NCBI GenBank assembly: GCA_965216835.1
Contig: OZ244210.1
Location: forward strand, 1,429,136 to 1,493,135
From: a bacterium
Lineage (GTDB): Bacteria; ARS69
DNA length: 64,000 nucleotides
Reading direction: 5' to 3'
In this document: piece by piece, positions 1-64,000 of the stretch
How positions within the stretch are numbered: the first letter of the stretch is position 1
How the letters are laid out: each line of letters opens with the position of its first letter
Program-made: the position numbers and the translations under genes
The notes under the pieces: generated by a model
What the model saw: the letters and a program-made list of their open reading frames with translations, nothing else
Told to the model about the DNA's origin: nothing
Database searches by the model: none

Positions 1-66
1 GACGCCGCCGGCCAGCGTCTCGAGGAGACGCTCCCGCGTGACTTCCAGTTCCGGCAGCTCGGGCAT
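1..66 (-). CDS. mutM: Formamidopyrimidine-DNA glycosylase (Fpg/Nei family), N-terminal 22 codons only; gene runs off the window start
   Basis: Reverse complement of 1-66 translates to MPELPELEVTRERLLETLAGGV, matching the conserved MPELPEVE N-terminus of Fpg/MutM. Too short for the ORF track. Confidence 0.6.
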   Translation of the reverse strand, partial: MPELPELEVTRERLLETLAGGV

Positions 67-111
67 CGTTCCTCCGTGACGGCGCGGAAGCGCGGCCGCT
101 AGGATACCACC

Positions 112-1359
112 ATGAGCGATCCCGCCCGTCCCCCGCGCACCCTGCGCTCCGCGCTCGGCGTCCTCGGACCGGGGCTCGTCGTGGCCGCGACCGGCGTGGG
201 CGCGGGGGACATGGTCGCCGCCGCCAAGGCGGGCGCCACGTTCGGGCTGCCGGTGCTCTGGGCGGCCGCCGTCGGTTCGGTGCTCAAGTTCTCGCTGGCC
301 GAGGGCATCGCCCGCTGGCAGCTGGCCACCGGCACCACGATCCTGGAGGGCTGGGCCGCGCGCTTCGGGCCGGCGCTCAAGGTCTGGTTCCTGGCCTACC
401 TCGTCCTCTGGACGATCATCGTCGCCGCGGCGCTGATGTCCGCCTGCGGCCTCGCCGCGCACGCGCTCGCTCCATCCGTGCCGCTCACGGCCTGGGCGAT
501 CGTCCACGCGCTGCTGTCGCTCTTCTTCGTGTGGCGCGAGGGATACGGCCCCTTCGAGCGCGCGATGAAGTGGGCGATCGGGGCGATGTTCGTCGCCATC
601 CTGGGCTCGGCCGCGGTCCAGGCGCCGCCGCTGACGGAGACGCTGCGCGGTCTCGTCCTTCCACGCGTGCCCGAGGGAAGCACCGTGCTCCTCGCCGGCG
701 TGATCGGCGGAGTGGGCGGCACGCTCACGCTCCTCTCCTACAACTACTGGATGCGGGAGAAGCGCTGGCGCGGCGCCGAGTGGATCACCGGCGTGCGCGT
801 CGATCTCTTCGTCGGGTACCTGCTCACGGGCCTCTTCGGCATCGCGCTCATGCTGCTGGCCGGCGTCGTGCTTCATCCCGCCGGTGTGCGCGTCACCGGC
901 TCGGACGGCGTGCTGGAGATGGCGGGGATCCTCGGCGCGAAGTTCGGCCGGCCGGGCGAGCTGGTCTTCCTGTTCGGGTTCTGGGCCGCCGTCGCCACCT
1001 CGATGCTGGGGGTGTGGCAGGGGGTTCCTTACCTGTTCGCCGACTACGTACAGCTGCTGCGGAGGCAGGAGGGTCCGGTCGATCCGCGCGGCCGCGTCTA
1101 CCGCGGCTACCTGCTGTTCCTCACCTTCCCGCCGATGCTGATTCTGGCGGCCGGCAAACCGGTGTGGGTCGTCGTCGCGTACGCGGCGGTCGGATCGCTG
1201 TTCATGCCGTTTCTGGCGGTGACGCTCCTGGTGATGAACAACTCGAAGGACATGGGAACGCTGCGGAACGGTATCGCGGCGAACGCCGGACTCGTGCTGT
1301 GCGTGCTGCTGTTCGGGACGCTGGCGGTCCGGAAGCTGATCGAGACGTTCGGAGGCTGA
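112..1359 (+). CDS. Nramp (SLC11)-related polytopic membrane transporter with non-canonical metal-site residues
   Basis: 415 aa, multiple hydrophobic helices. N-terminal region GPGLVVAATGVGAGDMVAAAKAGATFGLPVLW aligns from memory with the MntH TM1 region, but DPGN is replaced by GAGD and no MPH motif is seen. Confidence 0.7.
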   Translation: MSDPARPPRTLRSALGVLGPGLVVAATGVGAGDMVAAAKAGATFGLPVLWAAAVGSVLKFSLAEGIARWQLATGTTILEGWAARFGPALKVWFLAYLVLWTIIVAAALMSACGLAAHALAPSVPLTAWAIVHALLSLFFVWREGYGPFERAMKWAIGAMFVAILGSAAVQAPPLTETLRGLVLPRVPEGSTVLLAGVIGGVGGTLTLLSYNYWMREKRWRGAEWITGVRVDLFVGYLLTGLFGIALMLLAGVVLHPAGVRVTGSDGVLEMAGILGAKFGRPGELVFLFGFWAAVATSMLGVWQGVPYLFADYVQLLRRQEGPVDPRGRVYRGYLLFLTFPPMLILAAGKPVWVVVAYAAVGSLFMPFLAVTLLVMNNSKDMGTLRNGIAANAGLVLCVLLFGTLAVRKLIETFGG

Positions 1360-1378
1360 TCCAACGAAGGAGGCTGCG

Positions 1379-2605
1379 GTGAAGACGGGAACGGGATGGG
1401 CGACGGCGATGCTGCTGGCGTCGACGGCAGTCGTGGTTGCGGCGGGGCCGGCGGCGGCGGGGAGGTCGATGGAGGGTACGTCGTTGGAGGTCTCCGCCGA
1501 TTTCCGGCTTCGCTACGAGGCCTCCGACCGCACGCTGGTGGAGGACGGAGACTCGCGCCACGACATCTTCCAGCGATTGCAGGTCGGGCTGGAGCTGAAG
1601 AACGAGCAGGGGCTGCGCGCGATCGTCGTCGTGCAGGACGCTCGCCGGTGGGGCGAGTCCGGCACCCCCGGCGCGGACGACGAAAGTCTCGATCTCCACC
1701 GCGGATACGTCGTGCTGGACGTTCCGACCGTCCCCGGCCTGACGCTGTTTGGGGGAAGACAGGGGCTGGACTACGGCCGCGGCCACGTCCTGGCGGACTC
1801 CCCGTGGGCCAACGCCGGTCGCGCCTACGACGGTGTCCGTGCGCGTCAGCGCCTCGGGCGACATCGGCTGGACGCGGGCTACGTCCGCGTGCGCAACCGG
1901 CGAACGTGGGAGGACGCGGCGGACGAGGGATTCGCGTTCGCGGTGGGGCACGTCACGGCGGCCGGCGTGTCCGTCGAGCCGATCGTGCTCTACCGGGAGG
2001 TCCGCTCCTCGAACGACTATCTGACGGCGGGCGGCGTCCACCTGCGGGCCGCGCGCGGTCCGGTGCGGATCCTCGGCGACGCCGTTCGCCAGTGGCGCCG
2101 CTCGGTCCGGGAGGACTGGAGCGCCGATCTGCTGGCCTTCGACGCGGAGCTGGATCTGGGGGGGCGGGAGCATCCCGTGACGCTGTCCGCGGGTCTGTCC
2201 CGGCACTCCGGTCAGGATCTCGAGGACGATCGGCTTCGGTACGACCGGCTCTACGCCAAGCGCCACGCCTTCCACGGTCTGGCGGACATCGCCCTGCCGC
2301 TGGCCGACGCCGCGGGGACGGGGCTGCTCGACCTGCACGCCTCCGTCGCCGCGACGCTGGGCGGCATCGAGGTCCTGACGGCCTACTACGCCTTCCGGAC
2401 CGCCGTGGACACCTGGACGGTGGCGCCGGATCCGCCGGACGACCTGGGCCGGGAGATCGACGTTCGACTGCGCGCCGCGGCGGCGGGCCTGAGGCTGGAG
2501 TTCGGAGGGGGGGTCTTCTTTCCCGGCGACGCTCTCGCGGACTCGATCCCCGGGAGCACGGAGGACGGCCTCTTCGGCTACCTGCAGGCGGCTGCGTCGT
2601 TCTAG
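1379..2605 (+). CDS. Putative outer-membrane beta-barrel protein (secreted, C-terminal Phe)
   Basis: 408 aa with N-terminal signal peptide ([19 protein letters not shown]), alternating amphipathic beta-strand-like segments and a terminal ...AAASF. Lies 20 nt downstream of the Nramp-related gene. Confidence 0.45.
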
Positions 2606-2678
2606 GGGCCGCGCCCGTCGGTTGTCGCCTCCCGCGATCCGGGGTACCCTCCGGCTCCCAAGTGCCTGGAGCGCCAAC

Positions 2679-3974
2679 ATGTTGGACATCCGATTCGTCC
2701 GCGAGAACCCCGACGTCGTCCGCCGGGGCTGCGCGGCCAAGGGCATCGAGGCGGACGTGGACGCCGTCCTGTCCCTCGACGAGAAGCGTCGCTCGCTGCT
2801 GGTCGAGGTGGAGGAGCTACAGCGGGAGCGCAACACCCGCTCGAAGGAGATCGGGCTCAAGAAGAAGGCGGGCGAGGATGCCTCCGCCGAGGCCGCCGCC
2901 GTCCGCGACATCGGCGAGCGCATCAAGGCGATGGAGGAGGAGCGCAAGGACGTCGACGCGCGCCTCCACGATGCCCTGCTGCAGATCCCGAACCTCCCCG
3001 ACGACACCGTCCCCGCGGGGCTCACGCCCGACGACAACGTCGTGGTGCGGGAGGACGGTCCCGCCGCGCAGTTCGACTTCGAGCCGAAGCCGCACTGGGA
3101 GCTGGGCGAGTCCCTGGACATCCTGGACTTCGAGCGGGGCGTGAAGGTCACGGGCTCCGGGTTCCCGGTGTACCGGGGCCTGGGCGCGCGCCTGGAACGC
3201 GCCCTGCTGTCGTTTTTCCTCGATACGCACACGCGGTCCGGACGCTACTTGGAGATCTTTCCGCCGATCCTCGTGAACGAGGACTCGGCCACGGGCACGG
3301 GCCAGCTTCCGGACAAGGAAGACCAAATGTACGTCGCCACGCGCGATGACCTCTACCTGGTGCCCACGGCCGAGGTCCCGGTGACGAACCTGCACCGCGA
3401 CGAGATCCTCGGCGCCGAGGAGCTTCCCATCCGGTACGCCGCGTTCACGCCCAACTTCCGCCGCGAGGCGGGATCGCACGGACGCGACGTGCGCGGTCTG
3501 AACCGCGTGCATCAGTTCAACAAGGTGGAACTGGTCCAGTTCGTGGAGCCGTCCACGTCGGACGAGGCGCTGGAGGCGCTGGTGGCGGACGCGGAGAACG
3601 TGATCCGCGCGCTGGGGCTCCGGTACCGCGTGCTGCTGATGTGCGGCGGCGACATGGGGTTCACGCAGGCCAAGAAGTACGACCTGGAGGTGTGGGCGCC
3701 CGGGCAGCAGCGCTGGCTGGAGGTGAGCTCCTGCTCCAACTTCCGCGACTACCAGGCGCGGCGGATGAAGATCCGCTACCGCGGGGAGACAGGCAAGCCG
3801 GCGCTTGTGCACACGCTCAACGGGTCGGGGCTGGCCACGCCGCGGACGTTCATCGCGGTCCTGGAGACCTACCAGCGAGCCGACGGGACCGTCACGGTTC
3901 CCGAGGCGCTGCGTCCCTACCTGGGCGTCGACGTGATCGCGCCGCCCGCGCAACGAGCGGAGGCTTCGTCATGA
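2679..3974 (+). CDS. serS: Seryl-tRNA synthetase
   Basis: Start moved to the internal ATG giving [12 protein letters not shown], the typical SerS N-terminus; class II aaRS core motifs follow. The ORF-track start at 2622 is probably an upstream extension. Confidence 0.95.
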
Positions 3975-4255
3975 GTGATCCGGGCGCGGAGCGCCATCGC
4001 GCGGCGTTTGCCGGTGTCGTCCTGCTGCTGCGGCAGCTCGCCGTGCAGCTCCTGGAAACCGGCAAGACGCAGGAGGCCCGCGGGCTCATCGACGGACTCG
4101 AGGCCATCCGGGCCAAGGCCGAGGGCAACCTCGTGGAAGAGGAAGCCAAGTTCCTGAACGACGTTCTCTACGAGCTGCAGATGGCGGCCGTGCGCGGTCC
4201 CGGTGATTCCGCCGGGAGCGACGACGCCCCCGCCGATCCGCCGAGCGGGGACTGA
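3971..4255 (+). CDS. Hypothetical small protein (94 aa), translationally coupled to serS
   Basis: ATG overlaps the serS stop (ATGA) and the stop lies 2 nt before the next gene. Hydrophobic N-terminal segment, helical middle, acidic Pro-rich tail; no family recognised. Confidence 0.5.
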
Positions 4256-4257
4256 CG

Positions 4258-5991
4258 ATGTCGCCGGCTCCGCGGCGGGCCCCGGCCGTCGCCCTGCTCG
4301 CGCTGGCGCTGACGGCCGGCGCGGCGCACGCGTGGCCGTCGCTGTCCGGCGGCGGGGAAGGTCTGCTGGACGTGCGGTCCGCTCCGGTGGGCGGTCCCGG
4401 CGCGCTCGGGATCCAGATCGGTTCGTGGTCCTACCAGCACTCCGCGGGATCCGTGCCCGGCGACCGGCAGGACCGGTTCGTCTCGGACGGCGGCCTGCAC
4501 GTCACGTACGGCATCGGCGGCTGGGGCGAGGCGTACCTGCGGGGCAATCTCGCGTTCTTCGCCATCGACACGTTCAAGCCCATCTCCAACCGTGACGCGC
4601 AGGTGGGCCTGAAGGTCTCGTCGCCGCGGCGGTACGGTCCCGTCATCCCGGGGATCGTCCTGGACCTGAACCTGCCGGTCGGCAACCGGACGCGCGGCTT
4701 CTCCACGGACGCGCTGGATCCCGGCCTCACGGCGCTGTTCACCGTGCCGCTCCCGGAGTCCAACACGTTCAGCGCCGCGAACCTGCACTTCAACCTGGGT
4801 TACCGCGCGCACGGGGACGATCGGGGTCGGACGTACGAGGGCTGGCCGCTGTACTACCTGGAGCCGGTCTATCCGGAAGGCGAGAACGATCGCCTGGACC
4901 TGCGCGCGGCGGTGGAGGTGGTCTCCTCCGAGACGACGCTGTTCGGCGAGCTGCTGCTGGACCAGCTCCTCCACGAGGACATCGCGTTCTCCGAGTCGCC
5001 GATGTTCGTGAGCCTCGGGTTCCGGCGCGGGATCTCGGACCACTTCTCGCTGCTGGGCGCGACGAAGATCGCCCTCTCCTCGGACGATCCCGGCACCACG
5101 CGGTTCCGCGACGTGGAGGACCTGTTCCCGGACTGGCAGTTCGGGCTGGCGCTGGCCTGGTCGCGCGGCGGGTCGGGCGCGGACGCCGACGAGGACGGCG
5201 TGCCGGATCTGCTGGACCAGTGTCCGCATCAGCGCGAGGACCTCGACGGCTGGATGGACGAGGACGGCTGCCCCGACGCGGACAACGACGGCGACGGCGT
5301 GAAGGACGAGTTCGACGGCGATCCCGATCGTCCGGAGGACTACGACGGCTACCTGGACACCGACGGCATCCCGGACCCGGACAATGACGGCGACGGCATC
5401 CCCGACACGGAGGACGAGTGTCCGCTGGGGCCGGAGGATCTGGACGGCGTCGCGGACGAGGACGGCTGCCCGGAGACCGATGCGGACGGCGACGGCATCC
5501 CCGACGAGGGGGACTCCTGCCCGGAGGAGGCGGAGACGCTGAACGGCATCGAGGACGATGACGGCTGCCCGGAGGACGACACCAACGTCCGCACGTCGCG
5601 GCCGCTGACCCGCATCCGTTGGGAAGGTGACGCCGTTCAGCCGGAGCGGGGCGGTTTCGTGGAGCTGGGCGAGCTCGTCTCGCAGCTGCAGGCGGACCCG
5701 ACCATCCGGCTGGAGATCCGGGTGCGCACGCTGACCGCCGATGCGGACGATGCCGCGTTCGAGCTGGGGGTGCAGCGGGCCGAGTTCCTCAAGGCTTACG
5801 TGGTGGCCAGCGGCGGTGACGTCGAGCGGATCCGGGCGATCGGCGAGGCGGGGCCGGACCCGCGGACGGGCTACACGGGCTCCCGCCCGAACGAGGGGCG
5901 CGCCCGCGTGACGTGGGTGAAGTCTCCGGAAACCGAGAGCCCGGAGGAGTCGAACGCGCCGGACGATGCGGGGGCCGGGGAGGCTCCCTAG
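4258..5991 (+). CDS. OmpA-family outer-membrane protein with thrombospondin type-3-like Asp-rich repeats and a degenerate OmpA-like C-terminal domain
   Basis: Signal peptide (ALLALALTAGAAHA), N-terminal beta-rich region, then about 8 tandem DxDxDGxxDxxD-type repeats (DEDGCPDADNDGDGVKDEFDGD...), then an OmpA-like C-terminal segment. Confidence 0.8.
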   Translation: MSPAPRRAPAVALLALALTAGAAHAWPSLSGGGEGLLDVRSAPVGGPGALGIQIGSWSYQHSAGSVPGDRQDRFVSDGGLHVTYGIGGWGEAYLRGNLAFFAIDTFKPISNRDAQVGLKVSSPRRYGPVIPGIVLDLNLPVGNRTRGFSTDALDPGLTALFTVPLPESNTFSAANLHFNLGYRAHGDDRGRTYEGWPLYYLEPVYPEGENDRLDLRAAVEVVSSETTLFGELLLDQLLHEDIAFSESPMFVSLGFRRGISDHFSLLGATKIALSSDDPGTTRFRDVEDLFPDWQFGLALAWSRGGSGADADEDGVPDLLDQCPHQREDLDGWMDEDGCPDADNDGDGVKDEFDGDPDRPEDYDGYLDTDGIPDPDNDGDGIPDTEDECPLGPEDLDGVADEDGCPETDADGDGIPDEGDSCPEEAETLNGIEDDDGCPEDDTNVRTSRPLTRIRWEGDAVQPERGGFVELGELVSQLQADPTIRLEIRVRTLTADADDAAFELGVQRAEFLKAYVVASGGDVERIRAIGEAGPDPRTGYTGSRPNEGRARVTWVKSPETESPEESNAPDDAGAGEAP

Positions 5992-6782
5992 GCGTCGCCG
6001 CCCTGCTCCTCCGCCTTGGCGCGCTCCCACACGCGGTCCATCTCCTCCAGCGTCATGCGACGCCCCTCGGAGTCCACCGCCTTCTCCACCTGGCGGAACC
6101 GTCGCTCGAACTTCTTGATGGTGCCCACCAGCACCTCCTCCGGGTTCCGGTTCAGGAACCGGAGCAGGTTGACCACGGCGAACAGGACGTCGCCCAGCTC
6201 CTCGATGGCGTGCTCCGTGTCGCCGGCGTGGTACGACGCGCGCACCTCCTCCATCTCCTCCTCCACCTTGGCGAAGACCGGATCCGGATGCTCCCAGTCG
6301 AAGCCGATGGCGGCGGCGCGCTCCTGCACGCGGCGCGCCCGCATGAGCGCGGGCAGAGAGTGGGGGATCCCGTCCAGCACGGACTCCCGGTCCGTCTTGC
6401 CGGACTTCTCCCGCTCCTCCTTCTTCACCTCTTCCCAGACCCGCTTGGCGTCGTCCGAGCTGGCGGCCGCGGCATCGCCGAAGACGTGGGGGTGGCGGCG
6501 GTAGATCTTGTCGTACGCACCGTCGAGGAGCTCCTTCACCGAGAAGAGCTTCTCCTCCTCGGCGATGACCGCGATGAAAAGGAGGACGTACAGCAGGTCC
6601 CCGAGCTCCTCGCGGAACTCCTGCGGATCCCCGGAGGAGTGGGCCTCCAGGACCTCGTAGGTCTCCTCCAGCAGGTTGGGCTTGAGCGTCTCGATGGTCT
6701 GGTCCGCGTCCCACGGACAGCCGCCCGGGCCGCGCAGGCGGAGTTCCAGCTGGTGAAGCCGTTCGAAGGCCTTGCCGGGCAT
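5988..6782 (-). CDS. mazG: Nucleoside triphosphate pyrophosphohydrolase MazG
   Basis: 264 aa with two MazG-type EExxE/D helical modules (LGDLLYVLLFIA..., EELGDVLFAVVNL...). Convergent with the upstream gene and overlapping its stop. Confidence 0.9.
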   Translation of the reverse strand: MPGKAFERLHQLELRLRGPGGCPWDADQTIETLKPNLLEETYEVLEAHSSGDPQEFREELGDLLYVLLFIAVIAEEEKLFSVKELLDGAYDKIYRRHPHVFGDAAAASSDDAKRVWEEVKKEEREKSGKTDRESVLDGIPHSLPALMRARRVQERAAAIGFDWEHPDPVFAKVEEEMEEVRASYHAGDTEHAIEELGDVLFAVVNLLRFLNRNPEEVLVGTIKKFERRFRQVEKAVDSEGRRMTLEEMDRVWERAKAEEQGGDA

Positions 6783-6906
6783 CGTTTTCCTCCGGTGGAG
6801 TTCGGGGCAGCGTACCGGCCGGCTGCGCGTCCATCAAGGGCGCGCCTTGCCGGTCTCCGGCGCCTCTCCTATGCTGGGCCGTCGGTCAAGGAGGGGAGGG
6901 GACGGC

Positions 6907-8079
6907 ATGAACACCATGAGCACCTGGGTGGAGGTGGACCTGGACGCCTTCGCGTCGAATCTCCGGCACATCCGCCGGCGGATCGGCCCGGAGGTGAAGG
7001 TCCACCTCGTCGTGAAGGCCGACGCCTACGGGCACGGCGCGCCCGCCATCGCCCGGGTCGCGGAGACCGAGGGCGTGCACTCGCTCGGCGTGGCCACCCT
7101 GGACGAGGGCGTGGAGCTGCGCACCCACGGCGTGCGCGCGCCCGTCATCATCCTGTCTCCTACGTTGCCCACCGAGGCCGAGCGGGTGGTGGAGTTCGGC
7201 CTCACTCCGACCGTCGGCAACCCGTCGGCGGCGCGGGCGGTGGCCGATGCCTCCCGGTCCCGCGGCGTCACCACCGACGTCCACGTCGAGGTGGACACGG
7301 GCATGGGACGCTCCGGCGTCGCCTCGGGGGAGGCGGTGGCGTTCTGTGCCGCCCTGGCCGAGCTGGAGGGACTTCGCCTGGCGGGGATGTTCACGCACTT
7401 CCCCAAGGCGGACTCGCCCAACGGCACGGCCATGGTGAACCGGCAGCTCGAGGACTTCCGCGCCGTGGCGGACGCCGTGCGTACCGCCGGACTGGAACCC
7501 GGCGTGCTCCACGCGTCGAACTCGTCCGCGCTCCTGTTCCATCCGTCGACGCACCTGGACATGGTCCGCCCGGGCCTCATCGCGTTCGGACTGACCACCG
7601 CGGGGGCGCACCCCAATCCGGAGGGCTTCCAGCCGGTGATGCGCTTCGTCAGCCGCCTGGTCCACGAGCGGGAGATGCCGCCGGGACATCCCATCAGCTA
7701 CGGCGGCGACTTCGTGACGCCCGAGACGATGCGGGTCGGCACGGCGTCGGTGGGCTACGGACACGGCTACCCCTTCGCGCTCTCGGGGCGGGGGTACGCA
7801 CTGCTGCGCGGCCACCGGATTCCCATCCTCGGTCGCGTGACGATGGACACCACCGTCTTCGACCTGCGCGGGGTCCCGGAGGCGCGACTCGGCGACGAGG
7901 TGGTGCTGTTCGGCTCGCAGGGCGACGAAACGATCCACGTGAACGACCTGGCCGCGCTGGCCGGCACGCTCCCGTACGAGATCCTGATCGGCATCGGCCG
8001 GCGGGTGCCGCGGATCTACATCCGCTCCGGCCGGAAGGTCGGCGCGCGCACGCTGCTCGGCGTGGAGGACGCGTCGTGA
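6907..8079 (+). CDS. alr: Alanine racemase
   Basis: VVKADAYGHG PLP-lysine motif, VDTGMGRSG, and C-terminal YEILIGIGRRVPRIY. Start set at the internal ATG (MNTMSTWVEVDL) preceded by GGAGGGGAGGGG; the ORF-track start at 6772 overlaps mazG. Confidence 0.9.
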   Translation: MNTMSTWVEVDLDAFASNLRHIRRRIGPEVKVHLVVKADAYGHGAPAIARVAETEGVHSLGVATLDEGVELRTHGVRAPVIILSPTLPTEAERVVEFGLTPTVGNPSAARAVADASRSRGVTTDVHVEVDTGMGRSGVASGEAVAFCAALAELEGLRLAGMFTHFPKADSPNGTAMVNRQLEDFRAVADAVRTAGLEPGVLHASNSSALLFHPSTHLDMVRPGLIAFGLTTAGAHPNPEGFQPVMRFVSRLVHEREMPPGHPISYGGDFVTPETMRVGTASVGYGHGYPFALSGRGYALLRGHRIPILGRVTMDTTVFDLRGVPEARLGDEVVLFGSQGDETIHVNDLAALAGTLPYEILIGIGRRVPRIYIRSGRKVGARTLLGVEDAS

Positions 8080-9275
8080 CGCCGCGCTTCGCGAAGGCGG
8101 CCATCGTGGTGCTGGACGGGGTCGGCGTGGGCGGAGCGCCGGACGCCGCGCAGTTCGGCGACGAGGGTTCCGACACGTTCGGCAACACGGCGCGCGCCGT
8201 CGGCGGGCTCTCGCTGCCGAACCTGGCGGCGCTCGGTCTCGGCAACCTCTCGGATATCCCGGGCGTCCCTCCCGCCGATGCGCCGAGGGCCGCGTGGGGC
8301 CGCCTGCGCGAGACGTCGGCGGGGAAGGACACCACCACCGGCCACTGGGAGCTGTCCGGCGTCGTCCTGAGGGAGCCGATGCCCACGTACCCCCGGGGTT
8401 TCCCGGCCGACGTCATGGAGCGCTTCGCGGAGATCGCGGGGAAGCCCGCCCTGTCCAACGAGGTCGCGTCCGGCACGGAGATCATCGCCCGCCTCGGCGC
8501 GGAGCATGTCCGCACCGGGCAAGCCATCGTCTACACGTCGGCCGACTCCGTCTTCCAGATCGCCGCGCACGAGGACGTGATCCCGCTGGAGGAGCTCTAC
8601 CGCATCTGTCGCGGGACCCGGGAGATGCTGACGGGCCCGCACGCGGTGGGGCGCGTCATCGCCCGGCCGTTCGTGGGGGAGGAGGGCGACTACCGCCGCA
8701 CGAACCAGCGCCGCGACTTCTCGCGGGAGCCGGAGGGCCCCACCCTTCTGGACCGCGTCTCGGCGTCGGGCCGGCCCGTCGTGTCCGTCGGGAAGATCGA
8801 CGATATCTTCGCGCACCGCGGCATCACGCGTTCCGTGCACGTGCTCCCCAACCTGGAGTGCGTCGATGCCACGGTGCGGGCGCTGCGCGAGATCGAGTCC
8901 GGACTGGTGTTCACGAACCTGATCGAGTTCGACATGCGCTTCGGCCACCGCAACGATCCGAAGGGAATGGCCGGCGCCCTGCGCGAGCTGGACGGGCGGG
9001 TGCCGGAGCTCCTGGATGCTGCCGGCTCCGACACACTGCTGGTGTTCACGGCCGACCACGGCAACGATCCCACCACGCCCAGCACCGACCACTCGCGCGA
9101 GGAGGTCCCCCTGCTGGCCTGGACGGGAGGCGGGAGCGCGGAGCTCGGGACGCGGCACTTCGCGGACGTCGGCGCCACGATCGTCGAGAACTTCGGGCTG
9201 GGGCCGCTGGAGGCCGGGGAGTCCTTCCTCGCGGCCTTGCCGGACGCCCCCGGAACGCGGACAATCCGCCGATGA
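8076..9275 (+). CDS. deoB: Phosphopentomutase
   Basis: 399 aa from a GTG that overlaps the alr stop (GTGA). Metalloenzyme-superfamily motifs (VVLDGVGVG, TADHGNDPT) typical of DeoB. Confidence 0.9.
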   Translation: MTPRFAKAAIVVLDGVGVGGAPDAAQFGDEGSDTFGNTARAVGGLSLPNLAALGLGNLSDIPGVPPADAPRAAWGRLRETSAGKDTTTGHWELSGVVLREPMPTYPRGFPADVMERFAEIAGKPALSNEVASGTEIIARLGAEHVRTGQAIVYTSADSVFQIAAHEDVIPLEELYRICRGTREMLTGPHAVGRVIARPFVGEEGDYRRTNQRRDFSREPEGPTLLDRVSASGRPVVSVGKIDDIFAHRGITRSVHVLPNLECVDATVRALREIESGLVFTNLIEFDMRFGHRNDPKGMAGALRELDGRVPELLDAAGSDTLLVFTADHGNDPTTPSTDHSREEVPLLAWTGGGSAELGTRHFADVGATIVENFGLGPLEAGESFLAALPDAPGTRTIRR

Positions 9276-9685
9276 GCGAGGAACGGATGCAGGAACTGGT
9301 CGAGGCCGCGCGCCGGGCGGCCGAGGCGGCCTACGCGCCGTTCTCGGAGTACGCCGTGGGCGCCGCGCTGCTTACCGCCTTCGGCGAGGTCGTGACGGGC
9401 TGCAACGTGGAGAACTCGTCCTACGGGCTCTCGATGTGCGCGGAGCGAAACGCCGTATTCGCGGCGCGCGCCCGCGGTCTGGTGGACCCCGCGTCCGCGC
9501 CGCTGAAGGCCGTCGCCATCCACGCACCGAGGCCGCCCGCGCCGCAGCCCTGCGGCGCCTGCCGGCAGGTGCTGCGCGAGTTCGCGGGCCCGGAGCTTCC
9601 CGTCTGGGTGGACGGCCCGGGCGGCACGGAGCGGACGACGCTGGGAGAGCTGCTTCCGCGGGCGTTCGTGCTGGGGGATCGATGA
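9272..9685 (+). CDS. cdd: Cytidine deaminase
   Basis: 137 aa with the zinc-binding CAERNA and PCGACRQ motifs. ATG overlaps the deoB stop. Confidence 0.85.
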   Translation: MSEERMQELVEAARRAAEAAYAPFSEYAVGAALLTAFGEVVTGCNVENSSYGLSMCAERNAVFAARARGLVDPASAPLKAVAIHAPRPPAPQPCGACRQVLREFAGPELPVWVDGPGGTERTTLGELLPRAFVLGDR

Positions 9686-10233
9686 ACGAGAAGCTCGTGG
9701 AATCGGTGGTGCGGCGCGTCGTGGCGGCGCTCGACGCGGTCCCGTCGGCCGGCGTGTCGACGGGCACGGAGTTCACCCCGGCCGCCTGGCCGCCGCGGAC
9801 GGTGGCGATCGGCGCGGACCACGGCGGCTACGAACTGAAGGAGGACCTGCGCCGGTTCCTGGAGATGAAGAAGTACCGGGTCCTGGACTGCGGCACGAAC
9901 TCGAAGGACTCCGTGGACTATCCGGACTTTGCGCGCGCGGTGGCCGTCGCCGTCGCCGACGGACGCGCCGAGGCGGGCGTCATCGTGGACGGTGCGGGAA
10001 TCGGCTCCGGGATGGCGGCCAACAAGGTGCGAGGCGCGCGCTGCGGCGTGTGCCACGACATCGCCACGGTGCTGAACGCCCGCGAGCACAACGACGCCAA
10101 CGTCCTGTCGATCGGGTCGGGCGTGGTGTCCGCCAACCTGGCGCGACGGATGGTCGCGCTGTTCCTGCAGACCGAGAACGGCGGCGGACGGCACCTGCGT
10201 CGCGTCCGCAAGATCATGGAGATCGAGGGATGA
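9682..10233 (+). CDS. rpiB: Ribose-5-phosphate isomerase B (RpiB/LacAB family) with a roughly 40 aa N-terminal amphipathic extension
   Basis: Core TVAIGADHGGYELK...GSGMAANKVRGARCGVCHD is typical RpiB. The extension MNEKLVESVVRRVVAALDAV plus a Pro/Ala linker is in frame and has high third-position GC. ATG overlaps the cdd stop. Confidence 0.85.
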   Translation: MNEKLVESVVRRVVAALDAVPSAGVSTGTEFTPAAWPPRTVAIGADHGGYELKEDLRRFLEMKKYRVLDCGTNSKDSVDYPDFARAVAVAVADGRAEAGVIVDGAGIGSGMAANKVRGARCGVCHDIATVLNAREHNDANVLSIGSGVVSANLARRMVALFLQTENGGGRHLRRVRKIMEIEG

Positions 10234-11078
10234 CGCGCGAGGAACTCATCGGGACGATCACGCGGGAAGTGCTGCGGGCCCTCCAGGAGGAGTCGGCCGC
10301 CGGCGGCGCCCCGCCCGACGCGGCCTGGGCCTGCGACGGAGGAAGTCGTGTCCCCCGCGAGGGGCTGGTGGACCTGTGCCGGGACCTGGGCATCTGCCGC
10401 CTCGGCGGCACGCCGGGCGAGGCGCCGGGACCCGGGCTCGCCGGCTACATCGACCACACGGTGCTCAAGCCCGATGCGCCGCGGGCGGACATCGAGCGGC
10501 TCTGCCAGGAGGCGCGGGCCAACTCCTTCGCGTCCGTCTGCGTTCAGCCGTGGTGGGTCGGGCTGTGCGCGGATCTGCTGGCGGGGTCCACGGTCAAGGT
10601 GTGCACGGTGATCGGCTTCCCGCACGGCATGAACAAGCCCGAGGTGAAGAGCTACGAGTCGCGCCGGGCCATGGAGGACGGCGCCACCGAGCTGGACATG
10701 GTGATCAACATCGGCGCGCTGAAGTCCAAGGACTACGGCACCGTGGAGCGCGACATCCGCGGCGTGGTGGAGGTGGCGCACCCGCGGGCGTCGGTGAAGG
10801 TCATCCTGGAGAACGCCTACCTCACGGACGAGGAGAAGGCCGAGGGCTGCGCGCTGGCCAAGGCGGCCGGCGCCGACTACGTGAAGACGTCCACCGGCTT
10901 CGCGTCCGGCGGCGCCACCGTGGAGGACGTGGAGCTCATGCGGCGCGTCGTCGGTGAGGAGATGGGCGTCAAGGCGGCCGGCGGCATCCGCGACGCGGAC
11001 GTCGCGCGGCGGATGATCGAGGCGGGCGCCACCCGCCTGGGGGCCAGCGCCTCGCTGGCCATCGTGCAGGGCGGCTGA
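10230..11078 (+). CDS. deoC: Deoxyribose-phosphate aldolase with a roughly 55 aa N-terminal extension
   Basis: Core YIDHTVLKPDA...VKVILE...DYVKTSTGF contains the Schiff-base lysine region of DeoC. The extension MTREELIGTITREVLRALQEE plus a Gly/Pro/Ala linker precedes it. ATG overlaps the rpiB stop. Confidence 0.9.
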   Translation: MTREELIGTITREVLRALQEESAAGGAPPDAAWACDGGSRVPREGLVDLCRDLGICRLGGTPGEAPGPGLAGYIDHTVLKPDAPRADIERLCQEARANSFASVCVQPWWVGLCADLLAGSTVKVCTVIGFPHGMNKPEVKSYESRRAMEDGATELDMVINIGALKSKDYGTVERDIRGVVEVAHPRASVKVILENAYLTDEEKAEGCALAKAAGADYVKTSTGFASGGATVEDVELMRRVVGEEMGVKAAGGIRDADVARRMIEAGATRLGASASLAIVQGG

Positions 11079-11080
11079 TC

Positions 11081-12379
11081 GTGCACATCCCGGAGATCCT
11101 CGAGCGCAAGCGCGAAGGCGCCGAGACTTCGCCGGAGGAGATCGCCGCGCTGATCGGCGGCCTGGTGGCCGGCGACGTTCCCGAGTACCAGGTCTCCGCC
11201 TGGCTGATGGCCGTCGTCTTCCGCGGCATGACCCGCCCCGAGACCGCCACGCTCACGCGCTTCATGATGGAGTCGGGAGAGGTGCTGGACTTCTCCGGAC
11301 TCGGGACCGTGGTGGACAAGCACTCCACGGGGGGCGTGGGCGACAAGATCTCCATCCCGCTGGCGCCGGCCGCCGCCGCCGCGGGAGCCCGCATCCCGAT
11401 GATCTCCGGGCGCGGCCTCGGGCACACCGGCGGCACGCTGGACAAGCTGGAGTCCATCCCCGGCCTCAACACGACGCTCTCGGTTCCGGAGTTCCGCCGC
11501 GTCACGAAGAAGATCGGCTTCTCCATCATCGGGGCGGGGAAGGAGCTCGCGCCGGCGGACGGTCGGCTCTACGCGCTTCGCGATGTCACCGGCACGGTGC
11601 CCAGTATCCCGCTCATCACGGCGAGCATCCTGTCCAAGAAGTACGCCGCCGGGGTGAACGGCCTCGTGCTGGACGTGAAGTGCGGCAGCGGCGCCTTCAT
11701 GAAGACCCGCGAGGACGCGGTCGAGCTGGCGCGGACGCTCGTGGAGGTGTCGGCGGAGATGGGGAAGCAGGCGCGCGCGCTGGTGACGTCGATGGAGGCG
11801 CCTCTGGGGCGCACCGTCGGGAACGCGCTGGAGGTCCGCGAGTCCATCGATGTGCTCCGCGGCGAGGGACCGGCCGACGTCCGCGAGCTCACCGTTGCGC
11901 TCGGCGCGGAACTCCTGCGGCTTTCGGGGATCGCGGAGGACTCCGCCGACGCCTCGTCGCGGATCGAGCGGACGCTGGACGATGGACAGGCGATGGAGAC
12001 GTTCGGCAGGTGGATCGAGGCGCAGTCCGGAGACCGGAAGGTTCTGGAGAATCCGGACCTGCTTCCGGCGGCGCCGGTCGTGCGGACGTTCGAGGCGGAA
12101 CGGACCGCGCATCTCCGGGCGATGGACTCCCGCGCCGTCGGGCTCGCGGCCAACGCGCTCGGCGCGGGCCGCACGCACGTGGGCGACGACGTGGATCCGG
12201 CGGTCGGCTTCGTCTTCCGGAAGCGGGTGGGCGAGGCCGTGGAGGCCGGCGAGCCCTGGGTGGAGATCCACGCGCGCTCCGAGGACGACGCCGACGGCGC
12301 CGCGCGCCGCCTGGCCGCCGCCGCGCAGTGGAGCGACGAGTCGCCGCCGAGCGGCCCTCTCGTCCTCGACACGCTCTAG
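11081..12379 (+). CDS. deoA: Thymidine / pyrimidine-nucleoside phosphorylase
   Basis: GTG start 2 nt after the deoC stop. Motifs DKHSTGGVGDK and SGRGLGHTGGTLDKLE of glycosyltransferase family 3 nucleoside phosphorylases. Confidence 0.9.
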   Translation: MHIPEILERKREGAETSPEEIAALIGGLVAGDVPEYQVSAWLMAVVFRGMTRPETATLTRFMMESGEVLDFSGLGTVVDKHSTGGVGDKISIPLAPAAAAAGARIPMISGRGLGHTGGTLDKLESIPGLNTTLSVPEFRRVTKKIGFSIIGAGKELAPADGRLYALRDVTGTVPSIPLITASILSKKYAAGVNGLVLDVKCGSGAFMKTREDAVELARTLVEVSAEMGKQARALVTSMEAPLGRTVGNALEVRESIDVLRGEGPADVRELTVALGAELLRLSGIAEDSADASSRIERTLDDGQAMETFGRWIEAQSGDRKVLENPDLLPAAPVVRTFEAERTAHLRAMDSRAVGLAANALGAGRTHVGDDVDPAVGFVFRKRVGEAVEAGEPWVEIHARSEDDADGAARRLAAAAQWSDESPPSGPLVLDTL

Positions 12380-12388
12380 GAATCGTCC

Positions 12389-14560
12389 TTGCGTCGCCTC
12401 GGGCCCGCGCTGGTTCTCCTCCTGGGGGCGAGCGCGCGGGTCCTCTATCTCCTCGACTCGCGCGTCGACCCGACGTTCCGCGCCCCCATCATCGACGCGC
12501 ACACGTACCAACGGATGGCGACGGATCTGGCGGGAGGGGCCTGGCCCGCCGAGCCGTTCTTCCAGCCGCCCGGCTACCCGGTGGCGCTCGCCGGACTCTA
12601 CGCGCTGTTCGGCGCCGATCCGGCGATTGCGCGGGCGGCGGGACTGGTCCTCGGCCTCGCCACTCTCGCGCTGACGATGTTCCTCGGGCGCCGACTCGGT
12701 CCTCCGGGGACGGGGCTCCTCGCCGGGACGATCGTCGCCCTCTCCGCCCCGATGATCTTCTTCGAGCAGCAGATCCTGCCCGCGGGTCCGGGCGCGCTGC
12801 TGACCACCGCGACGCTCTCTCTGGCGGCCTGGGGAGCCGCGTCCGGGCGACGGGTCGCGTGGGCGCTGGCGGGCGCCGTCGCCGGCCTGGCGACGCTGAA
12901 CGTGGCGAACCTGCTGGTGGCGGCCCCGCTGGCGCTGGGGCTGGCGGGAGTTCTCGCCGCGCGCCGTCGCTTCCGCGGCGCGGCGTCGGCCGGGCTCTTT
13001 GCCCTGGCGATGCTGATCGTGCTGGCGCCGGTCTCGATCCGAAACAGCGTCCTGGCCGGTCGGCCGCTGCTCGTATCCACGAACGGCGGGATCAACCTGT
13101 ACCTGGCGAACAACCCGGAGGCGGAGCGCACCGAGGCCATGCGTCCCGGCTACGCGTGGGCCGAGCTGTTCCGTTCCGCCGCGCGGGGGGGCGCCCGGAC
13201 CACCGCGGAGACGGACGCGCTCTATCTCCGGCGGGCGGTCGCCTGGATGGCCGAGGAGCCGGGTCGGGCCGCGGCCGGCGGACTGCGGCGCGGGCGTCAG
13301 CTGCTCTCCGGGCGGGAGCCGCCGCGCAACCAGGATCTCTACACCCACGCGGGTCACTCGCCGCTGCTCTCGTTCCTGGCGGCGCCGTTCGGCGTGCGCG
13401 CATTGCCGTTCGCGGCGCTGCTGGCGCTGGCGGCCGCGGGGCTCGCGAATGCCTGGCGGCGTCCGGATCGAAGGATCGTGGCGGCGCTGGTGCTCCTCTA
13501 CGCCGCCACGATGCTGCTCTTCCCGGTCGCGTCGCGGTACCGGGTGCCGCTGATCCCGGCGCTGGCCGTGTTCGCGGCCATCGGCGCACGGGTGATGATC
13601 GTCCGGGGGCACGCCGACGGCCGGCGGCGCGTGCGGACGGGACTGATCGCGGCGGCGGTCTTCCTGGTGGCGATGCTCCCCGTGACCGGTCCCGCGGACT
13701 CGGTCCCGTTCCGTGCGGAGATGTTCACGATGCTCGGGCGACAGGCGCTCGGGGCCGGGGACGTGGAGGGGGCGGTCGCTCACCTCCAGCGGGCGACGGA
13801 GGAGGACGCGAACTTCGTGCTCGCGTGGCAACTGCTCGGCGTCGCGCGGCGCGAGGCAGGCGACCTTCCGGGTGCGGAGGAAGCGCTGCGCACCGCGGTG
13901 GACACGGGCGGCGGCGCGGAGGCGCATCTGCTGCTGGGCGAGACGCTCCTGGCCCGCGGTCAGGCGGACGCGGCGGAGGACGAGTTCGCCCGGGCGGTGG
14001 AGGCATCGCCGGAGATCCCGCGGGCGAGTGCGGCGCTGGCGTTCTTCGCGACCGTGCGTGGCGATGCGCCGGCGGCGATCGCGCACCTGCGGCGGGCGGT
14101 GGAGGCCGATCCGCTGGATCCGGAGCCCGCGCTCGACCTGGCCTGGCGGCTCGCCACCACGCCGGACGATGCGCTGCGGGACGGCGAGGAGGCGCTCCGC
14201 GTGGCGGAGGCGGCGCTGGATCGGCTGCGCGGCGACGAGCCCGTCCTCGTGCGCGATCCCGGTGCGCTGGAGGTCCACGCCGCGGCGCTGGCGGAAACGG
14301 GGGAGCCGGAGCGGGCCCTGCGGGTCGCACAGCGGGCGCTGGCCGGCTGGGAGCGTCGGGGGAGATCCGCGGACGAGGAACGGGTGCTGGAGGCCGCACG
14401 GGGGTACGAGCGCGGCACCGCGTACCGCTCCAATCTCACGGAGCGTCCGGGCGGGCCGGAGATCGCGGTCCCCGGGGCCGAGGCCGCCGGGGACGACCCC
14501 CAAGAGAAAAGGCCCCCGGGGGGGCCTTCCAGGTTGTCCGCGGAACCGAACGGCGGCTAG
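12389..14560 (+). CDS. Membrane glycosyltransferase (GT39/ArnT/PMT-like fold) fused to C-terminal TPR repeats
   Basis: 723 aa. N-terminal two-thirds are polytopic membrane protein with periplasmic-loop motifs; the C-terminal third has TPR-like helical repeats (LQRATEEDANFVLAWQLLGV...). Paralogue of 53408..55525. Confidence 0.7.
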   Translation: MRRLGPALVLLLGASARVLYLLDSRVDPTFRAPIIDAHTYQRMATDLAGGAWPAEPFFQPPGYPVALAGLYALFGADPAIARAAGLVLGLATLALTMFLGRRLGPPGTGLLAGTIVALSAPMIFFEQQILPAGPGALLTTATLSLAAWGAASGRRVAWALAGAVAGLATLNVANLLVAAPLALGLAGVLAARRRFRGAASAGLFALAMLIVLAPVSIRNSVLAGRPLLVSTNGGINLYLANNPEAERTEAMRPGYAWAELFRSAARGGARTTAETDALYLRRAVAWMAEEPGRAAAGGLRRGRQLLSGREPPRNQDLYTHAGHSPLLSFLAAPFGVRALPFAALLALAAAGLANAWRRPDRRIVAALVLLYAATMLLFPVASRYRVPLIPALAVFAAIGARVMIVRGHADGRRRVRTGLIAAAVFLVAMLPVTGPADSVPFRAEMFTMLGRQALGAGDVEGAVAHLQRATEEDANFVLAWQLLGVARREAGDLPGAEEALRTAVDTGGGAEAHLLLGETLLARGQADAAEDEFARAVEASPEIPRASAALAFFATVRGDAPAAIAHLRRAVEADPLDPEPALDLAWRLATTPDDALRDGEEALRVAEAALDRLRGDEPVLVRDPGALEVHAAALAETGEPERALRVAQRALAGWERRGRSADEERVLEAARGYERGTAYRSNLTERPGGPEIAVPGAEAAGDDPQEKRPPGGPSRLSAEPNGG

Positions 14561-14570
14561 CGGTGCTTCG

Positions 14571-14807
14571 CTAGACCTTCTGTCCCTTGGCCCGCATCTC
14601 CCGGACGACGGTGGCGAGGCCGCGCTTGTCGATGATCTTCATGCCCTTGGCCGACACGCGCAGACGGATCCACCGACCCTCTTCCTCGAACCAGTAACGC
14701 TTCTGCATCAGGTTCGGCTTCCAGCGACGCTTCGTCTTGTTGTTCGCGTGGCTGACGTTGTTTCCGGTCTGCGGGCGAATCCCCGTGACCATGCACACTC
14801 GACTCAC
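14571..14807 (-). CDS. rpmB: 50S ribosomal protein L28
   Basis: [29 protein letters not shown]...[16 protein letters not shown] matches L28. Confidence 0.9.
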
Positions 14808-14844
14808 TTCGGCCTCCCGCCTACACCCGGCATTGCCGGGCGGG

Positions 14845-15012
14845 CTACTTCATCTTCTGCTCGACGAACTCCACGTGCTTCCGGACGCGCGGGTCGTACT
14901 TCATGCACTTGACCTTGTCCGGATGGGTCCGGCGGTTCTTGGTCATCGTGTAGAAGTACCCGGTCCCGGCACTGGAAACGAGGCGGATCTTCTCTCGGAT
15001 CGCTTTCGCCAC
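14845..15012 (-). CDS. rpmG: 50S ribosomal protein L33
   Basis: Manual translation gives [55 protein letters not shown] (55 aa, GTG start, GGAGGAAACC upstream). Below the ORF-track length cutoff. Confidence 0.85.
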
Positions 15013-15045
15013 GGGGTTTCCTCCGTTCAGGCATTCGGACCGGAG

Positions 15046-15074
15046 AAGGTACAGGATCCCCCGCCCGGGTGCAA
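15046..15074 (-). promoter_or_regulatory. Candidate sigma70-type promoter for rpmG-rpmB (TTGCAC-N17-TACCTT on the minus strand)
   Basis: Hexamer pattern read by eye about 35 nt upstream of the rpmG start; the -10 element is weak. Confidence 0.25.
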
Positions 15075-15228
15075 GGCTCCGCCGAGCCCGTTCCTTCCGG
15101 CCCCGCTCGTCGTCCGTGGCGGCGCCCTCGCCCTCGCCCCCCCGATCCGCCCCCGAAAGGGCCCTTTGGGGCGCCTTCCTGGCCGTTCTGGCGGGAAGAA
15201 CCCCGGGAGGGCCCGGAGGGCCCCGAGG

Positions 15229-17400
15229 CTAGTTCCGGAGCTCGTCCTCGTCGGTGCGGCGGGAAGCCCGGTCCAGCTCGTCGAAGGACGTGGCCGGGCT
15301 CCAGAGGTCCACGGTCTGGCCCAGGCCGTGGATGGGGCAGGGCTCCACCGGCTCGTCGCCCCGGACGAACATCTCCCGGAAGGCGTCCGGGCACTGGGGC
15401 ACCGCCTTCACCCCGGAATCCCGGCAGACGGATTCCCAGACGATGCCGTCGGGCGTCTCGAACTCCGTGCAGTCGGTGCCCTCCAGAGCGACCTTCATCG
15501 TCTCGATCCAGATGGGCAGGGCGGCCGACGTTCCGGTCATGTCGCGGCCGAGCGTCTTCTTCACGTCGAAGCCGACCCACACGCCCATCGTGTACTCCGA
15601 CGTGAAGCCGACGAACATCGCGTCCATGTAGTCGTCCATCGTGCCGGTCTTGCCGCCGGCCGGGCACGTGACGCCCTTCCACCTCGCCGATGCGCCGGTG
15701 CCCTTGTTCATGACGTCCTCGAACATGGACGTGAGGACCGCCGCCACCGGGGCGGCGAGCGCCTCCTCGGACTGCACCTGCCCGCGCTCCAGCACGGCGC
15801 CGTTCCGGTCGCGGACCTCCTGGATCGACCACGGGCGGTGCAGGATGCCCTGGTTGGGATAGACCGTGTAGGCCGCCGTGAGATCCGACAGTGTCACCTC
15901 CGAGGCGCCGAGAGCCGTGGAGGGGAAGGGGAGCAGCCGGCCGGAGATCCCGCAGCGCCGGGCGACGTCCACCGCCGCCTCCGGCCCGACGGTCAGGATC
16001 ATCCGCACCGCGGGCACGTTGATCGACTTCGTCATCGCGGTGCGCATCGTCACCGGGCCCTGGAACGTGCGCTTGGTATTCTCCGGCTTGTACGTGTCGC
16101 CGTTCGGCATCGGCACGACGAGAGGCTCGTCGAGGATTACGGTCGACGGCCCGATGCCCTGCTCCACCGCGGCCGTGAAGACGAACGGCTTGAACGCGGA
16201 GCCCGGCTGCCGCCTCGCCTGCATCGCCCGGTTGAACTTGCTCTCCCAGTAGTTCCGTCCGCCCACCATCGCCACGATCTCGCCGGTCCGCGTCTTCAGC
16301 ACGATGCAGGCGCCCTGCACGTACGGCGACGTGACGAACGGCGACTCGGGGGCGGTCCACGTCGAGTCCCTCACCACCTCGTAGTCGTTGTGCCGCTCCA
16401 GCCACCGCAGCTGGCTCTCCAGCGCCTCCTCCGCCGCCTTCTGGATCCTCCAGTCCAGCGTGGTCTCCACCGTCAGGCCGTCGTGGTAGAGCCGATCCGC
16501 CCCGTAGCGCGCGACGAGCTGCTGCCGCACGGACTCCACGAAGTAAGGCGCCCGCATCGAGGGAGCGTCGCGCTCCACCAGCGCGATCTCCTCCTCCCGC
16601 GACGCGTGGTACGTGGAGTCGTCGATGGCGCCGGTCTCGTGCATCGCGGCCAGCACGCGCTCCTGCCGGGCTCGCGCGTTCTCGAAGCGCCGGCGCGGGT
16701 CGAAGAGGGTCGGGTTGGCGGGGACGGCCGAGATCAGTGCGCACTCCGCCACGGTGAGTTCGGAGAGCTCCTTGTCGAAGTACTCGCGGGCCGCGCTACG
16801 CGCGCCGTGGGCGCCGTTGCCGTAGTAGATCTGGTTGAAGTACATCCCGAGGATCTCGTCCTTCGTGTAGATGCGCTCCAGCCGGATCGTCAGCAACGCC
16901 TCCTTGATCTTCCGCGTGATCGTCCGCTCGTGCGTGAGGAACAGGTTCCGCGCGAGCTGCTGCGTGATCGTGCTGCCGCCCTGGGAGGTCACGCCGCGGC
17001 GCAGGTTGGCCAGCACGGCCCGGGCAAGGGCGGCCGGCTGGATGCCCCAGTGCTCGTAGAAACTCCGATCCTCGGTGGAGATTACCGCGTCGATCAGCGG
17101 GCGCGGGATCTCCTCCAGGCGGGCCAGCAGCCGATCCTCGGAGAAGAGGTCCCCCAGTCCCGCTCCGTTGCGGTCCACGATGCGCGTGTTGGAGGGCGGC
17201 TCGATCCGCTCCAGGTGGGCGGCCGACGGCAGCTCGCTCTGGAAGCGCAGCAGCGCCGCGACGAATCCGCCGCCGGCGAGGAAGACGAACAGGAGCGTGA
17301 AGAAGAGCCACCCGTGCACGACCCGCCGCCAGGAGAGCGTGCGGACCGCGTCCAGCAGCCGGACGAGGAATCCGGCCGGGCGATGCGTCGGGTCTGTCAC
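15229..17400 (-). CDS. mrcA: Class A penicillin-binding protein 1A (bifunctional glycosyltransferase/transpeptidase)
   Basis: 723 aa with N-terminal TM anchor, GT51 motifs (EDRSFYEHWG, GGSTITQQLARN), and transpeptidase SxxK/SxN/KTG motifs (SAFKP, SIN, KTGT). GTG start. Confidence 0.9.
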   Translation of the reverse strand: MTDPTHRPAGFLVRLLDAVRTLSWRRVVHGWLFFTLLFVFLAGGGFVAALLRFQSELPSAAHLERIEPPSNTRIVDRNGAGLGDLFSEDRLLARLEEIPRPLIDAVISTEDRSFYEHWGIQPAALARAVLANLRRGVTSQGGSTITQQLARNLFLTHERTITRKIKEALLTIRLERIYTKDEILGMYFNQIYYGNGAHGARSAAREYFDKELSELTVAECALISAVPANPTLFDPRRRFENARARQERVLAAMHETGAIDDSTYHASREEEIALVERDAPSMRAPYFVESVRQQLVARYGADRLYHDGLTVETTLDWRIQKAAEEALESQLRWLERHNDYEVVRDSTWTAPESPFVTSPYVQGACIVLKTRTGEIVAMVGGRNYWESKFNRAMQARRQPGSAFKPFVFTAAVEQGIGPSTVILDEPLVVPMPNGDTYKPENTKRTFQGPVTMRTAMTKSINVPAVRMILTVGPEAAVDVARRCGISGRLLPFPSTALGASEVTLSDLTAAYTVYPNQGILHRPWSIQEVRDRNGAVLERGQVQSEEALAAPVAAVLTSMFEDVMNKGTGASARWKGVTCPAGGKTGTMDDYMDAMFVGFTSEYTMGVWVGFDVKKTLGRDMTGTSAALPIWIETMKVALEGTDCTEFETPDGIVWESVCRDSGVKAVPQCPDAFREMFVRGDEPVEPCPIHGLGQTVDLWSPATSFDELDRASRRTDEDELRN

Positions 17401-17474
17401 AGCCTCACCTCCCGCCGGTCCAACCCCCGGAACGCCTCAGGGGTCCCGGGGGCCGGACGGCGGGACGTCTGAGG

Positions 17475-31651: not shown

Positions 31652-32698
31652 ATGGACTCGACTCCGGCCCGCCACACCGATCCGGCCCTCACCTCCCGCG
31701 AGGCGGAGGAGGACCGGGGTCTGCGCCCGGGCAGCCTCGACCAGTTCGTGGGGCAGCCGCACCTGCGCGAGCCGCTGCGCATCTTCCTGGAGGCGGCGAA
31801 GGCCCGCTCCGAGCCGCTGGATCACGTGCTGCTGGTGGGACCGCCGGGACTCGGCAAGACCACGCTCGCCGGAATCCTCGCGCGAGAGATGGGCGCGGAG
31901 GCGCACGTCACCTCGGGCCCCGTCATCGAGCGGGCGGGCGATCTGGCCGGCGTGCTGACCAACCTGGAGGAACGGGACGTCCTCTTCATCGACGAGATCC
32001 ACCGGCTGAACCGCGCGGTGGAGGAGTACATCTATCCGGCGATGGAGGACTTCCGTCTGGACATCGTCCTGGACAAGGGGCCGGGCGCACGGTCGATCCG
32101 GCTGCACCTGTCGCAGTTCACGCTCATCGGCGCCACCACGCGGGCGGGCATGCTGACGAGCCCGCTGCGCTCCCGCTTCGGCTTCGTGGCGCGGCTGGAC
32201 TTCTATCCCACGGAGGACCTCTGCCGCATCCTGCAGCGATCGGCCGGGGTGCTCGGCGCCGAGATCACGGAGGACGGCGCGATGGAGATCGCCGGCCGTT
32301 CGCGCGGCACGCCGCGCATCGCCAACCGGCTGCTGCGCCGCGTCCGCGACTTCGCGGAGGTGCGCGCGAACGGCTGCATCGACCGGGCGACCGCGCACGC
32401 TGCGCTGGACCTCCTGGCGGTGGACGGTCGCGGCCTCGACGACATGGACCTGCGCATCCTCTCCACGATCCTCGACAAGTTCGGCGGCGGGCCGGTGGGC
32501 CTTTCCACGGTGGCGGCGGCTGTCGGCGAGGAGGCGGAGACCATCGAGGAGATCTACGAGCCCTACCTGGTGAAGGAGGGCTACCTGGAGCGGACGCCGC
32601 GCGGCCGGGTCGCCACCGACCGCGCCGCGGATCACCTCGGCGTACCCCGTCGATCGCGCACCGCGTCCCCGGCGGCCGGCGATCTCTTCGACGGCTGA
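31652..32698 (+). CDS. ruvB: Holliday junction ATP-dependent helicase RuvB
   Basis: Walker [10 protein letters not shown], Walker B LFIDEIH, sensor motifs and a winged-helix C-terminus. Confidence 0.95.
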
Positions 32699-34915
<2,217 letters not shown>

Positions 34916-34918
34916 TCG

Positions 34919-35257
34919 ATGCTGGAAGCGTTGATGCTCATCGGGGCGCCGCCGCAGGGCGGGGAGGCTCCCTCTCCGTTCGCCATGTTCCTGCCCATCG
35001 CGGCGATCCTGGTGATCTACTACTTCCTCCTGGTGCGCCCGCAGCAGAGACAGGCGCAGCAGCACCGGAAACTGATCTCGTCTCTGAAGAAGGGCGACGA
35101 GGTCATCACGGATTCGGGACTCATCGGCAGCATCATCAGCGTGCACGACGACTACGTCATCGTGAAGGCGGCCGAGAACGTGAAGCTGAAGTTCGTGAAG
35201 TCGAAGGTGGCCGCGCGCGCGGCCGACATGGCTTCCGAGGAACGGAAGAAGGGCTAG
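34919..35257 (+). CDS. yajC: Preprotein translocase subunit YajC
   Basis: Single TM helix followed by LLVRPQQRQ...LKKGDEVITDSGLIG, the YajC signature. Confidence 0.8.
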   Translation: MLEALMLIGAPPQGGEAPSPFAMFLPIAAILVIYYFLLVRPQQRQAQQHRKLISSLKKGDEVITDSGLIGSIISVHDDYVIVKAAENVKLKFVKSKVAARAADMASEERKKG

Positions 35258-35260
35258 GCG

Positions 35261-35773
35261 ATGGCGGTGCGGGAGATTCGCGTCTACGGCGATCCGGCGC
35301 TGAGGGAGAAGGCGTTGCCGATCGGGCCCGTGGACGACGACGTGCGCACGCTGGCGGCCGACATGCTGGACACGCTGGCGGAGGCCGAGGGCGTCGGGCT
35401 GGCGGGACCGCAGATCGGCGTGGCCCGGCGAATCGTCGTGGTGCATCCGCCGCCGGAGGACGACGGCACCCGGCCGGATCCCGTGGTCTACCTGGATCCG
35501 GTGGTCATCCAGAAGACCGGCCCTCAGGTGGCAGGCGAGGAGGGCTGCCTCTCCATCCCCGGCATCTACGAGACCGTGAAGCGTCCGAAGAAGGTGCGCG
35601 TGCGCGCGCGCTCGCTGGACGACGAGCCGCTGGAGTTCGAGGCGGAGGGAATGCTGGGCCGCATCTTCCAGCACGAGATCGATCATCTGGACGGGGTCCT
35701 CTTCGTCGATCGCATCGGCCCGATGCGGCGCGCGCTCCTGAAGAAGCAGCTCAAGGCGTTCCTCGAGGAATGA
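35261..35773 (+). CDS. def: Peptide deformylase
   Basis: Motifs GVGLAGPQIG, EGCLSIPG, and HEIDHLDG (metal-binding HExxH). Confidence 0.9.
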   Translation: MAVREIRVYGDPALREKALPIGPVDDDVRTLAADMLDTLAEAEGVGLAGPQIGVARRIVVVHPPPEDDGTRPDPVVYLDPVVIQKTGPQVAGEEGCLSIPGIYETVKRPKKVRVRARSLDDEPLEFEAEGMLGRIFQHEIDHLDGVLFVDRIGPMRRALLKKQLKAFLEE

Positions 35774-36699
35774 GGATCGTCTTCGCAGGCACTCCGGACA
35801 TCGCGGTCCCGTCGCTGGTCGCGCTGGCCGGGTCGTCGGTCGTGACGGAGATCCCGCTCGTCCTGTCGCAGCCGGATCGTCCGGCGGGCCGTGGCCGGAA
35901 GCTGCGTCCCAGCCCGGTGAAGGCGGCGGCGCTGGAGCGCGGCCTCGAGGTCCTCACGCCGGACAAGCCGAAGGACGTGCGGGCGACGCTGGAGGAGATC
36001 GCTCCGGACGCCATCGCCGTGGTGGCGTACGGACACATCTTCCGGAAGTGGCTGCTGGAGCTGCCGGCGCACGGCTGCCTCAACGTCCACTTCTCGCTCC
36101 TGCCGCGGCACCGCGGCGTGGCCCCGGTGCAGTGGTCGATCCTCGAGGGCGATGCCGAGGCCGGCGTGTCGGTCATGCGGATGGACCGCGGCGTGGACAC
36201 CGGGCCGGTGTTCCGCACGCGCGGGACGCCCATCGGGAAGACGGAGACGGCGGGTGAATTGCTGCATCGCCTCGCGGAGATCGGGGCGGCGGAGCTGGCG
36301 GCGACGGTCGGGGACCTGGCCGCCGGAACGGCGGTCGCGCAGCCGCAGCCGGAGGACGGCGCCACCTACGCTCGCCGGCTGGAGAAGGAGGACGGCCGCA
36401 TCGACTGGACGCGCGGCGCGGTGCGGATCGATCGGCAGGTGCGGGGGCTCTCGCCCTGGCCGGGCACGTACACGGAGTGGCGGGGAAGTCGTCTCAAGGT
36501 GCACGCCGTGGCGGCGTCGCCGGGCGGGAAGCTCGGGGCGGGGGTCCTGGAGTGGAAGGACGGAGAGGTGCGGTGCGGGACGGGAGACGGAACGTTGACG
36601 CTGGTGCGGGTGCAGCCCGAGGGCAAGGCCGCGATGGAGGGCGATGCGTGGGCACGCGGAGCAAGACCCGACCCGGGCGAGGCGTTCGGCCGGGCGTGA
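35770..36699 (+). CDS. fmt: Methionyl-tRNA formyltransferase
   Basis: MRIVFAGTPD N-terminus, formyltransferase motif HFSLLPRHRG, C-terminal domain. ATG overlaps the def stop. Confidence 0.9.
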   Translation: MRIVFAGTPDIAVPSLVALAGSSVVTEIPLVLSQPDRPAGRGRKLRPSPVKAAALERGLEVLTPDKPKDVRATLEEIAPDAIAVVAYGHIFRKWLLELPAHGCLNVHFSLLPRHRGVAPVQWSILEGDAEAGVSVMRMDRGVDTGPVFRTRGTPIGKTETAGELLHRLAEIGAAELAATVGDLAAGTAVAQPQPEDGATYARRLEKEDGRIDWTRGAVRIDRQVRGLSPWPGTYTEWRGSRLKVHAVAASPGGKLGAGVLEWKDGEVRCGTGDGTLTLVRVQPEGKAAMEGDAWARGARPDPGEAFGRA

Positions 36700-38048
36700 G
36701 GAAGCCGACCGCGCGGGGAACGGCGCTCGACGTCTTCCTCGCGTGGGATGCCTCCTCCGAGACCGCCGACGTCCTTCTGCACGGTCACGCCGGTTACGAG
36801 AAGCTGTCGCCGCGGGACCGGGATCTCGCCGCCGAGCTGGTGCGCGGCGTCTTCCGCTGGCGGGGTCGCCTGGACTGGCGCCTGTCGGGCTACGTCGATC
36901 GTCCGCTGGACGCGCTGGACCCGCCCGTGCGCTGGGCACTGCGTCTCGGCCTCTACCAGCTCGAACAGCTGGACCGCGTTCCCCCGCACGCCGCCGTGAA
37001 CACGTCGGTGGAGCTGGTGAAGGCGCGCGGCGCCCGCAGCGCGGCGTCGTTCGTGAACGCCGTCCTGCGCCGGGCGATCCGCGACACCGATCCGCCCGCG
37101 GAGCCCGACGCCTCGACCGATCCCGTGGAGCATCTGGTGGCCCGCACGAGCCATCCGGCTTGGCTGCTGCAGCGCTGGCTGGACCGGCACGGATTCCGAA
37201 AGACGCTGGCGCTGGCCGCCGCGGGCAACCGGAGGCCGTCCTTGACGCTCCGGGTCGGCTCCGACAGAGTCGACGCCGTCGACCTCATCGAGGATCTGCG
37301 GCGGCGCGGGGTGGAGGCGGCGCCGGGTGAGCTCCTGCCCGACACGGTGAAGCTTCCGGGCGGCTGGCACCCCGCGGTCCGTGAGATCCTGGAGAACGGC
37401 TGGGCGATCGTGCAGGACGAGGCGGCCGGGCTGGTGGCGCACGTGGCGCGGCCGGCGGGCGGGCTGCGCGTGCTCGACGTGTGCGCGGCACCCGGCGGCA
37501 AGACGATGCACTTCGCGGAGCTCTGCGGCGACGCGTGCATCGTGGCGGCGGATCGCAGCGCGCGGCGGCTCGAGTCGCTTCGCCTCACGCTGGCCCGCAC
37601 CGGCGCGCGCGGGATCCATCCCGTCGTTGCGGACGGCACGCGGCCCGCCACGCGCGGAGGTTTCGGACGCGTCCTGGTGGACGCTCCGTGCACGAACACC
37701 GGCGTGCTCGCCCGCCGCCCCGATGCGCGGTGGCGTCGCGCGCCGGAGGATGTCGCGCGGCTGGCGACGCTGCAGGGTGGGCTGCTGGACGCGGCCCGAG
37801 CCCAGGTGGGTCCCGGCGGATTGCTGGTGTACTCCACCTGTTCGCTGGAGCCGGAGGAGAACGAGGACGTGGTGAACGCCTACCTGAAGCGACATCCCGG
37901 CGATGCGCTCGTTCCCGCGGACGAGGTGCTGCCTGCCGAACTCGTACGCGACGGCTGCCTGGCGGCCTCGCCGGCGGAACACGGTCTGGACGGCGCGTTC
38001 GCCGCGGCCATCCGGCCGCGCGGCTCGTCCCTCCGGGTGGTCTCATGA
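36696..38048 (+). CDS. rsmB: 16S rRNA (cytosine-C5) methyltransferase RsmB (Sun family)
   Basis: NusB-like N-terminal domain, SAM motif VLDVCAAPGGKT, catalytic region DAPCTNTGV and TCS. GTG overlaps the fmt stop; conserved def-fmt-rsmB synteny. Confidence 0.8.
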   Translation: MRKPTARGTALDVFLAWDASSETADVLLHGHAGYEKLSPRDRDLAAELVRGVFRWRGRLDWRLSGYVDRPLDALDPPVRWALRLGLYQLEQLDRVPPHAAVNTSVELVKARGARSAASFVNAVLRRAIRDTDPPAEPDASTDPVEHLVARTSHPAWLLQRWLDRHGFRKTLALAAAGNRRPSLTLRVGSDRVDAVDLIEDLRRRGVEAAPGELLPDTVKLPGGWHPAVREILENGWAIVQDEAAGLVAHVARPAGGLRVLDVCAAPGGKTMHFAELCGDACIVAADRSARRLESLRLTLARTGARGIHPVVADGTRPATRGGFGRVLVDAPCTNTGVLARRPDARWRRAPEDVARLATLQGGLLDAARAQVGPGGLLVYSTCSLEPEENEDVVNAYLKRHPGDALVPADEVLPAELVRDGCLAASPAEHGLDGAFAAAIRPRGSSLRVVS

Positions 38049-38764
38049 AGACCGTCGTCGGGATCGTCCTGTCGGCCGTTCTGGCCTTCGTGACCGGGCT
38101 GCTGCTCTTCCAGTTCGGGATGCTGGCGTTCGTGCGATCGGGAGCGGAGACGCGGATCCCGGACCTCGTCGGAATGGAACTGGCCGGGGCCCGCACCACG
38201 CTGGAGGACGTCGGGTTCACCGGCGTCGTCGAGCGCGAGGAGACCTCGGTGGAGTTCGGCGAGGGCGTCGTGCTGGAGCAGCGCCCGGCCGCGGGCAAGG
38301 TCCTCCGCAAGGGCAGGAAGGTCTGGCTCACGGTTTCGCTGGGTCCGCGCAAGACCGCGGTACCCAGCGTGGTGGGCATGTCCTACCGGCAGGCGGGCAT
38401 CGTGCTGGCGGCGGACGACCTCTCCACCGGATCGGTCTCCCGCGTCCATCATCCCGGAGTCGACCGCGGCGACGTCATCGCCCAGAGCCCACCGGTGGGC
38501 GCGCCCCTGGCCGAGGGCGGCCGGATCGACCTCCTGGTCAGCCTGGGCCCACCGCCGGAAGCCTATGTCATGCCGGATCTTGCGGGCCGCGCGCTCCGCG
38601 ACGCCCGCCCGCTCCTGGCCCGCCACGGGCTGGAAGTGGGGGAGAGGACGGTCGTGATCGACCGGTCCGTCCTCCCGGGCACCATCCTGGAACACGCTCC
38701 GCCCGCCGGCAGCCGGGTGGAGGCCGGCGACGAGGTGGATCTGGTGGTGTCGGCCGGAAGCTGA
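38045..38764 (+). CDS. Membrane-anchored PASTA-repeat protein (three PASTA domains, no kinase or transpeptidase domain)
   Basis: N-terminal TM helix followed by three roughly 65 aa repeats with PASTA-like pattern (IPDLVGMELAGARTTLEDVGF..., VPSVVGMSYRQAGIVL..., VMPDLAGRALRDARPLL...). ATG overlaps the rsmB stop. Confidence 0.7.
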   Translation: MKTVVGIVLSAVLAFVTGLLLFQFGMLAFVRSGAETRIPDLVGMELAGARTTLEDVGFTGVVEREETSVEFGEGVVLEQRPAAGKVLRKGRKVWLTVSLGPRKTAVPSVVGMSYRQAGIVLAADDLSTGSVSRVHHPGVDRGDVIAQSPPVGAPLAEGGRIDLLVSLGPPPEAYVMPDLAGRALRDARPLLARHGLEVGERTVVIDRSVLPGTILEHAPPAGSRVEAGDEVDLVVSAGS

Positions 38765-38823
38765 GAAGCCCCTGAAGCCGCCCCTCCCATCGGCCGATAC
38801 CCGTTCGGAGAGGAGGCCGCATC

Positions 38824-39462
38824 ATGTCGCCAGCCGGATTCCGCGTCGTCGCCCGCTTCCGGGACGGAACCGTCCAGCGGGGTTTCACCGCCGACTTCCG
38901 CCCCGGACGGGGCCACTTCACCCTGGCCCCGGAGACGGGGGGATCCATCCAGGTCGAGGTGGCGGCCGCCAAGGCCATCTTCTTCGTGAAGTCGTTCGAG
39001 GGGGATCCCAACCACGTGCAGCAGAACGCGTTCGACGGTGAGCCCAAGGTGGGCCGCTGCGTGTGGGTGGAGTTCCTGGACGGCGAACGGATCGCCGGGC
39101 GCGCGCCGTCCTTGCGCGAGCAGAACGGCGGCTTCTTCCTCTTTCCCAACGACACCGCGTGCAACTTCGGCCGGGCGTGGGTCGTGATGGACAGCACGAA
39201 GGAAGTGCTCTTCGACGACGAGGCCGAGGTGGCCGCCGCGTCGTACATGCCGGCTCCGCTCCCGCACGGATCGATCGGGCCGGAGAGTTGGGTCGAGTCG
39301 CCGGAGGAGGGATCCGACGCCGCGCCGATGGCCGAGGCGGTCGATGCATCGACGGATGCGAAGCCGGCCTCCGACGTGCCCGGCGAGCCGGAGAAGTCGA
39401 GGCCCCGCGCCGACGCCCGGCCCCGCCCGCACAGCCGCGCGGATTTCCTCGGCGACTGGTAG
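38824..39462 (+). CDS. Hypothetical protein with an internal tandem duplication and an acidic low-complexity tail
   Basis: 212 aa, GGAGAGGAGG upstream. Two roughly 55 aa segments share V-x-F-x-DG-x-x-x-G...F-x-L-x-P spacing (VVARFRDGTVQRGF... and VWVEFLDGERIAGR...). No family assigned by eye. Confidence 0.5.
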   Translation: MSPAGFRVVARFRDGTVQRGFTADFRPGRGHFTLAPETGGSIQVEVAAAKAIFFVKSFEGDPNHVQQNAFDGEPKVGRCVWVEFLDGERIAGRAPSLREQNGGFFLFPNDTACNFGRAWVVMDSTKEVLFDDEAEVAAASYMPAPLPHGSIGPESWVESPEEGSDAAPMAEAVDASTDAKPASDVPGEPEKSRPRADARPRPHSRADFLGDW

Positions 39463-39504
39463 ATCCCGACCTCCCGTGGTAGCGTGCTCGCGGGAGGGAG
39501 ATTC

Positions 39505-40176
39505 TTGTCCACGGTCCTCGTCGCTCCGTCGATTCTCTCCGCCGACTTCGGTGCGCTGGAGAAGTCCGTCCGTCTCGTCGAGGACGCCGGCGCCGACCTC
39601 CTGCATCTGGACGTGATGGACGGGATGTTCGTCCCGAACATCAGCTTCGGGCCGATGGTCGTCGAGGCGGTGCGTCGCCTCACCGCGCTCCGGCTCGACG
39701 TGCATCTCATGATCGAGGAGCCGGCGCGCTACGTGGATGCCTTCGCCGACGCGGGGGCGGACGGCGTCACCGTCCATGTGGAGGCCTGCCGGGACGTCGC
39801 CGCCACGCTGGACGCCGTCCGTGACAGGGGGATCGCGCCGGGCATCTCGCTCCGTCCCGGCACGCCGTTCTCGGACGTGGAGCCCCACCTCGGGGCGGTG
39901 GATCTCGTCCTGATCATGACCGTGGAGCCCGGATTCGGCGGGCAGAAGTACATGGCCGACCAGGAGGCGAAGCTGCGGCGCGCCCGGGAACTGCGCGCGG
40001 CCGGCGGCTTTGATTACCGGATCGAGGTGGACGGTGGCATCGGGGCCGCCACGGCCCGCCCGGCGGTGGAGGCCGGCGCCGAGATCCTGGTGGCCGGATC
40101 GGCCCTGTTCGGCGCCCCCGACGTGAAGGGCTTCATCGCCGACCTGCACGCGCTGGGCGCCCCGGCCGCCCGCTAG
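39505..40176 (+). CDS. rpe: Ribulose-phosphate 3-epimerase
   Basis: APSILSADF, HLDVMDG and VEPGFGGQ motifs. TTG at 39505 follows GGGAGGGAG and gives the usual N-terminal length; in-frame GTG at 39484 is the alternative. Confidence 0.9.
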   Translation: MSTVLVAPSILSADFGALEKSVRLVEDAGADLLHLDVMDGMFVPNISFGPMVVEAVRRLTALRLDVHLMIEEPARYVDAFADAGADGVTVHVEACRDVAATLDAVRDRGIAPGISLRPGTPFSDVEPHLGAVDLVLIMTVEPGFGGQKYMADQEAKLRRARELRAAGGFDYRIEVDGGIGAATARPAVEAGAEILVAGSALFGAPDVKGFIADLHALGAPAAR

Positions 40177-40219
40177 CCGGAATCGCCCCAGAACCCCTCC
40201 AGACCCCCGAAAACCGCCC

Positions 40220-40248
40220 TTGAACCCCCGGGACGGGTCCGGTAATGT
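40220..40248 (+). promoter_or_regulatory. Candidate sigma70-type promoter upstream of ffh (TTGAAC-N17-TAATGT)
   Basis: Hexamers with 17 nt spacing about 45 nt upstream of the ffh ATG; read by eye. Confidence 0.4.
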
Positions 40249-40290
40249 AGCCGGTCCGATTGTGGGGATTTGCGCCCCGGGGGGATCCGT

Positions 40291-41640
40291 ATGTTCCAGG
40301 ACCTCACGACTCGTCTGGAGGGGGTCTTCAAGACGCTCCGCGGACGGGGCGTGCTGACCGAGGACAACGTCCGCGAGTCCCTCCGCGAGATCCGACGCGC
40401 GCTGCTGGAAGCCGACGTCCACTACAAGGTGGCCAAGGACTTCGTGAAGCGCGTGGAGGCGCGCGCCGTCGGACAGGACGTGTTGAAGGGGGTGAACCCC
40501 GGTCAGCAGGTCGTCAAGATCGTGCACGACGAGCTCGTGGAACTGCTCGGCGGCACCGTCGCCCGACCCAACATCACGGGGTCGCCGCCGGTGCCGGTCA
40601 TGCTGGTGGGTCTGCAGGGATCGGGAAAGACCACCACCAGCGCCAAGCTCGCGGGCTGGCTGAAGAAGCAGGGGCGTCGGCCGTTTCTCGTGCCGGCCGA
40701 TCCCTACCGGCCGGCGGCGCGGGACCAGCTGATCAAGCTGGCCGAGGCCAACGGGCACCTCGTGTACCGCGGATCCGAGGAGGATCCCGTGGAGATCTGC
40801 CGCGCGGGAATGAAGGCGGCGGTGAAGGAAGCGGCCGACGTGGTCCTGCTGGACACGGCCGGCCGACTGCACGTCGACGACGAGCTGATGGACGAGCTGC
40901 GTCGCGTGCGCAAGGAAGTGAAGCCGTCCGAGGTGCTGCTCGTCGTCGACGGAATGATCGGGCAGGACTCGGTGAACGTCGCGGAGCAGTTCCGCGACAA
41001 GCTGGGCTTCGACGGCGTGGTCCTCACCAAGATGGACGGAGACGCCCGCGGCGGCGCCGCGCTCTCCATCCGCCAGGTGACGGGCATGCCCATCAAGTTC
41101 CTGGGCGTCGGGGAATCGGCCGACGCGCTGGAACCGTTCCATCCGGACCGGATGGCGTCGCGCATCCTCAGCATGGGCGACGTCCTCACACTGGTGGAGC
41201 GCGCCCAGGAGACGGTGGAGCAGGAGGAGGCGGAGGAACTCGAGCGGAAGCTGAAGAAGAACGAGTTCGACCTCGACGACTTCCGCTCGCACCTGCGTCG
41301 ACTGAAGAAGATGGGACCGTTGAACCAGGTCCTCGGAATGCTGCCGGGAGTGCCCAAGGAGGCGCTCGCGGCGGTGGAGCAGGACGGCGGCAAGTCGATC
41401 CAGCGCGTGGAGGCCATCATCAACTCCATGACGCCGGCGGAGCGCAGCAAGCCGGCGATGCTCAACGGCAGTCGCCGGAAGCGGATCGCCCGCGGAAGCG
41501 GAACGTCCGTGCAGGAGGTGAACCAGCTCATGAAGCAGTTCACCGACATGCGGAAGATGATGCAGCAGATGAGTCGCATGACGAAGGGCAAGGGCAAGGG
41601 CGGGAAGCGCGGCAGGTTCGCGCGGCTCCCCGGCCGCTAG
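40291..41640 (+). CDS. ffh: Signal recognition particle protein Ffh
   Basis: MFQDLTTRLEGVFKTLRG N-domain, G-domain GLQGSGKTTT / DTAGR / TKMDGD, and methionine-rich M-domain with basic tail. Confidence 0.95.
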   Translation: MFQDLTTRLEGVFKTLRGRGVLTEDNVRESLREIRRALLEADVHYKVAKDFVKRVEARAVGQDVLKGVNPGQQVVKIVHDELVELLGGTVARPNITGSPPVPVMLVGLQGSGKTTTSAKLAGWLKKQGRRPFLVPADPYRPAARDQLIKLAEANGHLVYRGSEEDPVEICRAGMKAAVKEAADVVLLDTAGRLHVDDELMDELRRVRKEVKPSEVLLVVDGMIGQDSVNVAEQFRDKLGFDGVVLTKMDGDARGGAALSIRQVTGMPIKFLGVGESADALEPFHPDRMASRILSMGDVLTLVERAQETVEQEEAEELERKLKKNEFDLDDFRSHLRRLKKMGPLNQVLGMLPGVPKEALAAVEQDGGKSIQRVEAIINSMTPAERSKPAMLNGSRRKRIARGSGTSVQEVNQLMKQFTDMRKMMQQMSRMTKGKGKGGKRGRFARLPGR

Positions 41641-41728
41641 GAATCGCCCGGCGCCGGGTCGCCGGAGTGAGGCACCGCGGGAGGCCGCGGGATCAGGATC
41701 GTCCCTCGGGGCGGAAACGGAGGAAGGT

Positions 41729-42190
41729 TTGGTCAAGCTGAGACTGGCGCGGATGGGCAACCGGAAGCGTCCGTTCTACCGGGTCGTGGTGGCGGAGGAT
41801 ACCGCCCGCCGCGACGGTCGGTTCATCGAGATCGTCGGCACGTACGATCCTCTGAAGAAGCCGGCCGCCATCGAAGTGAAGTCGGAAGCGGTCGTGAAGT
41901 GGCTCTCGCAGGGCGCGCAGCCCACGGACACGGTGAAGCGGATTCTCGCCAAGTCCGGCGTGTGGTCGCACTGGCAGGCGGTGAAGCGCGGCGAGGCCGA
42001 GCCGGCCGCTCTGACCGGTCGCGTGGAGGGCACGCTGGAGCGCAACCGCGAGGAGAAGCCGTCCAAGAAGGCCGTCGCGCGCATCGCGGAGGAGGAGGCC
42101 AAGCAGGCCGAGGCCGCCGCCGAGGCGACGGAAGAGAAGGCCGAGGAGTCGGCGGAGGCCGAGGGCGAAGAGGCCGAGGCGTCGTCGTAG
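41729..42190 (+). CDS. rpsP: 30S ribosomal protein S16 with an acidic/Ala-rich C-terminal extension
   Basis: MVKLRLARMGNRKRPFYRVVVAEDTARRDGRFIE matches S16. TTG start after AGGAAGG; GTG one codon later is the alternative. Confidence 0.9.
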   Translation: MVKLRLARMGNRKRPFYRVVVAEDTARRDGRFIEIVGTYDPLKKPAAIEVKSEAVVKWLSQGAQPTDTVKRILAKSGVWSHWQAVKRGEAEPAALTGRVEGTLERNREEKPSKKAVARIAEEEAKQAEAAAEATEEKAEESAEAEGEEAEASS

Positions 42191-42194
42191 CGGC

Positions 42195-42743
42195 ATGAGC
42201 ACGCCGGCGGACGACGCGGATCGTCTCGTCGTTGCCGAGATCGGTCCGGCGCACGGAATCCGCGGGGAGGTAACGGCCCGCCTGTCCGGGCTCACGCCTC
42301 AGGAGCTGGTGGATCTCGGGAATCTGCGGCTCCGCCACGCGGACGGACGTCTGGAGTCCGTGCGGGTGCGGCGCGTGCGCCCCAAGAAGGCCACTTGGAT
42401 CCTGGAGCTGGACCGGAGCGGAAGCCGCAACGAGGCGGAGGCGCTACGCGGCGCGGAGATCCTCGCGCGCCGTTCGGACCTGCCGGAGCCGGATGACGGC
42501 GAGTGGTACGTCGCCGACCTGGTCGGGCTCTCGGTGGTCACCGGGAGCGGCGAGGACCTGGGGACCCTGGAAGAGGTTCTCCAGCTCCCCGCCAACGACG
42601 TGATCGTGGTCCGGGGACCGCGCGGAGAGATCCTGGTCCCGGTGCTGGACCACGTGATCCTCTCGGTGGATCCGGAGGAGGGCCGGATGGTGGTGGAACT
42701 GCCCGCCGGTCTGCTGGACGAGGAAGAGGGACGGGAAGGATGA
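42195..42743 (+). CDS. rimM: Ribosome maturation factor RimM
   Basis: [12 protein letters not shown]-terminal beta-barrel motif and a PRC-barrel C-terminus; conserved rpsP-rimM-trmD-rplS order. Confidence 0.85.
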
Positions 42744-43489
42744 AGATCACGGTCTTCACCATCTTCCCGGAGCTGATCGAGGCGGCGTGCCGCCCGTCCA
42801 TCCTCGGCCTCGCCATCGAGAAGGGACTCCTCTCGGTGGAGACGGTGGATCCGCGCGAGTGGACCACGGATCGCCACCGCAAGGTGGACGACATCCCGTT
42901 CGGCGGCGGTGCGGGCATGGTGATGATGCCCGCACCGCTCTCGGACGCGCTCGATGCGTCGCTGGAGCGGGCGGAGGGAACGCGGCCGCGGGTCGTCTTC
43001 CTCTCCCCGGCGGGAAGACCGTTCCACCAGGATGTGGCGCGGGAGTTCGCGGAGGAGGAGAACCTGTTCCTCGTCTGCGGGCGGTACAAGGGGATCGATG
43101 ACCGCGTGGTGCGTCGCTACGCGGACGACGAGATCTCCATCGGGGACTACGTGCTGTCCGGCGGGGAGCTGCCGGCGCTCGTCATCATCGACGCGGTGAT
43201 GAGGCTCCTCCCCGGCGCTCTGGGTGACTTCGCCAGCGCCGAGGAGGATTCCATCCACACCGGACTCCTGGAAGTGCCGATCTACACTCGGCCGCGGGAG
43301 TTCCGGGGTGACGAGGTGCCGGAGGTGCTGATCTCCGGACACCACGAGAACATCCGCCGTTGGAGACGTCGCCAGGCGCTCTGGCGAACGCTCACGCGGC
43401 GGCCGGACCTGCTCGAGCGCGCGGAGCTGACCGACGAGGATCGCAGGATCCTGCGGGAACTCCGCCGGGAGCAGGAAGAGAACGGTTGA
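42740..43489 (+). CDS. trmD: tRNA (guanine37-N1)-methyltransferase
   Basis: [25 protein letters not shown], and [10 protein letters not shown]...[13 protein letters not shown]-fold motifs. ATG overlaps the rimM stop. Confidence 0.9.
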
Positions 43490-43558
43490 AGCCGGCACGA
43501 ACAGGGGGCCCGTCCCCCGGAACACCGGGACCCTCCCGGAATGCGAGGAGAGAAGGAA

Positions 43559-43909
43559 ATGGCCGATCTGATTCGCCTGGCCGAGGCCACGAGCCTCCGC
43601 GAGGACCTGCCTCAGTTCCAGCCGGGCGACACGGTCGACGTGCACGTCCGCGTCCGCGAGGGCGGCAAGGAGCGCATCCAGGTCTTCAAGGGTGACGTCA
43701 TCCAGCGTCGCGGCTCGGGCAGCAAGGCCACCGTGACGGTGCGCAAGATCTCGAACGGCATCGGCGTGGAGCGGATCTTCCCGCTGCACTCGCCGTCCAT
43801 CGCCAAGTTCGAGGTGGTGCGGGCCGGTCGCGTGCGCCGCGCCAAGCTGTTCTACCTCCGCGGACTCACCGGGCGCGCGGCGCGCATCCGCGAGCGTCGC
43901 CTGAAGTAG
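43559..43909 (+). CDS. rplS: 50S ribosomal protein L19
   Basis: Start at the internal ATG (MADLIRLAE) preceded by GAGGAGAGAAGG; [29 protein letters not shown] is the L19 core. Confidence 0.9.
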
Positions 43910-43916
43910 GCCGGCG

Positions 43917-44549
43917 TTGGCGGACCCCTACGAGCACGAGACGGAACTGGCCGCCCGCCTGGGCGGCCCGGTGGCCGGCATCGACGAGGTGGGACGGGGA
44001 CCGCTGGCCGGTCCCGTCGTCGCCGCGGCGGTCGTGCTGGGCGGGGATCCGCGCATCGAGGGGCTGGCGGACTCCAAGGCGCTGGACGAGGCGGAGCGCG
44101 AGCGCCTCTGCGCCGAGATCCGGGCGGCCGTGTCCCGCGGCGAGGCGTCGGTCGGCATCGGCTGGTGCACCACCCGCGAGATCGACCGGATCAACATCCT
44201 CCAGGCCACGCACCGGGCGATGCATCGAGCGCTGGATCGCCTGCCGACGGCCCCCGTTCACCTGCTCGTCGACGGTCACCCGGTTCCCTCGCTGCCGGGA
44301 GAGCAGACGGCGCTGGTGAAGGGGGACGCCCGCTGCGCGTGCATCGGTGCGGCGTCCATCGTGGCCAAGGTGGTGCGGGATCACTTCATGGACGCCCTCG
44401 CGCGGCGCTACCCGGCCTACGGATTCGAGCGCAACAAGGGCTATGCTACGGAAGAGCATCGACGGGCCCTTGCGGAGGAAGGACCGTGCCCGCATCATCG
44501 AGAGACGTTTTCTCCCGTCGCCTTCTCCCGGCAGGGGTCGCTGTTTTGA
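43917..44549 (+). CDS. rnhB: Ribonuclease HII
   Basis: GIDEVGRGPLAGPVV with catalytic DE pair, and ADSK; TTG start. Confidence 0.9.
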   Translation: MADPYEHETELAARLGGPVAGIDEVGRGPLAGPVVAAAVVLGGDPRIEGLADSKALDEAERERLCAEIRAAVSRGEASVGIGWCTTREIDRINILQATHRAMHRALDRLPTAPVHLLVDGHPVPSLPGEQTALVKGDARCACIGAASIVAKVVRDHFMDALARRYPAYGFERNKGYATEEHRRALAEEGPCPHHRETFSPVAFSRQGSLF

Positions 44550-44917
44550 GATCGTCGCCGGCCCGCGGCAGGTGGGCGGAGGATCGCGCGCTGGAGTACC
44601 TCACGGAGGAACTCGGCTGCCGGCTCCGGGACCGCAACGTGCGCCTGGCCGGCGGGGAGATCGATCTGATCGTGCGGGACGGAGACACGGAGGTCTTCGT
44701 GGAGGTCAAGGCGCGGCGGACCGGCGGGGCCTCGGGCTCCGTGACCGCCGACAAGCAGCGCCGGCTGGGGCGGGCGGCCGCGGCCTGGATCGCCCGGCGG
44801 GGAATGCCGCGCGGCGGTTGCCGCTTCGACGTGGTGACGGTGGAGGGCCGCGGGCCGGAAACGCGGCTGCAGCACCTCCGTCACGCCTTCGAGACCGCGG
44901 ACCGCTGGGGAGTGTGA
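44546..44917 (+). CDS. yraN: YraN-family (UPF0102) predicted endonuclease
   Basis: GEIDLIVRDGDTEVFVEVKAR restriction-endonuclease-like core. TTG overlaps the rnhB stop; rnhB-yraN is a conserved pair. Confidence 0.75.
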   Translation: MRSSPARGRWAEDRALEYLTEELGCRLRDRNVRLAGGEIDLIVRDGDTEVFVEVKARRTGGASGSVTADKQRRLGRAAAAWIARRGMPRGGCRFDVVTVEGRGPETRLQHLRHAFETADRWGV

Positions 44918-44921
44918 GCTC

Positions 44922-45065
44922 GTGAAGCTGATCCTCATGATCCTGCTCGGCATCTTCGCGCTGAACGCCGTCGTCATCCTGTTCATCTCGGGGATCCTCG
45001 TCCTCGATCACCTGAAGACCCGTCGTCGGGAGTCCAAGAATGAGAGCACCGCGAACGTTTCGTAG
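44922..45065 (+). CDS. Candidate small single-pass membrane protein (47 aa)
   Basis: Unannotated ORF VKLILMILLGIFALNAVVILFISGILVLDHLKTRRRESKNESTANVS: one hydrophobic helix plus a basic tail, very high third-position GC. Overlaps the next gene start by 26 nt in another frame. Confidence 0.3.
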   Translation: MKLILMILLGIFALNAVVILFISGILVLDHLKTRRRESKNESTANVS

Positions 45066-45933
45066 CCTCGTCCTGGTCGGTCTGTTCCTGCTGGCCCTCG
45101 CCGGGTGCGGCGGGGACAAGCTGGACCCCCGGCTGCAGGAGGGCTACGACCTCGTCGTGGCCGGCAAGGTGGACGAGGCCATCGCGCTCGCCAATGCGCT
45201 GCTGGCCGATGATCCGGGCAACGCGGAGGCGCGCAACCTCATCGGTCTGGCGCTGTACAAGGCCGGAGACACGCAGGGCGCCATCGAGCAGTTCCAGCAG
45301 TCGCTGGAGATCAAGCCGGACTACCCGGAGGCGCACTTCAACCTCGGCAACGCCTACCGGATGCTGCAGCGACCCGAGGACGCGCTCCGGGAGTACGAGC
45401 TGGCGGTGGAGTACCAGCCCAGGTTCGTGCTGTCGCACTACAACATCGGAACGCTCCACCAGGAGTCCGGCCAGCCGGACGAGGCGCTGACCGCGTACCG
45501 GAAGGCCGTGGACTACGATCCGCAGTTCTTCTATGCGTACGTCGGGATGGGCAAGATCCTCTATGAGTCGGGGGACTTCGAGAACGCGGCGTCCAACCTG
45601 GCCCGGGCCCTGGAACTCTCGCCCGCCCAGAAGGAACTGCGCGTCCTGCTCGGGAACGCCTACCTGCAATCCGGCCGGTCGGATGCCGCCGCCATGGCGG
45701 AGACGGAGTTCCGCGCGGCGGTCGGCGTGGATCCGGCCTACGTCGACGCGGTGTACAACCTCGGCGTCTCGCTCCACGCGCAGAACCGCGTCGACGAGGC
45801 GGCCGACCAGTTCGGCCGCGTGCTGGAACTTATCGGCGAGGATCCCGCGCGGCAGGGAATGGTCGACCAGGTCAACTCGTTCCTGCAGCAGTACCAGGCG
45901 GCCGACGGCGAAGGGGCGGCGCAGGAAGGCTAG
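45040..45933 (+). CDS. TPR-repeat lipoprotein
   Basis: Signal peptide with lipobox (LLALAGCGG), then about six TPR units (AEARNLIGLALYKAGDTQGAIEQFQQSLEIKPDYPEAHFNLGNAY...). Confidence 0.7.
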   Translation: MRAPRTFRSLVLVGLFLLALAGCGGDKLDPRLQEGYDLVVAGKVDEAIALANALLADDPGNAEARNLIGLALYKAGDTQGAIEQFQQSLEIKPDYPEAHFNLGNAYRMLQRPEDALREYELAVEYQPRFVLSHYNIGTLHQESGQPDEALTAYRKAVDYDPQFFYAYVGMGKILYESGDFENAASNLARALELSPAQKELRVLLGNAYLQSGRSDAAAMAETEFRAAVGVDPAYVDAVYNLGVSLHAQNRVDEAADQFGRVLELIGEDPARQGMVDQVNSFLQQYQAADGEGAAQEG

Positions 45934-45996
45934 CGCGCCCGCCGTTCGCTCCACATTCCACCTCCCCGGACCCCGATCCTCCCCGGGGAGGTTGCG

Positions 45997-47547
45997 TTGC
46001 TCGCTTGCGCCCTGACCGTCGCGCTCGGCGGTATCGAAGCCCATGCCATCCACGTCGAGGCCGACGTCACCCCCGGTCTGCCGCACACGCAGATCGTCGG
46101 CCTGCCGGACGCCGCCGTCCGCGAGTCCAAGGAGCGCGTTCACGCGGCGCTCCGGAACTCCGGCTACGAGTGGCCGGCCGCCCGCATCACCCTGAACCTC
46201 GCGCCCGCCGAGCTGCCCAAGGAGGGGAGCGGCTTCGACCTGCCGATCGCCCTCGCGCTGCTGGCGGCGTCGGGGCAGGCGCCGCCCGGGGCGCTCCGCG
46301 ATCTCCTGTTCGTGGGAGAGCTCTCCCTGGACGGCAGCCTGCGTGCCGTGCGCGGCGCTCTGGTCTTCGCGCTGGCCGCCCGCGAGCGCGGGGCGCGGGG
46401 AATCGTCGTGCCGGAGGGGAACCGGCGAGAGGTGTCGTCCGTGGAGGGACTGCCGGTGGGCGCCGCCGCGACCCTGCGGGAGGTCGTGGATCGGTTGCCG
46501 GCTTCGGACTTCCTGCAGCCGGCGCCCGGGCTCGACGCCCGCGCGCGGGAGATTTCCGGCCCCGATCTGTCCGAGGTGCGCGGCCAGGAGGACGCCCGCC
46601 GCGCGCTGGAGATCGCCGCAGCCGGCGGCCACAACCTGCTGCTCATCGGCCCGCCGGGCACCGGCAAGACGATGCTGGCACGCCGGCTTCCCACGCTGCT
46701 GCCGCCGCTGGAACCGGCCGAGGTGTTGGAGGTCACGCGCATCCACTCCGTCGCCGGCTCGCTGGGGGCGGAGGGCGAGCCGGTGACGCAGCCTCCGTTC
46801 CGCGCGCCGCACCATACCGTCTCCGACGTGGGCCTGGTGGGCGGCGGCAACCCGCCGCGCCCCGGGGAGGTGAGCCTCGCGCACCGCGGCGTCTTGTTCC
46901 TCGACGAGCTGCCGGAGTTCCGTCGCTCCGCGCTGGAGTCGCTCCGGCAGCCGATCGAGGATCGGCGCGTCGCCATCGTGCGCGCGCGCCGGTCCGCCAC
47001 GTTCCCGGCCGCGTTTCAGCTCGTCGCGTCCATGAACCCGTGCCCGTGCGGCCGGTCGGGCGATGCGCGCCGCCCCTGCCTGTGCACGTCGCCGGAGATC
47101 CGCCGCTACCGGTCGCGCGTGTCCGGACCGCTGCTGGACCGCATCGACCTGCACGTGTGGATGCCGCCCGTCGAGCTGGAACGGCTCACCGGCGCCGAGA
47201 CGGGGGAGACGTCGGCCGCGGTCGCGCGCCGCGTGGAGGAGGCGCGCCGGCGCCAGCTCCGGCGACGGGAGGCGACGCCCTCGCTGCCGTCGCGCAACGC
47301 GGAGCTGGAGGGACGGGCGCTGCGCCGCCTGTGCGCGCTGCCGCCCGACGCCCCCGCGCTGCTCGCGACGTCGCTGCGCCGCCGCGGACTCTCGGCGCGG
47401 GCGGTGCATCGCGTGCTCCGCGTGGCGCGCACACTGGCGGATCTCGAGGGATGCGAGACCGTCGGGCTGACTCATCTCGCCGAGGCCGCGCGCTACCGAA
47501 TCCTCGCCGACGGCCCCGCGGCGCCGGACGCCCAGGCCGTCCGGTAA
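45997..47547 (+). CDS. comM: YifB/ComM-family Mg-chelatase-like AAA+ ATPase
   Basis: N-terminal Lon-protease-like domain (GLPDAAVRESKERV, ITLNLAPAELPKEGSGFDLPIALALL), Walker A GPPGTGKT, Walker B VLFLDELPEF, and C-terminal zinc-ribbon-like Cys cluster. TTG start. Confidence 0.9.
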   Translation: MLACALTVALGGIEAHAIHVEADVTPGLPHTQIVGLPDAAVRESKERVHAALRNSGYEWPAARITLNLAPAELPKEGSGFDLPIALALLAASGQAPPGALRDLLFVGELSLDGSLRAVRGALVFALAARERGARGIVVPEGNRREVSSVEGLPVGAAATLREVVDRLPASDFLQPAPGLDARAREISGPDLSEVRGQEDARRALEIAAAGGHNLLLIGPPGTGKTMLARRLPTLLPPLEPAEVLEVTRIHSVAGSLGAEGEPVTQPPFRAPHHTVSDVGLVGGGNPPRPGEVSLAHRGVLFLDELPEFRRSALESLRQPIEDRRVAIVRARRSATFPAAFQLVASMNPCPCGRSGDARRPCLCTSPEIRRYRSRVSGPLLDRIDLHVWMPPVELERLTGAETGETSAAVARRVEEARRRQLRRREATPSLPSRNAELEGRALRRLCALPPDAPALLATSLRRRGLSARAVHRVLRVARTLADLEGCETVGLTHLAEAARYRILADGPAAPDAQAVR

Positions 47548-47586
47548 GCCCTGGACTCCAGCCGGGCGCCGCTCCAGACTCGCGCC

Positions 47587-49623
47587 ATGGACGATGCACC
47601 CCGTCTCGCCCGGCCGCAGTCCCGTCCGCATGCCGTCGCCAGCGGCGCGCTCCTCGGTGCCGCGCCGCTGACGGCCATGCTGCTGGCCCGGTCGCCCGCG
47701 CCGCCGTTCGCGGTCCCGTTTCCGGGCGCGGCGCCCGCGCTGGCCGTCGTCACGGCCGTCGCGCTGATCGTCGCGGCGCTGACGTGGCCGCGCAACGAGA
47801 CCGCCGGTCGCGCGGCGGTAACGGTGGCACTGGCCGGAGCCGCGATGCTCCTGCTGCCGGCGGCGATGGCGTCCCCGTTCCTCGCGCTCGTCCTGCTGCT
47901 GGCCGCCACGGCGGCGCTGGCCTCCATCTGGAACCTCACCGGCGCGTTTCCGCGTCGCGTGTCCGCCGATGCGCTGGTGCCCGGCCGCGCCCGCGGCGCC
48001 AGCCTTGCCGCGCTGGCGGGCTGGGCGGTTTCGTCGACGCTGCCCGGCGGTGCCACGCCGCTGGAGGAGACCGCGGTCCGCGTGTCGCTGCTCCTCGCCG
48101 CCGCGCTGGTCCTCTTCTGGGCGTTCGGCGCCCGCGGGGTCGCGCGCAGCCGGCTCCTGGCCATCGCACTGGCGGCCGTGGCGGCGGGGCTGGCCGTGCT
48201 GCTCCGCCGCGAGACGGAGGGCGGCGTGATCCTCGTCGCGGTCTCGGCGGCCGCGATCCCCCGCGCGCGTCGCGGTCCCATCGACTGGGAGGTCTGGTGG
48301 GAGCCTCTGCTCGGGAACCCGCAGCGCCTCGTCGTGGGGACGTTCGCCGCGCTGATCGTCGCGGGGACGTTCCTCCTGGCGCTGCCCGCGCTGTCCTCCG
48401 ACGGCGCCGGACTCGCGCCGCTGGACGCCGCCTTCACGGCGGTGAGCGCCGTGTGCGTCACGGGCCTCATCGTCGTGGATACGGCGACCGCGTTCACCGT
48501 GCCCGGCCAGGTCTTGATCCTGATCCTCATCCAGCTCGGCGGTCTGGGGATCATGACCTACTCCACGGTGCTCCTGCAGGCGCTCGGCCGGAGGATCAGC
48601 CTGCGCCACGAAGGCGCGGTCGCGAGACTCCTCAGCTCGCAGGATCGCGGCCGCCTGTTCGAGGCGACGCGTCGCGTGCTGCTGTTCACGTTCGCGTGCG
48701 AGGCGCTCGGCGCGATCGCCCTGTTCGCGGGCTTTCTCGCCGCCGGGGACGCCGCCGGTAGCGCGGCCTGGCGTGCCGTGTTCACGTCGGTGTCGGCGTT
48801 CTGCAACGCGGGCTTCGCGCTGGACACGGAGTCGCTGATCGCCGTCGCCGATCAGCCGGGGATCCTGCACACCGTTGCGCTGCTGATCATCCTGGGCGGT
48901 CTCTCGCCCGCGGTCGTGCTCGTCGTGCCGCGGTGGTTCCGCCGCGGCACCCGGCCGGTTCCGCTGCAGGCGCGTCTGACGGTCACGGCGGCCGGCGCGC
49001 TGCTGGCGGTTGCGTTCGTCTTCTTCGCGGCCGTCGAGTGGACGGGGGCGCTGGGTCATCTCCCGGCCGTCGACCGCCTGCACCACGCGTGGTTCCAGTC
49101 CGTGACGCTGCGAACGGCGGGCTTCAACAGCGTCGACCTTTCGGCCGTGAACGCATCCACGCTTTCCCTCATGATGGCGTGGATGTTCATCGGGGGGAGC
49201 CCCGGGGGCACGGCGGGCGGGATCAAGACGACGACCGTCGCGCTGCTGATCCTGTCCGTCGTCCAGACGGTGCGCGGTCGGGCACGGGTGACGGTCGCCG
49301 GACGATCCATCCCGGAGGCCTCGCTGCGGCAGGCGGGCGTCGTGGTGACGCTGGCGGCCGCGTTCGTGGGCCTGCTGATCGTGGCGCTGCAGCTGACGCA
49401 GGACATGCCGGCGCGTCTCGCCGTGTTCGAGGCGGTGTCGGCGTTCGGGACCGTAGGGCTGTCCATCGGGGGAACGGCCCTGCTGGACGGCCCGGGCAAG
49501 GTGATCGTGATGGTCGGGATGTTCGTCGGCCGCGTGGGGACGCTGACGCTGCTGATGTTCCTGGCCCAGCGGGAGAACGCACCGGTGCTGCGCCGGCCGG
49601 AAGAGGACGTGGACGTCGGTTAG
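47587..49623 (+). CDS. trkH: TrkH/KtrB-family K+ transporter with a roughly 230 aa N-terminal polytopic extension
   Basis: Core carries selectivity-filter-like repeats (IQLGGLG, SAFCNAGF, GGSPGGTAGGIKTTT). The preceding Ala/Leu-rich region with about 5 predicted TM helices is in frame and has coding-like codon bias. Confidence 0.8.
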   Translation: MDDAPRLARPQSRPHAVASGALLGAAPLTAMLLARSPAPPFAVPFPGAAPALAVVTAVALIVAALTWPRNETAGRAAVTVALAGAAMLLLPAAMASPFLALVLLLAATAALASIWNLTGAFPRRVSADALVPGRARGASLAALAGWAVSSTLPGGATPLEETAVRVSLLLAAALVLFWAFGARGVARSRLLAIALAAVAAGLAVLLRRETEGGVILVAVSAAAIPRARRGPIDWEVWWEPLLGNPQRLVVGTFAALIVAGTFLLALPALSSDGAGLAPLDAAFTAVSAVCVTGLIVVDTATAFTVPGQVLILILIQLGGLGIMTYSTVLLQALGRRISLRHEGAVARLLSSQDRGRLFEATRRVLLFTFACEALGAIALFAGFLAAGDAAGSAAWRAVFTSVSAFCNAGFALDTESLIAVADQPGILHTVALLIILGGLSPAVVLVVPRWFRRGTRPVPLQARLTVTAAGALLAVAFVFFAAVEWTGALGHLPAVDRLHHAWFQSVTLRTAGFNSVDLSAVNASTLSLMMAWMFIGGSPGGTAGGIKTTTVALLILSVVQTVRGRARVTVAGRSIPEASLRQAGVVVTLAAAFVGLLIVALQLTQDMPARLAVFEAVSAFGTVGLSIGGTALLDGPGKVIVMVGMFVGRVGTLTLLMFLAQRENAPVLRRPEEDVDVG

Positions 49624-49631
49624 GAGACGGC

Positions 49632-50291
49632 ATGGAACGACAGGCGATCGTCATCGGCCTCGGCCAGTTCGGGCTGGCCGTGGCGCGGGAACTCACGAAC
49701 CGTGACGTCGGCGTGCTGGCGGTGGACCTGCGCGAGGATCGAGTGCGGGCGGCCGCGGAGTTCGCCACGGATGCGGCGTGCTTCGATGCGACCGAAGAGG
49801 AGGCGATGGCGCGCCTCTCGCCGGAGCGCCGCGACCTCTGCATCTGCGCGATCGGCGACGAGGCACGCGAGGCGTCGATCGTGTGCACGGCGCTGCTACG
49901 GCAGATGGGCGGGCCGCGCGTCATCGCCCGCGCCAGCGACGACCTGCACGCGCGCATCCTGACGCTGGTGGGGGCGCACCAGATCGTGAACCCGGAGTGG
50001 GAGTTCGGTCTCCGGTTCGCCAGCCGCATCCTACACGACGGCATCCGGGCGCAGATGCCGCTGGGCTCGGATCTCGTCGTCAGCGAGGTCGAGGCGCCCA
50101 CGTCCCTCGTGGGGCATCCGCTGGCGGAGCTGGAGCTGTCGCGTCGGTTCGGCGTCAACGTCGTGGCGATCCGGCGCGGCGATCAGGGCGCGGTCGTCCT
50201 GCCGGAGCCGTCCACCGTCCTCGAGGCGGTGGACATCGTCGTGCTGGTCGGGCGGGAAGAGGCCGTCGGCCGGTTCGTGGACGCGGACTGA
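49632..50291 (+). CDS. trkA: K+ transport regulatory subunit (RCK_N plus RCK_C; TrkA/KtrA-like)
   Basis: Rossmann motif IVIGLGQFG at the N-terminus and a TrkA-C-like C-terminal domain. AGGAGACGG RBS; 8 nt after trkH. Confidence 0.75.
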   Translation: MERQAIVIGLGQFGLAVARELTNRDVGVLAVDLREDRVRAAAEFATDAACFDATEEEAMARLSPERRDLCICAIGDEAREASIVCTALLRQMGGPRVIARASDDLHARILTLVGAHQIVNPEWEFGLRFASRILHDGIRAQMPLGSDLVVSEVEAPTSLVGHPLAELELSRRFGVNVVAIRRGDQGAVVLPEPSTVLEAVDIVVLVGREEAVGRFVDAD

Positions 50292-51214
50292 TGGAACTGC
50301 GCCGGGAACTCGTCGTGGCCATCGGGGCCCTGGTGCTCCTGAACGCGCTGCTCGCATTCGGGGCGATCGGCCTGTTCGTGCGGATGGGGCCCGTCATCGA
50401 CGGCATCCTGCAGGAGAACGTGGCGCAGGTCGTCGCGGCCGAGGGGATCGTCGATGCGCTGGTCGGCGGGGCCGGACGCTCCGCGTCGCCGGAGGTTCGC
50501 GCGCGCGTGCAGGCGCGCGTGGACTCGTTCTCGGAGCCGACGTCCGACGATGCGGAGCGCGTCGCATTGGAAGCGCTGCGAGCGCGGCTCCCGGCCGCGC
50601 TGGAAGGGGATGCGTCCGCCACCGAGGCGGTCGTGGCCGAGGCGGGGACGATCATCCAGCTGCGGCGCGACGCGATGTCCCGGGAGGTCGCGCGCACGGG
50701 ACAGCTCGGCCGCGCGGGAGCGTGGGCGGCCGTGCTCGTGGGTCTCGCTTCCTTCGTGGGCAGCCTGATCGTCTTCCGCCGCTTCCGGCAGCGACTCGTG
50801 GATCCCCTCGTCGACGTGTCGCAGGTCCTGGAGGACGTGCGGTCCGGCGATCGTTTCCGGCGCGCGCGCCCGCAGGCCGCGCCCGCGGAGCTGCGCAAGG
50901 TCCGCGACGCAGTCAACGCGCTCCTGGACGAACGCATCGCACCGCGCCGGACCGACGGCGATGCGGATCCGCGCGCGATCCGCCTCGCCCTCCTGCACCT
51001 CCTGGGCGACCTGCCCGGCCCAGCCGTCGTCACGGACCGCACCGGCAAGGTGCTGGCCGGCAACGACGCCGCGCTGGAGGCGCTGGCGGGGAGCAGGGGC
51101 GATGCGCTGCGGGCGGCGCTGGAAGAGGCGGTGGACGGCGTGGAGACCTCGACGGTGCAGGCGGCGGAGCTGCCCGACGGAGGCGGCTGGATCGCTCGCT
51201 GGGACGCGGGCTAG
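50291..51214 (+). CDS. Hypothetical membrane sensor-like protein (TM, periplasmic loop, TM, HAMP-like linker; no output domain)
   Basis: 307 aa. Two TM helices (LVVAIGALVLLNALLAFGAIGLFV and AWAAVLVGLASFVGSLIVF) flank a roughly 110 aa loop; HAMP-like amphipathic region follows, then a short PAS-start-like tail. ATG overlaps the trkA stop. Confidence 0.5.
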   Translation: MELRRELVVAIGALVLLNALLAFGAIGLFVRMGPVIDGILQENVAQVVAAEGIVDALVGGAGRSASPEVRARVQARVDSFSEPTSDDAERVALEALRARLPAALEGDASATEAVVAEAGTIIQLRRDAMSREVARTGQLGRAGAWAAVLVGLASFVGSLIVFRRFRQRLVDPLVDVSQVLEDVRSGDRFRRARPQAAPAELRKVRDAVNALLDERIAPRRTDGDADPRAIRLALLHLLGDLPGPAVVTDRTGKVLAGNDAALEALAGSRGDALRAALEEAVDGVETSTVQAAELPDGGGWIARWDAG

Positions 51215-52080
51215 CCGCGCGTGTCCGCTTCGACCGCCTCGACGTAGCGCCGCAGGAGACCCAGCGTGACCGGTCCCGGAGTTCCGTCCCCCACCGGCGT
51301 GTCGTGAATTCGCACCACCGGCGCCACCTGGATCGTCGTGCCGCTGAGGAACACCTCGTCGGCGGTGGCCACGCGCTCCCGCGGCAGCGTGGCCTCCACG
51401 GCGTTCAGCCCGGCGTCGCGTGCGAGTTCCAGGACGATCTCCCGCGTGATCCCTCCGAGGATCCCCGCGGTGAGCGGCGGCGTCACCAGCGAGTTTCCCT
51501 CCACGAGGAACACGTTGGCCGCGGCCGCCTCCACGATGTCGCCGCTCTCGTTCGGCAGCAGCACCTCGTCGGCCTCGGCCTCGCGCGCCTCGTTGCGGGC
51601 GAAGAGCGACACCTGGTAGTTCGTCGACTTCACGCCGGCCAGCGGGCTGCCGGACAGGCGCCGGTAGCGCGAGAGGACGACGCGGATGCCGCGGCGCCGG
51701 CGTTCGTCCGCCGCCTCGTCGTAGGGGTGGGCCGTCACCAGGACGGACGTGCCGGTGGTGGAGGAGAGGTCCAGCCGTCGAAGCAGCGTGCCGCGCGTCA
51801 CGGTGATGCGCACCGCGGCCGAAGCGAGCGCGTTGCCGTGCAGCAGCTCGTCCAGCGCGCGCCGGAACTCCTCGCGCGGCGGCAGTTCCAGATCGATGCG
51901 CTCCGCGCCCTTGGCCAGCCGGTCCAGGTGGCGCTCCCGCGCGAACGGCCGGCCGTGGTAGGCGCGCATCGTCTCGTAGAGGCCGTCGCCGTAGAGGAAG
52001 CCCGCGTCGAACACGGAGACTACGGCCTCTTCGGCCGGGACGAGCCGGCCGTTCCAGTGCACGAGGGGGGCGCTCGTCAT
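51211..52080 (-). CDS. pabC: Class IV aminotransferase-fold protein, probable aminodeoxychorismate lyase
   Basis: Start at the internal ATG (MTSAPLVHWNGRLVP), overlapping the pabB stop. Fold IV PLP-enzyme motifs (GDGLYET, GVKSTNY); the pabB pairing supports PabC over IlvE. Confidence 0.7.
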   Translation of the reverse strand: MTSAPLVHWNGRLVPAEEAVVSVFDAGFLYGDGLYETMRAYHGRPFARERHLDRLAKGAERIDLELPPREEFRRALDELLHGNALASAAVRITVTRGTLLRRLDLSSTTGTSVLVTAHPYDEAADERRRRGIRVVLSRYRRLSGSPLAGVKSTNYQVSLFARNEAREAEADEVLLPNESGDIVEAAAANVFLVEGNSLVTPPLTAGILGGITREIVLELARDAGLNAVEATLPRERVATADEVFLSGTTIQVAPVVRIHDTPVGDGTPGPVTLGLLRRYVEAVEADTRG

Positions 52081-53408
52081 CCTTCGCTCCGCGCGGGCAC
52101 GCGCTCCAGGTCCACCTCCAGCGCCAGCGAGAAAGCCCGCGCCTTGACCAGCAGCTCCCGCCATTCCGCGTCGGGCCGGGAGTCGGCGACGATGCCGCCT
52201 CCGGACCCGAACGAAAAGAGGTCCTCCCGGAACGTACCCGTCCGGATGGCGACGGCCAGGTCCAGCGAGCGGTCGAACCCGATCCAGCCGACTGCGCCCG
52301 TGTAGTCGCCGCGTGCGGCCGGTTCCAGGCCGGACAGGATCTGCATCGCCCGACGCTTGGGCGCCCCGGTGATGGAGCCGAACGGGAACAGGGCCGCGAC
52401 CGCGTCCAGCGCATCGCGGCCGGGGGCGAGCGTCCCGGTCACGGTGGACACCAGATGGTGAACGTGCGCGAACGACTCCAGCTCGCGCAGGTGGGGGACG
52501 CGCACGCTGCCCGGCGCGCAGACCTTGCCGAGGTCATTGCGGACGAGATCCGTGATCATGACCAGCTCGGCGCGGTCCTTCGGCGACCGGGCAAGCTCCG
52601 CCGCGCGTCGCGCGTCCTCGGCCGGGTCCGGGCTGCGGGCGGCGGTCCCCTTGATCGGACGCGATTCCAGTCGGCGGCCGCGCGCGGAGAGCAGGCGTTC
52701 CGGCGAGGACGAGATCACGGTGCGGTCCTCGGTCTCCACGTACGCCGCGAACGGGGCCGGGTTGTCGCGGCGCAACCGCTCGAAGAGCGCGAGCGGCGAC
52801 AGCGTCGTGCGGACGGCGAAGCGCGCGGTGAGGTTGGCCTGGTAGATGTCGCCCGCGCGGATGTGCTCCAGGATCCGCTCCACCCCGAGCCGGTGAGACG
52901 ACGGATCCAGCGACACGGATTCCACGTGGGAGCGGATCGCCGCGGAGGGCTCGTCGCCGCCCTGCCCCTCCCGCAGGATCTCCTCCAGGTCCTTCGCCCG
53001 CCGAAGCGCCTCGCGCTCGTCGAAGCCGCCGTCGCCGCGCAGCCCCCAGGAGGTCACCTCCACCGTGTCGTCCCGGACGATCGCGAACGTGTCGTAGACG
53101 CCGTACCAGGCGCCGGATCCCGGACGCGGCGGCAGTCCTTCGGCCGCGAACCCCGACTCGTACGGGAGCAGCGCCACGACTCCGCCCCGGAAGCCGCCGC
53201 CCTTCCCCGTCGCCACGCGCGGCAGGCGTTCCCGGAGTTCCTCCAGGCCCAGCCCTTCCGGCGGACGAAGCGTGAACACGGGGGCGGCGCCGAACACGTC
53301 GGGACCGTCGGCGGGGGAGAAACGGAAGCGGTCGCCGGACGGCAGCCGCCGGAAGAGCTCGTCCGCGGAGGCGACCCGCCGGAACGAGTGCCGCCGGGGC
53401 ACGCACAT
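52077..53408 (-). CDS. pabB: Aminodeoxychorismate synthase component I (chorismate-binding enzyme family)
   Basis: 443 aa from MCVPRR. C-terminal chorismate-binding domain (SSSPERLL, PIKGTAARS, FPFGSITGAPK, AVGWIGFD, GSGGGIVADS). The rest of the 1170 aa ORF upstream is read-through. Confidence 0.8.
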   Translation of the reverse strand: MCVPRRHSFRRVASADELFRRLPSGDRFRFSPADGPDVFGAAPVFTLRPPEGLGLEELRERLPRVATGKGGGFRGGVVALLPYESGFAAEGLPPRPGSGAWYGVYDTFAIVRDDTVEVTSWGLRGDGGFDEREALRRAKDLEEILREGQGGDEPSAAIRSHVESVSLDPSSHRLGVERILEHIRAGDIYQANLTARFAVRTTLSPLALFERLRRDNPAPFAAYVETEDRTVISSSPERLLSARGRRLESRPIKGTAARSPDPAEDARRAAELARSPKDRAELVMITDLVRNDLGKVCAPGSVRVPHLRELESFAHVHHLVSTVTGTLAPGRDALDAVAALFPFGSITGAPKRRAMQILSGLEPAARGDYTGAVGWIGFDRSLDLAVAIRTGTFREDLFSFGSGGGIVADSRPDAEWRELLVKARAFSLALEVDLERVPARSEG

Positions 53409-55525
53409 CACGGCGCGCCCCCGGTCTCGCCCCGGATCGTCCGCCGACGTTCCCGCGACGCCTGATCCGACGGGTCCAGCTCCACCACGCGGTCGAGGTC
53501 CTGCAGCGCGCCCGAAGGATCGCCGGAGTGGTACCGTGCGAAGGCGCGGAGCCGCAGCAGCTCCGCGTCGTCGGGGTCCTTGAGGAGCGCCTCGCTCAGC
53601 GTCCGCTGCCCCTCGTCCCAGCGGCCCAGGGAGAGGTGGAAGCTGGCGATGGCCAGCAGCGCCTCCCGCCGCGTGTCGGGATCCTCGCGGGCGAGCTCCA
53701 GCCAGCGCAGGCCGATGGCCTCCTTCTTGACCGCCAGCGCGGACTGCCCGGCGTTCAGGTGGAACCAGCTTCCCTCGGCCACGCCCTCGGCGTCCAGGCG
53801 GCGGAAGAGGTCGAAGGACTCGCGGTGCCGTCCCGCCATCCCGAGCGTCGTGGCCAGCGCCACCTGGTCCTCGGCGGCGCCCGCGGACAGCTCGGCCGCT
53901 TCCCGGCGAACCGCGAGGGCCCGCTCCATCTGTCCCGTCGCCTCGTACGCCTCCGCCAGGGATCGGCGGACGCGGAACGATCCCGGAAGCTCGGGCACCG
54001 CGCGCTCCAGTTCCGTCACGGCCTCCGCGGCGCGTCCCTCCCGGAGCAGCAGGGCGCCGAGATGGTGGCGCGCCTCGCCGAACGCCGGCTGGAGCCGGAG
54101 CGCCGTCCGGAACTCGCGCTCGGCCTCCTCGTCGAGGTCGCTGCGCGCGTAGACGTTGCCGAGCTGGTAGTGCGGCTGAGAAGCGTCGGGGTGATGGATC
54201 CCCAGGAAGTCGACGTTCAGCAGCACCGCGAACAGGACGAGCAGCCCGCCGAAAGTCAGGCGCCGGGCCAGGGATACGCCCGGTCCGAGAACGGCGGCCG
54301 CGCCGCCGCCCGCGAGCACCAGGAAGGCGGGCCAGGCCGGCAACCGGTAGCGGGAGCAAACGAAGAAGAGGACGACGCCGAACGCCATCGCCAGTGCGTA
54401 GAGGCTGACGTGGATCAGCTCGCGGCGTCGCGGCCAGGCGGCGATCAGTCCGACGAACGCGAGCGGAGCCACCCACCCGAAGTCGGGGAGGGGCAGGCGC
54501 AGGAGCGCATTGCGGTCCCGCACGAAGTAGAGGTCCACGTTGTTCCGGATCTCGTATCCCTGGAGGAAGAAGTAGGTCTTCCGGATCATCCCGCCGAGGA
54601 ACGACGCTGGCCGATCCTGCAGCGCGGCGGTGAACTTCGCCCGCCAGTAGGTGTCCTGCTCGGCGGCGCTCGGCGGGTGCCCGAGCTCCCGGGCGAGGGC
54701 GGCTTCCAGATCCTCGTTGCGCCAGGAAGAGAAGCCGGGGACCGACGCGCTCATGCCGTCGGCCTCCGGATGGTTCCCGATCCAGAGGTTGAGTCCGCCC
54801 TGGGAGCTGAGCAGCACCGGCTCGCCCGAGACGACGAGGTTCCGGATCGTGATCGGGGCCACGCAGAGCGCGATCCCGGCGGCCAGCAGCCCGACGCGGC
54901 CGGCCGCGCGGCTTCGGCCGTTCACGAACACCCACGCGACGGCCGGGAGGAGCGCGACGAGGAAGTTCGCCCGGGCGACGGCTCCCAGGCCGATGAGGAT
55001 CCCCGCCGACAGCCACCGGAGGGGGCCGGAGTCGGGACGCGCTCCGTCGAGGACGCGGAGCAGCGCCGCGCCCAGGAAGAACGCCAGCGGCACGATGAGG
55101 AGCTCGCGCCCGAAGTAGAGCAGCGGCCAGGCCGCGGCGCCGAGGAGTCCCGTGGCCCAGCCCGCGGCGGGGGAGAACCGGCGGCCGGCGATCTGCGCCA
55201 GCCACGTCACCGCGAACGATCCCAGGACGGCCTGGATCGCCCGCGCGATCAGCAGGTCCGGGCCTGGTAGTGCGAACGCGGCGGCGAGGAACCAGGCGTA
55301 CAGCGGCGTGCGGAAGTAGGTGTCGTCCTCGGGGCTCATCCAGGGCGACGACTCCAGGAGACCGCGCGCCCACTCCACGAGATACTCCGCGTCCAGCATC
55401 GGCAGCTGGAACACGGGATCGTTCCGCGTGGTGGCGATCAGCGTCAGCCGGAGCCCGAGGGCGAGCGCGAAGATCGCGATCGAGGCGCCGCGGTTCAGGC
55501 CGGCGGCGGGGGTGCGCTGGGTCAA
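53408..55525 (-). CDS. Membrane glycosyltransferase (GT39/ArnT/PMT-like fold) fused to C-terminal TPR repeats; paralogue of 12389..14560
   Basis: About 705 aa from a TTG (MTQRTPAAGLNRGASIAIFALALGL). Polytopic N-terminal domain with periplasmic-loop motif like the paralogue; C-terminal TPR units (HYQLGNVYARSDLDEEAEREFRTALRLQP...). Confidence 0.7.
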   Translation of the reverse strand: MTQRTPAAGLNRGASIAIFALALGLRLTLIATTRNDPVFQLPMLDAEYLVEWARGLLESSPWMSPEDDTYFRTPLYAWFLAAAFALPGPDLLIARAIQAVLGSFAVTWLAQIAGRRFSPAAGWATGLLGAAAWPLLYFGRELLIVPLAFFLGAALLRVLDGARPDSGPLRWLSAGILIGLGAVARANFLVALLPAVAWVFVNGRSRAAGRVGLLAAGIALCVAPITIRNLVVSGEPVLLSSQGGLNLWIGNHPEADGMSASVPGFSSWRNEDLEAALARELGHPPSAAEQDTYWRAKFTAALQDRPASFLGGMIRKTYFFLQGYEIRNNVDLYFVRDRNALLRLPLPDFGWVAPLAFVGLIAAWPRRRELIHVSLYALAMAFGVVLFFVCSRYRLPAWPAFLVLAGGGAAAVLGPGVSLARRLTFGGLLVLFAVLLNVDFLGIHHPDASQPHYQLGNVYARSDLDEEAEREFRTALRLQPAFGEARHHLGALLLREGRAAEAVTELERAVPELPGSFRVRRSLAEAYEATGQMERALAVRREAAELSAGAAEDQVALATTLGMAGRHRESFDLFRRLDAEGVAEGSWFHLNAGQSALAVKKEAIGLRWLELAREDPDTRREALLAIASFHLSLGRWDEGQRTLSEALLKDPDDAELLRLRAFARYHSGDPSGALQDLDRVVELDPSDQASRERRRTIRGETGGAP

Positions 55526-55693
55526 GAAGATCGTCTCCGGGAGTGCGGGGGAATCCGACGAGGATAGGGGCCCCGTAGCGGCCGGGCAAGCGGATCGCCC
55601 GCGGTTGCCGGTCCGGGGGGGCCTTGCTATAGTCTCGCCGTTCCTGTGCGCGGGCCGCGCGTGGCGGCCTGGACCCCGGCAGAAGGTGAATCG

Positions 55694-56737
55694 ATGCGCG
55701 TGTCCTTCCGTTTCCTTGCCCTCGGCGCCTTTCTCCTCGGCCTCCTCGCGGAGCCGGTCTCGGCCGGCGTGTGGAACGTGGGAAGGAACCCGGAAGACTG
55801 CGATCCGCCTTGCAACTTCCACGACGATTCGCCCGGCGCGGAGGCGGGCGGCGGCGTGGAGCGCGCCATGTCCTCGCCGTCCGTGATCCCGGGAGACTCG
55901 GTGCGGGTGTGGCCCGGCACGTATCCCATCAAGTTCGCGATGAAGTCCGGCGTGACCCTGTTCTCCAAGGACGGTCCGGAGATCACGACTCTCGGCACGG
56001 CGTCCTCGCAGGAGCCGCTGATCCTGATGTCCGCGTGCAACGCGGCCACCGTGATCGACGGCTTCACGATCGTCTGGGACTCCCAGACCACGGGAACCGG
56101 CGGCTGCATCGCGGCGTACGTGTCGGACGCCGTCGTCAAGAACAACATCTTCCGCGACAGCCAGGCGTCGTTCGGGACCGGGATCTACATGCAGTTCTGC
56201 GACCTGCTCGTGGAGAACAACCTGTTCCTGAACAACTTCTGCGCCACGGGTGGCGGCGTCGTGGCGGTCACGGGCGGTGCGCCGGTGGTCCGCAACAACA
56301 CGTTCTACGGCTCCGATGCTCCGTTCGGGTTTGAGGGCGCGGCGTTCTTCGCCAGCGGTTCGGCGCCCGTGTTCGAGAAGAACATCGTCATGAACTCGAC
56401 GGGCGGAACCTCGGTCTTCTGCGTCGGCTCGGTGGGGGGGCAGGTGTCCTGCAACCTCTTCCATGACAACCCGCTCGGCGCCACCGGCGGGACCTGCGTG
56501 GACAGCACCGGCGCCTCCGGCAACTTCAACGCGGATCCGCTCTTCTGCAACGTCGTCGGCAGCGACTTCGGGGTGTGCCTGGACTCTCCCGCCCTGACGG
56601 GCGCCTGCGGCGTCATCGGCTACACGCCGCCCACCGGGACCTGCCCCAACTGCGGCCCCGTCTCGGCGGGCGCGGGCGTGGAGACGGTGAGCTGGGGGCG
56701 CGTGAAGGCCCAGTTCCGGCACCCGGCCGGCCGCTGA
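55694..56737 (+). CDS. Secreted right-handed parallel beta-helix repeat protein with a Cys-rich C-terminal region
   Basis: Signal peptide MRVSFRFLALGAFLLGLLAEPVSA; repetitive N/G/T/V-rich roughly 22 aa rungs (VKNNIFRDSQASFGTGIYM, VENNLFLNNFCATGGG, VRNNTFYGS...); about 10 Cys in the last 120 aa. Paralogue of 62664..63548. Confidence 0.6.
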   Translation: MRVSFRFLALGAFLLGLLAEPVSAGVWNVGRNPEDCDPPCNFHDDSPGAEAGGGVERAMSSPSVIPGDSVRVWPGTYPIKFAMKSGVTLFSKDGPEITTLGTASSQEPLILMSACNAATVIDGFTIVWDSQTTGTGGCIAAYVSDAVVKNNIFRDSQASFGTGIYMQFCDLLVENNLFLNNFCATGGGVVAVTGGAPVVRNNTFYGSDAPFGFEGAAFFASGSAPVFEKNIVMNSTGGTSVFCVGSVGGQVSCNLFHDNPLGATGGTCVDSTGASGNFNADPLFCNVVGSDFGVCLDSPALTGACGVIGYTPPTGTCPNCGPVSAGAGVETVSWGRVKAQFRHPAGR

Positions 56738-56899
56738 TCCCCCGGCGCGGATCCCCGCGCTCCTGAGGGGGCGTCCGCGGTCCGCTTCCCCTGATGTCCC
56801 CGCGGTCCCGGGCGCGCGGTCGCCTTGACACCGCTTCCCGGCGTCCCTACCCTTTTTCGGTCGCAAAATCCCGACTCGAGTCAGATCCGGAGGTCGGCC

Positions 56900-57592
56900 A
56901 TGAGCCGCAGAATGTCCCGCGTTCGCGCGGGTGTCGCATCCGTCGGTCTCGTCCTCCTGAGCGCCTGTGCCGGCACCACCACGGTGACCGGCACGGACGT
57001 TCCGGAGATCGACGAGTCCATCGATCCGGCGGAGCTGATCCAGCAGGTCCAGGAGCGCCTCCAGGCGAACCCGGACGACGCGGATGCCTGGTTCCAGCTG
57101 GGCCTGGCCTGGCAGCGCCGCGCCGATGCGTCCAGCGCCAGCGCTCCGGCCTTCCGGGATTCGGCCCGGGTGGCCTACGAGGCGCTGCTGGAGCGGGATC
57201 CGGAGAACGTGAAGGGCCTCGTGCACCACGGCCTGGTCCTGGAGGACCTCCAGCAGCCGGACGATGCCCTGTCGGCCTACAAGAAGGCCATCGCGCTGGC
57301 TCCGGACGATCCGCACGCCTACGTGAACCTCGGAGCCCTGGAGTACTTCCAGTTCAAGCGGACCTTCGAGGCCAAGGAGGCCCTGACCAAGGCGCTGGAA
57401 TTGGAACCAAACAGCCCCGATGCGCATTTCAACCTAGGAGTGCTGTTCGCGGACGCCAATCTGTTCGGGGAGGCCCGCGCCGAGTGGGAGCGGGTGGTGG
57501 AGCTGGACCCCGACGGCGCCGCCGGGCAGCTCGCTCGCGAGAATCTGGAGAGGATCGCACCCCTCCTGGAGGAGCAGGACGCCGCTCCTTGA
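56900..57592 (+). CDS. TPR-repeat lipoprotein
   Basis: Lipobox-type signal peptide (GLVLLSACAG), then TPR units (ADAWFQLGLAWQRR..., PHAYVNLGALEY..., PDAHFNLGVLFADANLFGEA...). Confidence 0.65.
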   Translation: MSRRMSRVRAGVASVGLVLLSACAGTTTVTGTDVPEIDESIDPAELIQQVQERLQANPDDADAWFQLGLAWQRRADASSASAPAFRDSARVAYEALLERDPENVKGLVHHGLVLEDLQQPDDALSAYKKAIALAPDDPHAYVNLGALEYFQFKRTFEAKEALTKALELEPNSPDAHFNLGVLFADANLFGEARAEWERVVELDPDGAAGQLARENLERIAPLLEEQDAAP

Positions 57593-57695
57593 CACGCCCC
57601 CGGGCCGACGCCAAGGTAGCGCCCGACCCACACCGCCGCCCGCCCGCTTCCCCCGGGCGGACGACGAGCCACGGACCCCGCCGGAGAGGAAGATC

Positions 57696-58913
57696 ATGAC
57701 CATCCGCACCGAAACCCGCACGGTCGTCGGACTGGCCCTCCTGCTGGGCTCTCTGACGTTCGTCCTTCCCGCGCTCGCGGACGACGCCCCGGAGATCTCG
57801 GCCGTCCCGTCCGCGTCGGAGGACGCGCCCAAGAACGAGGACGTGGCCAAGGCGCTGCACCTGGGCGATCAGTACCGCAACAGCGGCCTGCCGGACAAGG
57901 CGGCGCAGGAGTACGAGAAGGCGCTGCAGATCGATCCGGAGTACGCGCCGGCCTACGTTCGCCTCGGGTACGCGCTGCTGGAGGCGGAGGACTTCGAGAA
58001 GGCCGTGAAGATCTACCAGCGCTACGTGGACCTGGCGCCCAGGGAGTGCCAGTCGCACAGCAGCCTGGGCTTCGCCTATCTCAAGCAGGGCCTCATCGAC
58101 CAGGCCATCACCAGCTACGAGCGCGCGCTGGAGCTCTGCCCGGACAACGCCAACGCCTACATCGACCTGGGGAAGGTCTACCGCGAGGGCAAGTACGAGC
58201 TCGAGGCCATCGAGGCGTTCCGGCACGCCACGGAACTGGACGCGGACAACCTCTTCGCGTTCGAGACGCTGGCGCGCCTCTACTCGGAGCGGAAGCTGTA
58301 TCCGGAGGCCCTCACGGCCTACGAGGCGATCCTCAACCACCCGGACCTCCGCGATCCCACCAAGGGCAAGCCTGAGCCGTGGATCGCGTGGTGCCATGCA
58401 CGGGTGGCCGCGATGTACAACTGGGGCGGTGCCGATGAGAAGGCCATCCCGCACTTCGAGGCGGTGCTCGCTTCCGCCGAGGCGGACGACGACTCCCGGA
58501 CGCGCGCCATCAAGGGGCTGGCCGGTGCCTACGAGAAGAGCGGACAGACGGCCCTGGCCATCGAGCTGTACGAGGATCTGACCAAGCAGGTCACGGACCA
58601 GCCGGCGTACTTCTACCGTCTCGGGGAGCTCCTGAACGACGTCGGCCGCCACAAGGAGGCCATCGCCGTGGCCAAGCAGGGCCAGGAAGTGGATCCGGAC
58701 TGCGCGGCGCACGCCTACTGCGTGATGGGCGCGGCGTACGAGAAGCTGGGCGGCCTGCCCAACATCAAGCGCGCCGAGCGCGAGTTCAAGAAGGCGGCCC
58801 ACTGCGGCGATCCGCGGTTCGCGGAGTACGCCCGCAAGCAGGTGGAGCGGCAGCAGCAGCTCATTCGGATCGAGAACCTGAAAGCGCAGAAGGCGGCCGT
58901 CGAGGGCGGTTGA
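57696..58913 (+). CDS. Secreted TPR-repeat protein
   Basis: Signal peptide (LALLLGSLTFVLPALADD) followed by at least seven TPR-like units (AAQEYEKALQIDPEYAPAYVRLGYALLEAEDFEKAVKIYQRYVDLAP...). Confidence 0.65.
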   Translation: MTIRTETRTVVGLALLLGSLTFVLPALADDAPEISAVPSASEDAPKNEDVAKALHLGDQYRNSGLPDKAAQEYEKALQIDPEYAPAYVRLGYALLEAEDFEKAVKIYQRYVDLAPRECQSHSSLGFAYLKQGLIDQAITSYERALELCPDNANAYIDLGKVYREGKYELEAIEAFRHATELDADNLFAFETLARLYSERKLYPEALTAYEAILNHPDLRDPTKGKPEPWIAWCHARVAAMYNWGGADEKAIPHFEAVLASAEADDDSRTRAIKGLAGAYEKSGQTALAIELYEDLTKQVTDQPAYFYRLGELLNDVGRHKEAIAVAKQGQEVDPDCAAHAYCVMGAAYEKLGGLPNIKRAEREFKKAAHCGDPRFAEYARKQVERQQQLIRIENLKAQKAAVEGG

Positions 58914-58941
58914 TCCGCCGGCGCGGTCCGTCGCCTCTCGA

Positions 58942-58974
58942 GGGAGCCCGCCGCACCGGGGGCTCCCCGTTTTC
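58942..58974 (+). terminator. Candidate intrinsic terminator downstream of the TPR gene
   Basis: 8 bp GC stem GGGAGCCC...GGGCTCCC with a 10 nt loop, followed by CGTTTTCG. Confidence 0.45.
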
Positions 58975-59081
58975 GTGCGGCCTCCGTCCGGCCGCCCTTG
59001 CCGTCGTCCGCCATTCGGTTATGCTGCGTTCAACCGTGACCAGGCCCCAGTCGGGGTGTCATCCGGCACGAGGAGGGAAAG

Positions 59082-60092
59082 ATGAGTTCGGCGGATCGAG
59101 AGAACGTCGAGGAGTTCCTGCGGAACGTGTTCCGCAGTCGCGGACAGCGGCCGACGCCGAAGATCCCCATCGGTCCGATTCTGATCGGGGCCCTGGTGAT
59201 CTTCGGCGCCGCCACGTCCTTCTACACGATCGAACCGGAAGAAGTGGGCGTCGTCCTGCGGTTCGGGGAGTACGTCCGCACCACGGATCCGGGACTGCAC
59301 CTGCGCCTGCCGTTCGGGATCGAGCGGGTGCGCAAGGTGCCCGTTCAGCGGCAGCTCAAGGAGGAGTTCGGCTTCCGCACCGTCGTCGCGGGACAGCGCA
59401 GTCAGTACGCGCGGGATGCGCGCACCCGGGCGGAAGCGTTGATGCTCACCGGTGATCTCAACATCGCCGACGTGGAGTGGATCGTGCAGTACAAGGTGGT
59501 GGAGCCGGTGAAGTACCTGTTCCAGGTCCGAAACTCGCGCGAGACGTTCCGCGACATCTGCGAGGCGGTCATGCGTGGGGTCATCGGCGATCGTTCGGTG
59601 GACGAGGTGCTGACGGCGGGGCGGCAGGAGGCCGAGGACCAGGCCGTCATGCGCGTGCAGGAACTCTGCGAGCAGTACGACCTGGGCATCGACGTGCAGA
59701 TCGTTGCGCTCCAGGACGTCAACCCGCCGGAGCTGGTGAAGCCGTCGTTCAACGAGGTGAACCAGGCCGAGCAGGAGCGCGAGACGCTCATCAACCAGGC
59801 CCAGGCCGAGCTGAACCGCGAGATCCCGAAGGCTGAGGGTGAGGCCAAGGCGCTCATCGAGGCGGCGCAGGGCTACGCCATTGACCGCGTGAATCGTGCG
59901 GAAGGTGAGGCTTCGCGCTTCGTCGCACTGCATTCGGAGTACCGTCGGGCTCCGGAGGTGACGCGCCGTCGGCTCTACCTGGAGACGATGGCCGAGATCC
60001 TGCCCAAGGTGGGCAAGACCGTGATCGTCGACGAGTCGGTGGAGAGTCTTCTGCCGCTCCTCAATCTCCGTGACGCCGCGGGAGGTGAGTGA
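59082..60092 (+). CDS. hflK: FtsH protease modulator HflK (SPFH/band-7 family)
   Basis: N-terminal TM helix, SPFH domain and coiled-coil C-terminal region; paired with the overlapping hflC. Confidence 0.85.
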   Translation: MSSADRENVEEFLRNVFRSRGQRPTPKIPIGPILIGALVIFGAATSFYTIEPEEVGVVLRFGEYVRTTDPGLHLRLPFGIERVRKVPVQRQLKEEFGFRTVVAGQRSQYARDARTRAEALMLTGDLNIADVEWIVQYKVVEPVKYLFQVRNSRETFRDICEAVMRGVIGDRSVDEVLTAGRQEAEDQAVMRVQELCEQYDLGIDVQIVALQDVNPPELVKPSFNEVNQAEQERETLINQAQAELNREIPKAEGEAKALIEAAQGYAIDRVNRAEGEASRFVALHSEYRRAPEVTRRRLYLETMAEILPKVGKTVIVDESVESLLPLLNLRDAAGGE

Positions 60093-61027
60093 TGAAGGCC
60101 ACCGGTCCGCTGATCGTCATCGTCCTGCTGGCTTTCTTCGCCCTCTCCACGATCATCTACGTCGTGCCGGAGGGGGAGCAGGTCATCATCACTCAGTTCG
60201 GAAGGCCGGTGGGCGCCCCCATCTCCGATTCCGGCCTGCACTTCAAGGTTCCGCTGGTTCAGAAAGTCAACCGCTTCGAGAAACGCTGGCTGGCCTGGGA
60301 CGGCGATGCCAACCAGATGCCCACGCTGGACAAGCGCTTCATCTGGGTGGACACGTTCGCGCGCTGGCGGATCGCCGATCCGCTCCTGTTCTTCCAGCGC
60401 GTGCGTGACGAGCGCGGGGCGCAGACCCGCCTGGACGACATTCTGGACGGCGAGACTCGCAAGGCCATCGCCAACGTCAACCTCATCGAGGTGGTGCGTT
60501 CGGAGGATCGTCAGTTCGCGGTCGCCGCCGACACCATCGGCGATCAGACCGCGGAGACGGACTTCTCCATCGAGATGGGACGGGAAGCCATCCTGGAGGG
60601 GATGTTGGCCCGGGCGCAGGAGAAGACCCGGGAGTTCGGCATCGACCTGGTGGACATTCGCTTCAAGCGTCTCAACTACGTGGACGAGGTCCAGCGCTCG
60701 GTGTTCGACCGCATGATCTCGGAGCGGCAGAAGATCCGCGACAAGCTGCGTTCCGAAGGACAGGGACGGAGCGCCGAGATCCGCGGAACCAAGGAGCGTG
60801 AGCTCAAGCGGATCCGTTCGGAGGCGTACAAGGCGGCGCAGGAGATCCGCGGCGCCGCGGACTCCACGGCCACCAAGGTCTACGCCGACGCCTTCAACCG
60901 CGACGCGGAGTTCTACTCGTTCCTGCAGACCATCGAGTCGTACCGCAATACGATCGGCGAGAACGAGACGCTCGTCCTCTCCACGGACGGAGAGTTCTAC
61001 CGCTTCCTGAAGGGGACCGGTCGGTAG
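60089..61027 (+). CDS. hflC: FtsH protease modulator HflC (SPFH/band-7 family)
   Basis: N-terminal TM helix (LIVIVLLAFFALSTIIYVV), SPFH domain (VPEGEQVIITQFGRPVG...GLHFKVP). ATG overlaps the hflK stop. Confidence 0.85.
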   Translation: MMKATGPLIVIVLLAFFALSTIIYVVPEGEQVIITQFGRPVGAPISDSGLHFKVPLVQKVNRFEKRWLAWDGDANQMPTLDKRFIWVDTFARWRIADPLLFFQRVRDERGAQTRLDDILDGETRKAIANVNLIEVVRSEDRQFAVAADTIGDQTAETDFSIEMGREAILEGMLARAQEKTREFGIDLVDIRFKRLNYVDEVQRSVFDRMISERQKIRDKLRSEGQGRSAEIRGTKERELKRIRSEAYKAAQEIRGAADSTATKVYADAFNRDAEFYSFLQTIESYRNTIGENETLVLSTDGEFYRFLKGTGR

Positions 61028-61029
61028 TC

Positions 61030-62136
61030 GTGCGCACGCTGATCGCCCTCTCCGGAGGCGTCGACAGTTCGGTCGCCGCCGCGCTCCTGCGCGAGCAGGG
61101 GCACGAGCTCGTCGGGATCACCATGAAGAACTGGTGCTACGGCGAGGGGGAGGGCGACGGCCGGTCGTGTTGTTCTCTGGAATCCATCGAGGCGGCCCGT
61201 CGCGTGGCGGACCGCCTCGGCTTTCCCCACTACGTCGTGGACTTCGAACGCCCGTTCGAGACCCACGTCATCGCGCCGTTCGTCCGGGACTACCTGGAGG
61301 GACGCACGCCCAATCCGTGCGTGTCCTGCAACGCCAAGGTCCGCTTCCCGGGACTCCACGGACGGGCGAAGGCGTTCGGCTGCGACGCCTGGGCCACGGG
61401 ACACTACGCTCGCGTGGAACGCAGCGGCGAAACGCCGCGGATCCGCCGGGCGGCCGATCCGGCCAAGGACCAGAGCTACATGCTCTGGGGCGCGCCGGAC
61501 GCCACGCTGGCCACGCTGCAGCTCCCGCTGGGCGACCTGACCAAGGGCGAGGTGCGCCGGCTCGCCCGGGAGCGGGACCTGGACACGGCCGAGCGGCCGG
61601 ATTCGCAGGAGATCTGCTTCGTTCCGGACAACGACTACGGCGCGTTCCTGACGGGCCGCCCCGAGGCGGGGAACGGATCGGGGCCGGCGGAGGCGCTGAG
61701 CCCGGGCGAGATCGTCACCGCGGACGGCACCGTGGTGGGAACCCACCGGGGCGTCGCGCGTTACACGATCGGGCAGCGAAAGGGCCTCGGGATCTCGCTC
61801 GGTCAACCGGCCTTCGTGGTGGCGCTGGACGCCGCCCGGAACCGGGTGGTCGTCGGATCGGCCGGGGAGCTCCGGAGCACGTCGGCGGAGCTCCGGGCCG
61901 TGAAGTGGCCGCAGGACCGACCCTCGCGCGAGATCCGGGTGAGCGTCCAGCTTCGCTCGCGGCACACGGCCGCCCCCGCCCGCGTCCGACGCGGGGAGGG
62001 CGACGTCGCCCGGGTGGAGTTCGACGAGCCGCAACGCGCGGTCACCCCCGGACAGTCCGCGGTGTTCTACGACGGCGACATCGTCGTCGGCGGAGGAATC
62101 GTGGCGGATCCGGTTTCGGCATCGATCGAGGGTTGA
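61030..62136 (+). CDS. mnmA: tRNA-specific 2-thiouridylase MnmA
   Basis: PP-loop SGGVDSS, catalytic Cys region (NPCVSCN), and DQSYML motif. GTG start 2 nt after hflC. Confidence 0.9.
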   Translation: MRTLIALSGGVDSSVAAALLREQGHELVGITMKNWCYGEGEGDGRSCCSLESIEAARRVADRLGFPHYVVDFERPFETHVIAPFVRDYLEGRTPNPCVSCNAKVRFPGLHGRAKAFGCDAWATGHYARVERSGETPRIRRAADPAKDQSYMLWGAPDATLATLQLPLGDLTKGEVRRLARERDLDTAERPDSQEICFVPDNDYGAFLTGRPEAGNGSGPAEALSPGEIVTADGTVVGTHRGVARYTIGQRKGLGISLGQPAFVVALDAARNRVVVGSAGELRSTSAELRAVKWPQDRPSREIRVSVQLRSRHTAAPARVRRGEGDVARVEFDEPQRAVTPGQSAVFYDGDIVVGGGIVADPVSASIEG

Positions 62137-62173
62137 CACCCCCCGGGGGGTCCGTACACTCAGTCGGTCCGGA

Positions 62174-62261
62174 GGAGGGATGGCCGAGTGGTTGAAGGCG
62201 ACGGTCTTGAAAACCGTTGAGCCGCAAGGCTCCGTGGGTTCGAATCCTACTCCCTCCGCCA
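62174..62261 (+). tRNA. tRNA-Ser (anticodon TGA), class II with long variable arm
   Basis: 88 nt: acceptor GGAGGGA/TCCCTCC, anticodon loop CTTGAAA, extended variable arm, encoded CCA. Confidence 0.85.
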
Positions 62262-62298
62262 CCGCTTCGGCGGCGGAGGGCGGAGGTTCCCACGGCTC

Positions 62299-62390
62299 CC
62301 CGGATCCCGGAGAGGTGCGAGAGTGGCTGAATCGGGCCGCCTGCTAAGCGGTTGGGGAGAGAAATCTTCCTCGAGGGTTCGAATCCCTCC
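62299..62390 (+). tRNA. tRNA-Ser (anticodon GCT), class II with long variable arm
   Basis: 92 nt: acceptor GGAGAGG/CCTCTCC, anticodon loop CTGCTAA, long variable arm, encoded CCA. Confidence 0.85.
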
Positions 62391-62407
62391 CTCTCCGCCA
62401 CATCTCG

Positions 62408-62484
62408 AGGTTGTTTCGCGCCCATAGCTCAATCGGATAGAGCGTTTGGCTACGGACCAAAAGGTTGGGGGTTCGAGTCCTCCT
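62408..62484 (+). tRNA. tRNA-Arg (anticodon ACG)
   Basis: 77 nt: acceptor GCGCCCA/TGGGCGC, anticodon loop CTACGGA, T-loop TTCGAGT, encoded CCA. Confidence 0.85.
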
Positions 62485-62663
62485 GGGCGCGCCAACCTGA
62501 AGCCGTGCGGGGCCCCGCGATGCGGACGCCCCGTACCGGCTTCCCAGCGACCCGCCCCGCACGTCGTCCCGCGGGCGGATCGTTCACCCGCCGTCGCGCG
62601 CAGAGTCCCGTCCGCTCCCCCCGGAGCCGGCCGGATCGGCGCGGGGCCGCAAGGAGATGGGGA

Positions 62664-63548
62664 ATGGCTTCACCGCAACGACGGATTCCGCTCGCGCTGC
62701 TTCTCGCCCTGGGACTGGTCACTCTGGGATCGGCCGGCTCCGCCCGCGCCGAGATCTGGAAGGTGGACGAGTACCGCGCCATCCAGGACGCCATCCTCAC
62801 GGCCACCTACGGCGACACGGTGATGGTGGCGCCCGGGACGTACGAGGGTCCGATGGTCCTCCGCTCCGGCATCACGCTGATGTCCGAGGAGGGACGGGAG
62901 AAGACCACGCTCCGCTACGGCGGCGCGTTCTACGTCATCAAGGCGGAGGACACGGACAGCCTCACCGTCCTCGACGGCTTCTTCATCGACGGCGGGAAGG
63001 GCACGGAAGGCGTGATCCTCGCCAGCGAATCGCAGATGACCATCAGGAACTGCGAGATCCACGGCGGCTGGAGCGCCATCCGCGGTCTCTACTCCCAGAT
63101 GCTCATCGAGAACAACATCATCCGCGAGTGCCAGAACGGCATCTACCTGTTCGAGTCCGAGGGCACCGTGCGCGGCAATGACATCCAGCTCTGCATCAAC
63201 GGGATGTCGTTGCTGAGTGCCAGCCCTCGCATCATCCGCAACAACATCTCGCGGAACACGCTGGGGTTCCTGGTCAAGGAGCACTCCGATCCCATCATCG
63301 GGGGAAGCCTCGCGACGGCCAACCGGGTCTGGAACAACCAGGCGGGCGGGCTGAAGAACTCCACCTACCTGAAGCGCGACGGTCTTCGCACGATGAAGCC
63401 GTACACCATGAAGGTGCCGTACAACTACTGGGGGTCGGACTGTCCCGACGCCATCACCTTCCAGGGACCCGTCGAGTGGGCGCCGTGGGTCGACGAGTCC
63501 GGGGATCGTTCCATTGACTCCTGCGAGAAGAGCGAGACGTCCCCGTAG
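62664..63548 (+). CDS. Secreted right-handed parallel beta-helix repeat protein; paralogue of 55694..56737
   Basis: Start at the internal ATG (MASPQRRIPLALLLALGLVTLGSAGSARA) after AAGGAGA. The ORF-track start at 62352 would run through the tRNA cluster. Repetitive beta-helix rungs (IRNCEIHGGWSAIRGLY, IENNIIRECQNGIYLF, VRGNDIQLCINGMSLL). Confidence 0.6.
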   Translation: MASPQRRIPLALLLALGLVTLGSAGSARAEIWKVDEYRAIQDAILTATYGDTVMVAPGTYEGPMVLRSGITLMSEEGREKTTLRYGGAFYVIKAEDTDSLTVLDGFFIDGGKGTEGVILASESQMTIRNCEIHGGWSAIRGLYSQMLIENNIIRECQNGIYLFESEGTVRGNDIQLCINGMSLLSASPRIIRNNISRNTLGFLVKEHSDPIIGGSLATANRVWNNQAGGLKNSTYLKRDGLRTMKPYTMKVPYNYWGSDCPDAITFQGPVEWAPWVDESGDRSIDSCEKSETSP

Positions 63549-63570
63549 GCGGACGGGCATCGCCTGGGCG

Positions 63571-64000
63571 ATGCTCCTCCTCCTGCTCGGCGGCGCTGGC
63601 TGCGACACGAGGCCGGACCGCCGGGTCCTCGTGATCGGGCTGGACGGGGCCACCTTCGCCCAGCTCGATCCGCTGTTCGAGGCGGGGGAGCTGCCGAACC
63701 TCGCCGCGCTGCGCGAGCGAGGGGTCGGGGCGGAGCTGGAGACCACGCTCCCCGCGATCTCGCCGCCCGCCTGGACGTCGGCCACCACCGGCGTGAATCC
63801 CGGCAAGCACAACATCTTCGACTTCTTCCACATGTCCAGGTCCGGACCGCAGGCGCTCCTGACGTCCGCGCTGGATCGCCGCGCGCATCCGGTCTGGCAC
63901 TTCCTGAATGAAGACGGCTACCGGACCGGGATCATGAACATCCCGATGACGTACCCGCCGGACGACGTCGACGGGTTCTTCATCTCGGGCTTCCCGTACG
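63571..64000 (+). CDS. Alkaline-phosphatase-superfamily protein (type I phosphodiesterase / nucleotide pyrophosphatase-like), N-terminal 143 codons; continues past the window end
   Basis: MLLLLLGGAGCDTRP (lipobox-like signal peptide), then VLVIGLDGATF...TTLPAISPPAWTSATTGVNPGKHNIF, resembling the metal-site and nucleophile region of AlkP-core enzymes. No stop before position 64000. Confidence 0.6.
   Translation, partial: MLLLLLGGAGCDTRPDRRVLVIGLDGATFAQLDPLFEAGELPNLAALRERGVGAELETTLPAISPPAWTSATTGVNPGKHNIFDFFHMSRSGPQALLTSALDRRAHPVWHFLNEDGYRTGIMNIPMTYPPDDVDGFFISGFPY

Follow-up and report, generated by a model that had tools for sequence, protein, structure and literature searches.

An Nramp-related gene and a barrel gene upstream of serS

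The window, by which we mean the whole 64,000-nt stretch of DNA that was analysed, begins with the 5' end of fpg/mutM on the reverse strand, followed on the forward strand by an Nramp-related transporter gene (ORF1), a gene for an outer-membrane beta-barrel (ORF2) and serS (Table 1). The start codons of fpg/mutM and ORF1 are 45 nt apart. Residues 36–387 of ORF1 matched the Pfam family Nramp (PF01566) at 113.8 bits (gathering threshold 29.8), and the NCBIfam model Nramp_1 (NF037982) gave 175.3 bits against a cut-off of 50. Scores from the MntH equivalog model PRK00701 (35.2 bits; cut-off 430) and from TIGR01197, nramp (24.3 bits; cut-off 272.5), fell far under their thresholds. The AF2 model of ORF1 (pLDDT 85, pTM 0.86) has 11 helices in the Nramp/LeuT fold, and Foldseek aligned it with DraNramp and EleNRMT at TM-scores of 0.8–0.87; the best sequence match in the PDB was BfraNramp (10ky; profile E 9e-16). 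Profile score and modeled fold bear out the first-pass annotation, which had called ORF1 Nramp-related from the letters of the sequence. ORF1 is a member of the broad Nramp superfamily (PF01566/NF037982), within a distinct and widespread clade.

Table 1. Features at the start of the window.
Feature	Coordinates	Strand	Description or basis
fpg/mutM 5' end, divergent (MPELPELEVTRERL...)	1..66	-	Sequence read directly
ORF1, Nramp-related inner-membrane secondary transporter (predicted)	112..1359	+	ATG start, 415 aa, 11 TM helices, LeuT/Nramp fold
Unwound TM1 segment T27-G-V-G-A-G-D33	190..210	+	HMMER alignments, helix break in model, conservation
Unwound TM6 segment G199-G-V-G-G-T-L-T206	706..729	+	HMMER alignments, helix break in model, conservation
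Intergenic spacer, 19 nt	1360..1378	+	Sequence read directly
Shine-Dalgarno AAGGAGG	1367..1373	+	5 nt before ORF2 GTG
ORF2, AlgE-like outer-membrane beta-barrel (predicted), Alginate_exp family	1379..2605	+	GTG start, 408 aa
ORF2 signal peptide, about residues 1-27	1379..1459	+	N-terminus looks like signal peptide
serS (seryl-tRNA synthetase)	2679..3974	+	TIGR00414 503 bits, from residue 20 of TTG-started ORF

The canonical metal-site motifs of ORF1 are replaced by a conserved alternative

We aligned ORF1 with HMMER to BfraNramp (10ky) directly and to EleNRMT and DraNramp via the profile. The DPGN motif of TM1 falls opposite G30-A31-G32-D33, with G30 where the metal-binding Asp would be and D33 where the Asn would be. 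In TM6, G-A-V-V-M-P-H-N falls opposite G199-G-V-G-G-T-L-T206, so that of A..MPH the Ala becomes G200, the Met G203, the Pro T204 and the His L205. These alignments therefore place neither DPGN nor MPH in ORF1, as had been read by eye in the first-pass annotation. An alignment artefact was ruled out as the source of the motif loss by the helix breaks of the AF2 model, which lie at the motif sites (residues 29–30 in TM1 and 200–202 in TM6), and by the conservation of the replacement residues among relatives. In the profile alignment, in which TM9 could not be aligned by HMMER, DraNramp E134 is opposite L108 and H232 opposite L205. Judged from the alignments, the canonical D, N, M and H side chains and the TM3 Glu and Asp are all replaced in ORF1, and the proton pathway is lost.

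The replacement is itself strictly kept. Across 236 relatives, T27, G28, G30 and D33 are 99% conserved, G199, G200, G202 and G203 100%, and T206 99%; the replacement motifs are also retained, at 99–100%, in 120 close relatives and 80 metagenomic relatives. ORF1 carries the complete clade signature, T-G-V-G-x-x-D in TM1 and G-G-V-G-G-T/S in TM6, as well as K59, E64, R68, E149, Y210, W213 and D231, and the signature residues are 96–100% conserved in the 236 members. Those 236 sequences span many phyla and include cultured Bacillaceae, Paracoccus, Nocardioides and Roseithermus. Hit counts for the clade exceed 3600 and 3300, with 326 GTDB species represented.

ORF1 belongs to a separate Nramp-related clade

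We compared ORF1 with each characterised or catalogued type of Nramp-related protein. Canonical Nramps (DraNramp 8e6l, BfraNramp 10ky, ScaDMT 5m95) share with it the fold, the helix breaks, the order of helices and a GPG before TM1, but DPGN has become GAGD, A..MPH has become G..GTL and DraNramp E134 has become Leu. Membership of the canonical Nramp/SLC11/MntH group was rejected on the missing DPGN and A/C-x-x-M-P-H motifs and on the PRK00701 and TIGR01197 scores. Plant NRAT proteins have DxxN-AxxT where the bacterial ORF1 has GxxD-GxxG, and this assignment was rejected as well.

The first-pass annotation had likened ORF1 to the Mg2+-transporting clade, NRMT. The structure of EleNRMT (7qia) does have the highest TM-score among the PDB matches (0.84/0.87), and it shares with ORF1 the PF01566 domain and the 11-TM Nramp fold. 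Like ORF1, NRMTs have neither the TM6 Met and His nor the TM3/TM9 proton-pathway residues, and small residues widen their site. The NRMT signature, however, is DxxG in TM1 and TxxA/T in TM6 (PMC8806188), whereas EleNRMT D55 corresponds to G30 and G58 to D33, and TM6 of ORF1 is GxxG; identity is about 20%, and Mg2+ transport is not implied. ORF1 thus fails the signature, its annotated relatives show no metal-homeostasis context, and the NRMT analogy was not upheld.

Outside its own clade, the type closest to ORF1 by sequence is the one known from B. subtilis as YcsG/MntG and from C. glutamicum as PxpT. It probably corresponds to Cellier's 'orphan outgroup' and has been placed in the 'G-motif 3' group. 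A Haloarcula pNG700 protein, likely a representative of this type, is 28% identical to ORF1, and the YcsG model 9a52 18%. The type resembles ORF1 in being Nramp-related and, at least in the Haloarcula representative, in having Gly for the TM1 Asp. Its motifs, assigned from the Haloarcula protein and Cellier's published substitutions, are GPGT in TM1, TTIVGY in TM6 and G..Y..G-N..GG in TM3; the ORF1 clade instead has GAGD and GGVGGT and no such TM3 pattern, so that all three sites differ in the Haloarcula alignment. Genes of the YcsG/PxpT type often have pxpABC or hydantoinase/oxoprolinase genes beside them, whereas no pxp or oxoprolinase neighbour was found at 160 loci of the ORF1 clade. On motifs and gene context together, YcsG-type membership was rejected.

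Since its signature is unlike that of canonical Nramp, NRMT, NRAT and the YcsG/PxpT type, ORF1 falls in a separate Nramp-related clade and not in the Mg2+ clade. By signature, this is the catalogued GxxD/GGxGG Nramp-related clade, which probably corresponds to a 'G-motif' group described in PMC12873925. Recent phylogenies describe Nramp-related groups such as this one as 'entirely uncharacterised'.

ORF2 is predicted to be an AlgE-like outer-membrane channel

The product of ORF2 ends in AAASF, with a terminal Phe, and matches Alginate_exp (PF13372) with 53.2 bits against a cut-off of 25.2. Its AF2 model has 18 strands (pLDDT 91.3), and Foldseek returned AlgE as the best match (E 6e-15, TM about 0.69), followed by MOMP and OprD/Occ channels. 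On this model, ORF2 encodes a true outer-membrane channel of the AlgE kind with 18 strands, which agrees with the earlier reading of a signal-peptide-bearing barrel ending in Phe downstream on the same strand; the gap measures 19 nt. An exhaustive search of a representative library found 1150 relatives; the single weak relative returned by a word-indexed search reflects the sensitivity limit of that search and not true rarity.

AlgE, the alginate export channel of P. aeruginosa (3rbh, 5d5d), shares with ORF2 the PF13372 domain and the 18-strand barrel. Several Arg positions are conserved in the barrel family of ORF2, in which R43, R45, R66, R68, R89, R127, R136 and R148 are conserved at at least 90%. 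The AlgE pore is reportedly lined with Arg and anion-selective. Should these Arg positions of the ORF2 family likewise face the pore, the channel would suit anions and not metal cations. The two proteins are only about 15% identical, and ORF2 is adjoined by the Nramp-like gene and serS in place of alginate genes. We found no alginate or exopolysaccharide operon around the barrel gene, which is flanked by serS in all seven contigs that carry it and by the Nramp-like gene in five of the seven. Because alginate biosynthesis and export genes are absent beside ORF2, a substrate-specific or general diffusion channel is likelier than polysaccharide export.

The transporter family is mostly stand-alone, with a few catabolic operons

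Most family members are stand-alone genes, and their neighbours are highly diverse. We counted 105 different Pfam families in 71 downstream neighbours, 64 in 72 upstream neighbours and 137 in 138 metagenomic neighbours. Among 102 tightly linked same-strand neighbours from 160 loci, the largest homologous cluster had three members, and no recurrent operon partner of the Nramp-like gene emerged from the neighbour surveys of these 160 loci. No metal-homeostasis neighbours were seen among the annotated relatives' loci. Rfam scans detected no riboswitch (M-box, Mn or other) adjoining the Nramp-like gene at 11 loci and none near ORF1 in the window. The sole Rfam match at the 11 loci, in L010, was a TPP element some 4 kb further downstream.

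Tight catabolic operons occur in three independent lineages, represented by relatives that are 33–50% identical and keep the signature; these are three lineages of roughly 170 loci, none from the window's own subclade. In Mesobacillus, Neobacillus and one further locus (L101), an IclR gene stands beside the series CoA-transferase A, CoA-transferase B, thiolase, transporter. The Nocardioides transporter follows SDR, acyl-CoA dehydrogenase and AMP-ligase genes with a gap of 43 nt. In Rhodococcus an AsnC gene stands beside the transporter gene, at whose last base an amidase gene begins. For a Peribacillus homologue, sigma-54 control was considered and rejected, since the good -24/-12 site serves the neighbouring divergent operon and not the transporter. 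Genes of another kind also occur near the family: trkA lies directly downstream at three loci (L037, L038, L066), and MgtC lies near the Nramp-like gene in Ketogulonicigenium.

A small organic solute is the favoured cargo of ORF1

Since the transporter gene belongs to an acyl-CoA or amidase operon in three lineages, we favour an organic solute over an inorganic cation, and we tentatively propose, at a little short of an even chance, that ORF1 imports a small, polar organic compound of the kind represented by short-chain carboxylates or amides. The conserved Arg positions of the barrel family, if they line an anion-selective pore as in AlgE, would point the same way. The breaks of TM1 (T-G-V-G-A-G-D) and TM6 (G-G-V-G-G-T) are glycine-rich, and with the canonical side chains gone we would expect a wide pocket whose walls are mostly backbone NH and C=O. 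Its geometry, as suggested by sequence and secondary structure, would bring together one invariant carboxylate, D33, and the hydroxyls of T27, T206, Y210 and S297. Substrate would bind between the TM1 and TM6 breaks, and D33, at the Nramp Asn position, may serve as the site for a coupling ion (H+ or Na+) or else for a cationic group of the substrate. LeuT offers a possible parallel, a mechanistic lead and not evidence, in that its G24-L25-G26-N27 can be set beside G30-A31-G32-D33 of ORF1; NSS structures were absent from the best 50 fold matches of the ORF1 model. The backbone amides of the LeuT break are said to bind the substrate carboxylate, and N27 to bind Na1. The position of D33 may correspond to that of this Na1-ligand Asn27.

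Several observations weaken the organic-solute proposal. To our knowledge, the biochemically proven substrates of PF01566 proteins are metal cations only (Mn2+, Fe2+, Mg2+, Al3+). An invariant Asp with no invariant Arg or Lys nearby in TM1 or TM6 would suit a cation better than an anion. Ion transporters are often encoded by stand-alone genes, and the trkA and MgtC loci point the same way. The YcsG/PxpT type, whose substrate is contested (Mn2+ or the organic acid 5-oxoproline; PMC10448178, PMC13274462), cuts both ways: cellular Mn rises when YcsG/MntG is overexpressed (PMC10448178), which speaks against an organic cargo, but the Nramp-related PxpT/YcsG is genetically needed for growth on 5-oxoproline (PMC13274462), a precedent in its favour.

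Transport of a hard inorganic cation such as Mg2+, Mn2+ or K+ through an enlarged, non-canonical site is accordingly a real possibility, though not the one we prefer. ORF1 would then be either an NRMT-like uniporter of hydrated Mg2+/Mn2+ or a carrier for a monovalent cation such as K+, with D33, the hydroxyls of Thr residues and the backbone carbonyls of the glycine-rich breaks as ligands of the ion. Membership of PF01566 and NF037982, EleNRMT and DraNramp as the closest solved folds, the invariance of the acidic D33, the mostly stand-alone loci and the trkA and MgtC neighbours are all consistent with this. The widened one-Asp site of EleNRMT carries hydrated Mg2+ without H+ (PMC8806188), and YcsG/MntG is a reported Mn2+ importer, though it is among the Nramp-related groups without canonical motifs (PMC10448178, PMC12873925). 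Yet the Asp of all characterised metal-transporting members (DxxN or DxxG) is Gly in ORF1, which does not have the NRMT signature either, and a metal-regulated context is absent both from the riboswitch scans of 11 loci and from the neighbouring genes. The tight operons with CoA-transferase/thiolase, acyl-CoA ligase/dehydrogenase and amidase genes are hard to reconcile with an ion carrier.

The organic-solute reading can be carried further, to the whole GxxD/GGxGG clade. Its members would then use coupling to H+ or Na+ to bring small organic acids or amides into the cell, C4 keto-, hydroxy- or fatty acids being examples, and would not transport metals; the backbone of the glycine-rich breaks would bind substrate, D33 would couple, and in the window's lineage an AlgE-like anion channel lined with Arg would supply the carrier through the outer membrane. 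We regard this extended proposal as rather unlikely in its entirety.

The ORF1-ORF2 pairing probably reflects local gene order in one narrow lineage

From the sequence, the short gap of 19 nt and the Shine-Dalgarno site make it plausible that ORF1 and ORF2 are co-transcribed in the window genome. A promoter and terminator scan of positions 1..4300 (71% GC) yielded nothing usable and no terminator-like site between the two genes. Together with their common strand, these features could point to a dedicated two-membrane uptake route, with the AlgE-like channel in the outer membrane passing its cargo to the Nramp-like carrier in the inner membrane, much as the first-pass annotation had supposed. 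Both products would be envelope transport proteins, and the order Nramp-like gene then barrel recurs in four further contigs (L081, L082, L083, L085) whose barrels are only 34–39% identical.

The wider survey makes such a dedicated route improbable. The barrel was found in none of 80 other GTDB family loci and was not seen in 80 metagenomic loci (tblastn, family HMM and neighbour Pfam scans); 80 family loci searched with ORF2 by tblastn yielded no match, and a 150-sequence barrel HMM recovered the window's own ORF only. Conversely, two contigs (L084, L181) have the barrel followed by serS without the Nramp-like gene. The link of the barrel is to serS, upstream of which it lies in every barrel-bearing contig, more than to the Nramp-like gene, downstream of which it lies in five. 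In four close relatives without the barrel (L001, L016, L012/L072) serS directly follows the Nramp-like gene, and these barrel-less loci interleave with barrel-bearing ones in the lineage tree. The gap between the Nramp-like and barrel genes is 135–147 nt in the other barrel-bearing contigs, and an Arg-lined pore, if ORF2 shares it with AlgE, would fit anions rather than metal cations.

The barrel is not a lineage-unique insertion, which was ruled out by orthologues of 30–40% identity at the same position (exhaustive representative search). One narrow lineage of the FCB group conserves the order fpg, Nramp-like gene, barrel, serS, DUF1844, TSP3/OmpA protein, and a Fapy_DNA_glyco domain (PF01149) occupies the fpg position in L081 too. 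Our best explanation, which we hold as a whole to be moderately probable, has two parts: ORF1 is predicted to be a functional stand-alone secondary transporter on an 11-helix LeuT/Nramp alternating-access scaffold, and its adjacency to ORF2 reflects this conserved local gene order in one narrow lineage, not an obligatory two-membrane system. That ORF1 is instead a decayed or non-transporting Nramp relic (a pseudogene or sensor), its motif loss being a loss of function, would account for the disappearance of every canonical ligand residue, but appears effectively refuted by the conservation pattern, with replacement motifs kept at 99–100% across phyla, an intact full-length frame with 87 positions conserved at at least 93% in 236 relatives, a complete and confident AF2 fold and orthologues numbering thousands.

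Implications for Nramp annotation and cargo

Databases call all members of the GxxD/GGxGG clade 'Nramp family divalent metal transporter' (Mn2+/Fe2+). As the residues that define Mn/Fe transport are absent, metabolic reconstructions probably credit their hosts with a route of Mn/Fe uptake that these do not possess. Genomes so affected probably include many uncultured FCB-group, Acidobacteriota and Gammaproteobacteria as well as cultured Bacillaceae and Paracoccaceae. The ORF1-ORF2 pair of the window is by itself of minor importance. For the clade as a whole, what a non-canonical Nramp carries is directly testable, given the strict alternative signature, the existence of hosts in culture and the catabolic operons of three lineages, and the question bears on the conversion of a LeuT-fold amino-acid-type site into a metal site.

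ORF1 is an Nramp relative with both metal-binding motifs replaced

ORF1, the first gene of the pair, is a non-canonical Nramp relative that adjoins a real outer-membrane barrel gene, ORF2, and it is not an NRMT, the type that transports Mg2+. The rest of the interval around the two genes is antisense or off-frame noise, as expected at 71% GC. ORF1 matches PF01566 (Nramp) end to end (Pfam; 113.8 bits, cut-off 29.8) and NF037982 'Nramp_1' (NCBIfam; 175 bits, cut-off 50); its scores with the MntH model (35 bits, cut-off 430) and TIGR01197 (24 bits, cut-off 272.5) lie well short of threshold. Its AlphaFold model, built from a 19-sequence alignment (pLDDT 85, pTM 0.86), has 11 long helices. Foldseek placed DraNramp and EleNRMT at the top (TM 0.81-0.87), followed by all other Nramp structures, with APC amino-acid transporters ranking only below these. 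The profile and structure searches thus bear out the Nramp relationship proposed in the first-pass annotation.

That annotation had also judged by eye that the canonical metal-binding motifs are missing, and the alignments proved it right: neither DPGN (TM1) nor MPH (TM6) is present in ORF1. In a HMMER alignment with the Bacteroides fragilis Nramp structure 10ky, 'GFIDPGNWASNFAAG' lies opposite 'TGVGAGDMVAAAKAG' and, in a further segment, 'LGAVVMPHNLFLHS' opposite 'IGGVGGTLTLLSYN'. The register was unchanged when a 19-homologue profile was aligned with BfraNramp, EleNRMT, NRAT, human NRAMP1 and DraNramp. Because the two alignments agree, DPGN corresponds to G30-A-G-D33 and the TM6 Ala...Met-Pro-His to G200...G203-T-L. 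The modelled helix breaks, in TM1 at 29-30 and in TM6 at 200-202, fall exactly at these sites. The TM1 string T-G-V-G-A-G-D (window 190-210, residues 27-33) resembles the K+ channel selectivity filter TVGYGD, probably by coincidence.

Coordinates of features in the window and at related loci (L-numbers)
Feature	Sequence	Coordinates	Strand	Details
fpg/mutM N-terminus	window	1-66	-	divergent from ORF1; 45 nt (67-111) between start codons
ORF1, Nramp-like	window	112..1359	+	ATG start, 415 aa (ORF listing)
ORF2, AlgE-like barrel	window	1379..2605	+	GTG start, 408 aa (ORF listing)
TSP3/OmpA protein	window	4258-5991	+	577 aa; signal peptide, thrombospondin type-3 repeats, OmpA-like C-terminus
Complete rRNA operon	window	21688-27229		16S, tRNA-Ile(gat), tRNA-Ala(tgc), 23S, 5S
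tRNA cluster	window	62174-62494	+	tRNA-Ser(tga), tRNA-Ser(gct), tRNA-Arg(acg)
Orphan-pattern gene locus	L092 (Haloarcula marismortui pNG700)	5896-10724		transporter gene directly upstream of hydantoinase/oxoprolinase A and B, behind a CopG regulator
Third Nramp-related type	L091 (Rhizobium)	5630-7794		TM1 E-T/M-G-Q/E
Third Nramp-related type	L093 (Caballeronia)	5486-7777		TM1 E-T/M-G-Q/E
trkA (TrkA_N + TrkA_C)	L037; L038; L066	3619-4947; 7279-8607; 7320-8630	same	49-78 nt downstream of Nramp-like gene

The rRNA operon explains why GC falls to 57-62% at 22-28 kb.

The replaced site defines a large, conserved clade

A word-indexed search recovered more than 3600 ORF1 homologues, all with PF01566, and every named one is labelled 'Nramp family divalent metal transporter'. 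Among the best 120 matches (53-83% identity), ATGVGAGD[LM]VAAAKAG and GGVGG[TS]LTLLSYxYW are essentially invariant. Scanning one genome per GTDB species found a relative in 326 species, among them Eisenbacteria/Eiseniibacteriota, Krumholzibacteriia, Latescibacterota, KSB1, Calditrichia, Gemmatimonadota, Acidobacteriota, Gammaproteobacteria and Rhodothermales (cultured Roseithermus sacchariphilus). Plasmid tblastn followed by a profile search added cultured relatives at 33-50% identity (Mesobacillus, Neobacillus, Peribacillus, Fictibacillus, Paracoccus, Haematobacter, Ketogulonicigenium, Brucella, Nocardioides and Rhodococcus), which keep G30, D33 and GGVGG, as do 80 of 80 metagenomic relatives. 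Across 236 distinct sequences, T27, G28, V29, G30, D33, K59, E64, R68, E149, G199, G200, G202, G203, T206, Y210, Y212, W213, E216, R229, D231, S297, W302, Y330 and Y357 are 96-100% conserved, a pattern indicating that the clade is under strong purifying selection on its new site. That ORF1 is a decayed Nramp is ruled out by the same conservation.

According to published signatures, the binding site reads DxxN-A/CxxM in canonical Nramps, DxxN-AxxT in NRAT and DxxG-TxxA/T in NRMT (PMC8806188). The window clade, with GxxD-GxxG, matches none of these, and the earlier analogy to the Mg2+ clade falls with the NRMT signature. An NRMT-like protein (DDPSG) was also among the recovered sequences. Cellier recognized three divisions of PF01566, namely Slc11, NRMT and an 'orphan outgroup'; the orphans are marked by outgroup substitutions, which in h3 are Y, N and four invariant Gly and in h6 are V, Y and 228T (PMC9606685, PMC10606218). 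A Haloarcula protein among the plasmid matches shows exactly this pattern (TM1 GPGT, TM6 TTIVGY, TM3 G..Y..G-N..GG) and, at 28% identity to ORF1, is clearly a separate type; its gene arrangement mirrors, in an archaeon, that of bacterial ycsG/pxpT-pxpABC. The third type, in Rhizobium and Caballeronia, belongs to a conserved cluster of four genes in the order small hypothetical, transporter, hypothetical, PRC-barrel protein; the Ketogulonicigenium homologue, too, has PRC-barrel genes close by. The BfraNramp preprint (2026), with a tree of ~98,000 sequences, describes 'Nramp-related' groups that are paraphyletic and have neither the DPGN/MPH motifs nor the proton pathway (PMC12873925). The window clade most probably belongs among them, so that its kind is already catalogued and ORF1 is an additional member.

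The adjoining barrel is a separable neighbor

ORF2 has a plausible N-terminal signal peptide, a C-terminal Phe and a match to Alginate_exp (Pfam; 53.2 bits, cut-off 25.2). Its AlphaFold model, with 60 relatives as alignment, is an 18-strand barrel (pLDDT 91.3). In the PDB the model matches AlgE entries best (E ~1e-14, TM ~0.69), followed by Campylobacter MOMP and the OprD/Occ substrate channels. The suggestion of an outer-membrane beta-barrel is thus upheld by the domain match and the predicted AlgE-like fold. An exhaustive representative search found 1150 relatives, nine of them full length and below E 1e-30. In AlgE, Arg residues line the pore; the Arg conserved in the barrel family (R43, R45, R66, R68, R89, R127, R136, R148), if similarly placed, would favor anions.

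The 19-nt spacer between ORF1 and ORF2 holds a strong Shine-Dalgarno sequence (AAGGAGG) 5 nt before the GTG, and these two features make co-transcription in the window likely. The start codons of ORF1 and fpg are just 45 nt apart, which forces the promoter of ORF1 to overlap the beginning of fpg; this divergent region contains no recognizable operator.

The two genes had been proposed to form a coupled outer- and inner-membrane pair. A real same-strand barrel does adjoin ORF1, but none of 80 GTDB loci carries an Alginate_exp gene (ORF2 tblastn, a 150-sequence barrel HMM, and Pfam on 71 downstream and 72 upstream neighbors). The four relatives with the closest synteny (L001, L012, L016, L072) have serS 166-360 nt behind the Nramp-like gene. 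Barrel orthologues (proteins P0123-P0126 and P0131) are 30-39% identical to ORF2, and the barrel lies directly upstream of serS in seven of seven contigs, window included. The Nramp-like gene directly precedes it in L081, L082, L083 and L085, with gaps of 135-147 nt outside the window, and is absent there in L084 and L181. In a neighbor-joining tree, Nramp-like proteins from barrel-bearing (window, L083, L081/L022) and barrel-less (L001, L016, L012/L072) loci interleave within one clade. This distribution is most simply explained if a single narrow lineage had the ancestral order fpg / Nramp-like - barrel - serS - DUF1844 - TSP3/OmpA protein - mazG - alr, from which the Nramp-like gene and the barrel later disappeared in separate events, each leaving the other in place. 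Such losses make the genes separable, joined by conserved gene order, and a coupled system is at best facultative and specific to one lineage. The TSP3/OmpA gene is kept downstream of serS-DUF1844 in L001, L012, L016, L040, L072 and L081; its product matches TraB, the outer-membrane exchange protein of myxobacteria, weakly and over part of its length (60.7 bits, cut-off 700).

Genomic context and the substrate of the clade

Neighbors of ORF1 in its own subclade are housekeeping genes, and there was no recurrent partner: 102 tightly linked same-strand neighbors from 160 loci formed 86 unrelated clusters (largest n=3). No Rfam element adjoins the Nramp-like gene at 11 loci; a TPP riboswitch ~4 kb downstream on an Eiseniibacteriota chromosome (L010 11246-11347) is unrelated to the transporter. 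In the wider clade with the same signature, Mesobacillus, Neobacillus and one metagenomic relative share the order IclR / CoA-transferase A - B - thiolase - transporter, and the order in Nocardioides is SDR - acyl-CoA dehydrogenase - AMP-dependent ligase - transporter. In Rhodococcus, an AsnC regulator is followed by the transporter and then by an amidase gene beginning at the transporter's last base, with an FAD oxidoreductase and RidA alongside, and the Brucella transporter gene is divergent from PrpD/RraA/aldehyde dehydrogenase/TRAP genes. Such surroundings belong to the catabolism of small acyl or amide compounds, and a carrier that takes up the substrate is expected in them.

We tentatively propose that ORF1 carries a small organic solute, coupled to H+ or Na+ through D33. 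The glycine-rich breaks in TM1 and TM6 would expose backbone NH and C=O groups, a site chemistry that may suit an organic substrate. In LeuT, the backbone of G24-L25-G26 binds the substrate carboxylate and N27 binds Na1; ORF1 G30-A31-G32-D33 may be likened to this tetrad by analogy of the strings. Genetic evidence shows that C. glutamicum and B. subtilis need another Nramp-related type, PxpT/YcsG (PF01566), to grow on 5-oxoproline (PMC13274462); this offers an organic-substrate precedent within the family, although a claim of Mn2+ import has been made for the protein as well (PMC10448178). Several observations speak against an organic substrate: the proven substrates of the superfamily are all metal cations, most clade members are stand-alone genes, the only site residue that is invariant is acidic, trkA comes after the Nramp-like gene in three loci, and MgtC lies close to the Ketogulonicigenium homologue. 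A hard inorganic cation is a somewhat less likely alternative. The trkA adjacency may point to a role in K+ homeostasis, or it may reflect lineage synteny.

By itself, the gene pair in the window is ordinary. The clade to which ORF1 belongs is large, represented in culture and probably mis-annotated, and it gains a concrete, testable substrate hypothesis.

Follow-up and report, generated by a model that had tools for sequence, protein, structure and literature searches.

The adjacent genes rpiB and deoC of this bacterium each encode an N-terminal extension resembling the encapsulation peptides that target enzymes to bacterial microcompartments (BMCs), as a preliminary description of the sequence pointed out. 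Are the two proteins microcompartment cargo and, if so, where is their compartment encoded? We addressed this question in the window, by which we mean the whole 64 kb stretch of DNA that was analysed, and in homologous loci from other genomes. The pair was named as the signature enzymes of the sugar-phosphate-utilising (SPU) microcompartment class, in which they are termed RPI and DERA, and belongs to the following string of genes:

6772..8079, + strand: alr, alanine racemase (Pfam Ala_racemase_N/C, E 2e-68)
8076..9275, + strand: deoB, phosphopentomutase of 399 aa, without a terminal extension (Pfam Metalloenzyme, residues 7-375)
9272..9685, + strand: cdd, cytidine deaminase of 137 aa, without an extension (Pfam dCMP_cyt_deam_1 and _2)
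9682..10233, + strand: rpiB-family gene for an SPU-type 'RPI' of 183 aa that begins with an encapsulation-type peptide (Pfam LacAB_rpiB, residues 41-178, E 1e-48)
10230..11078, + strand: deoC, deoxyribose-phosphate aldolase (282 aa) whose first 69 residues are an SPU-type extension (NCBIfam TIGR00126, PDB 6D33)
11081..12379, + strand: deoA-type pyrimidine-nucleoside (thymidine) phosphorylase of 432 aa, without an extension (Pfam Glycos_trans_3N, Glycos_transf_3, PYNP_C)

The gene order alr-deoB-cdd-rpiB-deoC-deoA constitutes a translationally coupled operon. The first gene of the string, alr, has a stop codon that overlaps the deoB start by 4 nt, and its true start probably lies downstream of 6772. 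The rpiB frame runs from ATG 9682 to TGA 10233 and the deoC frame from ATG 10230 to TGA 11078. Both ATGs overlap the preceding stop codon as ATGA (that of cdd at 9683-9685 and that of rpiB at 10231-10233), so that the extensions do begin at the upstream stop codon as first described, and SD-like motifs (GGGGGA and GAGGG) lie just 5' of the rpiB and deoC starts. The deoA start follows 2 nt past the deoC stop. The tie to a nucleoside catabolic operon that had been proposed is real and is conserved in relatives, among them loci L001, L005, L087, L097 and L098. The position of alr is identical in all five of these, and deoB is 73-79% identical in L001, L005 and L087. The cdd-rpiB-deoC-deoA core is common to a Ca. 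Eisenbacteria-labelled MAG (L011) and related unclassified MAGs. We rejected a Cdd-RpiB fusion suggested by L097; the C-terminal half of Cdd is out of frame there, and the apparent fusion is thus probably an assembly frameshift.

The extensions and the domains that follow them resolve into these parts:

9688..9735, + strand: RpiB amphipathic helix, residues 3-18, EKLVESVVRRVVAALD (AlphaFold2, pLDDT 82-92)
9736..9798, + strand: RpiB flexible linker, residues 19-39 (pLDDT <50 at residues 21-29; variable or gapped alignment columns)
10236..10301, + strand: DeoC amphipathic helix, residues 3-24, REELIGTITREVLRALQEESAA (AlphaFold2, pLDDT about 92)
10302..10358, + strand: DeoC variable Ala/Gly/Pro-rich linker, residues 25-43 (many indels in the clade; pLDDT 49-60)
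10359..10409, + strand: DeoC second conserved element, residues 44-60, EGLVDLCRDLGICRLGG
10437..11075, + strand: DeoC TIM-barrel catalytic core, residues 70-282 (pLDDT >90)

The peptides MNEKLVESVVRRVVAAL and MTREELIGTITREVLRAL given in the preliminary description are correct, as is its account of an amphipathic N-terminal helix followed by a Pro/Gly/Ala-rich linker: helices are predicted in both proteins, and the linkers are 45-57% Ala/Gly/Pro. The AlphaFold check that it had proposed returned confident N-terminal helices. In models computed with alignments, RpiB has a helix at residues 3-18, disorder at 19-39 and a core from 40, and DeoC has a helix at 3-24, disorder at 25-42 and a core from about 70. 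The Pfam/NCBIfam models start at residue 40-41 of RpiB and at residue 70-73 of DeoC. Both extensions therefore have the architecture of an encapsulation peptide, namely an amphipathic helix at the terminus and, between it and the domain, a flexible linker of low conservation. Residues 5-20 of DeoC hold the most amphipathic 14-mer of the protein (hydrophobic moment, muH, 0.73; reached by 77 of 5000 shuffles), and the N-terminus of RpiB has a muH of 0.64 (203 of 5000 shuffles). For comparison, a PduD encapsulation peptide has a muH of 0.71. We rejected a signal peptide or membrane anchor, the helices being charged and amphipathic rather than hydrophobic.

It might be objected that the extensions are an annotation artefact, in which each gene would start at an internal codon, such as the GTG of Val41 in RpiB, and the preceding codons would be an untranslated spacer that is open by chance. 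High G+C gives many spurious open frames, and rpiB is indeed called from an internal GTG in relative L001. However, third-position GC in the extensions is coding-like, as had been reported, at 0.97 for RpiB and 0.90 for DeoC, the same as in the cores. The pN/pS ratio of the extensions is below 1, and in both the conservation of protein sequence extends to homologues of 52-58% identity, hydrophobic positions being invariant. Together with the ATGA overlaps and SD-like motifs, and with the fact that exactly such mis-annotation was described for SPU enzymes by Dwyer 2024 (PMC11585597), this leaves the artefact with almost no credibility. Conservation and third-position GC likewise led us to reject a chance open frame in high-GC DNA.

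Unconserved, low-complexity extensions had been named as one outcome that would refute the microcompartment reading, and this is not what we find. The helix is kept in 109 DeoC homologues and in 83 RpiB homologues aligned over their full length. In DeoC, 22 diverse homologues all have T11 and V14, positions that are conserved at 90% or more in the 109; L6 also reaches 90% or more. The hydrophobic face of the RpiB helix is formed by L5, V6, V9, V10, V13, V14 and L17, within which V10 is conserved in 82 of 83 homologues and V13 in all 83. Both linkers differ in length between orthologues; that of RpiB also varies in composition and has the clade motif PAxWPPR at its end. Across the 55 sequences of the DeoC clade the mean identity is 67% in the helix, 79% in the second element, 27% in the linker and 82% in the core. 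These values, and a pN/pS of about 0.1 for the second element, mark the tags as being under purifying selection. The second element was absent from the preliminary description. Its residues C50, G54 and R57 are nearly invariant in the 55-sequence clade, and it aligns with an 'AGAxRxxxxxG' segment of shell-adjacent DeoCs; it has diverged in the clade, where DLCRDLGICR replaces the Cys-rich motif of relatives.

The core of DeoC is that of a class I DERA. It retains Asp156, the relay Lys190 and Lys219, which forms the Schiff base (codon 10884-10886); all three are invariant columns in both homologue alignments. The TIGR00126 deoC equivalog model matches residues 70-279 with 275 bits against a cut-off of 117, and solved DERA structures align to residues 70-281 only (PDB 6D33, E 3e-76). 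Among the genome-collection matches listed, DeoC relatives are at most 68% identical, and at most 57% where the full length was matched; the metagenome matches listed for the clade-specific N-terminal 117 residues number at least 8 and are distant.

RpiB differs from its canonical namesakes at the active site:

9988..9996, + strand: RpiB active-site triplet Asp103-Gly104-Ala105 (from alignment to C. thermocellum RpiB 3HE8/3PH3)

The motif reads VDGAG here and ICGTG in 3HE8/3PH3, so that the Cys-Gly-Thr of active RpiB enzymes is replaced and the window protein lacks the catalytic Cys base, the Thr and the xCGTG motif of a canonical RpiB. Asp103 is invariant in all 83 homologues and Ala105 is present in 73 of them. 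Judged by these residues, the window 'RpiB' probably does not function as a ribose-5-phosphate isomerase. The RPI of the characterized SPU6 locus has little or no ribose 5-phosphate isomerase activity (PMC11585597).

The link to known microcompartment enzymes comes from homology. A profile of the DeoC extension aligns over 70 columns with the extensions of shell-adjacent DeoCs (hhalign 96.3%, E 2e-9), that is, those encoded beside BMC-H/BMC-P genes in loci L003, L008, L009, L022, L044 and L055. The gene for a full-length, 58% identical DeoC homologue (P0090) adjoins an RpiB gene and three EutN/CcmL genes, and five more fetched loci have an extension-bearing DeoC and an RpiB beside BMC-H/BMC-P genes. 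Our sample of 85 loci, after near-duplicates were set aside, comprised 36 with an extension-bearing DeoC and 49 with a plain one. An adjacent Asp-type RpiB occurs in 29 of the 36 and in none of the 49, all of which lack the N-terminal extension. According to the published characterization, all SPU DERAs have an N-terminal extension of ~70 residues composed of an amphipathic helix and a second element, which non-BMC DERA is without, and in SPU RPI a typical encapsulation peptide is present and the catalytic Cys is missing (PMC11585597). The window DeoC has such an extension, of 69 residues, and the window RpiB has the N-terminal helix, lacks the Cys and is encoded directly upstream of deoC. The proposal that these are SPU signature enzymes thus agrees with the published pair. 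The Asp103/Ala105 hallmark of the published SPU-type isomerase and the homology of the DeoC extension together mark rpiB and deoC, on sequence grounds, as the cargo pair already known from SPU microcompartments (Axen 2014, Sutter 2021, Dwyer 2024). The encapsulation-peptide reading therefore stands on homology to shell-linked DeoC extensions and on the published SPU description, although the idea is not new. What is unusual is the context: a known cargo pair in a nucleoside operon with no compartment genes nearby.

That no BMC-H/T/P gene lies in the window, as originally reported, was borne out by tblastn with 16 BMC-H/P/T queries, which found no match at E<=0.1, and by Pfam annotation. Among the Pfam-annotated ORFs, which are essentially all the other ORFs of the window, nothing matched PF00171, PF06130, PF00936 or PF03319, and only housekeeping genes were found. 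Shell, aldehyde dehydrogenase, phosphotransacylase and PduS genes were found neither in the 64 kb window nor, in six clade relatives, less than 10 kb from the pair. Because an SPU locus is defined by BMC-H, BMC-T, a BMC-P triplet and an acylating aldehyde dehydrogenase in one locus, the window is not an SPU locus by that definition. Such separation is common: shell genes are present in the fetched flanks (up to 10 kb) of just 7 of the 36 extension-bearing DeoC loci and absent from those of 29, which implies that physical linkage of the tagged pair to shell genes is the exception. The best 120 protein-database matches of the BMC-H from a high-GC SPU locus (L044) are all Actinomycetota-type. In Ca. 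Sulfopaludibacter SbA3 (L026) no shell gene lies closer than 10 kb to the tagged pair, yet the genome is listed with an ACI microcompartment shell protein; this is the one case documented here of the tagged pair and a shell co-occurring at genome level.

From this standpoint, we consider it likely that rpiB and deoC are an SPU-type signature cargo pair built into a nucleoside operon, with the shell encoded elsewhere in the genome. The SPU pair would have been absorbed into a cytosolic nucleoside-catabolism operon, with shell and aldehyde dehydrogenase genes elsewhere in the 4.7 Mb genome. The untagged Cdd, pyrimidine-nucleoside phosphorylase and phosphopentomutase would convert deoxynucleosides to deoxyribose 5-phosphate in the cytosol, and this would pass into the shell. 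There DeoC would be kept by its amphipathic helix and second conserved element, accompanied through its own helix by the catalytically altered RpiB-like partner, and an encapsulated acylating aldehyde dehydrogenase would use up the acetaldehyde before it could escape. The existence of the shell, physical encapsulation and the flow of metabolites are what we infer. Precedents exist for cargo encoded away from its shell. Genomes that have HO microcompartments encode pfam01791 proteins with encapsulation peptides at distal positions (Sutter 2021, PMC8217296), and fragmented or incomplete loci are found in neighboring phyla, namely FRAG8 and MUF2 in Gemmatimonadetes and MIC7 in Eisenbacteria and Latescibacteria (PMC8217296). 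MIC7 consists of shell proteins and an aldehyde dehydrogenase with an N-terminal encapsulation peptide, with no signature enzyme (Sutter 2021, Supplementary Data 2, PMC8217296).

The same arrangement might instead reflect a module that operates independently of any shell, which the lineage has lost or never acquired, the helices self-associating into a soluble complex or a shell-less condensate, or docking on another partner that channels or limits acetaldehyde. This would explain the lack of shell and aldehyde dehydrogenase genes in 64 kb and in the flanks of 29 of 36 tagged-DeoC loci, the placing of the pair among untagged cytosolic enzymes with 4-nt gene overlaps, and the divergence of the second DeoC element in the clade; moreover, a complex of SPU6 DERA and RPI is stable in vitro, and core-enzyme aggregation is a known effect of encapsulation peptides (PMC11585597). 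However, that complex forms without the DERA extension, and full-length DERA is insoluble without a shell (PMC11585597), indicating that the helix is unneeded for RPI binding and, alone, a liability. The helix is also still present in relatives that have lost rpiB (L006 and the P0062 contig) and must therefore have a partner other than RpiB. Since, in addition, tag conservation equals that in shell-linked clades, and dispersed shell loci without a signature enzyme occur in sister phyla, we regard a shell-independent module as unlikely, if worth keeping in view. Its starkest form, in which the clade has no shell genes whatsoever and the helices build a shell-less 'naked metabolosome core' or condensate wired into the deo operon, appears more doubtful still. 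If true, it would be a case of a cargo module surviving and functioning after, or without, its compartment.

A different protein compartment, such as an encapsulin, has a precedent in the family 4B A-domain encapsulins encoded beside DeoC in Thermococci, and DeoC-associated A-domain encapsulin operons do exist (PMC8346489). Yet the neighbors of deoC here are rpiB and deoA, no annotated window ORF matched an encapsulin-type family in the Pfam annotation, and the fetched Thermococcus DeoC loci (L030, L037, L040, L042 and L046) have neither an N-terminal extension nor an RpiB partner. As the window extensions share homology with the extensions of enzymes linked to BMCs, we judge encapsulin cargo very improbable.

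The proposed SPU substrate is deoxyribose 5-phosphate from DNA or nucleoside breakdown, a proposal based on locus content and in-vitro DERA activity. The clade-wide coupling of tagged DERA and RPI to phosphopentomutase, cytidine deaminase and pyrimidine-nucleoside phosphorylase, none of which is mentioned in the 2024 SPU characterization (PMC11585597), lends this hypothesis independent support. The tagged DeoC loci without flanking shell genes further indicate that signature enzymes need not be linked to the genes of a shell. Shell-centered catalogs, which reach up to 12 ORFs from a shell gene (PMC8217296), will miss such unlinked enzymes, which could account for the ACI, MIC7 and FRAG-type metabolosomes that seemingly have no signature enzyme. 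There are also consequences for annotation: gene callers omit these extensions, and the Asp-type protein is labelled 'ribose 5-phosphate isomerase B' despite its missing catalytic residues.

Compared with canonical RpiB (E. coli 1NN4/2VVR, C. thermocellum 3HE8), the window protein shares the fold, with 40-50% identity over residues 40-182, and narrowly passes the NCBIfam rpiB equivalog cut-off, but it has Asp103 and Ala105 in place of Cys and Thr and a 39-residue N-terminal extension. The window extensions resemble the classical PduD, PduP and EutC peptides in that an amphipathic helix of 15-20 residues, patterned hh..hh..hh, stands at the terminus and leads into a poorly conserved linker, and the hydrophobic moments are comparable. 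Those peptides belong to other cargo enzymes. The window DeoC helix is longer, at ~22 residues, and has a second conserved element behind it. The Myxobacteria pfam01791 aldolases (PMC8217296) are likewise DeoC-family enzymes with an encapsulation-peptide-like extension, encoded apart from the HO shell locus and with a proposed role in nucleic-acid catabolism; the window differs in having a tagged RpiB partner as well, and in having both genes inside a deoB-cdd-…-deoA operon. MIC7, FRAG8 and MUF2 come from the phyla closest to the labels of the clade relatives, and the MIC7 gene set comprises precisely what the window lacks; the link is one of taxonomy and complementarity only, none of their genes being seen in the window. 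The window pair differs from that of the Chloroflexi SPU6 locus (PMC11585597) in having no BMC-H/T/P, aldehyde dehydrogenase, phosphotransacylase or PduS gene nearby and in being flanked by cdd and deoA, within a nucleoside operon of housekeeping type. In the window the RpiB linker is ~20 residues, against ~75 in SPU6, and the second DERA element reads DLCRDLGICR rather than the Cys-rich/AGAxR version of SPU. Nevertheless, in both the DERA carries an extension of ~70 residues before an intact catalytic core, and in both the adjacent upstream RpiB-family gene encodes an N-terminal helix, a flexible linker and a Cys to Asp replacement. The helix motif (…[DE]xx[LIV]xx[IV]V[RD][RE]V[VL]…) is common to the window RpiB and its Anaerolineales homologues.

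The rpiB-family gene and deoC lie in a tight string of genes that is followed by a syntenic membrane-protein gene:

6772-8079, + strand, alr, first gene of the string
8076-9275, + strand, deoB, phosphopentomutase
9272-9685, + strand, cdd
9682 (ATG) to 10233 (TGA), + strand, rpiB-family gene, 183 aa
10230 (ATG) to 11078 (TGA), + strand, deoC, 282 aa
11081-12379, + strand, deoA, pyrimidine-nucleoside (thymidine) phosphorylase
12389-14560, + strand, large protein with a PMT_2 glycosyltransferase-like membrane domain and TPR repeats, directly 3' of deoA and syntenic in relatives

Starts and stops overlap by 4 nt at the alr/deoB, deoB/cdd, cdd/rpiB and rpiB/deoC junctions, 2 nt separate the deoC stop from the phosphorylase start, and the rpiB and deoC starts are each preceded by a Shine-Dalgarno-like motif. 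The order alr-deoB-cdd-rpiB-deoC-deoA is kept at related loci (L001, L005, L097 and L098; DeoC 70-78% identical) and at L087, reached via its RpiB (63% identical); all of these stem from different samples. The cdd-rpiB-deoC-deoA core is also present in the more distant MAGs L007, L017 and L025, and in L011, a MAG labelled Ca. Eisenbacteria. At L006 and on the contig of the DeoC homologue P0062 the order is alr-(deoB)-cdd-deoC-deoA; these lineages have lost rpiB and retained the DeoC helix described below, and P0062 also lacks the second extension element. A single gene call at L097 (9096-10004) joins Cdd and RpiB domains, but the C-terminal half of Cdd is out of frame, which disfavors a true fusion and is most likely a long-read assembly indel.

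Pfam and NCBIfam models begin at residue 40-41 of RpiB and 70-73 of DeoC, and every solved structure of a DeoC enzyme (DERA) aligns to DeoC residues 70-281 only, leaving 39 extra N-terminal residues in RpiB and 69 in DeoC. DeoB, Cdd and the phosphorylase have no such residues. The preliminary description took the extensions to be translated, and this is supported by their coding-like third-position GC (0.97 in RpiB and 0.90 in DeoC, similar to the cores) and by protein-level conservation across homologues. The proposed architecture of an amphipathic N-terminal helix, a linker and the core is likewise borne out for both proteins. AlphaFold2, run with deep alignments, predicts confident helices at RpiB residues 3-18 (pLDDT 82-92) and DeoC residues 3-24 (pLDDT about 92), each followed by a low-confidence linker and a well-predicted core. 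The most amphipathic 14-residue stretch of DeoC falls at residues 5-20 (muH 0.73, matched by 77 of 5000 shuffles), and the value for the N-terminus of RpiB is 0.64 (203 of 5000). For comparison, a PduD encapsulation peptide has a muH of 0.71. A gene caller chose an internal GTG start for the L001 orthologue (L001 9523), equivalent to Val41 of RpiB at window 9802, and thereby dropped the helix; this is either a simple mis-annotation or a candidate untagged short isoform.

Conservation across homologues settles that the extensions are real and non-random. About 100 of the best 120 DeoC homologues align over 98-100% of the query, at identities down to 54%. We examined orthologues for missing extensions or unconserved low-complexity sequence in their place, and found the helices conserved in 109 DeoC and 83 RpiB sequences. 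DeoC residues L6, T11 and V14 are at least 90% conserved in the 109-sequence alignment, with T11 and V14 invariant in 22 diverse sequences; in the RpiB helix V13 is invariant and V10 occurs in 82 of the 83. Among 55 DeoC sequences of the window clade, mean identity is 67% in the helix, 27% in the linker (with many indels) and 82% in the core. The DeoC extension contains a second element, absent from the preliminary description, at residues 44-60 (EGLVDLCRDLGICRLGG), which is 79% identical in this clade and has a pN/pS of about 0.1 (a rough value, against two relatives). In the window clade this element (window 10359-10409) has two conserved cysteines only, in DLCRDLGICR. Many relatives (L007, L011, L017, L025, L044, L055, L008) have a Cys-rich stretch between helix and core (e.g. 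CDPCVACGLC, CxxCxxxC), a pattern that suggests metal or redox chemistry.

The DERA catalytic residues Asp156, Lys190 and Lys219 are intact in DeoC. The VDGAG of the window RpiB aligns with ICGTG of C. thermocellum RpiB (3HE8/3PH3), and thus the catalytic Cys and Thr are replaced by Asp103 and Ala105; Asp103 is invariant (83/83 homologues). Since the protein narrowly passes the NCBIfam rpiB equivalog cut-off (143.9 against 138.65 bits), annotation pipelines will label it ribose 5-phosphate isomerase B, which, judged from sequence, is probably functionally wrong. Asp-type RpiBs from Acidobacteria, Anaerolineales and Methylomirabilota carry a different or additional N-terminal module of ~60 aa (ITEADxRxLxxGxxhxhxxGxxhTPLAxD…; L008, L014, L018, L019, L026, L033, L038, L062). 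It is resembled by a 127-aa ORF with no Pfam match between BMC-P genes (L003 11385-11768), and may represent another type of domain associated with microcompartments.

Several relatives place the tagged (extension-bearing) pair beside shell genes. P0090, a full-length DeoC homologue (58% identical), is directly flanked by an RpiB gene and three EutN/CcmL genes, and at L008, L009, L022, L044 and L055 the pair adjoins BMC-H and/or BMC-P genes. Among 85 fetched loci, with near-duplicates set aside, an Asp-type RpiB is adjacent to 29 of 36 extension-bearing DeoCs (27 identified by motif search, 9 Acidobacterial by eye) and to 0 of 49 plain DeoCs. Extension profiles of the window clade and of shell-adjacent DeoCs align over 70 columns (96.3% probability, E 2e-9). 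This homology, together with agreement with PMC11585597, upholds the original reading of the extensions as encapsulation-type and of DeoC and RpiB as the pair of the sugar-phosphate-utilising (SPU) microcompartment.

The window itself contains no BMC-H/T/P genes, as first described (tblastn with 16 BMC-H/P/T queries, E<=0.1), and Pfam annotation of its other ORFs gives no aldehyde dehydrogenase, phosphotransacylase or PduS. By Pfam the rest of the window is housekeeping only, including an rRNA operon, EF-G, RuvB/RuvC, Tgt/QueA, YajC, Def/Fmt, RsmB, Rpe, Ffh and TrkAH. Further features are:

17478-19922, - strand, M14 carboxypeptidase containing an InhA-like MAM domain and ending in a FlgD_ig/CHU_C-type domain
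21688-27229, complete rRNA operon
21688-23243, 16S rRNA
23439-23515, tRNA-Ile
23705-23780, tRNA-Ala
23995-27003, 23S rRNA
27113-27229, 5S rRNA
about 53408-55589, - strand, second large PMT_2 glycosyltransferase-like and TPR protein
62174-62494, tRNA cluster Ser(tga), Ser(gct), Arg(acg)

The 16S sequence could be used to place the organism taxonomically. The C-terminal domain of the carboxypeptidase is similar to sorting signals of type IX secretion, which presumably fits an FCB-group lineage. A long mechanical ORF (62352-63548) overlaps the tRNA cluster, and its 5' part is spurious.

We consider a three-part mechanism probable. In the cytosol, untagged Cdd, phosphorylase and DeoB would produce deoxyribose 5-phosphate; its cleavage by tagged DeoC, accompanied by the inactive RpiB-like protein, would take place inside a shell encoded elsewhere; and an encapsulated acylating aldehyde dehydrogenase (AldDh) would remove the acetaldehyde. 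The main rival, a module working without a shell, is in our view unlikely, although shell genes occur in the fetched flanks of only 7 of 36 tagged-DeoC loci (none within the flanks, up to 10 kb per side, of L001, L005, L097, L098 and L087) and co-occurrence of pair and shell at the genome level is documented for one genome only. That genome, Ca. Sulfopaludibacter SbA3 (L026), has a tagged pair with no shell gene within 10 kb, yet is listed with an ACI-type shell protein. The matches listed in a protein search with the BMC-H of a high-GC SPU locus (L044) were all Actinomycetota-type.

A distal shell is favored by the purifying selection on the tags throughout the clade and by the behavior of the published SPU DERA, which, in expression without a shell, is insoluble if the extension is present and which does not require the extension to bind the isomerase (RPI) (PMC11585597), so that the helix needs a partner other than RPI. 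Cargo distant from its shell also has precedent: DeoC genes bearing encapsulation peptides lie far from HO microcompartment loci, Gemmatimonadetes have fragmented loci (FRAG8, with pfam01791), and MIC7 of Eisenbacteria and Latescibacteria combines shell proteins and a peptide-bearing AldDh with no signature enzyme (Sutter 2021, PMC8217296). The locus organization of the window pair hints that signature enzymes of 'orphan' metabolosomes are overlooked in shell-centered surveys.

The window pair matches the published SPU signature enzymes. All SPU DERAs have a ~70-residue N-terminal extension, comprising an amphipathic helix and a second, poorly predicted element, that is lacking in DERAs without microcompartment association (Dwyer, Sutter and Kerfeld, PMC11585597); the window DeoC has 69 residues with the same two elements. 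In the SPU isomerase, which forms a complex with DERA, a typical encapsulation peptide is present at the N-terminus and the active-site cysteine is missing (PMC11585597); both hold for the window RpiB, and gene callers routinely miss the SPU extensions (PMC11585597). The SPU characterization paper (PMC11585597) makes no mention of phosphopentomutase, nucleoside phosphorylase or deaminase, and our literature search found no paper tying these enzymes to microcompartments; the operon context is independent evidence for the proposed SPU substrate. Because SPU biology has already been described in the literature, the window pair does not represent a new kind of system; the novelty lies in how the locus is organized.

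What the first reader, a model, noticed from the sequence alone, without database searches (positions are those of the whole stretch)
36696..39462. Kinase-less PASTA protein at the position where a PASTA Ser/Thr kinase is expected
In many bacteria the def-fmt-rsmB genes are followed by a PP2C phosphatase, a PASTA-containing Ser/Thr kinase, and then rpe. Here the same frame of def-fmt-rsmB ... rpe is present, but the slot holds a 239 aa protein with one N-terminal TM helix and three extracellular PASTA repeats and no kinase domain. Its start overlaps the rsmB stop. This looks like a muropeptide-binding module detached from its signalling domain, either a decoy or sensor co-factor or a remnant of kinase loss.
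Basis: partly seen in the sequence, partly recalled or inferred. Interest (0 to 1): 0.5.

Follow-up and report, generated by a model that had tools for sequence, protein, structure and literature searches.

The report
Kinase-less membrane PASTA protein, conserved family
This is an intact, strongly conserved gene for a small membrane-anchored protein made only of three cell-wall-binding (PASTA) modules; it sits in several Gram-negative-type phyla at the spot where Bacillus keeps its PASTA kinase, so the module seems to work without a kinase, by an unknown route.

Summary
Window 38045-38764 (+) encodes a 239-aa protein with a 4-residue cytoplasmic stub, one transmembrane helix and three PASTA domains (Pfam E=1.5e-41; AF2 pLDDT 92.7). 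It has no kinase domain. Its ATG overlaps the rsmB stop (ATGA). No kinase or PP2C phosphatase was found in the 64-kb window or in 226 kb of flanks of related loci.

It is not a remnant or artefact. More than 50 homologue clusters keep almost exactly 239 aa. None of the best 120 hits carries a kinase domain. dN/dS is 0.11, equal to ffh and lower than def, fmt and rsmB.

In 17 of 18 related loci a kinase-less PASTA gene lies next to rsmB or one gene away, usually followed by rpe. Source labels place these loci in Eiseniibacteriota/Gemmatimonadota, Zhuqueibacterota, Zixibacteria, Nitrospinota and Acidobacteriota. This is the slot that holds prpC-prkC in B. subtilis.

The outer half of the TM helix and the juxtamembrane stretch are a conserved family signature.

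Most likely mechanism (inferred): a periplasmic peptidoglycan/lipid II-binding adaptor that acts through membrane protein contacts rather than phosphorylation. Databases already list the family as "PASTA domain-containing protein", and JGI often mislabels it as a kinase. No paper found here studies its function. Interest is moderate.

The parts
35261..35773 (+). def (peptide deformylase), start of the conserved def-fmt-rsmB backbone
   Evidence: ORF. The homologous gene is called Pep_deformylase in L001 and L019. 78% aa identity to L019.
35770..36699 (+). fmt (methionyl-tRNA formyltransferase)
   Evidence: Pfam Formyl_trans_N 2.5e-35 and Formyl_trans_C 1.5e-22.
36696..38048 (+). rsmB (16S rRNA m5C methyltransferase). 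The gene is complete and its stop overlaps the PASTA start.
   Evidence: Pfam NusB 4.8e-31, RsmF-B_ferredox 4.9e-13, Methyltr_RsmB-F 1.1e-48. ATGA overlap read.
38045..38764 (+). Kinase-less PASTA protein gene, 239 aa plus stop
   Evidence: An identical 239-aa protein is on record from a 4.7-Mb contig (P0001).
38057..38134 (+). Single N-terminal transmembrane helix (aa 5-30), preceded by only 4 cytoplasmic residues (MKTV)
   Evidence: Kyte-Doolittle 19-residue maximum of 2.7 at aa 4-22. AF2 helix 2-31.
38111..38149 (+). Family signature in the outer half of the TM helix and the juxtamembrane stretch (aa 23-35): polar Q/H/N23, G25-M-L-x-F-V-(R/H)-(S/T)-G33-x-E35
   Evidence: Position 23 is polar in 19/19 close and 36/43 wider homologues. 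G25, M26, L27, F29, V30 and G33 are invariant in the close clade. The tool picked this stretch as one of the two most conserved peptides of the protein.
38153..38344 (+). PASTA domain 1 (aa 37-100)
   Evidence: Best Pfam stretch aa 37-98. AF2 elements E35-37, H46-56, E59-67, E75-80, E86-88, E92-100.
38345..38551 (+). PASTA domain 2 (aa 101-169)
   Evidence: Pfam reports 3 stretches. AF2 elements E103-105, H114-123, E127-135, E143-148, E154-156, E160-168. Aligned to PknB and Stk1 PASTA units.
38552..38761 (+). PASTA domain 3 (aa 170-239)
   Evidence: AF2 elements E173-175, H184-193, E197-205, E213-218, E224-226, E230-237. Profile match to PknB PASTA4 and StkP PASTA4.
38824..39462 (+). DUF6982 gene (212 aa), a clade-specific insertion between the PASTA gene and rpe. 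It has a tandem small beta-barrel core, a disordered tail and a C-terminal FLGDW motif.
   Evidence: Pfam PF22478 2.9e-22. Present in L001, L004, L005, L007, L008 and L019, inverted in L003, absent in L009 and L010. Alignment. AF2 model and weak tandem-Tudor matches.
39484..40176 (+). rpe (ribulose-phosphate 3-epimerase), downstream end of the conserved slot
   Evidence: Pfam Ribul_P_3_epim 1.9e-70.

Best explanation
The gene is a functional member of an old, conserved family of stand-alone bitopic PASTA proteins found in diderm (Gram-negative-type) phyla.

Expression: it lies in a long co-directional run of housekeeping genes (yebC-ruvCAB-queA-tgt-yajC-def-fmt-rsmB-PASTA-DUF6982-rpe-ffh...). 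It is probably co-transcribed with rsmB and translationally coupled to it through the ATGA overlap.

Topology: the product probably inserts in the inner membrane with about 4 residues in the cytoplasm. One TM helix follows, and three kinase-type PASTA domains lie in the periplasm. It therefore has no cytoplasmic output domain.

Function (inferred): the PASTA array binds uncross-linked peptidoglycan stem peptide or lipid II close to the membrane surface, as the ectodomains of PknB, PrkC and StkP do.

Output (inferred): output goes through protein-protein contacts. These would involve the conserved outer half of the TM helix (a mid-membrane polar Q/H/N and a G-M-L-x-F-V motif with small residues on one face) and the juxtamembrane R/H-S-G-x-E stretch. 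The partner would be another membrane protein of the cell-wall synthesis or division machinery. No phosphorylation is involved.

Locus: its place between rsmB and rpe is an inherited gene order shared with the Firmicute prpC-prkC locus. It is not a sign of recent kinase loss.

Shown: the architecture, the absence of a kinase domain, the conservation, the purifying selection and the synteny. Inferred: the topology, the ligand and the mode of output.
For: - Architecture: Pfam 3x PASTA, E=1.5e-41, and no other domain. Only the TM+PASTA part of the PknB_PASTA_kin profile is matched. AF2 pLDDT is 92.7, with helix 2-31 and three PASTA units. The best fold matches are the S. aureus Stk1 and M. tuberculosis PknB ectodomains. 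The best sequence matches in the PDB are the same proteins, whereas the PBP PonA2 PASTA scores only 4e-7.
- Functional gene: 247 homologues were found. All of the best 120 carry PASTA only, and about 50 of them are exactly 239 aa at 52-85% identity. dN/dS against L019 is 0.11, compared with ffh 0.11, rpe 0.14, rsmB 0.19, fmt 0.20 and def 0.25.
- Synteny: the kinase-less PASTA gene is next to rsmB, or one gene away, in 17 of 18 distinct related loci. rpe follows in most of them. Start/stop overlaps occur on one or both sides in L001, L019, L015, L017 and L018.
- Lineage labels come from record titles or from names of proteins in the same 90% clusters as neighbouring genes: Eiseniibacteriota/Gemmatimonadota, Zhuqueibacterota, Acidobacteriota/Terracidiphilus, Zixibacteria and Nitrospinota.
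- The same slot holds prpC-prkC in B. subtilis (PMC8359813).
- TM and juxtamembrane signature: mean column identity of the TM segment is 0.70, against 0.71-0.74 for the PASTA domains. Position 23 is polar in 19/19 close and 36/43 wider homologues, and G25, M26, L27, F29, V30 and G33 are invariant in the close clade.
- No kinase or PP2C in the window or in 226 kb of related flanks.
- Diderm context: an Alginate_exp-type outer-membrane barrel gene is in the window.
- From the literature read here: PASTA ectodomains of PknB bind specific muropeptides and direct localisation (abstract of PMC3145798, listed). A free PknB PASTA ectodomain alters growth when overexpressed in mycobacteria (abstract of PMC4632501). 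The PBP2B PASTA domains stabilise a protein-protein contact with DivIB (title of bioRxiv 10.1101/713677, listed).
Against: - There are no binding, localisation or genetic data for any member of this family.
- Ligand binding is carried over from homologues at 22-27% identity. From my own knowledge, not every PASTA domain binds muropeptides or beta-lactams.
- No partner protein was identified.
- Conservation of a TM helix can also reflect insertion or stability constraints.
- The charge distribution around the TM helix (K2 on the N side; R31, E35 and R37 on the C side) does not settle the topology by itself.
- The remaining 4.6 Mb of the genome was not available, so a trans-encoded kinase partner cannot be excluded.
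- Conserved gene order with rsmB and rpe may say nothing about function.
Confidence: 0.55

Rival explanations
1. Split PASTA kinase. The protein is the detached sensor subunit of a Hanks-type Ser/Thr kinase encoded elsewhere in the genome. It pairs with a PASTA-less membrane kinase through the conserved TM helix, so peptidoglycan sensing still ends in phosphorylation.
For: The PASTA array is of the kinase type rather than the PBP type. The TM helix carries a conserved polar residue and a small-residue face suited to helix-helix pairing. A separate receptor that pairs with a Ser/Thr kinase has a precedent, in the abstract of bioRxiv 10.64898/2026.05.25.727664 listed.
Against: No kinase or PP2C gene lies near the PASTA gene in the window or in any of 19 related loci, 226 kb in total (Pfam columns). 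Obligate partners are usually linked in at least some lineages. Only 64 kb of the genome could be examined, so the test is incomplete.
Confidence: 0.15
2. Passive wall-binding protein. It acts as a periplasmic tether, spacer or decoy that binds peptidoglycan fragments or beta-lactams without passing any signal on. Examples would be sequestering muropeptides or anchoring the inner membrane to the sacculus.
For: It has no output domain. Three PASTA domains in a row make an elongated periplasmic rod in solved homologues (3py9, 3m9g, 2kui). Overexpressed free PknB PASTA perturbs growth in mycobacteria (abstract of PMC4632501).
Against: A passive anchor would not need a sequence-specific TM helix, yet the outer half of the TM helix and the juxtamembrane stretch are as conserved as the folded domains. 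dN/dS is as low as that of ffh.
Confidence: 0.15
3. Recent remnant of kinase loss, a pseudogene, or a frameshift or assembly artefact of a full PASTA kinase.
For: The gene lies at the position of prkC in the Firmicute gene order. JGI names many homologues 'serine/threonine-protein kinase'.
Against: A complete rsmB abuts the gene with a 4-nt overlap, so there is no room for a kinase domain. No kinase-like sequence occurs in any frame of the window. The same 239-aa architecture is found in independent assemblies. dN/dS is 0.11. The JGI names are annotation transfer: the Pfam column lists only PF03793 for these proteins.
Confidence: 0.02

Closest known systems
PASTA-domain Hanks-type Ser/Thr kinases (B. 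subtilis PrkC, M. tuberculosis PknB, S. aureus Stk1/PknB, S. pneumoniae StkP; NCBIfam NF033483)
   Same: One TM helix followed by a tandem array of extracytoplasmic PASTA domains. These kinases give the closest sequence and fold matches (2kui 1.5e-53; 3py9, 3m9g and 5e12 top the Foldseek list). The gene lies in the same slot between rsmB and rpe as prkC in B. subtilis.
   Different: There is no kinase domain, only 4 cytoplasmic residues. There is no adjacent PP2C phosphatase, rlmN or rsgA. The hosts are diderm candidate phyla, not Firmicutes or Actinobacteria. The family has its own conserved TM and juxtamembrane motif. The NF033483 score is 122 bits against a cutoff of 450.
Kinase-less 'PASTA domain-containing protein' entries in public databases (NCBI name; JGI name 'beta-lactam-binding protein with PASTA domain'; T. 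pallidum TP0307 listed as a hypothetical PASTA protein in PMC4403809)
   Same: This is the family the gene belongs to: about 240 aa, an N-terminal TM helix plus three PASTA domains and nothing else.
   Different: These are names only. No paper found here gives a function, a ligand, a partner, or the conserved rsmB-PASTA-rpe gene order. TP0307 itself was not compared.
PASTA domains of class B/A penicillin-binding proteins (S. pneumoniae PBP2x, B. subtilis PBP2B, S. aureus PBP1, M. tuberculosis PonA2)
   Same: The same domain fold. In PBP2B the PASTA domains act through a protein-protein contact (DivIB), a kinase-independent mode of action like the one proposed here (title of bioRxiv 10.1101/713677).
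   Different: There is no transpeptidase domain. Similarity is much weaker: PonA2 4e-7 by sequence, and PBP2x and PBP1 at 1e-4 to 1e-6 by fold, against 1e-14 for the kinases. In the PBPs the PASTA domains are C-terminal appendages, not membrane-proximal.
Free PknB PASTA ectodomain expressed in mycobacteria (Turapov et al. 2015, PMC4632501)
   Same: A PASTA array without a kinase acting outside the cytoplasmic membrane. It is an experimental analogue of a stand-alone PASTA protein, and it affects growth and beta-lactam sensitivity according to the abstract.
   Different: It is an artificial construct in a monoderm that also has the full kinase. It is not a natural conserved gene.

Membership tests
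PASTA Ser/Thr kinases (PknB/PrkC/StkP, NF033483) | N-terminal cytoplasmic Hanks-type kinase domain (Pfam PF00069) | tested here: not met
   Pfam finds PASTA only. NF033483 is matched only at profile positions 336-563, at 122 bits against a cutoff of 450. Four residues precede the TM helix. tblastn with the PknB kinase domain finds nothing in the window.
PASTA Ser/Thr kinases (PknB/PrkC/StkP, NF033483) | Single TM helix followed by tandem extracytoplasmic PASTA repeats | tested here: met
   Helix 2-31 and three PASTA units. Pfam reports 3 stretches.
PASTA Ser/Thr kinases (PknB/PrkC/StkP, NF033483) | Cognate PP2C phosphatase gene adjacent | tested here: not met
   The neighbouring genes are rsmB and DUF6982. 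tblastn with PstP gives no hit in the window or in 19 related loci.
PASTA Ser/Thr kinases (PknB/PrkC/StkP, NF033483) | Firmicute-type locus between rsmB and rpe | tested here: met
   rsmB-PASTA-DUF6982-rpe in the window. The B. subtilis order is given in PMC8359813.
PASTA Ser/Thr kinases (PknB/PrkC/StkP, NF033483) | Binding of muropeptide or lipid II by the PASTA array | not testable with these tools
   This needs biochemistry. Mapping of ligand residues at 22-27% identity was not attempted.
Pfam PASTA domain (PF03793) | Score above the gathering threshold, with the beta3-alpha fold | tested here: met
   140.6 bits against 23.2. The AF2 units each have one helix plus strands. Single-domain matches to 3ouv, 5nod, 5e0y and 2mgv give TMt 0.70-0.83.
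PASTA-bearing penicillin-binding proteins (PBP2x/PBP2B/PonA2) | Transpeptidase (PF00905) or transglycosylase domain N-terminal to the PASTA domains | tested here: not met
   No such domain was found. The class A PBP of the window is a separate gene at 15229-17400 (-), and no PASTA hit was reported for it.
Stand-alone TM + 3xPASTA proteins of diderm phyla (database name 'PASTA domain-containing protein') | About 230-270 aa; an N-terminal TM helix, three PASTA domains and no other domain | tested here: met
   239 aa. All of the best 120 homologues carry PF03793 only, and most are 233-272 aa. The alignment covers all three repeats.
Stand-alone TM + 3xPASTA proteins of diderm phyla (database name 'PASTA domain-containing protein') | Gene next to rsmB, usually followed by rpe | tested here: met
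   True for the window and for 17 of 18 distinct related loci. The exception is L016, a 407-aa Competibacter protein.
Stand-alone TM + 3xPASTA proteins of diderm phyla (database name 'PASTA domain-containing protein') | Polar residue in the outer half of the TM helix and the M-x-x-F/Y-x-(R/H)-x-G-x-E juxtamembrane motif | tested here: met
   Q23, M26, F29, R31, G33 and E35 are present in the window protein.

The most novel reading that the evidence does not exclude
The TM + PASTA module between rsmB and rpe is the ancestral state, shared by the lineages leading to Firmicutes and to the diderm phyla. The PASTA kinases of Gram-positive bacteria then arose when a Hanks kinase and its PP2C partner were grafted onto this pre-existing stand-alone wall sensor. 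In diderm bacteria the original form persists as a kinase-independent regulator. It would read lipid II or nascent peptidoglycan at the outer face of the inner membrane and control a peptidoglycan synthase or division protein directly through its conserved polar TM motif.
Probability: 0.2. Interest if true: 0.7.

Novelty: new variant of a known kind. Interest (0 to 1): 0.45.

Why it matters
- PASTA domains are usually discussed as sensors of Gram-positive kinases and PBPs. One review read here presents PASTA kinases as a Gram-positive feature (PMC6213207).
- A strongly conserved family in several diderm phyla keeps the TM + PASTA array but has no kinase. This suggests the module has a function that does not need phosphorylation.
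- The shared rsmB...rpe position links this family historically to the Firmicute prpC-prkC locus. That makes the origin of PASTA kinases (fusion versus loss) testable by phylogeny combined with synteny.
- The conserved polar TM motif gives a concrete handle for mutagenesis and partner searches.
- Practically, many homologues are mislabelled 'serine/threonine-protein kinase' in JGI annotation. This would inflate kinase counts in these phyla.

Tried and rejected
1. Frameshifted or hidden kinase upstream: rejected. rsmB is complete and overlaps the PASTA start. tblastn with the PknB kinase domain and PstP finds nothing. Pfam on the neighbouring genes agrees with it.
2. Partner kinase or phosphatase in the window: Pfam was run on 20 further GC3-selected ORFs covering 1-21 kb and 27-59 kb. 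It found housekeeping, TPR, PBP and transport genes, and no Pkinase, PP2C or FHA domain.
3. Profile search of the 1.84-billion-representative library with alignment A1: uninformative for family size. The top 150 are all giant multi-PASTA proteins (495-5204 aa, up to 21 matched stretches) because repeat scores add up. It gives only 61,885 clusters at E<=1e-3.
4. The search for related loci with the wide alignment A1 failed because no stretch was conserved enough. The close-clade alignment A2 gave 8 loci. The window's own genome was not among them.
5. Exact look-up of the window protein in the look-up of encoding contigs: not on record.
6. Promoter and terminator scan of 29-45 kb: no promoter-like sites, and 3 terminator-like sites on the wrong strand, at the chance level. 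The operon structure therefore rests on gene spacing only.
7. Literature: seven searches (and 39 and 43 for the operon). None found a paper on stand-alone PASTA proteins of diderm bacteria. The query was badly designed and returned only ecology papers. The library lacks most subscription-journal papers.
8. PBP remnant: rejected on domain content and on much weaker similarity to PBP PASTA domains.
9. Mapping muropeptide-contact residues from PrkC or PknB: not attempted, because it is unreliable at 22-27% identity.
10. Direction of evolution (fusion or loss): not resolvable with the sequences at hand.

Full report
**1. What is in the sequence**

The window has about 71% G+C. Around the finding lies a long run of + strand housekeeping genes: yebC, ruvC, ruvA, ruvB, queA, tgt, yajC, def, fmt, rsmB, the PASTA gene, a DUF6982 gene, rpe, ffh, rpsP, rimM, trmD, rplS and rnhB (ORFs; Pfam; the same order with Pfam labels in relatives).

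The PASTA ORF is 38045-38764 (+) and encodes 239 aa. Its ATG overlaps the rsmB stop in the sequence TCATGA.
- Pfam finds three PASTA stretches (E=1.5e-41, 140.6 bits against a cutoff of 23.2) and nothing else.
- The NCBIfam model for PASTA kinases is matched only over profile positions 336-563 of 563, at 122 bits against a cutoff of 450. The TM and PASTA part is present and the kinase part is not.
- Only four residues (MKTV) precede a hydrophobic segment with a Kyte-Doolittle 19-residue maximum of 2.7.
- AlphaFold2, run with a 43-sequence alignment, gives pLDDT 92.7, a helix at 2-31 and three beta3-alpha units.
- The best fold matches are the S. aureus Stk1 ectodomain (3py9, 3m9g; E about 1e-14) and M. 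tuberculosis PknB PASTA 2-4 (5e12). PBP2x and PBP1 PASTA domains score far lower.
- A profile search of PDB sequences agrees: PknB 2kui 1.5e-53 and Stk1 2.7e-43, against PonA2 4e-7.

**2. Is it a broken kinase?**

No.
- rsmB is complete (NusB, ferredoxin-like and methyltransferase domains) and runs up to the overlap, so there is no room for a kinase domain.
- tblastn with the PknB kinase domain and the PstP phosphatase finds nothing in any frame of the 64-kb window (best E=0.19-0.8).
- Pfam on 20 further ORFs of the window finds no Pkinase, PP2C or FHA domain.
- The homologue search gives 247 hits. None of the best 120 has any Pfam domain except PF03793, and about 50 clusters at 52-85% identity are exactly 239 aa.
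- Against the closest relative with DNA in hand (L019, 85% aa identity), dN/dS is 0.11. That equals ffh (0.11) and is lower than rpe (0.14), rsmB (0.19), fmt (0.20), def (0.25) and DUF6982 (0.37).

This is a gene under strong purifying selection. It is not a remnant or an assembly artefact.

**3. Gene neighbourhood in relatives**

I collected 19 related loci, of which 18 are distinct (L006 is the same contig as L001).

Close clade (54-85% identity): record titles read Gemmatimonadota, Candidatus Eiseniibacteriota or simply 'bacterium' MAGs.
- The order def-fmt-rsmB-PASTA-(DUF6982)-rpe-ffh is kept.
- DUF6982 is absent in L009 and L010 and inverted in L003.

Distant homologues (31-38% identity): the arrangement persists.

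| Locus | Arrangement | Lineage label |
|---|---|---|
| L002 | fmt-rsmB-PASTA | Ca. Oleimicrobiaceae, Zhuqueibacterota |
| L013 | def-fmt-rsmB-PASTA-(61-aa ORF)-rpe-ffh | none obtained |
| L014 | rsmB-PASTA-rpe | Zixibacteria, from a TrmD cluster name |
| L015 | def-fmt-rsmB-PASTA-rpe-ffh | Nitrospinota, from an Ffh cluster name |
| L017, L018 | rsmB-PASTA-rpe, with 4-nt overlaps on one or both sides | none obtained |
| L011, L012 | PASTA gene convergent with rsmB-fmt-def | L011: Terracidiphilus (Acidobacteriota), from an AroC cluster name |
| L016 (exception) | 407-aa Competibacter protein, not near rsmB | Candidatus Competibacter sp. (source name) |

- None of the 226 kb of flanks holds a kinase or a PP2C (and the Pfam columns of the calls above).
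- In B. subtilis the order is defA-fmt-yloM(rsmB)-yloN(rlmN)-prpC-prkC-cpgA-rpe-yloS (PMC8359813).
- From my own knowledge, not tested here: in M. tuberculosis fmt-fmu-rpe are adjacent with no PASTA gene between them, and pknB lies elsewhere.

**4. A family signature outside the PASTA domains**

In the close clade the TM segment is as conserved as the folded domains (mean column identity 0.70 against 0.71-0.74).

Close clade (19 sequences):
- Position 23, in the outer half of the helix, is always polar (H 9, Q 8, N 2).
- A14, F15, G25, M26, L27, F29, V30 and G33 are invariant.

Wider set (43 sequences from several phyla, about 30-35% identity):
- Position 23 is polar in 36.
- M26 is kept in 30.
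- F/Y29 is kept in 35.
- G33 is kept in 32.
- E/D35 is kept in 34.

The locus-finding tool chose this stretch as one of the two most conserved peptides of the protein. Small residues (A14, G18, G25, A28, S32) fall on one helix face. I read this as a helix-helix contact surface at the periplasmic face of the inner membrane. That reading is an inference.

**5. Most likely mechanism**

Shown:
- a bitopic protein with no cytoplasmic domain and three kinase-type PASTA domains
- conserved, and tightly packed with rsmB (the ATGA overlap suggests translational coupling) and, in relatives, with rpe

Inferred:
- N-in, C-out topology, with the PASTA array in the periplasm
- a diderm host, supported by an Alginate_exp-type outer-membrane barrel gene in the window
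- binding of peptidoglycan stem peptide or lipid II, as for PknB (abstract of PMC3145798)
- output through TM and juxtamembrane contacts with a membrane partner of the wall-synthesis or division machinery

The closest analogy for the output step is the way PBP2B PASTA domains stabilise the contact with DivIB (bioRxiv 10.1101/713677). I put 0.55 on this package.

Rivals:
- A split sensor for a trans-encoded kinase: 0.15. It cannot be excluded without the rest of the genome.
- A passive tether or decoy: 0.15. The conserved TM motif argues against it.
- A remnant or artefact: 0.02.

**6. Comparison with what is known**

- It works like the sensor half of a PASTA kinase but fails the defining kinase-domain test, so it is not a member of that family.
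- It belongs to a database-level group of 'PASTA domain-containing proteins'. JGI calls them 'beta-lactam-binding protein with PASTA domain', or wrongly 'serine/threonine-protein kinase'.
- A kinase-less PASTA protein has been listed among T. pallidum hypotheticals (TP0307, PMC4403809).
- A COG2815 protein of Leptospira is listed with unknown function (PMC1664576). That COG2815 is the PASTA group is my recollection and was not verified here.
- I found no paper that studies the function of such proteins, or that notes the conserved rsmB-PASTA-rpe order across diderm phyla. The searched library misses most subscription-journal papers.

**7. Verdict**

- The gene is an ordinary member of its family, but the family is uncharacterised.
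- The cross-phylum synteny with the Firmicute prkC locus, together with the conserved polar TM motif, makes it a reasonable target for study.
- Novelty: a kinase-less variant of a known kind.
- Interest: 0.45.

Noticed in passing
window 38824-39462 (+): The DUF6982 gene between the PASTA gene and rpe has three parts: a core of two small beta-barrels, a disordered acidic/proline-rich tail of about 70 aa, and a C-terminal (I/L)FLGDW motif. AF2 gives pLDDT above 90 for aa 5-140, and the core weakly resembles the 53BP1 and FXR tandem Tudor domains (Foldseek E about 5e-4, low TM-score). The C-terminal motif is conserved in the clade's copies, whereas other DUF6982 proteins (130-145 aa) lack the tail. 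It is the fastest-evolving of the seven genes compared (dN/dS 0.37). It is present only in the close clade and is inverted in L003.
   Followed up: partly
homologues P0002, P0008-P0014 and others: JGI names many kinase-less homologues 'serine/threonine-protein kinase', although their only Pfam domain is PASTA. This is an annotation-transfer error that would inflate kinase counts in these phyla.
   Followed up: partly
window 21688-27229 (+): A complete rRNA operon (16S, tRNA-Ile-GAT, tRNA-Ala-TGC, 23S, 5S). It explains the drop in G+C to 0.57-0.62 at 22-28 kb.
   Followed up: yes
window 15229-17400 (-), 6772-8079 (+), 17475-19922 (-): Three genes lie 20-30 kb upstream: a class A PBP (transglycosylase + transpeptidase, 723 aa, no PASTA hit reported), alanine racemase, and an M14 carboxypeptidase with MAM-like and FlgD-Ig domains. 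The first two are cell-wall genes. None is linked to the PASTA gene in relatives.
   Followed up: no
window 1379-2605 (+): An ORF with an Alginate_exp outer-membrane beta-barrel match (2.7e-14). This is consistent with a diderm envelope for the host.
   Followed up: no
L016 5001-6224: A 407-aa PASTA-only protein, 39% identical, named as from Candidatus Competibacter. It is not next to rsmB and lies beside recC and dciA. It is the only exception to the synteny and may be a transferred or paralogous copy.
   Followed up: no
proteins P0131-P0280: The representative library holds giant proteins of 500-5200 aa with up to 21 PASTA-array matches to the profile. This is an unusual architecture and was not examined further.
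   Followed up: no
L017 1912-3622: In one relative, thiE-thiS-thiG are inserted between fmt and rsmB, while rsmB-PASTA-rpe stays intact with 4-nt overlaps. The PASTA gene stays with rsmB and rpe even though the backbone upstream is interrupted.
   Followed up: no
window 62174-62494 (+): A cluster of tRNA-Ser(TGA), tRNA-Ser(GCT) and tRNA-Arg(ACG). The GC3-selected ORF 62352-63548 overlaps part of it, so that ORF call is doubtful.
   Followed up: no

Follow-up and report, generated by a model that had tools for sequence, protein, structure and literature searches.

A KtrAB-type potassium uptake locus with an N-terminally extended KtrB and a translationally coupled sensor-like protein without an output domain

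Ktr and Trk channels are known to be regulated from inside the cell: the RCK ring responds to ATP/ADP, Na+ and c-di-AMP, and the N-terminus of KtrB contributes as well. The sensing of extracellular conditions by these channels is poorly understood, and the Synechocystis protein KtrE is not known to be a HAMP or TM-sensor protein. Third subunits of Trk/Ktr systems have been described (SapD/TrkE in E. coli and KtrE in Synechocystis KtrABE) and are a precedent for an extra protein that is required by, or modulates, the transporter (PMC9898762). SapD is an ABC-type ATP-binding protein, unlike the sensor described here. Vibrio KtrB begins with a short, disordered segment that has a regulatory role; it lies at the KtrA-KtrB interface, and ATP-driven opening requires it (PMC12059179). 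In the ntrYX-trkAH neighbourhood of Proteobacteria, a HAMP-PAS sensor adjoins Trk genes, comparable to the HAMP- and PAS-like protein beside Ktr genes in the present locus; the linkage there is loose (23-27 % of plrS homologues; PMC13001219).

When compared with the KtrAB systems of Bacillus subtilis and Vibrio alginolyticus (PDB 4j7c and 7zp9), the present locus differs in two respects. A 240-aa domain with eight predicted TM helices is fused ahead of the pore, where Vibrio KtrB has its short segment, and a third, translationally coupled gene for a membrane protein is added; the solved or described KtrAB systems that were located have neither. A full-text literature search returned no paper in which KtrB/TrkH is tied to a HAMP protein or is extended at its N-terminus by a membrane domain, and the trio appears to be undescribed so far. 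The window (the whole 64,000-nt stretch of DNA that was analysed) carries the three genes on the + strand, as earlier described:

47587-49623, + strand: ktrB-long, K+ pore subunit of 678 aa, an N-terminal 8-TM domain joined to a KtrB core
49622-49626, + strand: Shine-Dalgarno-like AGGAG, 5 nt before the ktrA ATG, read from the sequence
49632-50291, + strand: ktrA, 219-aa RCK regulatory subunit
50291-51214, + strand: sensor-like gene, 307 aa, its ATG overlapping the ktrA TGA (TGATG)

The start of ktrA was corrected to ATG 49632, which AGGAG precedes; the product is 219 aa long, against 222 aa when read from 49623. The ATG of the sensor gene shares one base with the stop codon of ktrA, as had been claimed for the third gene, and the two genes are thus translationally coupled. 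At its other end, the TAG of the sensor gene overlaps the stop of a convergent class-IV aminotransferase gene by 4 nt (CTAG), so that no kinase gene can follow on the + strand; this agrees with the earlier remark that no frameshift joining the third gene to a downstream kinase is apparent, the next gene being convergent. The gap between comM and ktrB-long is 39 nt and contained no Rfam match, no sigma-70-like site and no terminator. The GC content of the source bacterium is 72 %.

The pore subunit was examined as two parts joined by a linker.

47587-48306, + strand: N-terminal extension, aa 1-240, eight predicted TM helices
48256-48327, + strand: extension-pore linker, aa 224-247 (IPRARRGPIDWEVWWEPLLGNPQR), with a conserved WWEP..HPERL motif
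48307-49620, + strand: KtrB core, aa 241-678, with four filter glycines, the GGSPGGTAGGIKTTT gate loop and R649
48463-48465, 48811-48813, 49120-49122 and 49456-49458, + strand: selectivity-filter glycines G293, G409, G512 and G624, respectively

Pfam TrkH matches only aa 254-660 of the 678-aa protein, PDB KtrB chains align to aa 243-675 (E about 1e-68), and the family profile recognised all four membrane-pore-membrane repeats. Each of the four selectivity-filter P-loops has a glycine, a feature of K+ selectivity; none of the four, nor R649, varies among 51 long KtrB sequences. Judged from its sequence, KtrB-long is a K+-selective pore of the KtrB subtype in the Trk/Ktr/HKT superfamily. The product of the second gene has Pfam TrkA_N (E 2.5e-24) and TrkA_C (E 6.9e-16) matches, an RCK N-lobe and C-lobe and a GLGQFG nucleotide motif (GxGxxG site). 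It matches PDB KtrA 7zp9_H (E 2e-37), and it is a KtrA-type RCK protein. The preliminary description had named a TrkH/KtrB transporter with its RCK partner; both components stand, and the system is narrowed to KtrAB, not TrkAH. The trio is best read as a single unit, in which an RCK-gated K+ uptake channel of the KtrAB type has a receptor-like subunit of its own.

The extension (about 240 aa) has no Pfam or NCBIfam match, no PDB chain covers it, and its eight-TM domain has no recognised relative. In the AlphaFold2 model, its helices span aa 16-34, 48-66, 71-95, 97-116, 127-151, 158-181, 187-205 and 209-223. No internal duplication was detected (hhalign of aa 12-120 against aa 121-232, 1.5 % probability). 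A search of a large protein collection with an alignment of the extension alone gave no match; its candidate list was probably swamped by Ala/Leu-rich words. Homologues were recovered with full-length KtrB-long as the query instead. The extension is homologous in 19 loci, other phyla included, with G20, P97 and W115 invariant and G74, R75 and G137 near-invariant. The linker motif falls where the N-terminus of a normal KtrB sits, and W238, P245 and R247 are conserved. One close relative that seemed short (P0128, 469 aa) was miscalled, as its Logan contig has a frameshift within the extension.

The third protein has the following parts, as laid out in its AlphaFold2 model (pLDDT 89.4):

50303-50380, + strand: TM1, aa 5-30, where conservation in the family is highest (LNxLLAFGAIGLFVRMGP)
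50381-50710, + strand: periplasmic four-helix-bundle sensor domain, aa 31-140
50711-50785, + strand: TM2, aa 141-165, followed by basic RRFRQR on the cytoplasmic side
50786-50938, + strand: HAMP, aa 166-216 (AS1 with P172, connector G186, AS2 with E200 and N209)
50969-51211, + strand: small PAS-like alpha/beta domain, aa 227-307, four strands, long subclass only

The best structural match in a fold search was the TM-sensor-TM-HAMP fragment of NarQ. A continuous helix (aa 108-184) runs through TM2, and the HAMP segment is modelled as helix-connector-helix and aligned to the TM-HAMP part of NarQ. In the window protein, the HAMP-region model of NCBIfam YfiN matched at E 2.2e-6, far below its cut-off, and Pfam HAMP had no match; Pfam HAMP did match 14 of 34 family members (best E 1.7e-5), and P172, G186, E200 and N209 are invariant in the family. 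The sensor-kinase-like topology proposed earlier (TM, periplasmic loop, TM, HAMP-like) holds on the model and its NarQ matches. The C-terminal 80 aa form four strands and three helices (helices 227-240, 259-266 and 270-280; strands 245-249, 254-257, 289-293 and 299-304), whereas a PAS domain proper, about 100-110 aa long, has a five-stranded antiparallel sheet with helices at its sides. Matches to PAS, PAS_4 and MLTR_LBD were weak and below cut-offs, and Foldseek returned PAS domains at E 0.03-0.5. This domain is best called PAS-like, and what had been taken for the start of a PAS segment is a small, compact domain of this type.

The third protein is complete at aa 307, with no HisKA or HATPase_c match. 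When the family was collected at E<=1e-30 (491 representative clusters at 50 % identity), the best 150 of the 491 representatives were all 215-378 aa long and had no output domain, so the lack of one that was seen in the window extends to the family. The long subclass (294-361 aa) carries the PAS-like domain and the short subclass ends directly after HAMP. Members of the family occur widely among phyla of soil and water (Myxococcota, Planctomycetota, Acidobacteriota and Gemmatimonadota), and there is no dedicated Pfam or NCBIfam model for it. Many homologues carry a JGI label of methyl-accepting chemotaxis protein. This label was rejected, as none of 34 members has an MCPsignal match and 215-378 aa is too short.

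High-GC genomes hold long spurious ORFs (for example, a 1367-aa antisense ORF at 44983-49086), and such an artefact could take one of two forms: the third gene would be a decaying histidine-kinase pseudogene, or the KtrB extension would be untranslated, with an internal start. We give this reading practically no credence, and it is already contradicted on several sides. In-frame GC3 over the extension is 0.80-1.00, equal to the core. Against one sister contig, 93-96 % identical, dN/dS was 0.235 for the extension, 0.125 for aa 1-216 of the sensor and 0.298 for aa 217-307 (0.13-0.30 when rounded), with no indels in either, which is purifying selection; ktrA gave 0.04 in the same comparison. The sole start upstream of the conserved G20 is ATG 47587, and wherever a locus is not truncated by the end of its contig, the KtrB ORF reaches at least 226 codons upstream of the core. 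The extra polytopic domain is thus in frame and coding, as first described. Its motifs are conserved across phyla and it is under purifying selection, so an internal start does not apply; neither does a truncated pseudogene, given the uniform length of the sensor family and its dN/dS without indels.

All homologous loci come from metagenome-assembled genomes or metagenomes. In 44 of the 44 loci retrieved by way of the third protein (Myxococcota, Planctomycetota, Acidobacteriota, Gemmatimonadota, Eisenbacteria, Bdellovibrionales and Leptospiraceae), ktrB-long, ktrA and the sensor gene stand together, and the genes flanking them differ between loci. In the reverse direction, ktrA and the sensor gene came next after 5 of 5 long KtrB genes. 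For an unbiased control, loci were seeded by KtrB core motifs, and here too the long extension and the sensor gene were associated: the sensor gene was present with 6 long KtrB genes and absent with 1, and it was present with 1 and absent with 50 of those that were not long (Fisher p=1.2e-6). With extension and third gene conserved in dozens of loci from other phyla and under purifying selection, the arrangement is more than chance.

Two exceptions show that the extension and the sensor gene are separable, and their linkage is strong, not absolute. In locus L062 the sensor gene stands beside a regular 455-aa KtrB, and in locus L064 a KtrB with a 343-aa N-terminal extension has no sensor gene. 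Kinship to the window extension was not detectable for the L064 extension (hhalign probability 1 %), nor for the 125-170-aa extensions of an intermediate KtrB class (hhalign 0.1 %). A selectively relaxed TM1 does not stand out in the L062 sensor: identity to the consensus is 0.38 in TM1, but the protein is equally divergent throughout, and two sensors with long KtrB partners are as divergent. The four parts agree in their pairwise distances (r=0.77-0.88) and are thus inherited together. No specific extension-sensor co-evolution beyond this shared history was found (partial Mantel r(N,H|C) 0.14, permutation p about 0.08). This missing signal would fit a mere conserved operon habit, with a third gene that has nothing to do with K+ transport. 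We consider that very unlikely, since the synteny held in every locus examined, in at least six phyla and among unrelated flanks, the sensor gene is translationally coupled to ktrA, the association recurs in the unbiased sample, and full kinases with a homologous sensor module are likewise linked to ktrBA.

These kinases have a 4HB-PAS-HisKA-HATPase architecture, and together with sigma-54 response regulators they lie directly upstream of ordinary ktrBA (L069 and L076). When the sensor family was aligned to their sensor half by hhalign, the probability was 97 % (E 3.6e-11, 255 columns), and the motifs ILxxNxxSI, N(V/I)TE and (I/L)N..AM are common to both. Two arrangements therefore link the sensor module to Ktr: as part of complete two-component systems, upstream and presumably transcriptional, and in the window without kinase or regulator, following ktrA. 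NarQ and NarX (PDB 5iji and 3ezh) share 11-18 % identity with the window protein in structural alignments; unlike them, it has no DHp, catalytic domain or phospho-accepting histidine. A profile search of PDB sequences with the sensor family gave no match, and no counterpart of the P-box arginine of NarX/NarQ (R50 in NarQ) was seen on an informal look at the family alignment. Assignment as a sensor histidine kinase (NarX/NarQ or NtrY-like) was rejected, as there is no phospho-accepting DHp histidine or HATPase_c and the homology is confined to the sensor half.

Full-length homology to the sensor half of kinases whose sigma-54 regulators lie upstream of ktrBA, along with the nature of HAMP and PAS as dimerisation modules, would also fit a co-sensor or anti-kinase. 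Such a protein would use its TM, HAMP and PAS helices to pair with a full-length paralogous histidine kinase encoded elsewhere, and its target would be transcription (e.g. that of K+ or osmotic genes) rather than the channel. However, no paralogue was found within the 64-kb window, and in the loci inspected the sensor gene was never beside a kinase or regulator. The gene always directly follows ktrA, in many cases with an overlap of stop and start codon, and the short subclass stops right after HAMP. A co-sensor role is accordingly improbable.

Conservation within the family (mean top-residue frequency) is highest in TM1 (0.78, compared with 0.51-0.73 in the other regions), followed by the membrane-proximal helix (0.73), and is lowest in the middle of the periplasmic bundle. 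This is unusual for the TM helices of a sensor and suggests contacts within the membrane. Peaks in TM1 and TM2 could also mark a structural or assembly factor for the large KtrB-long, with no signalling role and a sensor-like fold kept as an evolutionary relic; the window protein, which has lost several near-invariant periplasmic residues yet is under purifying selection, would fit this as well. We regard it as unlikely, because the periplasmic motifs (ENxxS, NVTE..E and INRxAM) are near-invariant across phyla, as are those of HAMP, and both sets are common to the related kinases, and because the L062 sensor accompanies a regular KtrB without the extension.

We lean towards the third protein being a sensor subunit without an output domain that would act on the channel itself to modulate it, a role read from its context. 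The accessory sensing subunit proposed in the preliminary description is strongly supported by that context (synteny, coupling and homology to the kinase sensor half). KtrB-long would provide the pore and an eight-helix domain joined to the regulatory N-terminus of the pore, KtrA the nucleotide-gated cytoplasmic ring, and the third protein a NarQ-like sensor module that lost, or never had, its kinase. The sensor would sit as a dimer beside the channel and respond to a signal in the periplasm, which is most plausibly ionic (K+, Na+ or osmolality). TM2 and HAMP would then relay a conformational change to KtrB or KtrA through direct contact between the proteins, and K+ uptake would be tuned by outside conditions post-translationally, not through transcription. 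The mechanism is plausible because regulation through the N-terminus of KtrB, where it meets KtrA, is already known (PMC12059179). We infer the physical association, the direction of regulation, the ligand and the contacted surface (extension, pore core or KtrA ring).

More tentatively, the protein may be a HAMP receptor with an ion channel as its output, binding KtrB-long and KtrA and gating K+ uptake on a periplasmic ligand or ionic cue, with the eight-TM domain as a membrane coupling module on the KtrB N-terminus; we hold this as possible. If true, a receptor-gated KtrAB would be a new output class for HAMP signalling, which would be extended to a non-enzymatic output, and a periplasmic sensor subunit would give the channel an outside-in input without a transcriptional step. 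The kinase and sigma-54 regulator upstream of ktrBA and the kinase-less sensor after ktrA offer a natural comparison of how a signalling module can be rewired from transcriptional to direct control.

The window protein deviates from its family at the near-invariant positions S46, N83, T85, E86, N125, A136, R138 and C192. Its putative ligand site may be altered or lost.

The three genes under study are all on the + strand (window positions throughout):

47587-49623, + strand: ktrB-long, 678 aa (extension, aa 1-240; core, aa 241-678)
49632-50291, + strand: ktrA, RCK regulatory subunit
50291-51214, + strand: gene 3, 307 codons, encoding the third protein

The first two genes encode a KtrAB-type channel in which the K+ filter and gate motifs are intact. 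The P-loop glycines G293, G409, G512 and G624, the GGSPGGTAGGIKTTT gate loop and R649 were all found in KtrB, and the four glycines and R649 are invariant in the core among 51 relatives. After the ktrB-long stop codon (TAG, 49621-49623) come AGGAG and the ktrA ATG at 49632. The 219-aa KtrA contains TrkA_N and TrkA_C, and among solved structures its best relatives are KtrA and KtrC, so the preliminary description had identified the RCK gene correctly. The ATG of gene 3 and the TGA of ktrA share an A. At its other end, gene 3 (stop codon TAG) overlaps a convergent PabC-like gene for a class-IV aminotransferase by 4 nt at the stop codons (CTAG, 51211-51214). This overlap leaves no space for a terminator between the two genes, and because of it a kinase gene cannot follow on the same strand.

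The GC content of the window is 72%. A 1367-codon antisense ORF (44983-49086, - strand) that extends across TPR, comM and ktrB and is rich in Arg, Gly and Asp was rejected as a gene and considered an ordinary high-GC artefact. A complete rRNA operon (21688-27229) and a tRNA cluster were also located in the window:

21688-23243: 16S rRNA
23439-23777: two tRNAs, within the rRNA operon
23995-27003: 23S rRNA
27113-27229: 5S rRNA
62174-62491: cluster of three tRNAs

Third-position GC was 0.80-1.00 over the extension and 0.87-0.97 over gene 3, as in the neighbouring genes. When the window was compared with metagenomic contig L049, on which the same genes are 91-98% identical in nucleotide sequence, no indels were observed and the following dN/dS values were obtained.

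dN/dS (Nei-Gojobori) between the window and L049
KtrB N-terminal extension: 0.235
KtrB core: 0.148
KtrA: 0.040
Third protein, aa 1-216: 0.125
Third protein, aa 217-307: 0.298
Flanking housekeeping genes: 0.07-0.16

Third-position GC, dN/dS and the indel-free comparison together ruled out an internal KtrB start, with the extension untranslated, and a pseudogene status of gene 3, the two objections foreseen in the preliminary description. Its proposal that the extension is in frame and coding therefore stands. Its question whether related KtrB proteins are extended as well was answered positively, as the extension could be aligned over 19 loci of different phyla (21-35% identity). No variation was seen in these loci at G20, P97 and W115, and almost none at G74, R75 and G137. 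The best 120 KtrB relatives are nearly all 635-750 aa in length.

An eight-TM domain is fused ahead of the segment equivalent to the KtrB N-terminus. The AlphaFold2 model of the extended KtrB, built with 51 sequences (pLDDT 82, pTM 0.80), has eight helices in aa 16-223, and a conserved linker (WWEP..HPERL) connects the extension to the core. The even helix number and the basic residues in alternate loops of the model fit an extension with both ends in the cytoplasm, which matches the cytoplasmic KtrB N-terminus. No Pfam or NCBIfam match to the extension, no internal duplication and no solved structure covering it were found.

The third protein is a dedicated NarQ-like sensor module which has no enzymatic output, is translationally coupled to ktrA and is inherited together with the channel genes. 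The TM-periplasmic-TM-HAMP layout proposed for it from the sequence was reproduced by AlphaFold2 (pLDDT 89):

aa 2-59: TM1 and first periplasmic helix, a single long helix
aa 67-78 and 87-104: second and third periplasmic helices
aa 108-184: fourth bundle helix, TM2 and HAMP AS1, one 77-residue helix
aa 199-216: HAMP AS2, preceded by a connector
aa 227-304: small domain of four strands and three helices

Pfam HAMP matches 14 of 34 members of the sensor family (the homologues of the third protein), and PAS-type models match its long members weakly. The window protein itself falls under every HAMP threshold of Pfam and NCBIfam, and a search of PDB sequences with the family profile gave no match. 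Two size classes were observed among 89 close homologues: a short class (217-246 aa) ending directly after HAMP and a long class (299-335 aa) with a PAS-like domain. None of the 89 has an output domain. When 1.84 billion representative proteins were searched with the profile, 491 clusters were obtained at E<=1e-30, and the best 150 of these are all 215-378 aa long. The lack of an output domain, first noticed in the window protein, is therefore a property shared with its relatives.

Five homologues were checked singly; each lies directly 3' of genes for a TrkH-family protein (647-695 aa) and an RCK protein (217-223 aa), and the flanks are unrelated. A scan of species-representative genomes gave 35 loci, every one metagenome-assembled, from Polyangiaceae, Haliangium, other Myxococcota, Bdellovibrionales, Eisenbacteria, Planctomycetota, Acidobacteriota, Gemmatimonadetes and Leptospiraceae. 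In 44/44 loci the sensor gene has the KtrB core and KtrA immediately 5' of it on the same strand, and the KtrB ORF reaches at least 226 codons 5' of the core wherever the contig permits. In the reverse direction, all four long KtrB proteins picked on long contigs are followed by ktrA and then by a sensor-family gene. A fifth, seemingly short relative (P0128, 469 aa) also has the sensor gene and proved to be a frameshifted long KtrB. In its Logan assembly (L050, 4460-5093) the frameshift lies within the extension and yields a spurious Arg-rich 245-aa protein and the 469-aa gene-caller product, which was rejected as a genuinely short KtrB. The frameshift is probably an assembly error, and the case calls for caution in censuses based on length. 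In another locus (L034, 3839-5203) ktrB-long and ktrA are separated by a gene whose 454-aa product has an N-terminus resembling a signal peptide, with the sensor gene still directly 3' of ktrA.

As an unbiased control, metagenomes were scanned with KtrB core motifs as seed, which gave 80 loci, mostly ordinary KtrB (31-49% identity). The count covers the 58 of these in which ktrA is present and the downstream sequence is 700 nt or longer.

Extension and sensor gene in 58 control loci (long: at least 225 codons and 6 TM)
Long extension: sensor gene present 6, absent 1
Extension not long: sensor gene present 1, absent 50

The association was significant (Fisher p=1.2e-6). Two exceptions indicate that the linkage is tight and not obligatory. 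On the AT-rich metagenomic contig L062 (4444-7097), a divergent pgi lies upstream of a regular 455-aa KtrB, which is followed by ktrA and by a 209-aa sensor-family member whose start overlaps ktrA; no other sensor gene without long KtrB was found. Locus L064 (3484-5835) has a KtrB with a 343-aa N-terminal region (eight predicted TM helices, no detectable homology to the window extension) and no sensor gene downstream. Pairwise distances of extension, core, KtrA and sensor were correlated (r=0.77-0.88), which indicates shared inheritance. Given the core, the extension-sensor partial correlation was only 0.14 (p about 0.08), so the extension cannot be named the docking site of the sensor.

Mean conservation in the sensor family was 0.78 for TM1, 0.73 for the membrane-proximal first periplasmic helix, 0.70 for TM2 and 0.64 for HAMP. 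The sensor protein may associate with the channel via these unusually conserved TM helices and/or HAMP. It would read a periplasmic cue, probably ionic, and modulate gating directly. In Vibrio KtrAB, a short disordered KtrB N-terminus at the KtrA-KtrB interface is decisive for ATP-driven opening (PMC12059179). In the window KtrB, the extension may anchor or move the regulatory linker at the N-terminus. We consider this reading as a whole, a sensor subunit on a KtrAB channel that passes a periplasmic cue to the gate, to have slightly better than an even chance. It has two main rivals. According to one, the protein is an assembly factor without signalling role, which we regard as improbable. The least conserved part of the family is the middle of the bundle (0.51), and the window protein differs at eight sites that are 91-97% conserved (S46Q, N83P, T85S, E86D, N125R, A136T, R138Q and C192A), the majority of them in the periplasmic bundle. 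Gene 3 is still under purifying selection despite these substitutions, and the ligand specificity may have changed or been lost.

According to the other rival, the protein is a co-sensor acting on a distant kinase. Kinases were found beside ordinary short ktrBA in two control loci, L069 (538-3725) and L076 (295-3557), where a 4HB-PAS-HisKA-HATPase kinase and a sigma-54-type response regulator lie 5' of the channel genes. When the sensor-family profile was aligned with the first 308 residues of the kinase using hhalign, homology was detected over 255 columns (97% probability, E 3.6e-11). The ILxxNxxSI, N(V/I)TE and (I/L)N..AM motifs, the HAMP motifs and the PAS start are common to both. Ktr genes are thus associated with one sensor module in two ways: as part of a complete two-component system upstream of ktrBA in L069 and L076, and as a kinase-less protein coupled to ktrA in the window. 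The two-component system seems to be dedicated to ktrBA and is apparently undescribed. A distant kinase as partner of the window protein seems to us an unlikely arrangement, and direct gating of the channel is still preferred. The homology explains why some homologues are labelled 'NtrY-type kinase' or 'MCP' by JGI, and the position beside Ktr genes recalls the loose ntrYX-trkAH neighbourhood in Proteobacteria (PMC13001219). The ancestor of the sensor family may well have been such a kinase that lost its catalytic half, in which case the loss is ancient, has become fixed and does not reflect recent decay.

Third subunits on record for Trk/Ktr are SapD/TrkE and KtrE (PMC9898762). Full-text searches of the literature gave no paper that connects KtrB or TrkH to a HAMP protein or an N-terminal membrane extension, and Pfam and NCBIfam contain no model specific to the sensor family or to the extension. 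The parts (KtrAB, four-helix-bundle sensors and HAMP) are of known kinds; what is new is how they are combined and the output that this implies.

KtrB proteins of a third class, longer at the N-terminus by 125-170 residues in which 2-5 TM helices are predicted, were also observed, mostly on AT-rich contigs (L059, L066, L067, L074, L077, L087, L092, L093, L097, L098, L101, L110, L112, L113, L122, L126 and L129). The sensor gene is never present in these loci, and hhalign detected no relation of their N-terminal regions to the eight-TM extension. Membrane add-ons at the KtrB N-terminus may vary more than the literature suggests.
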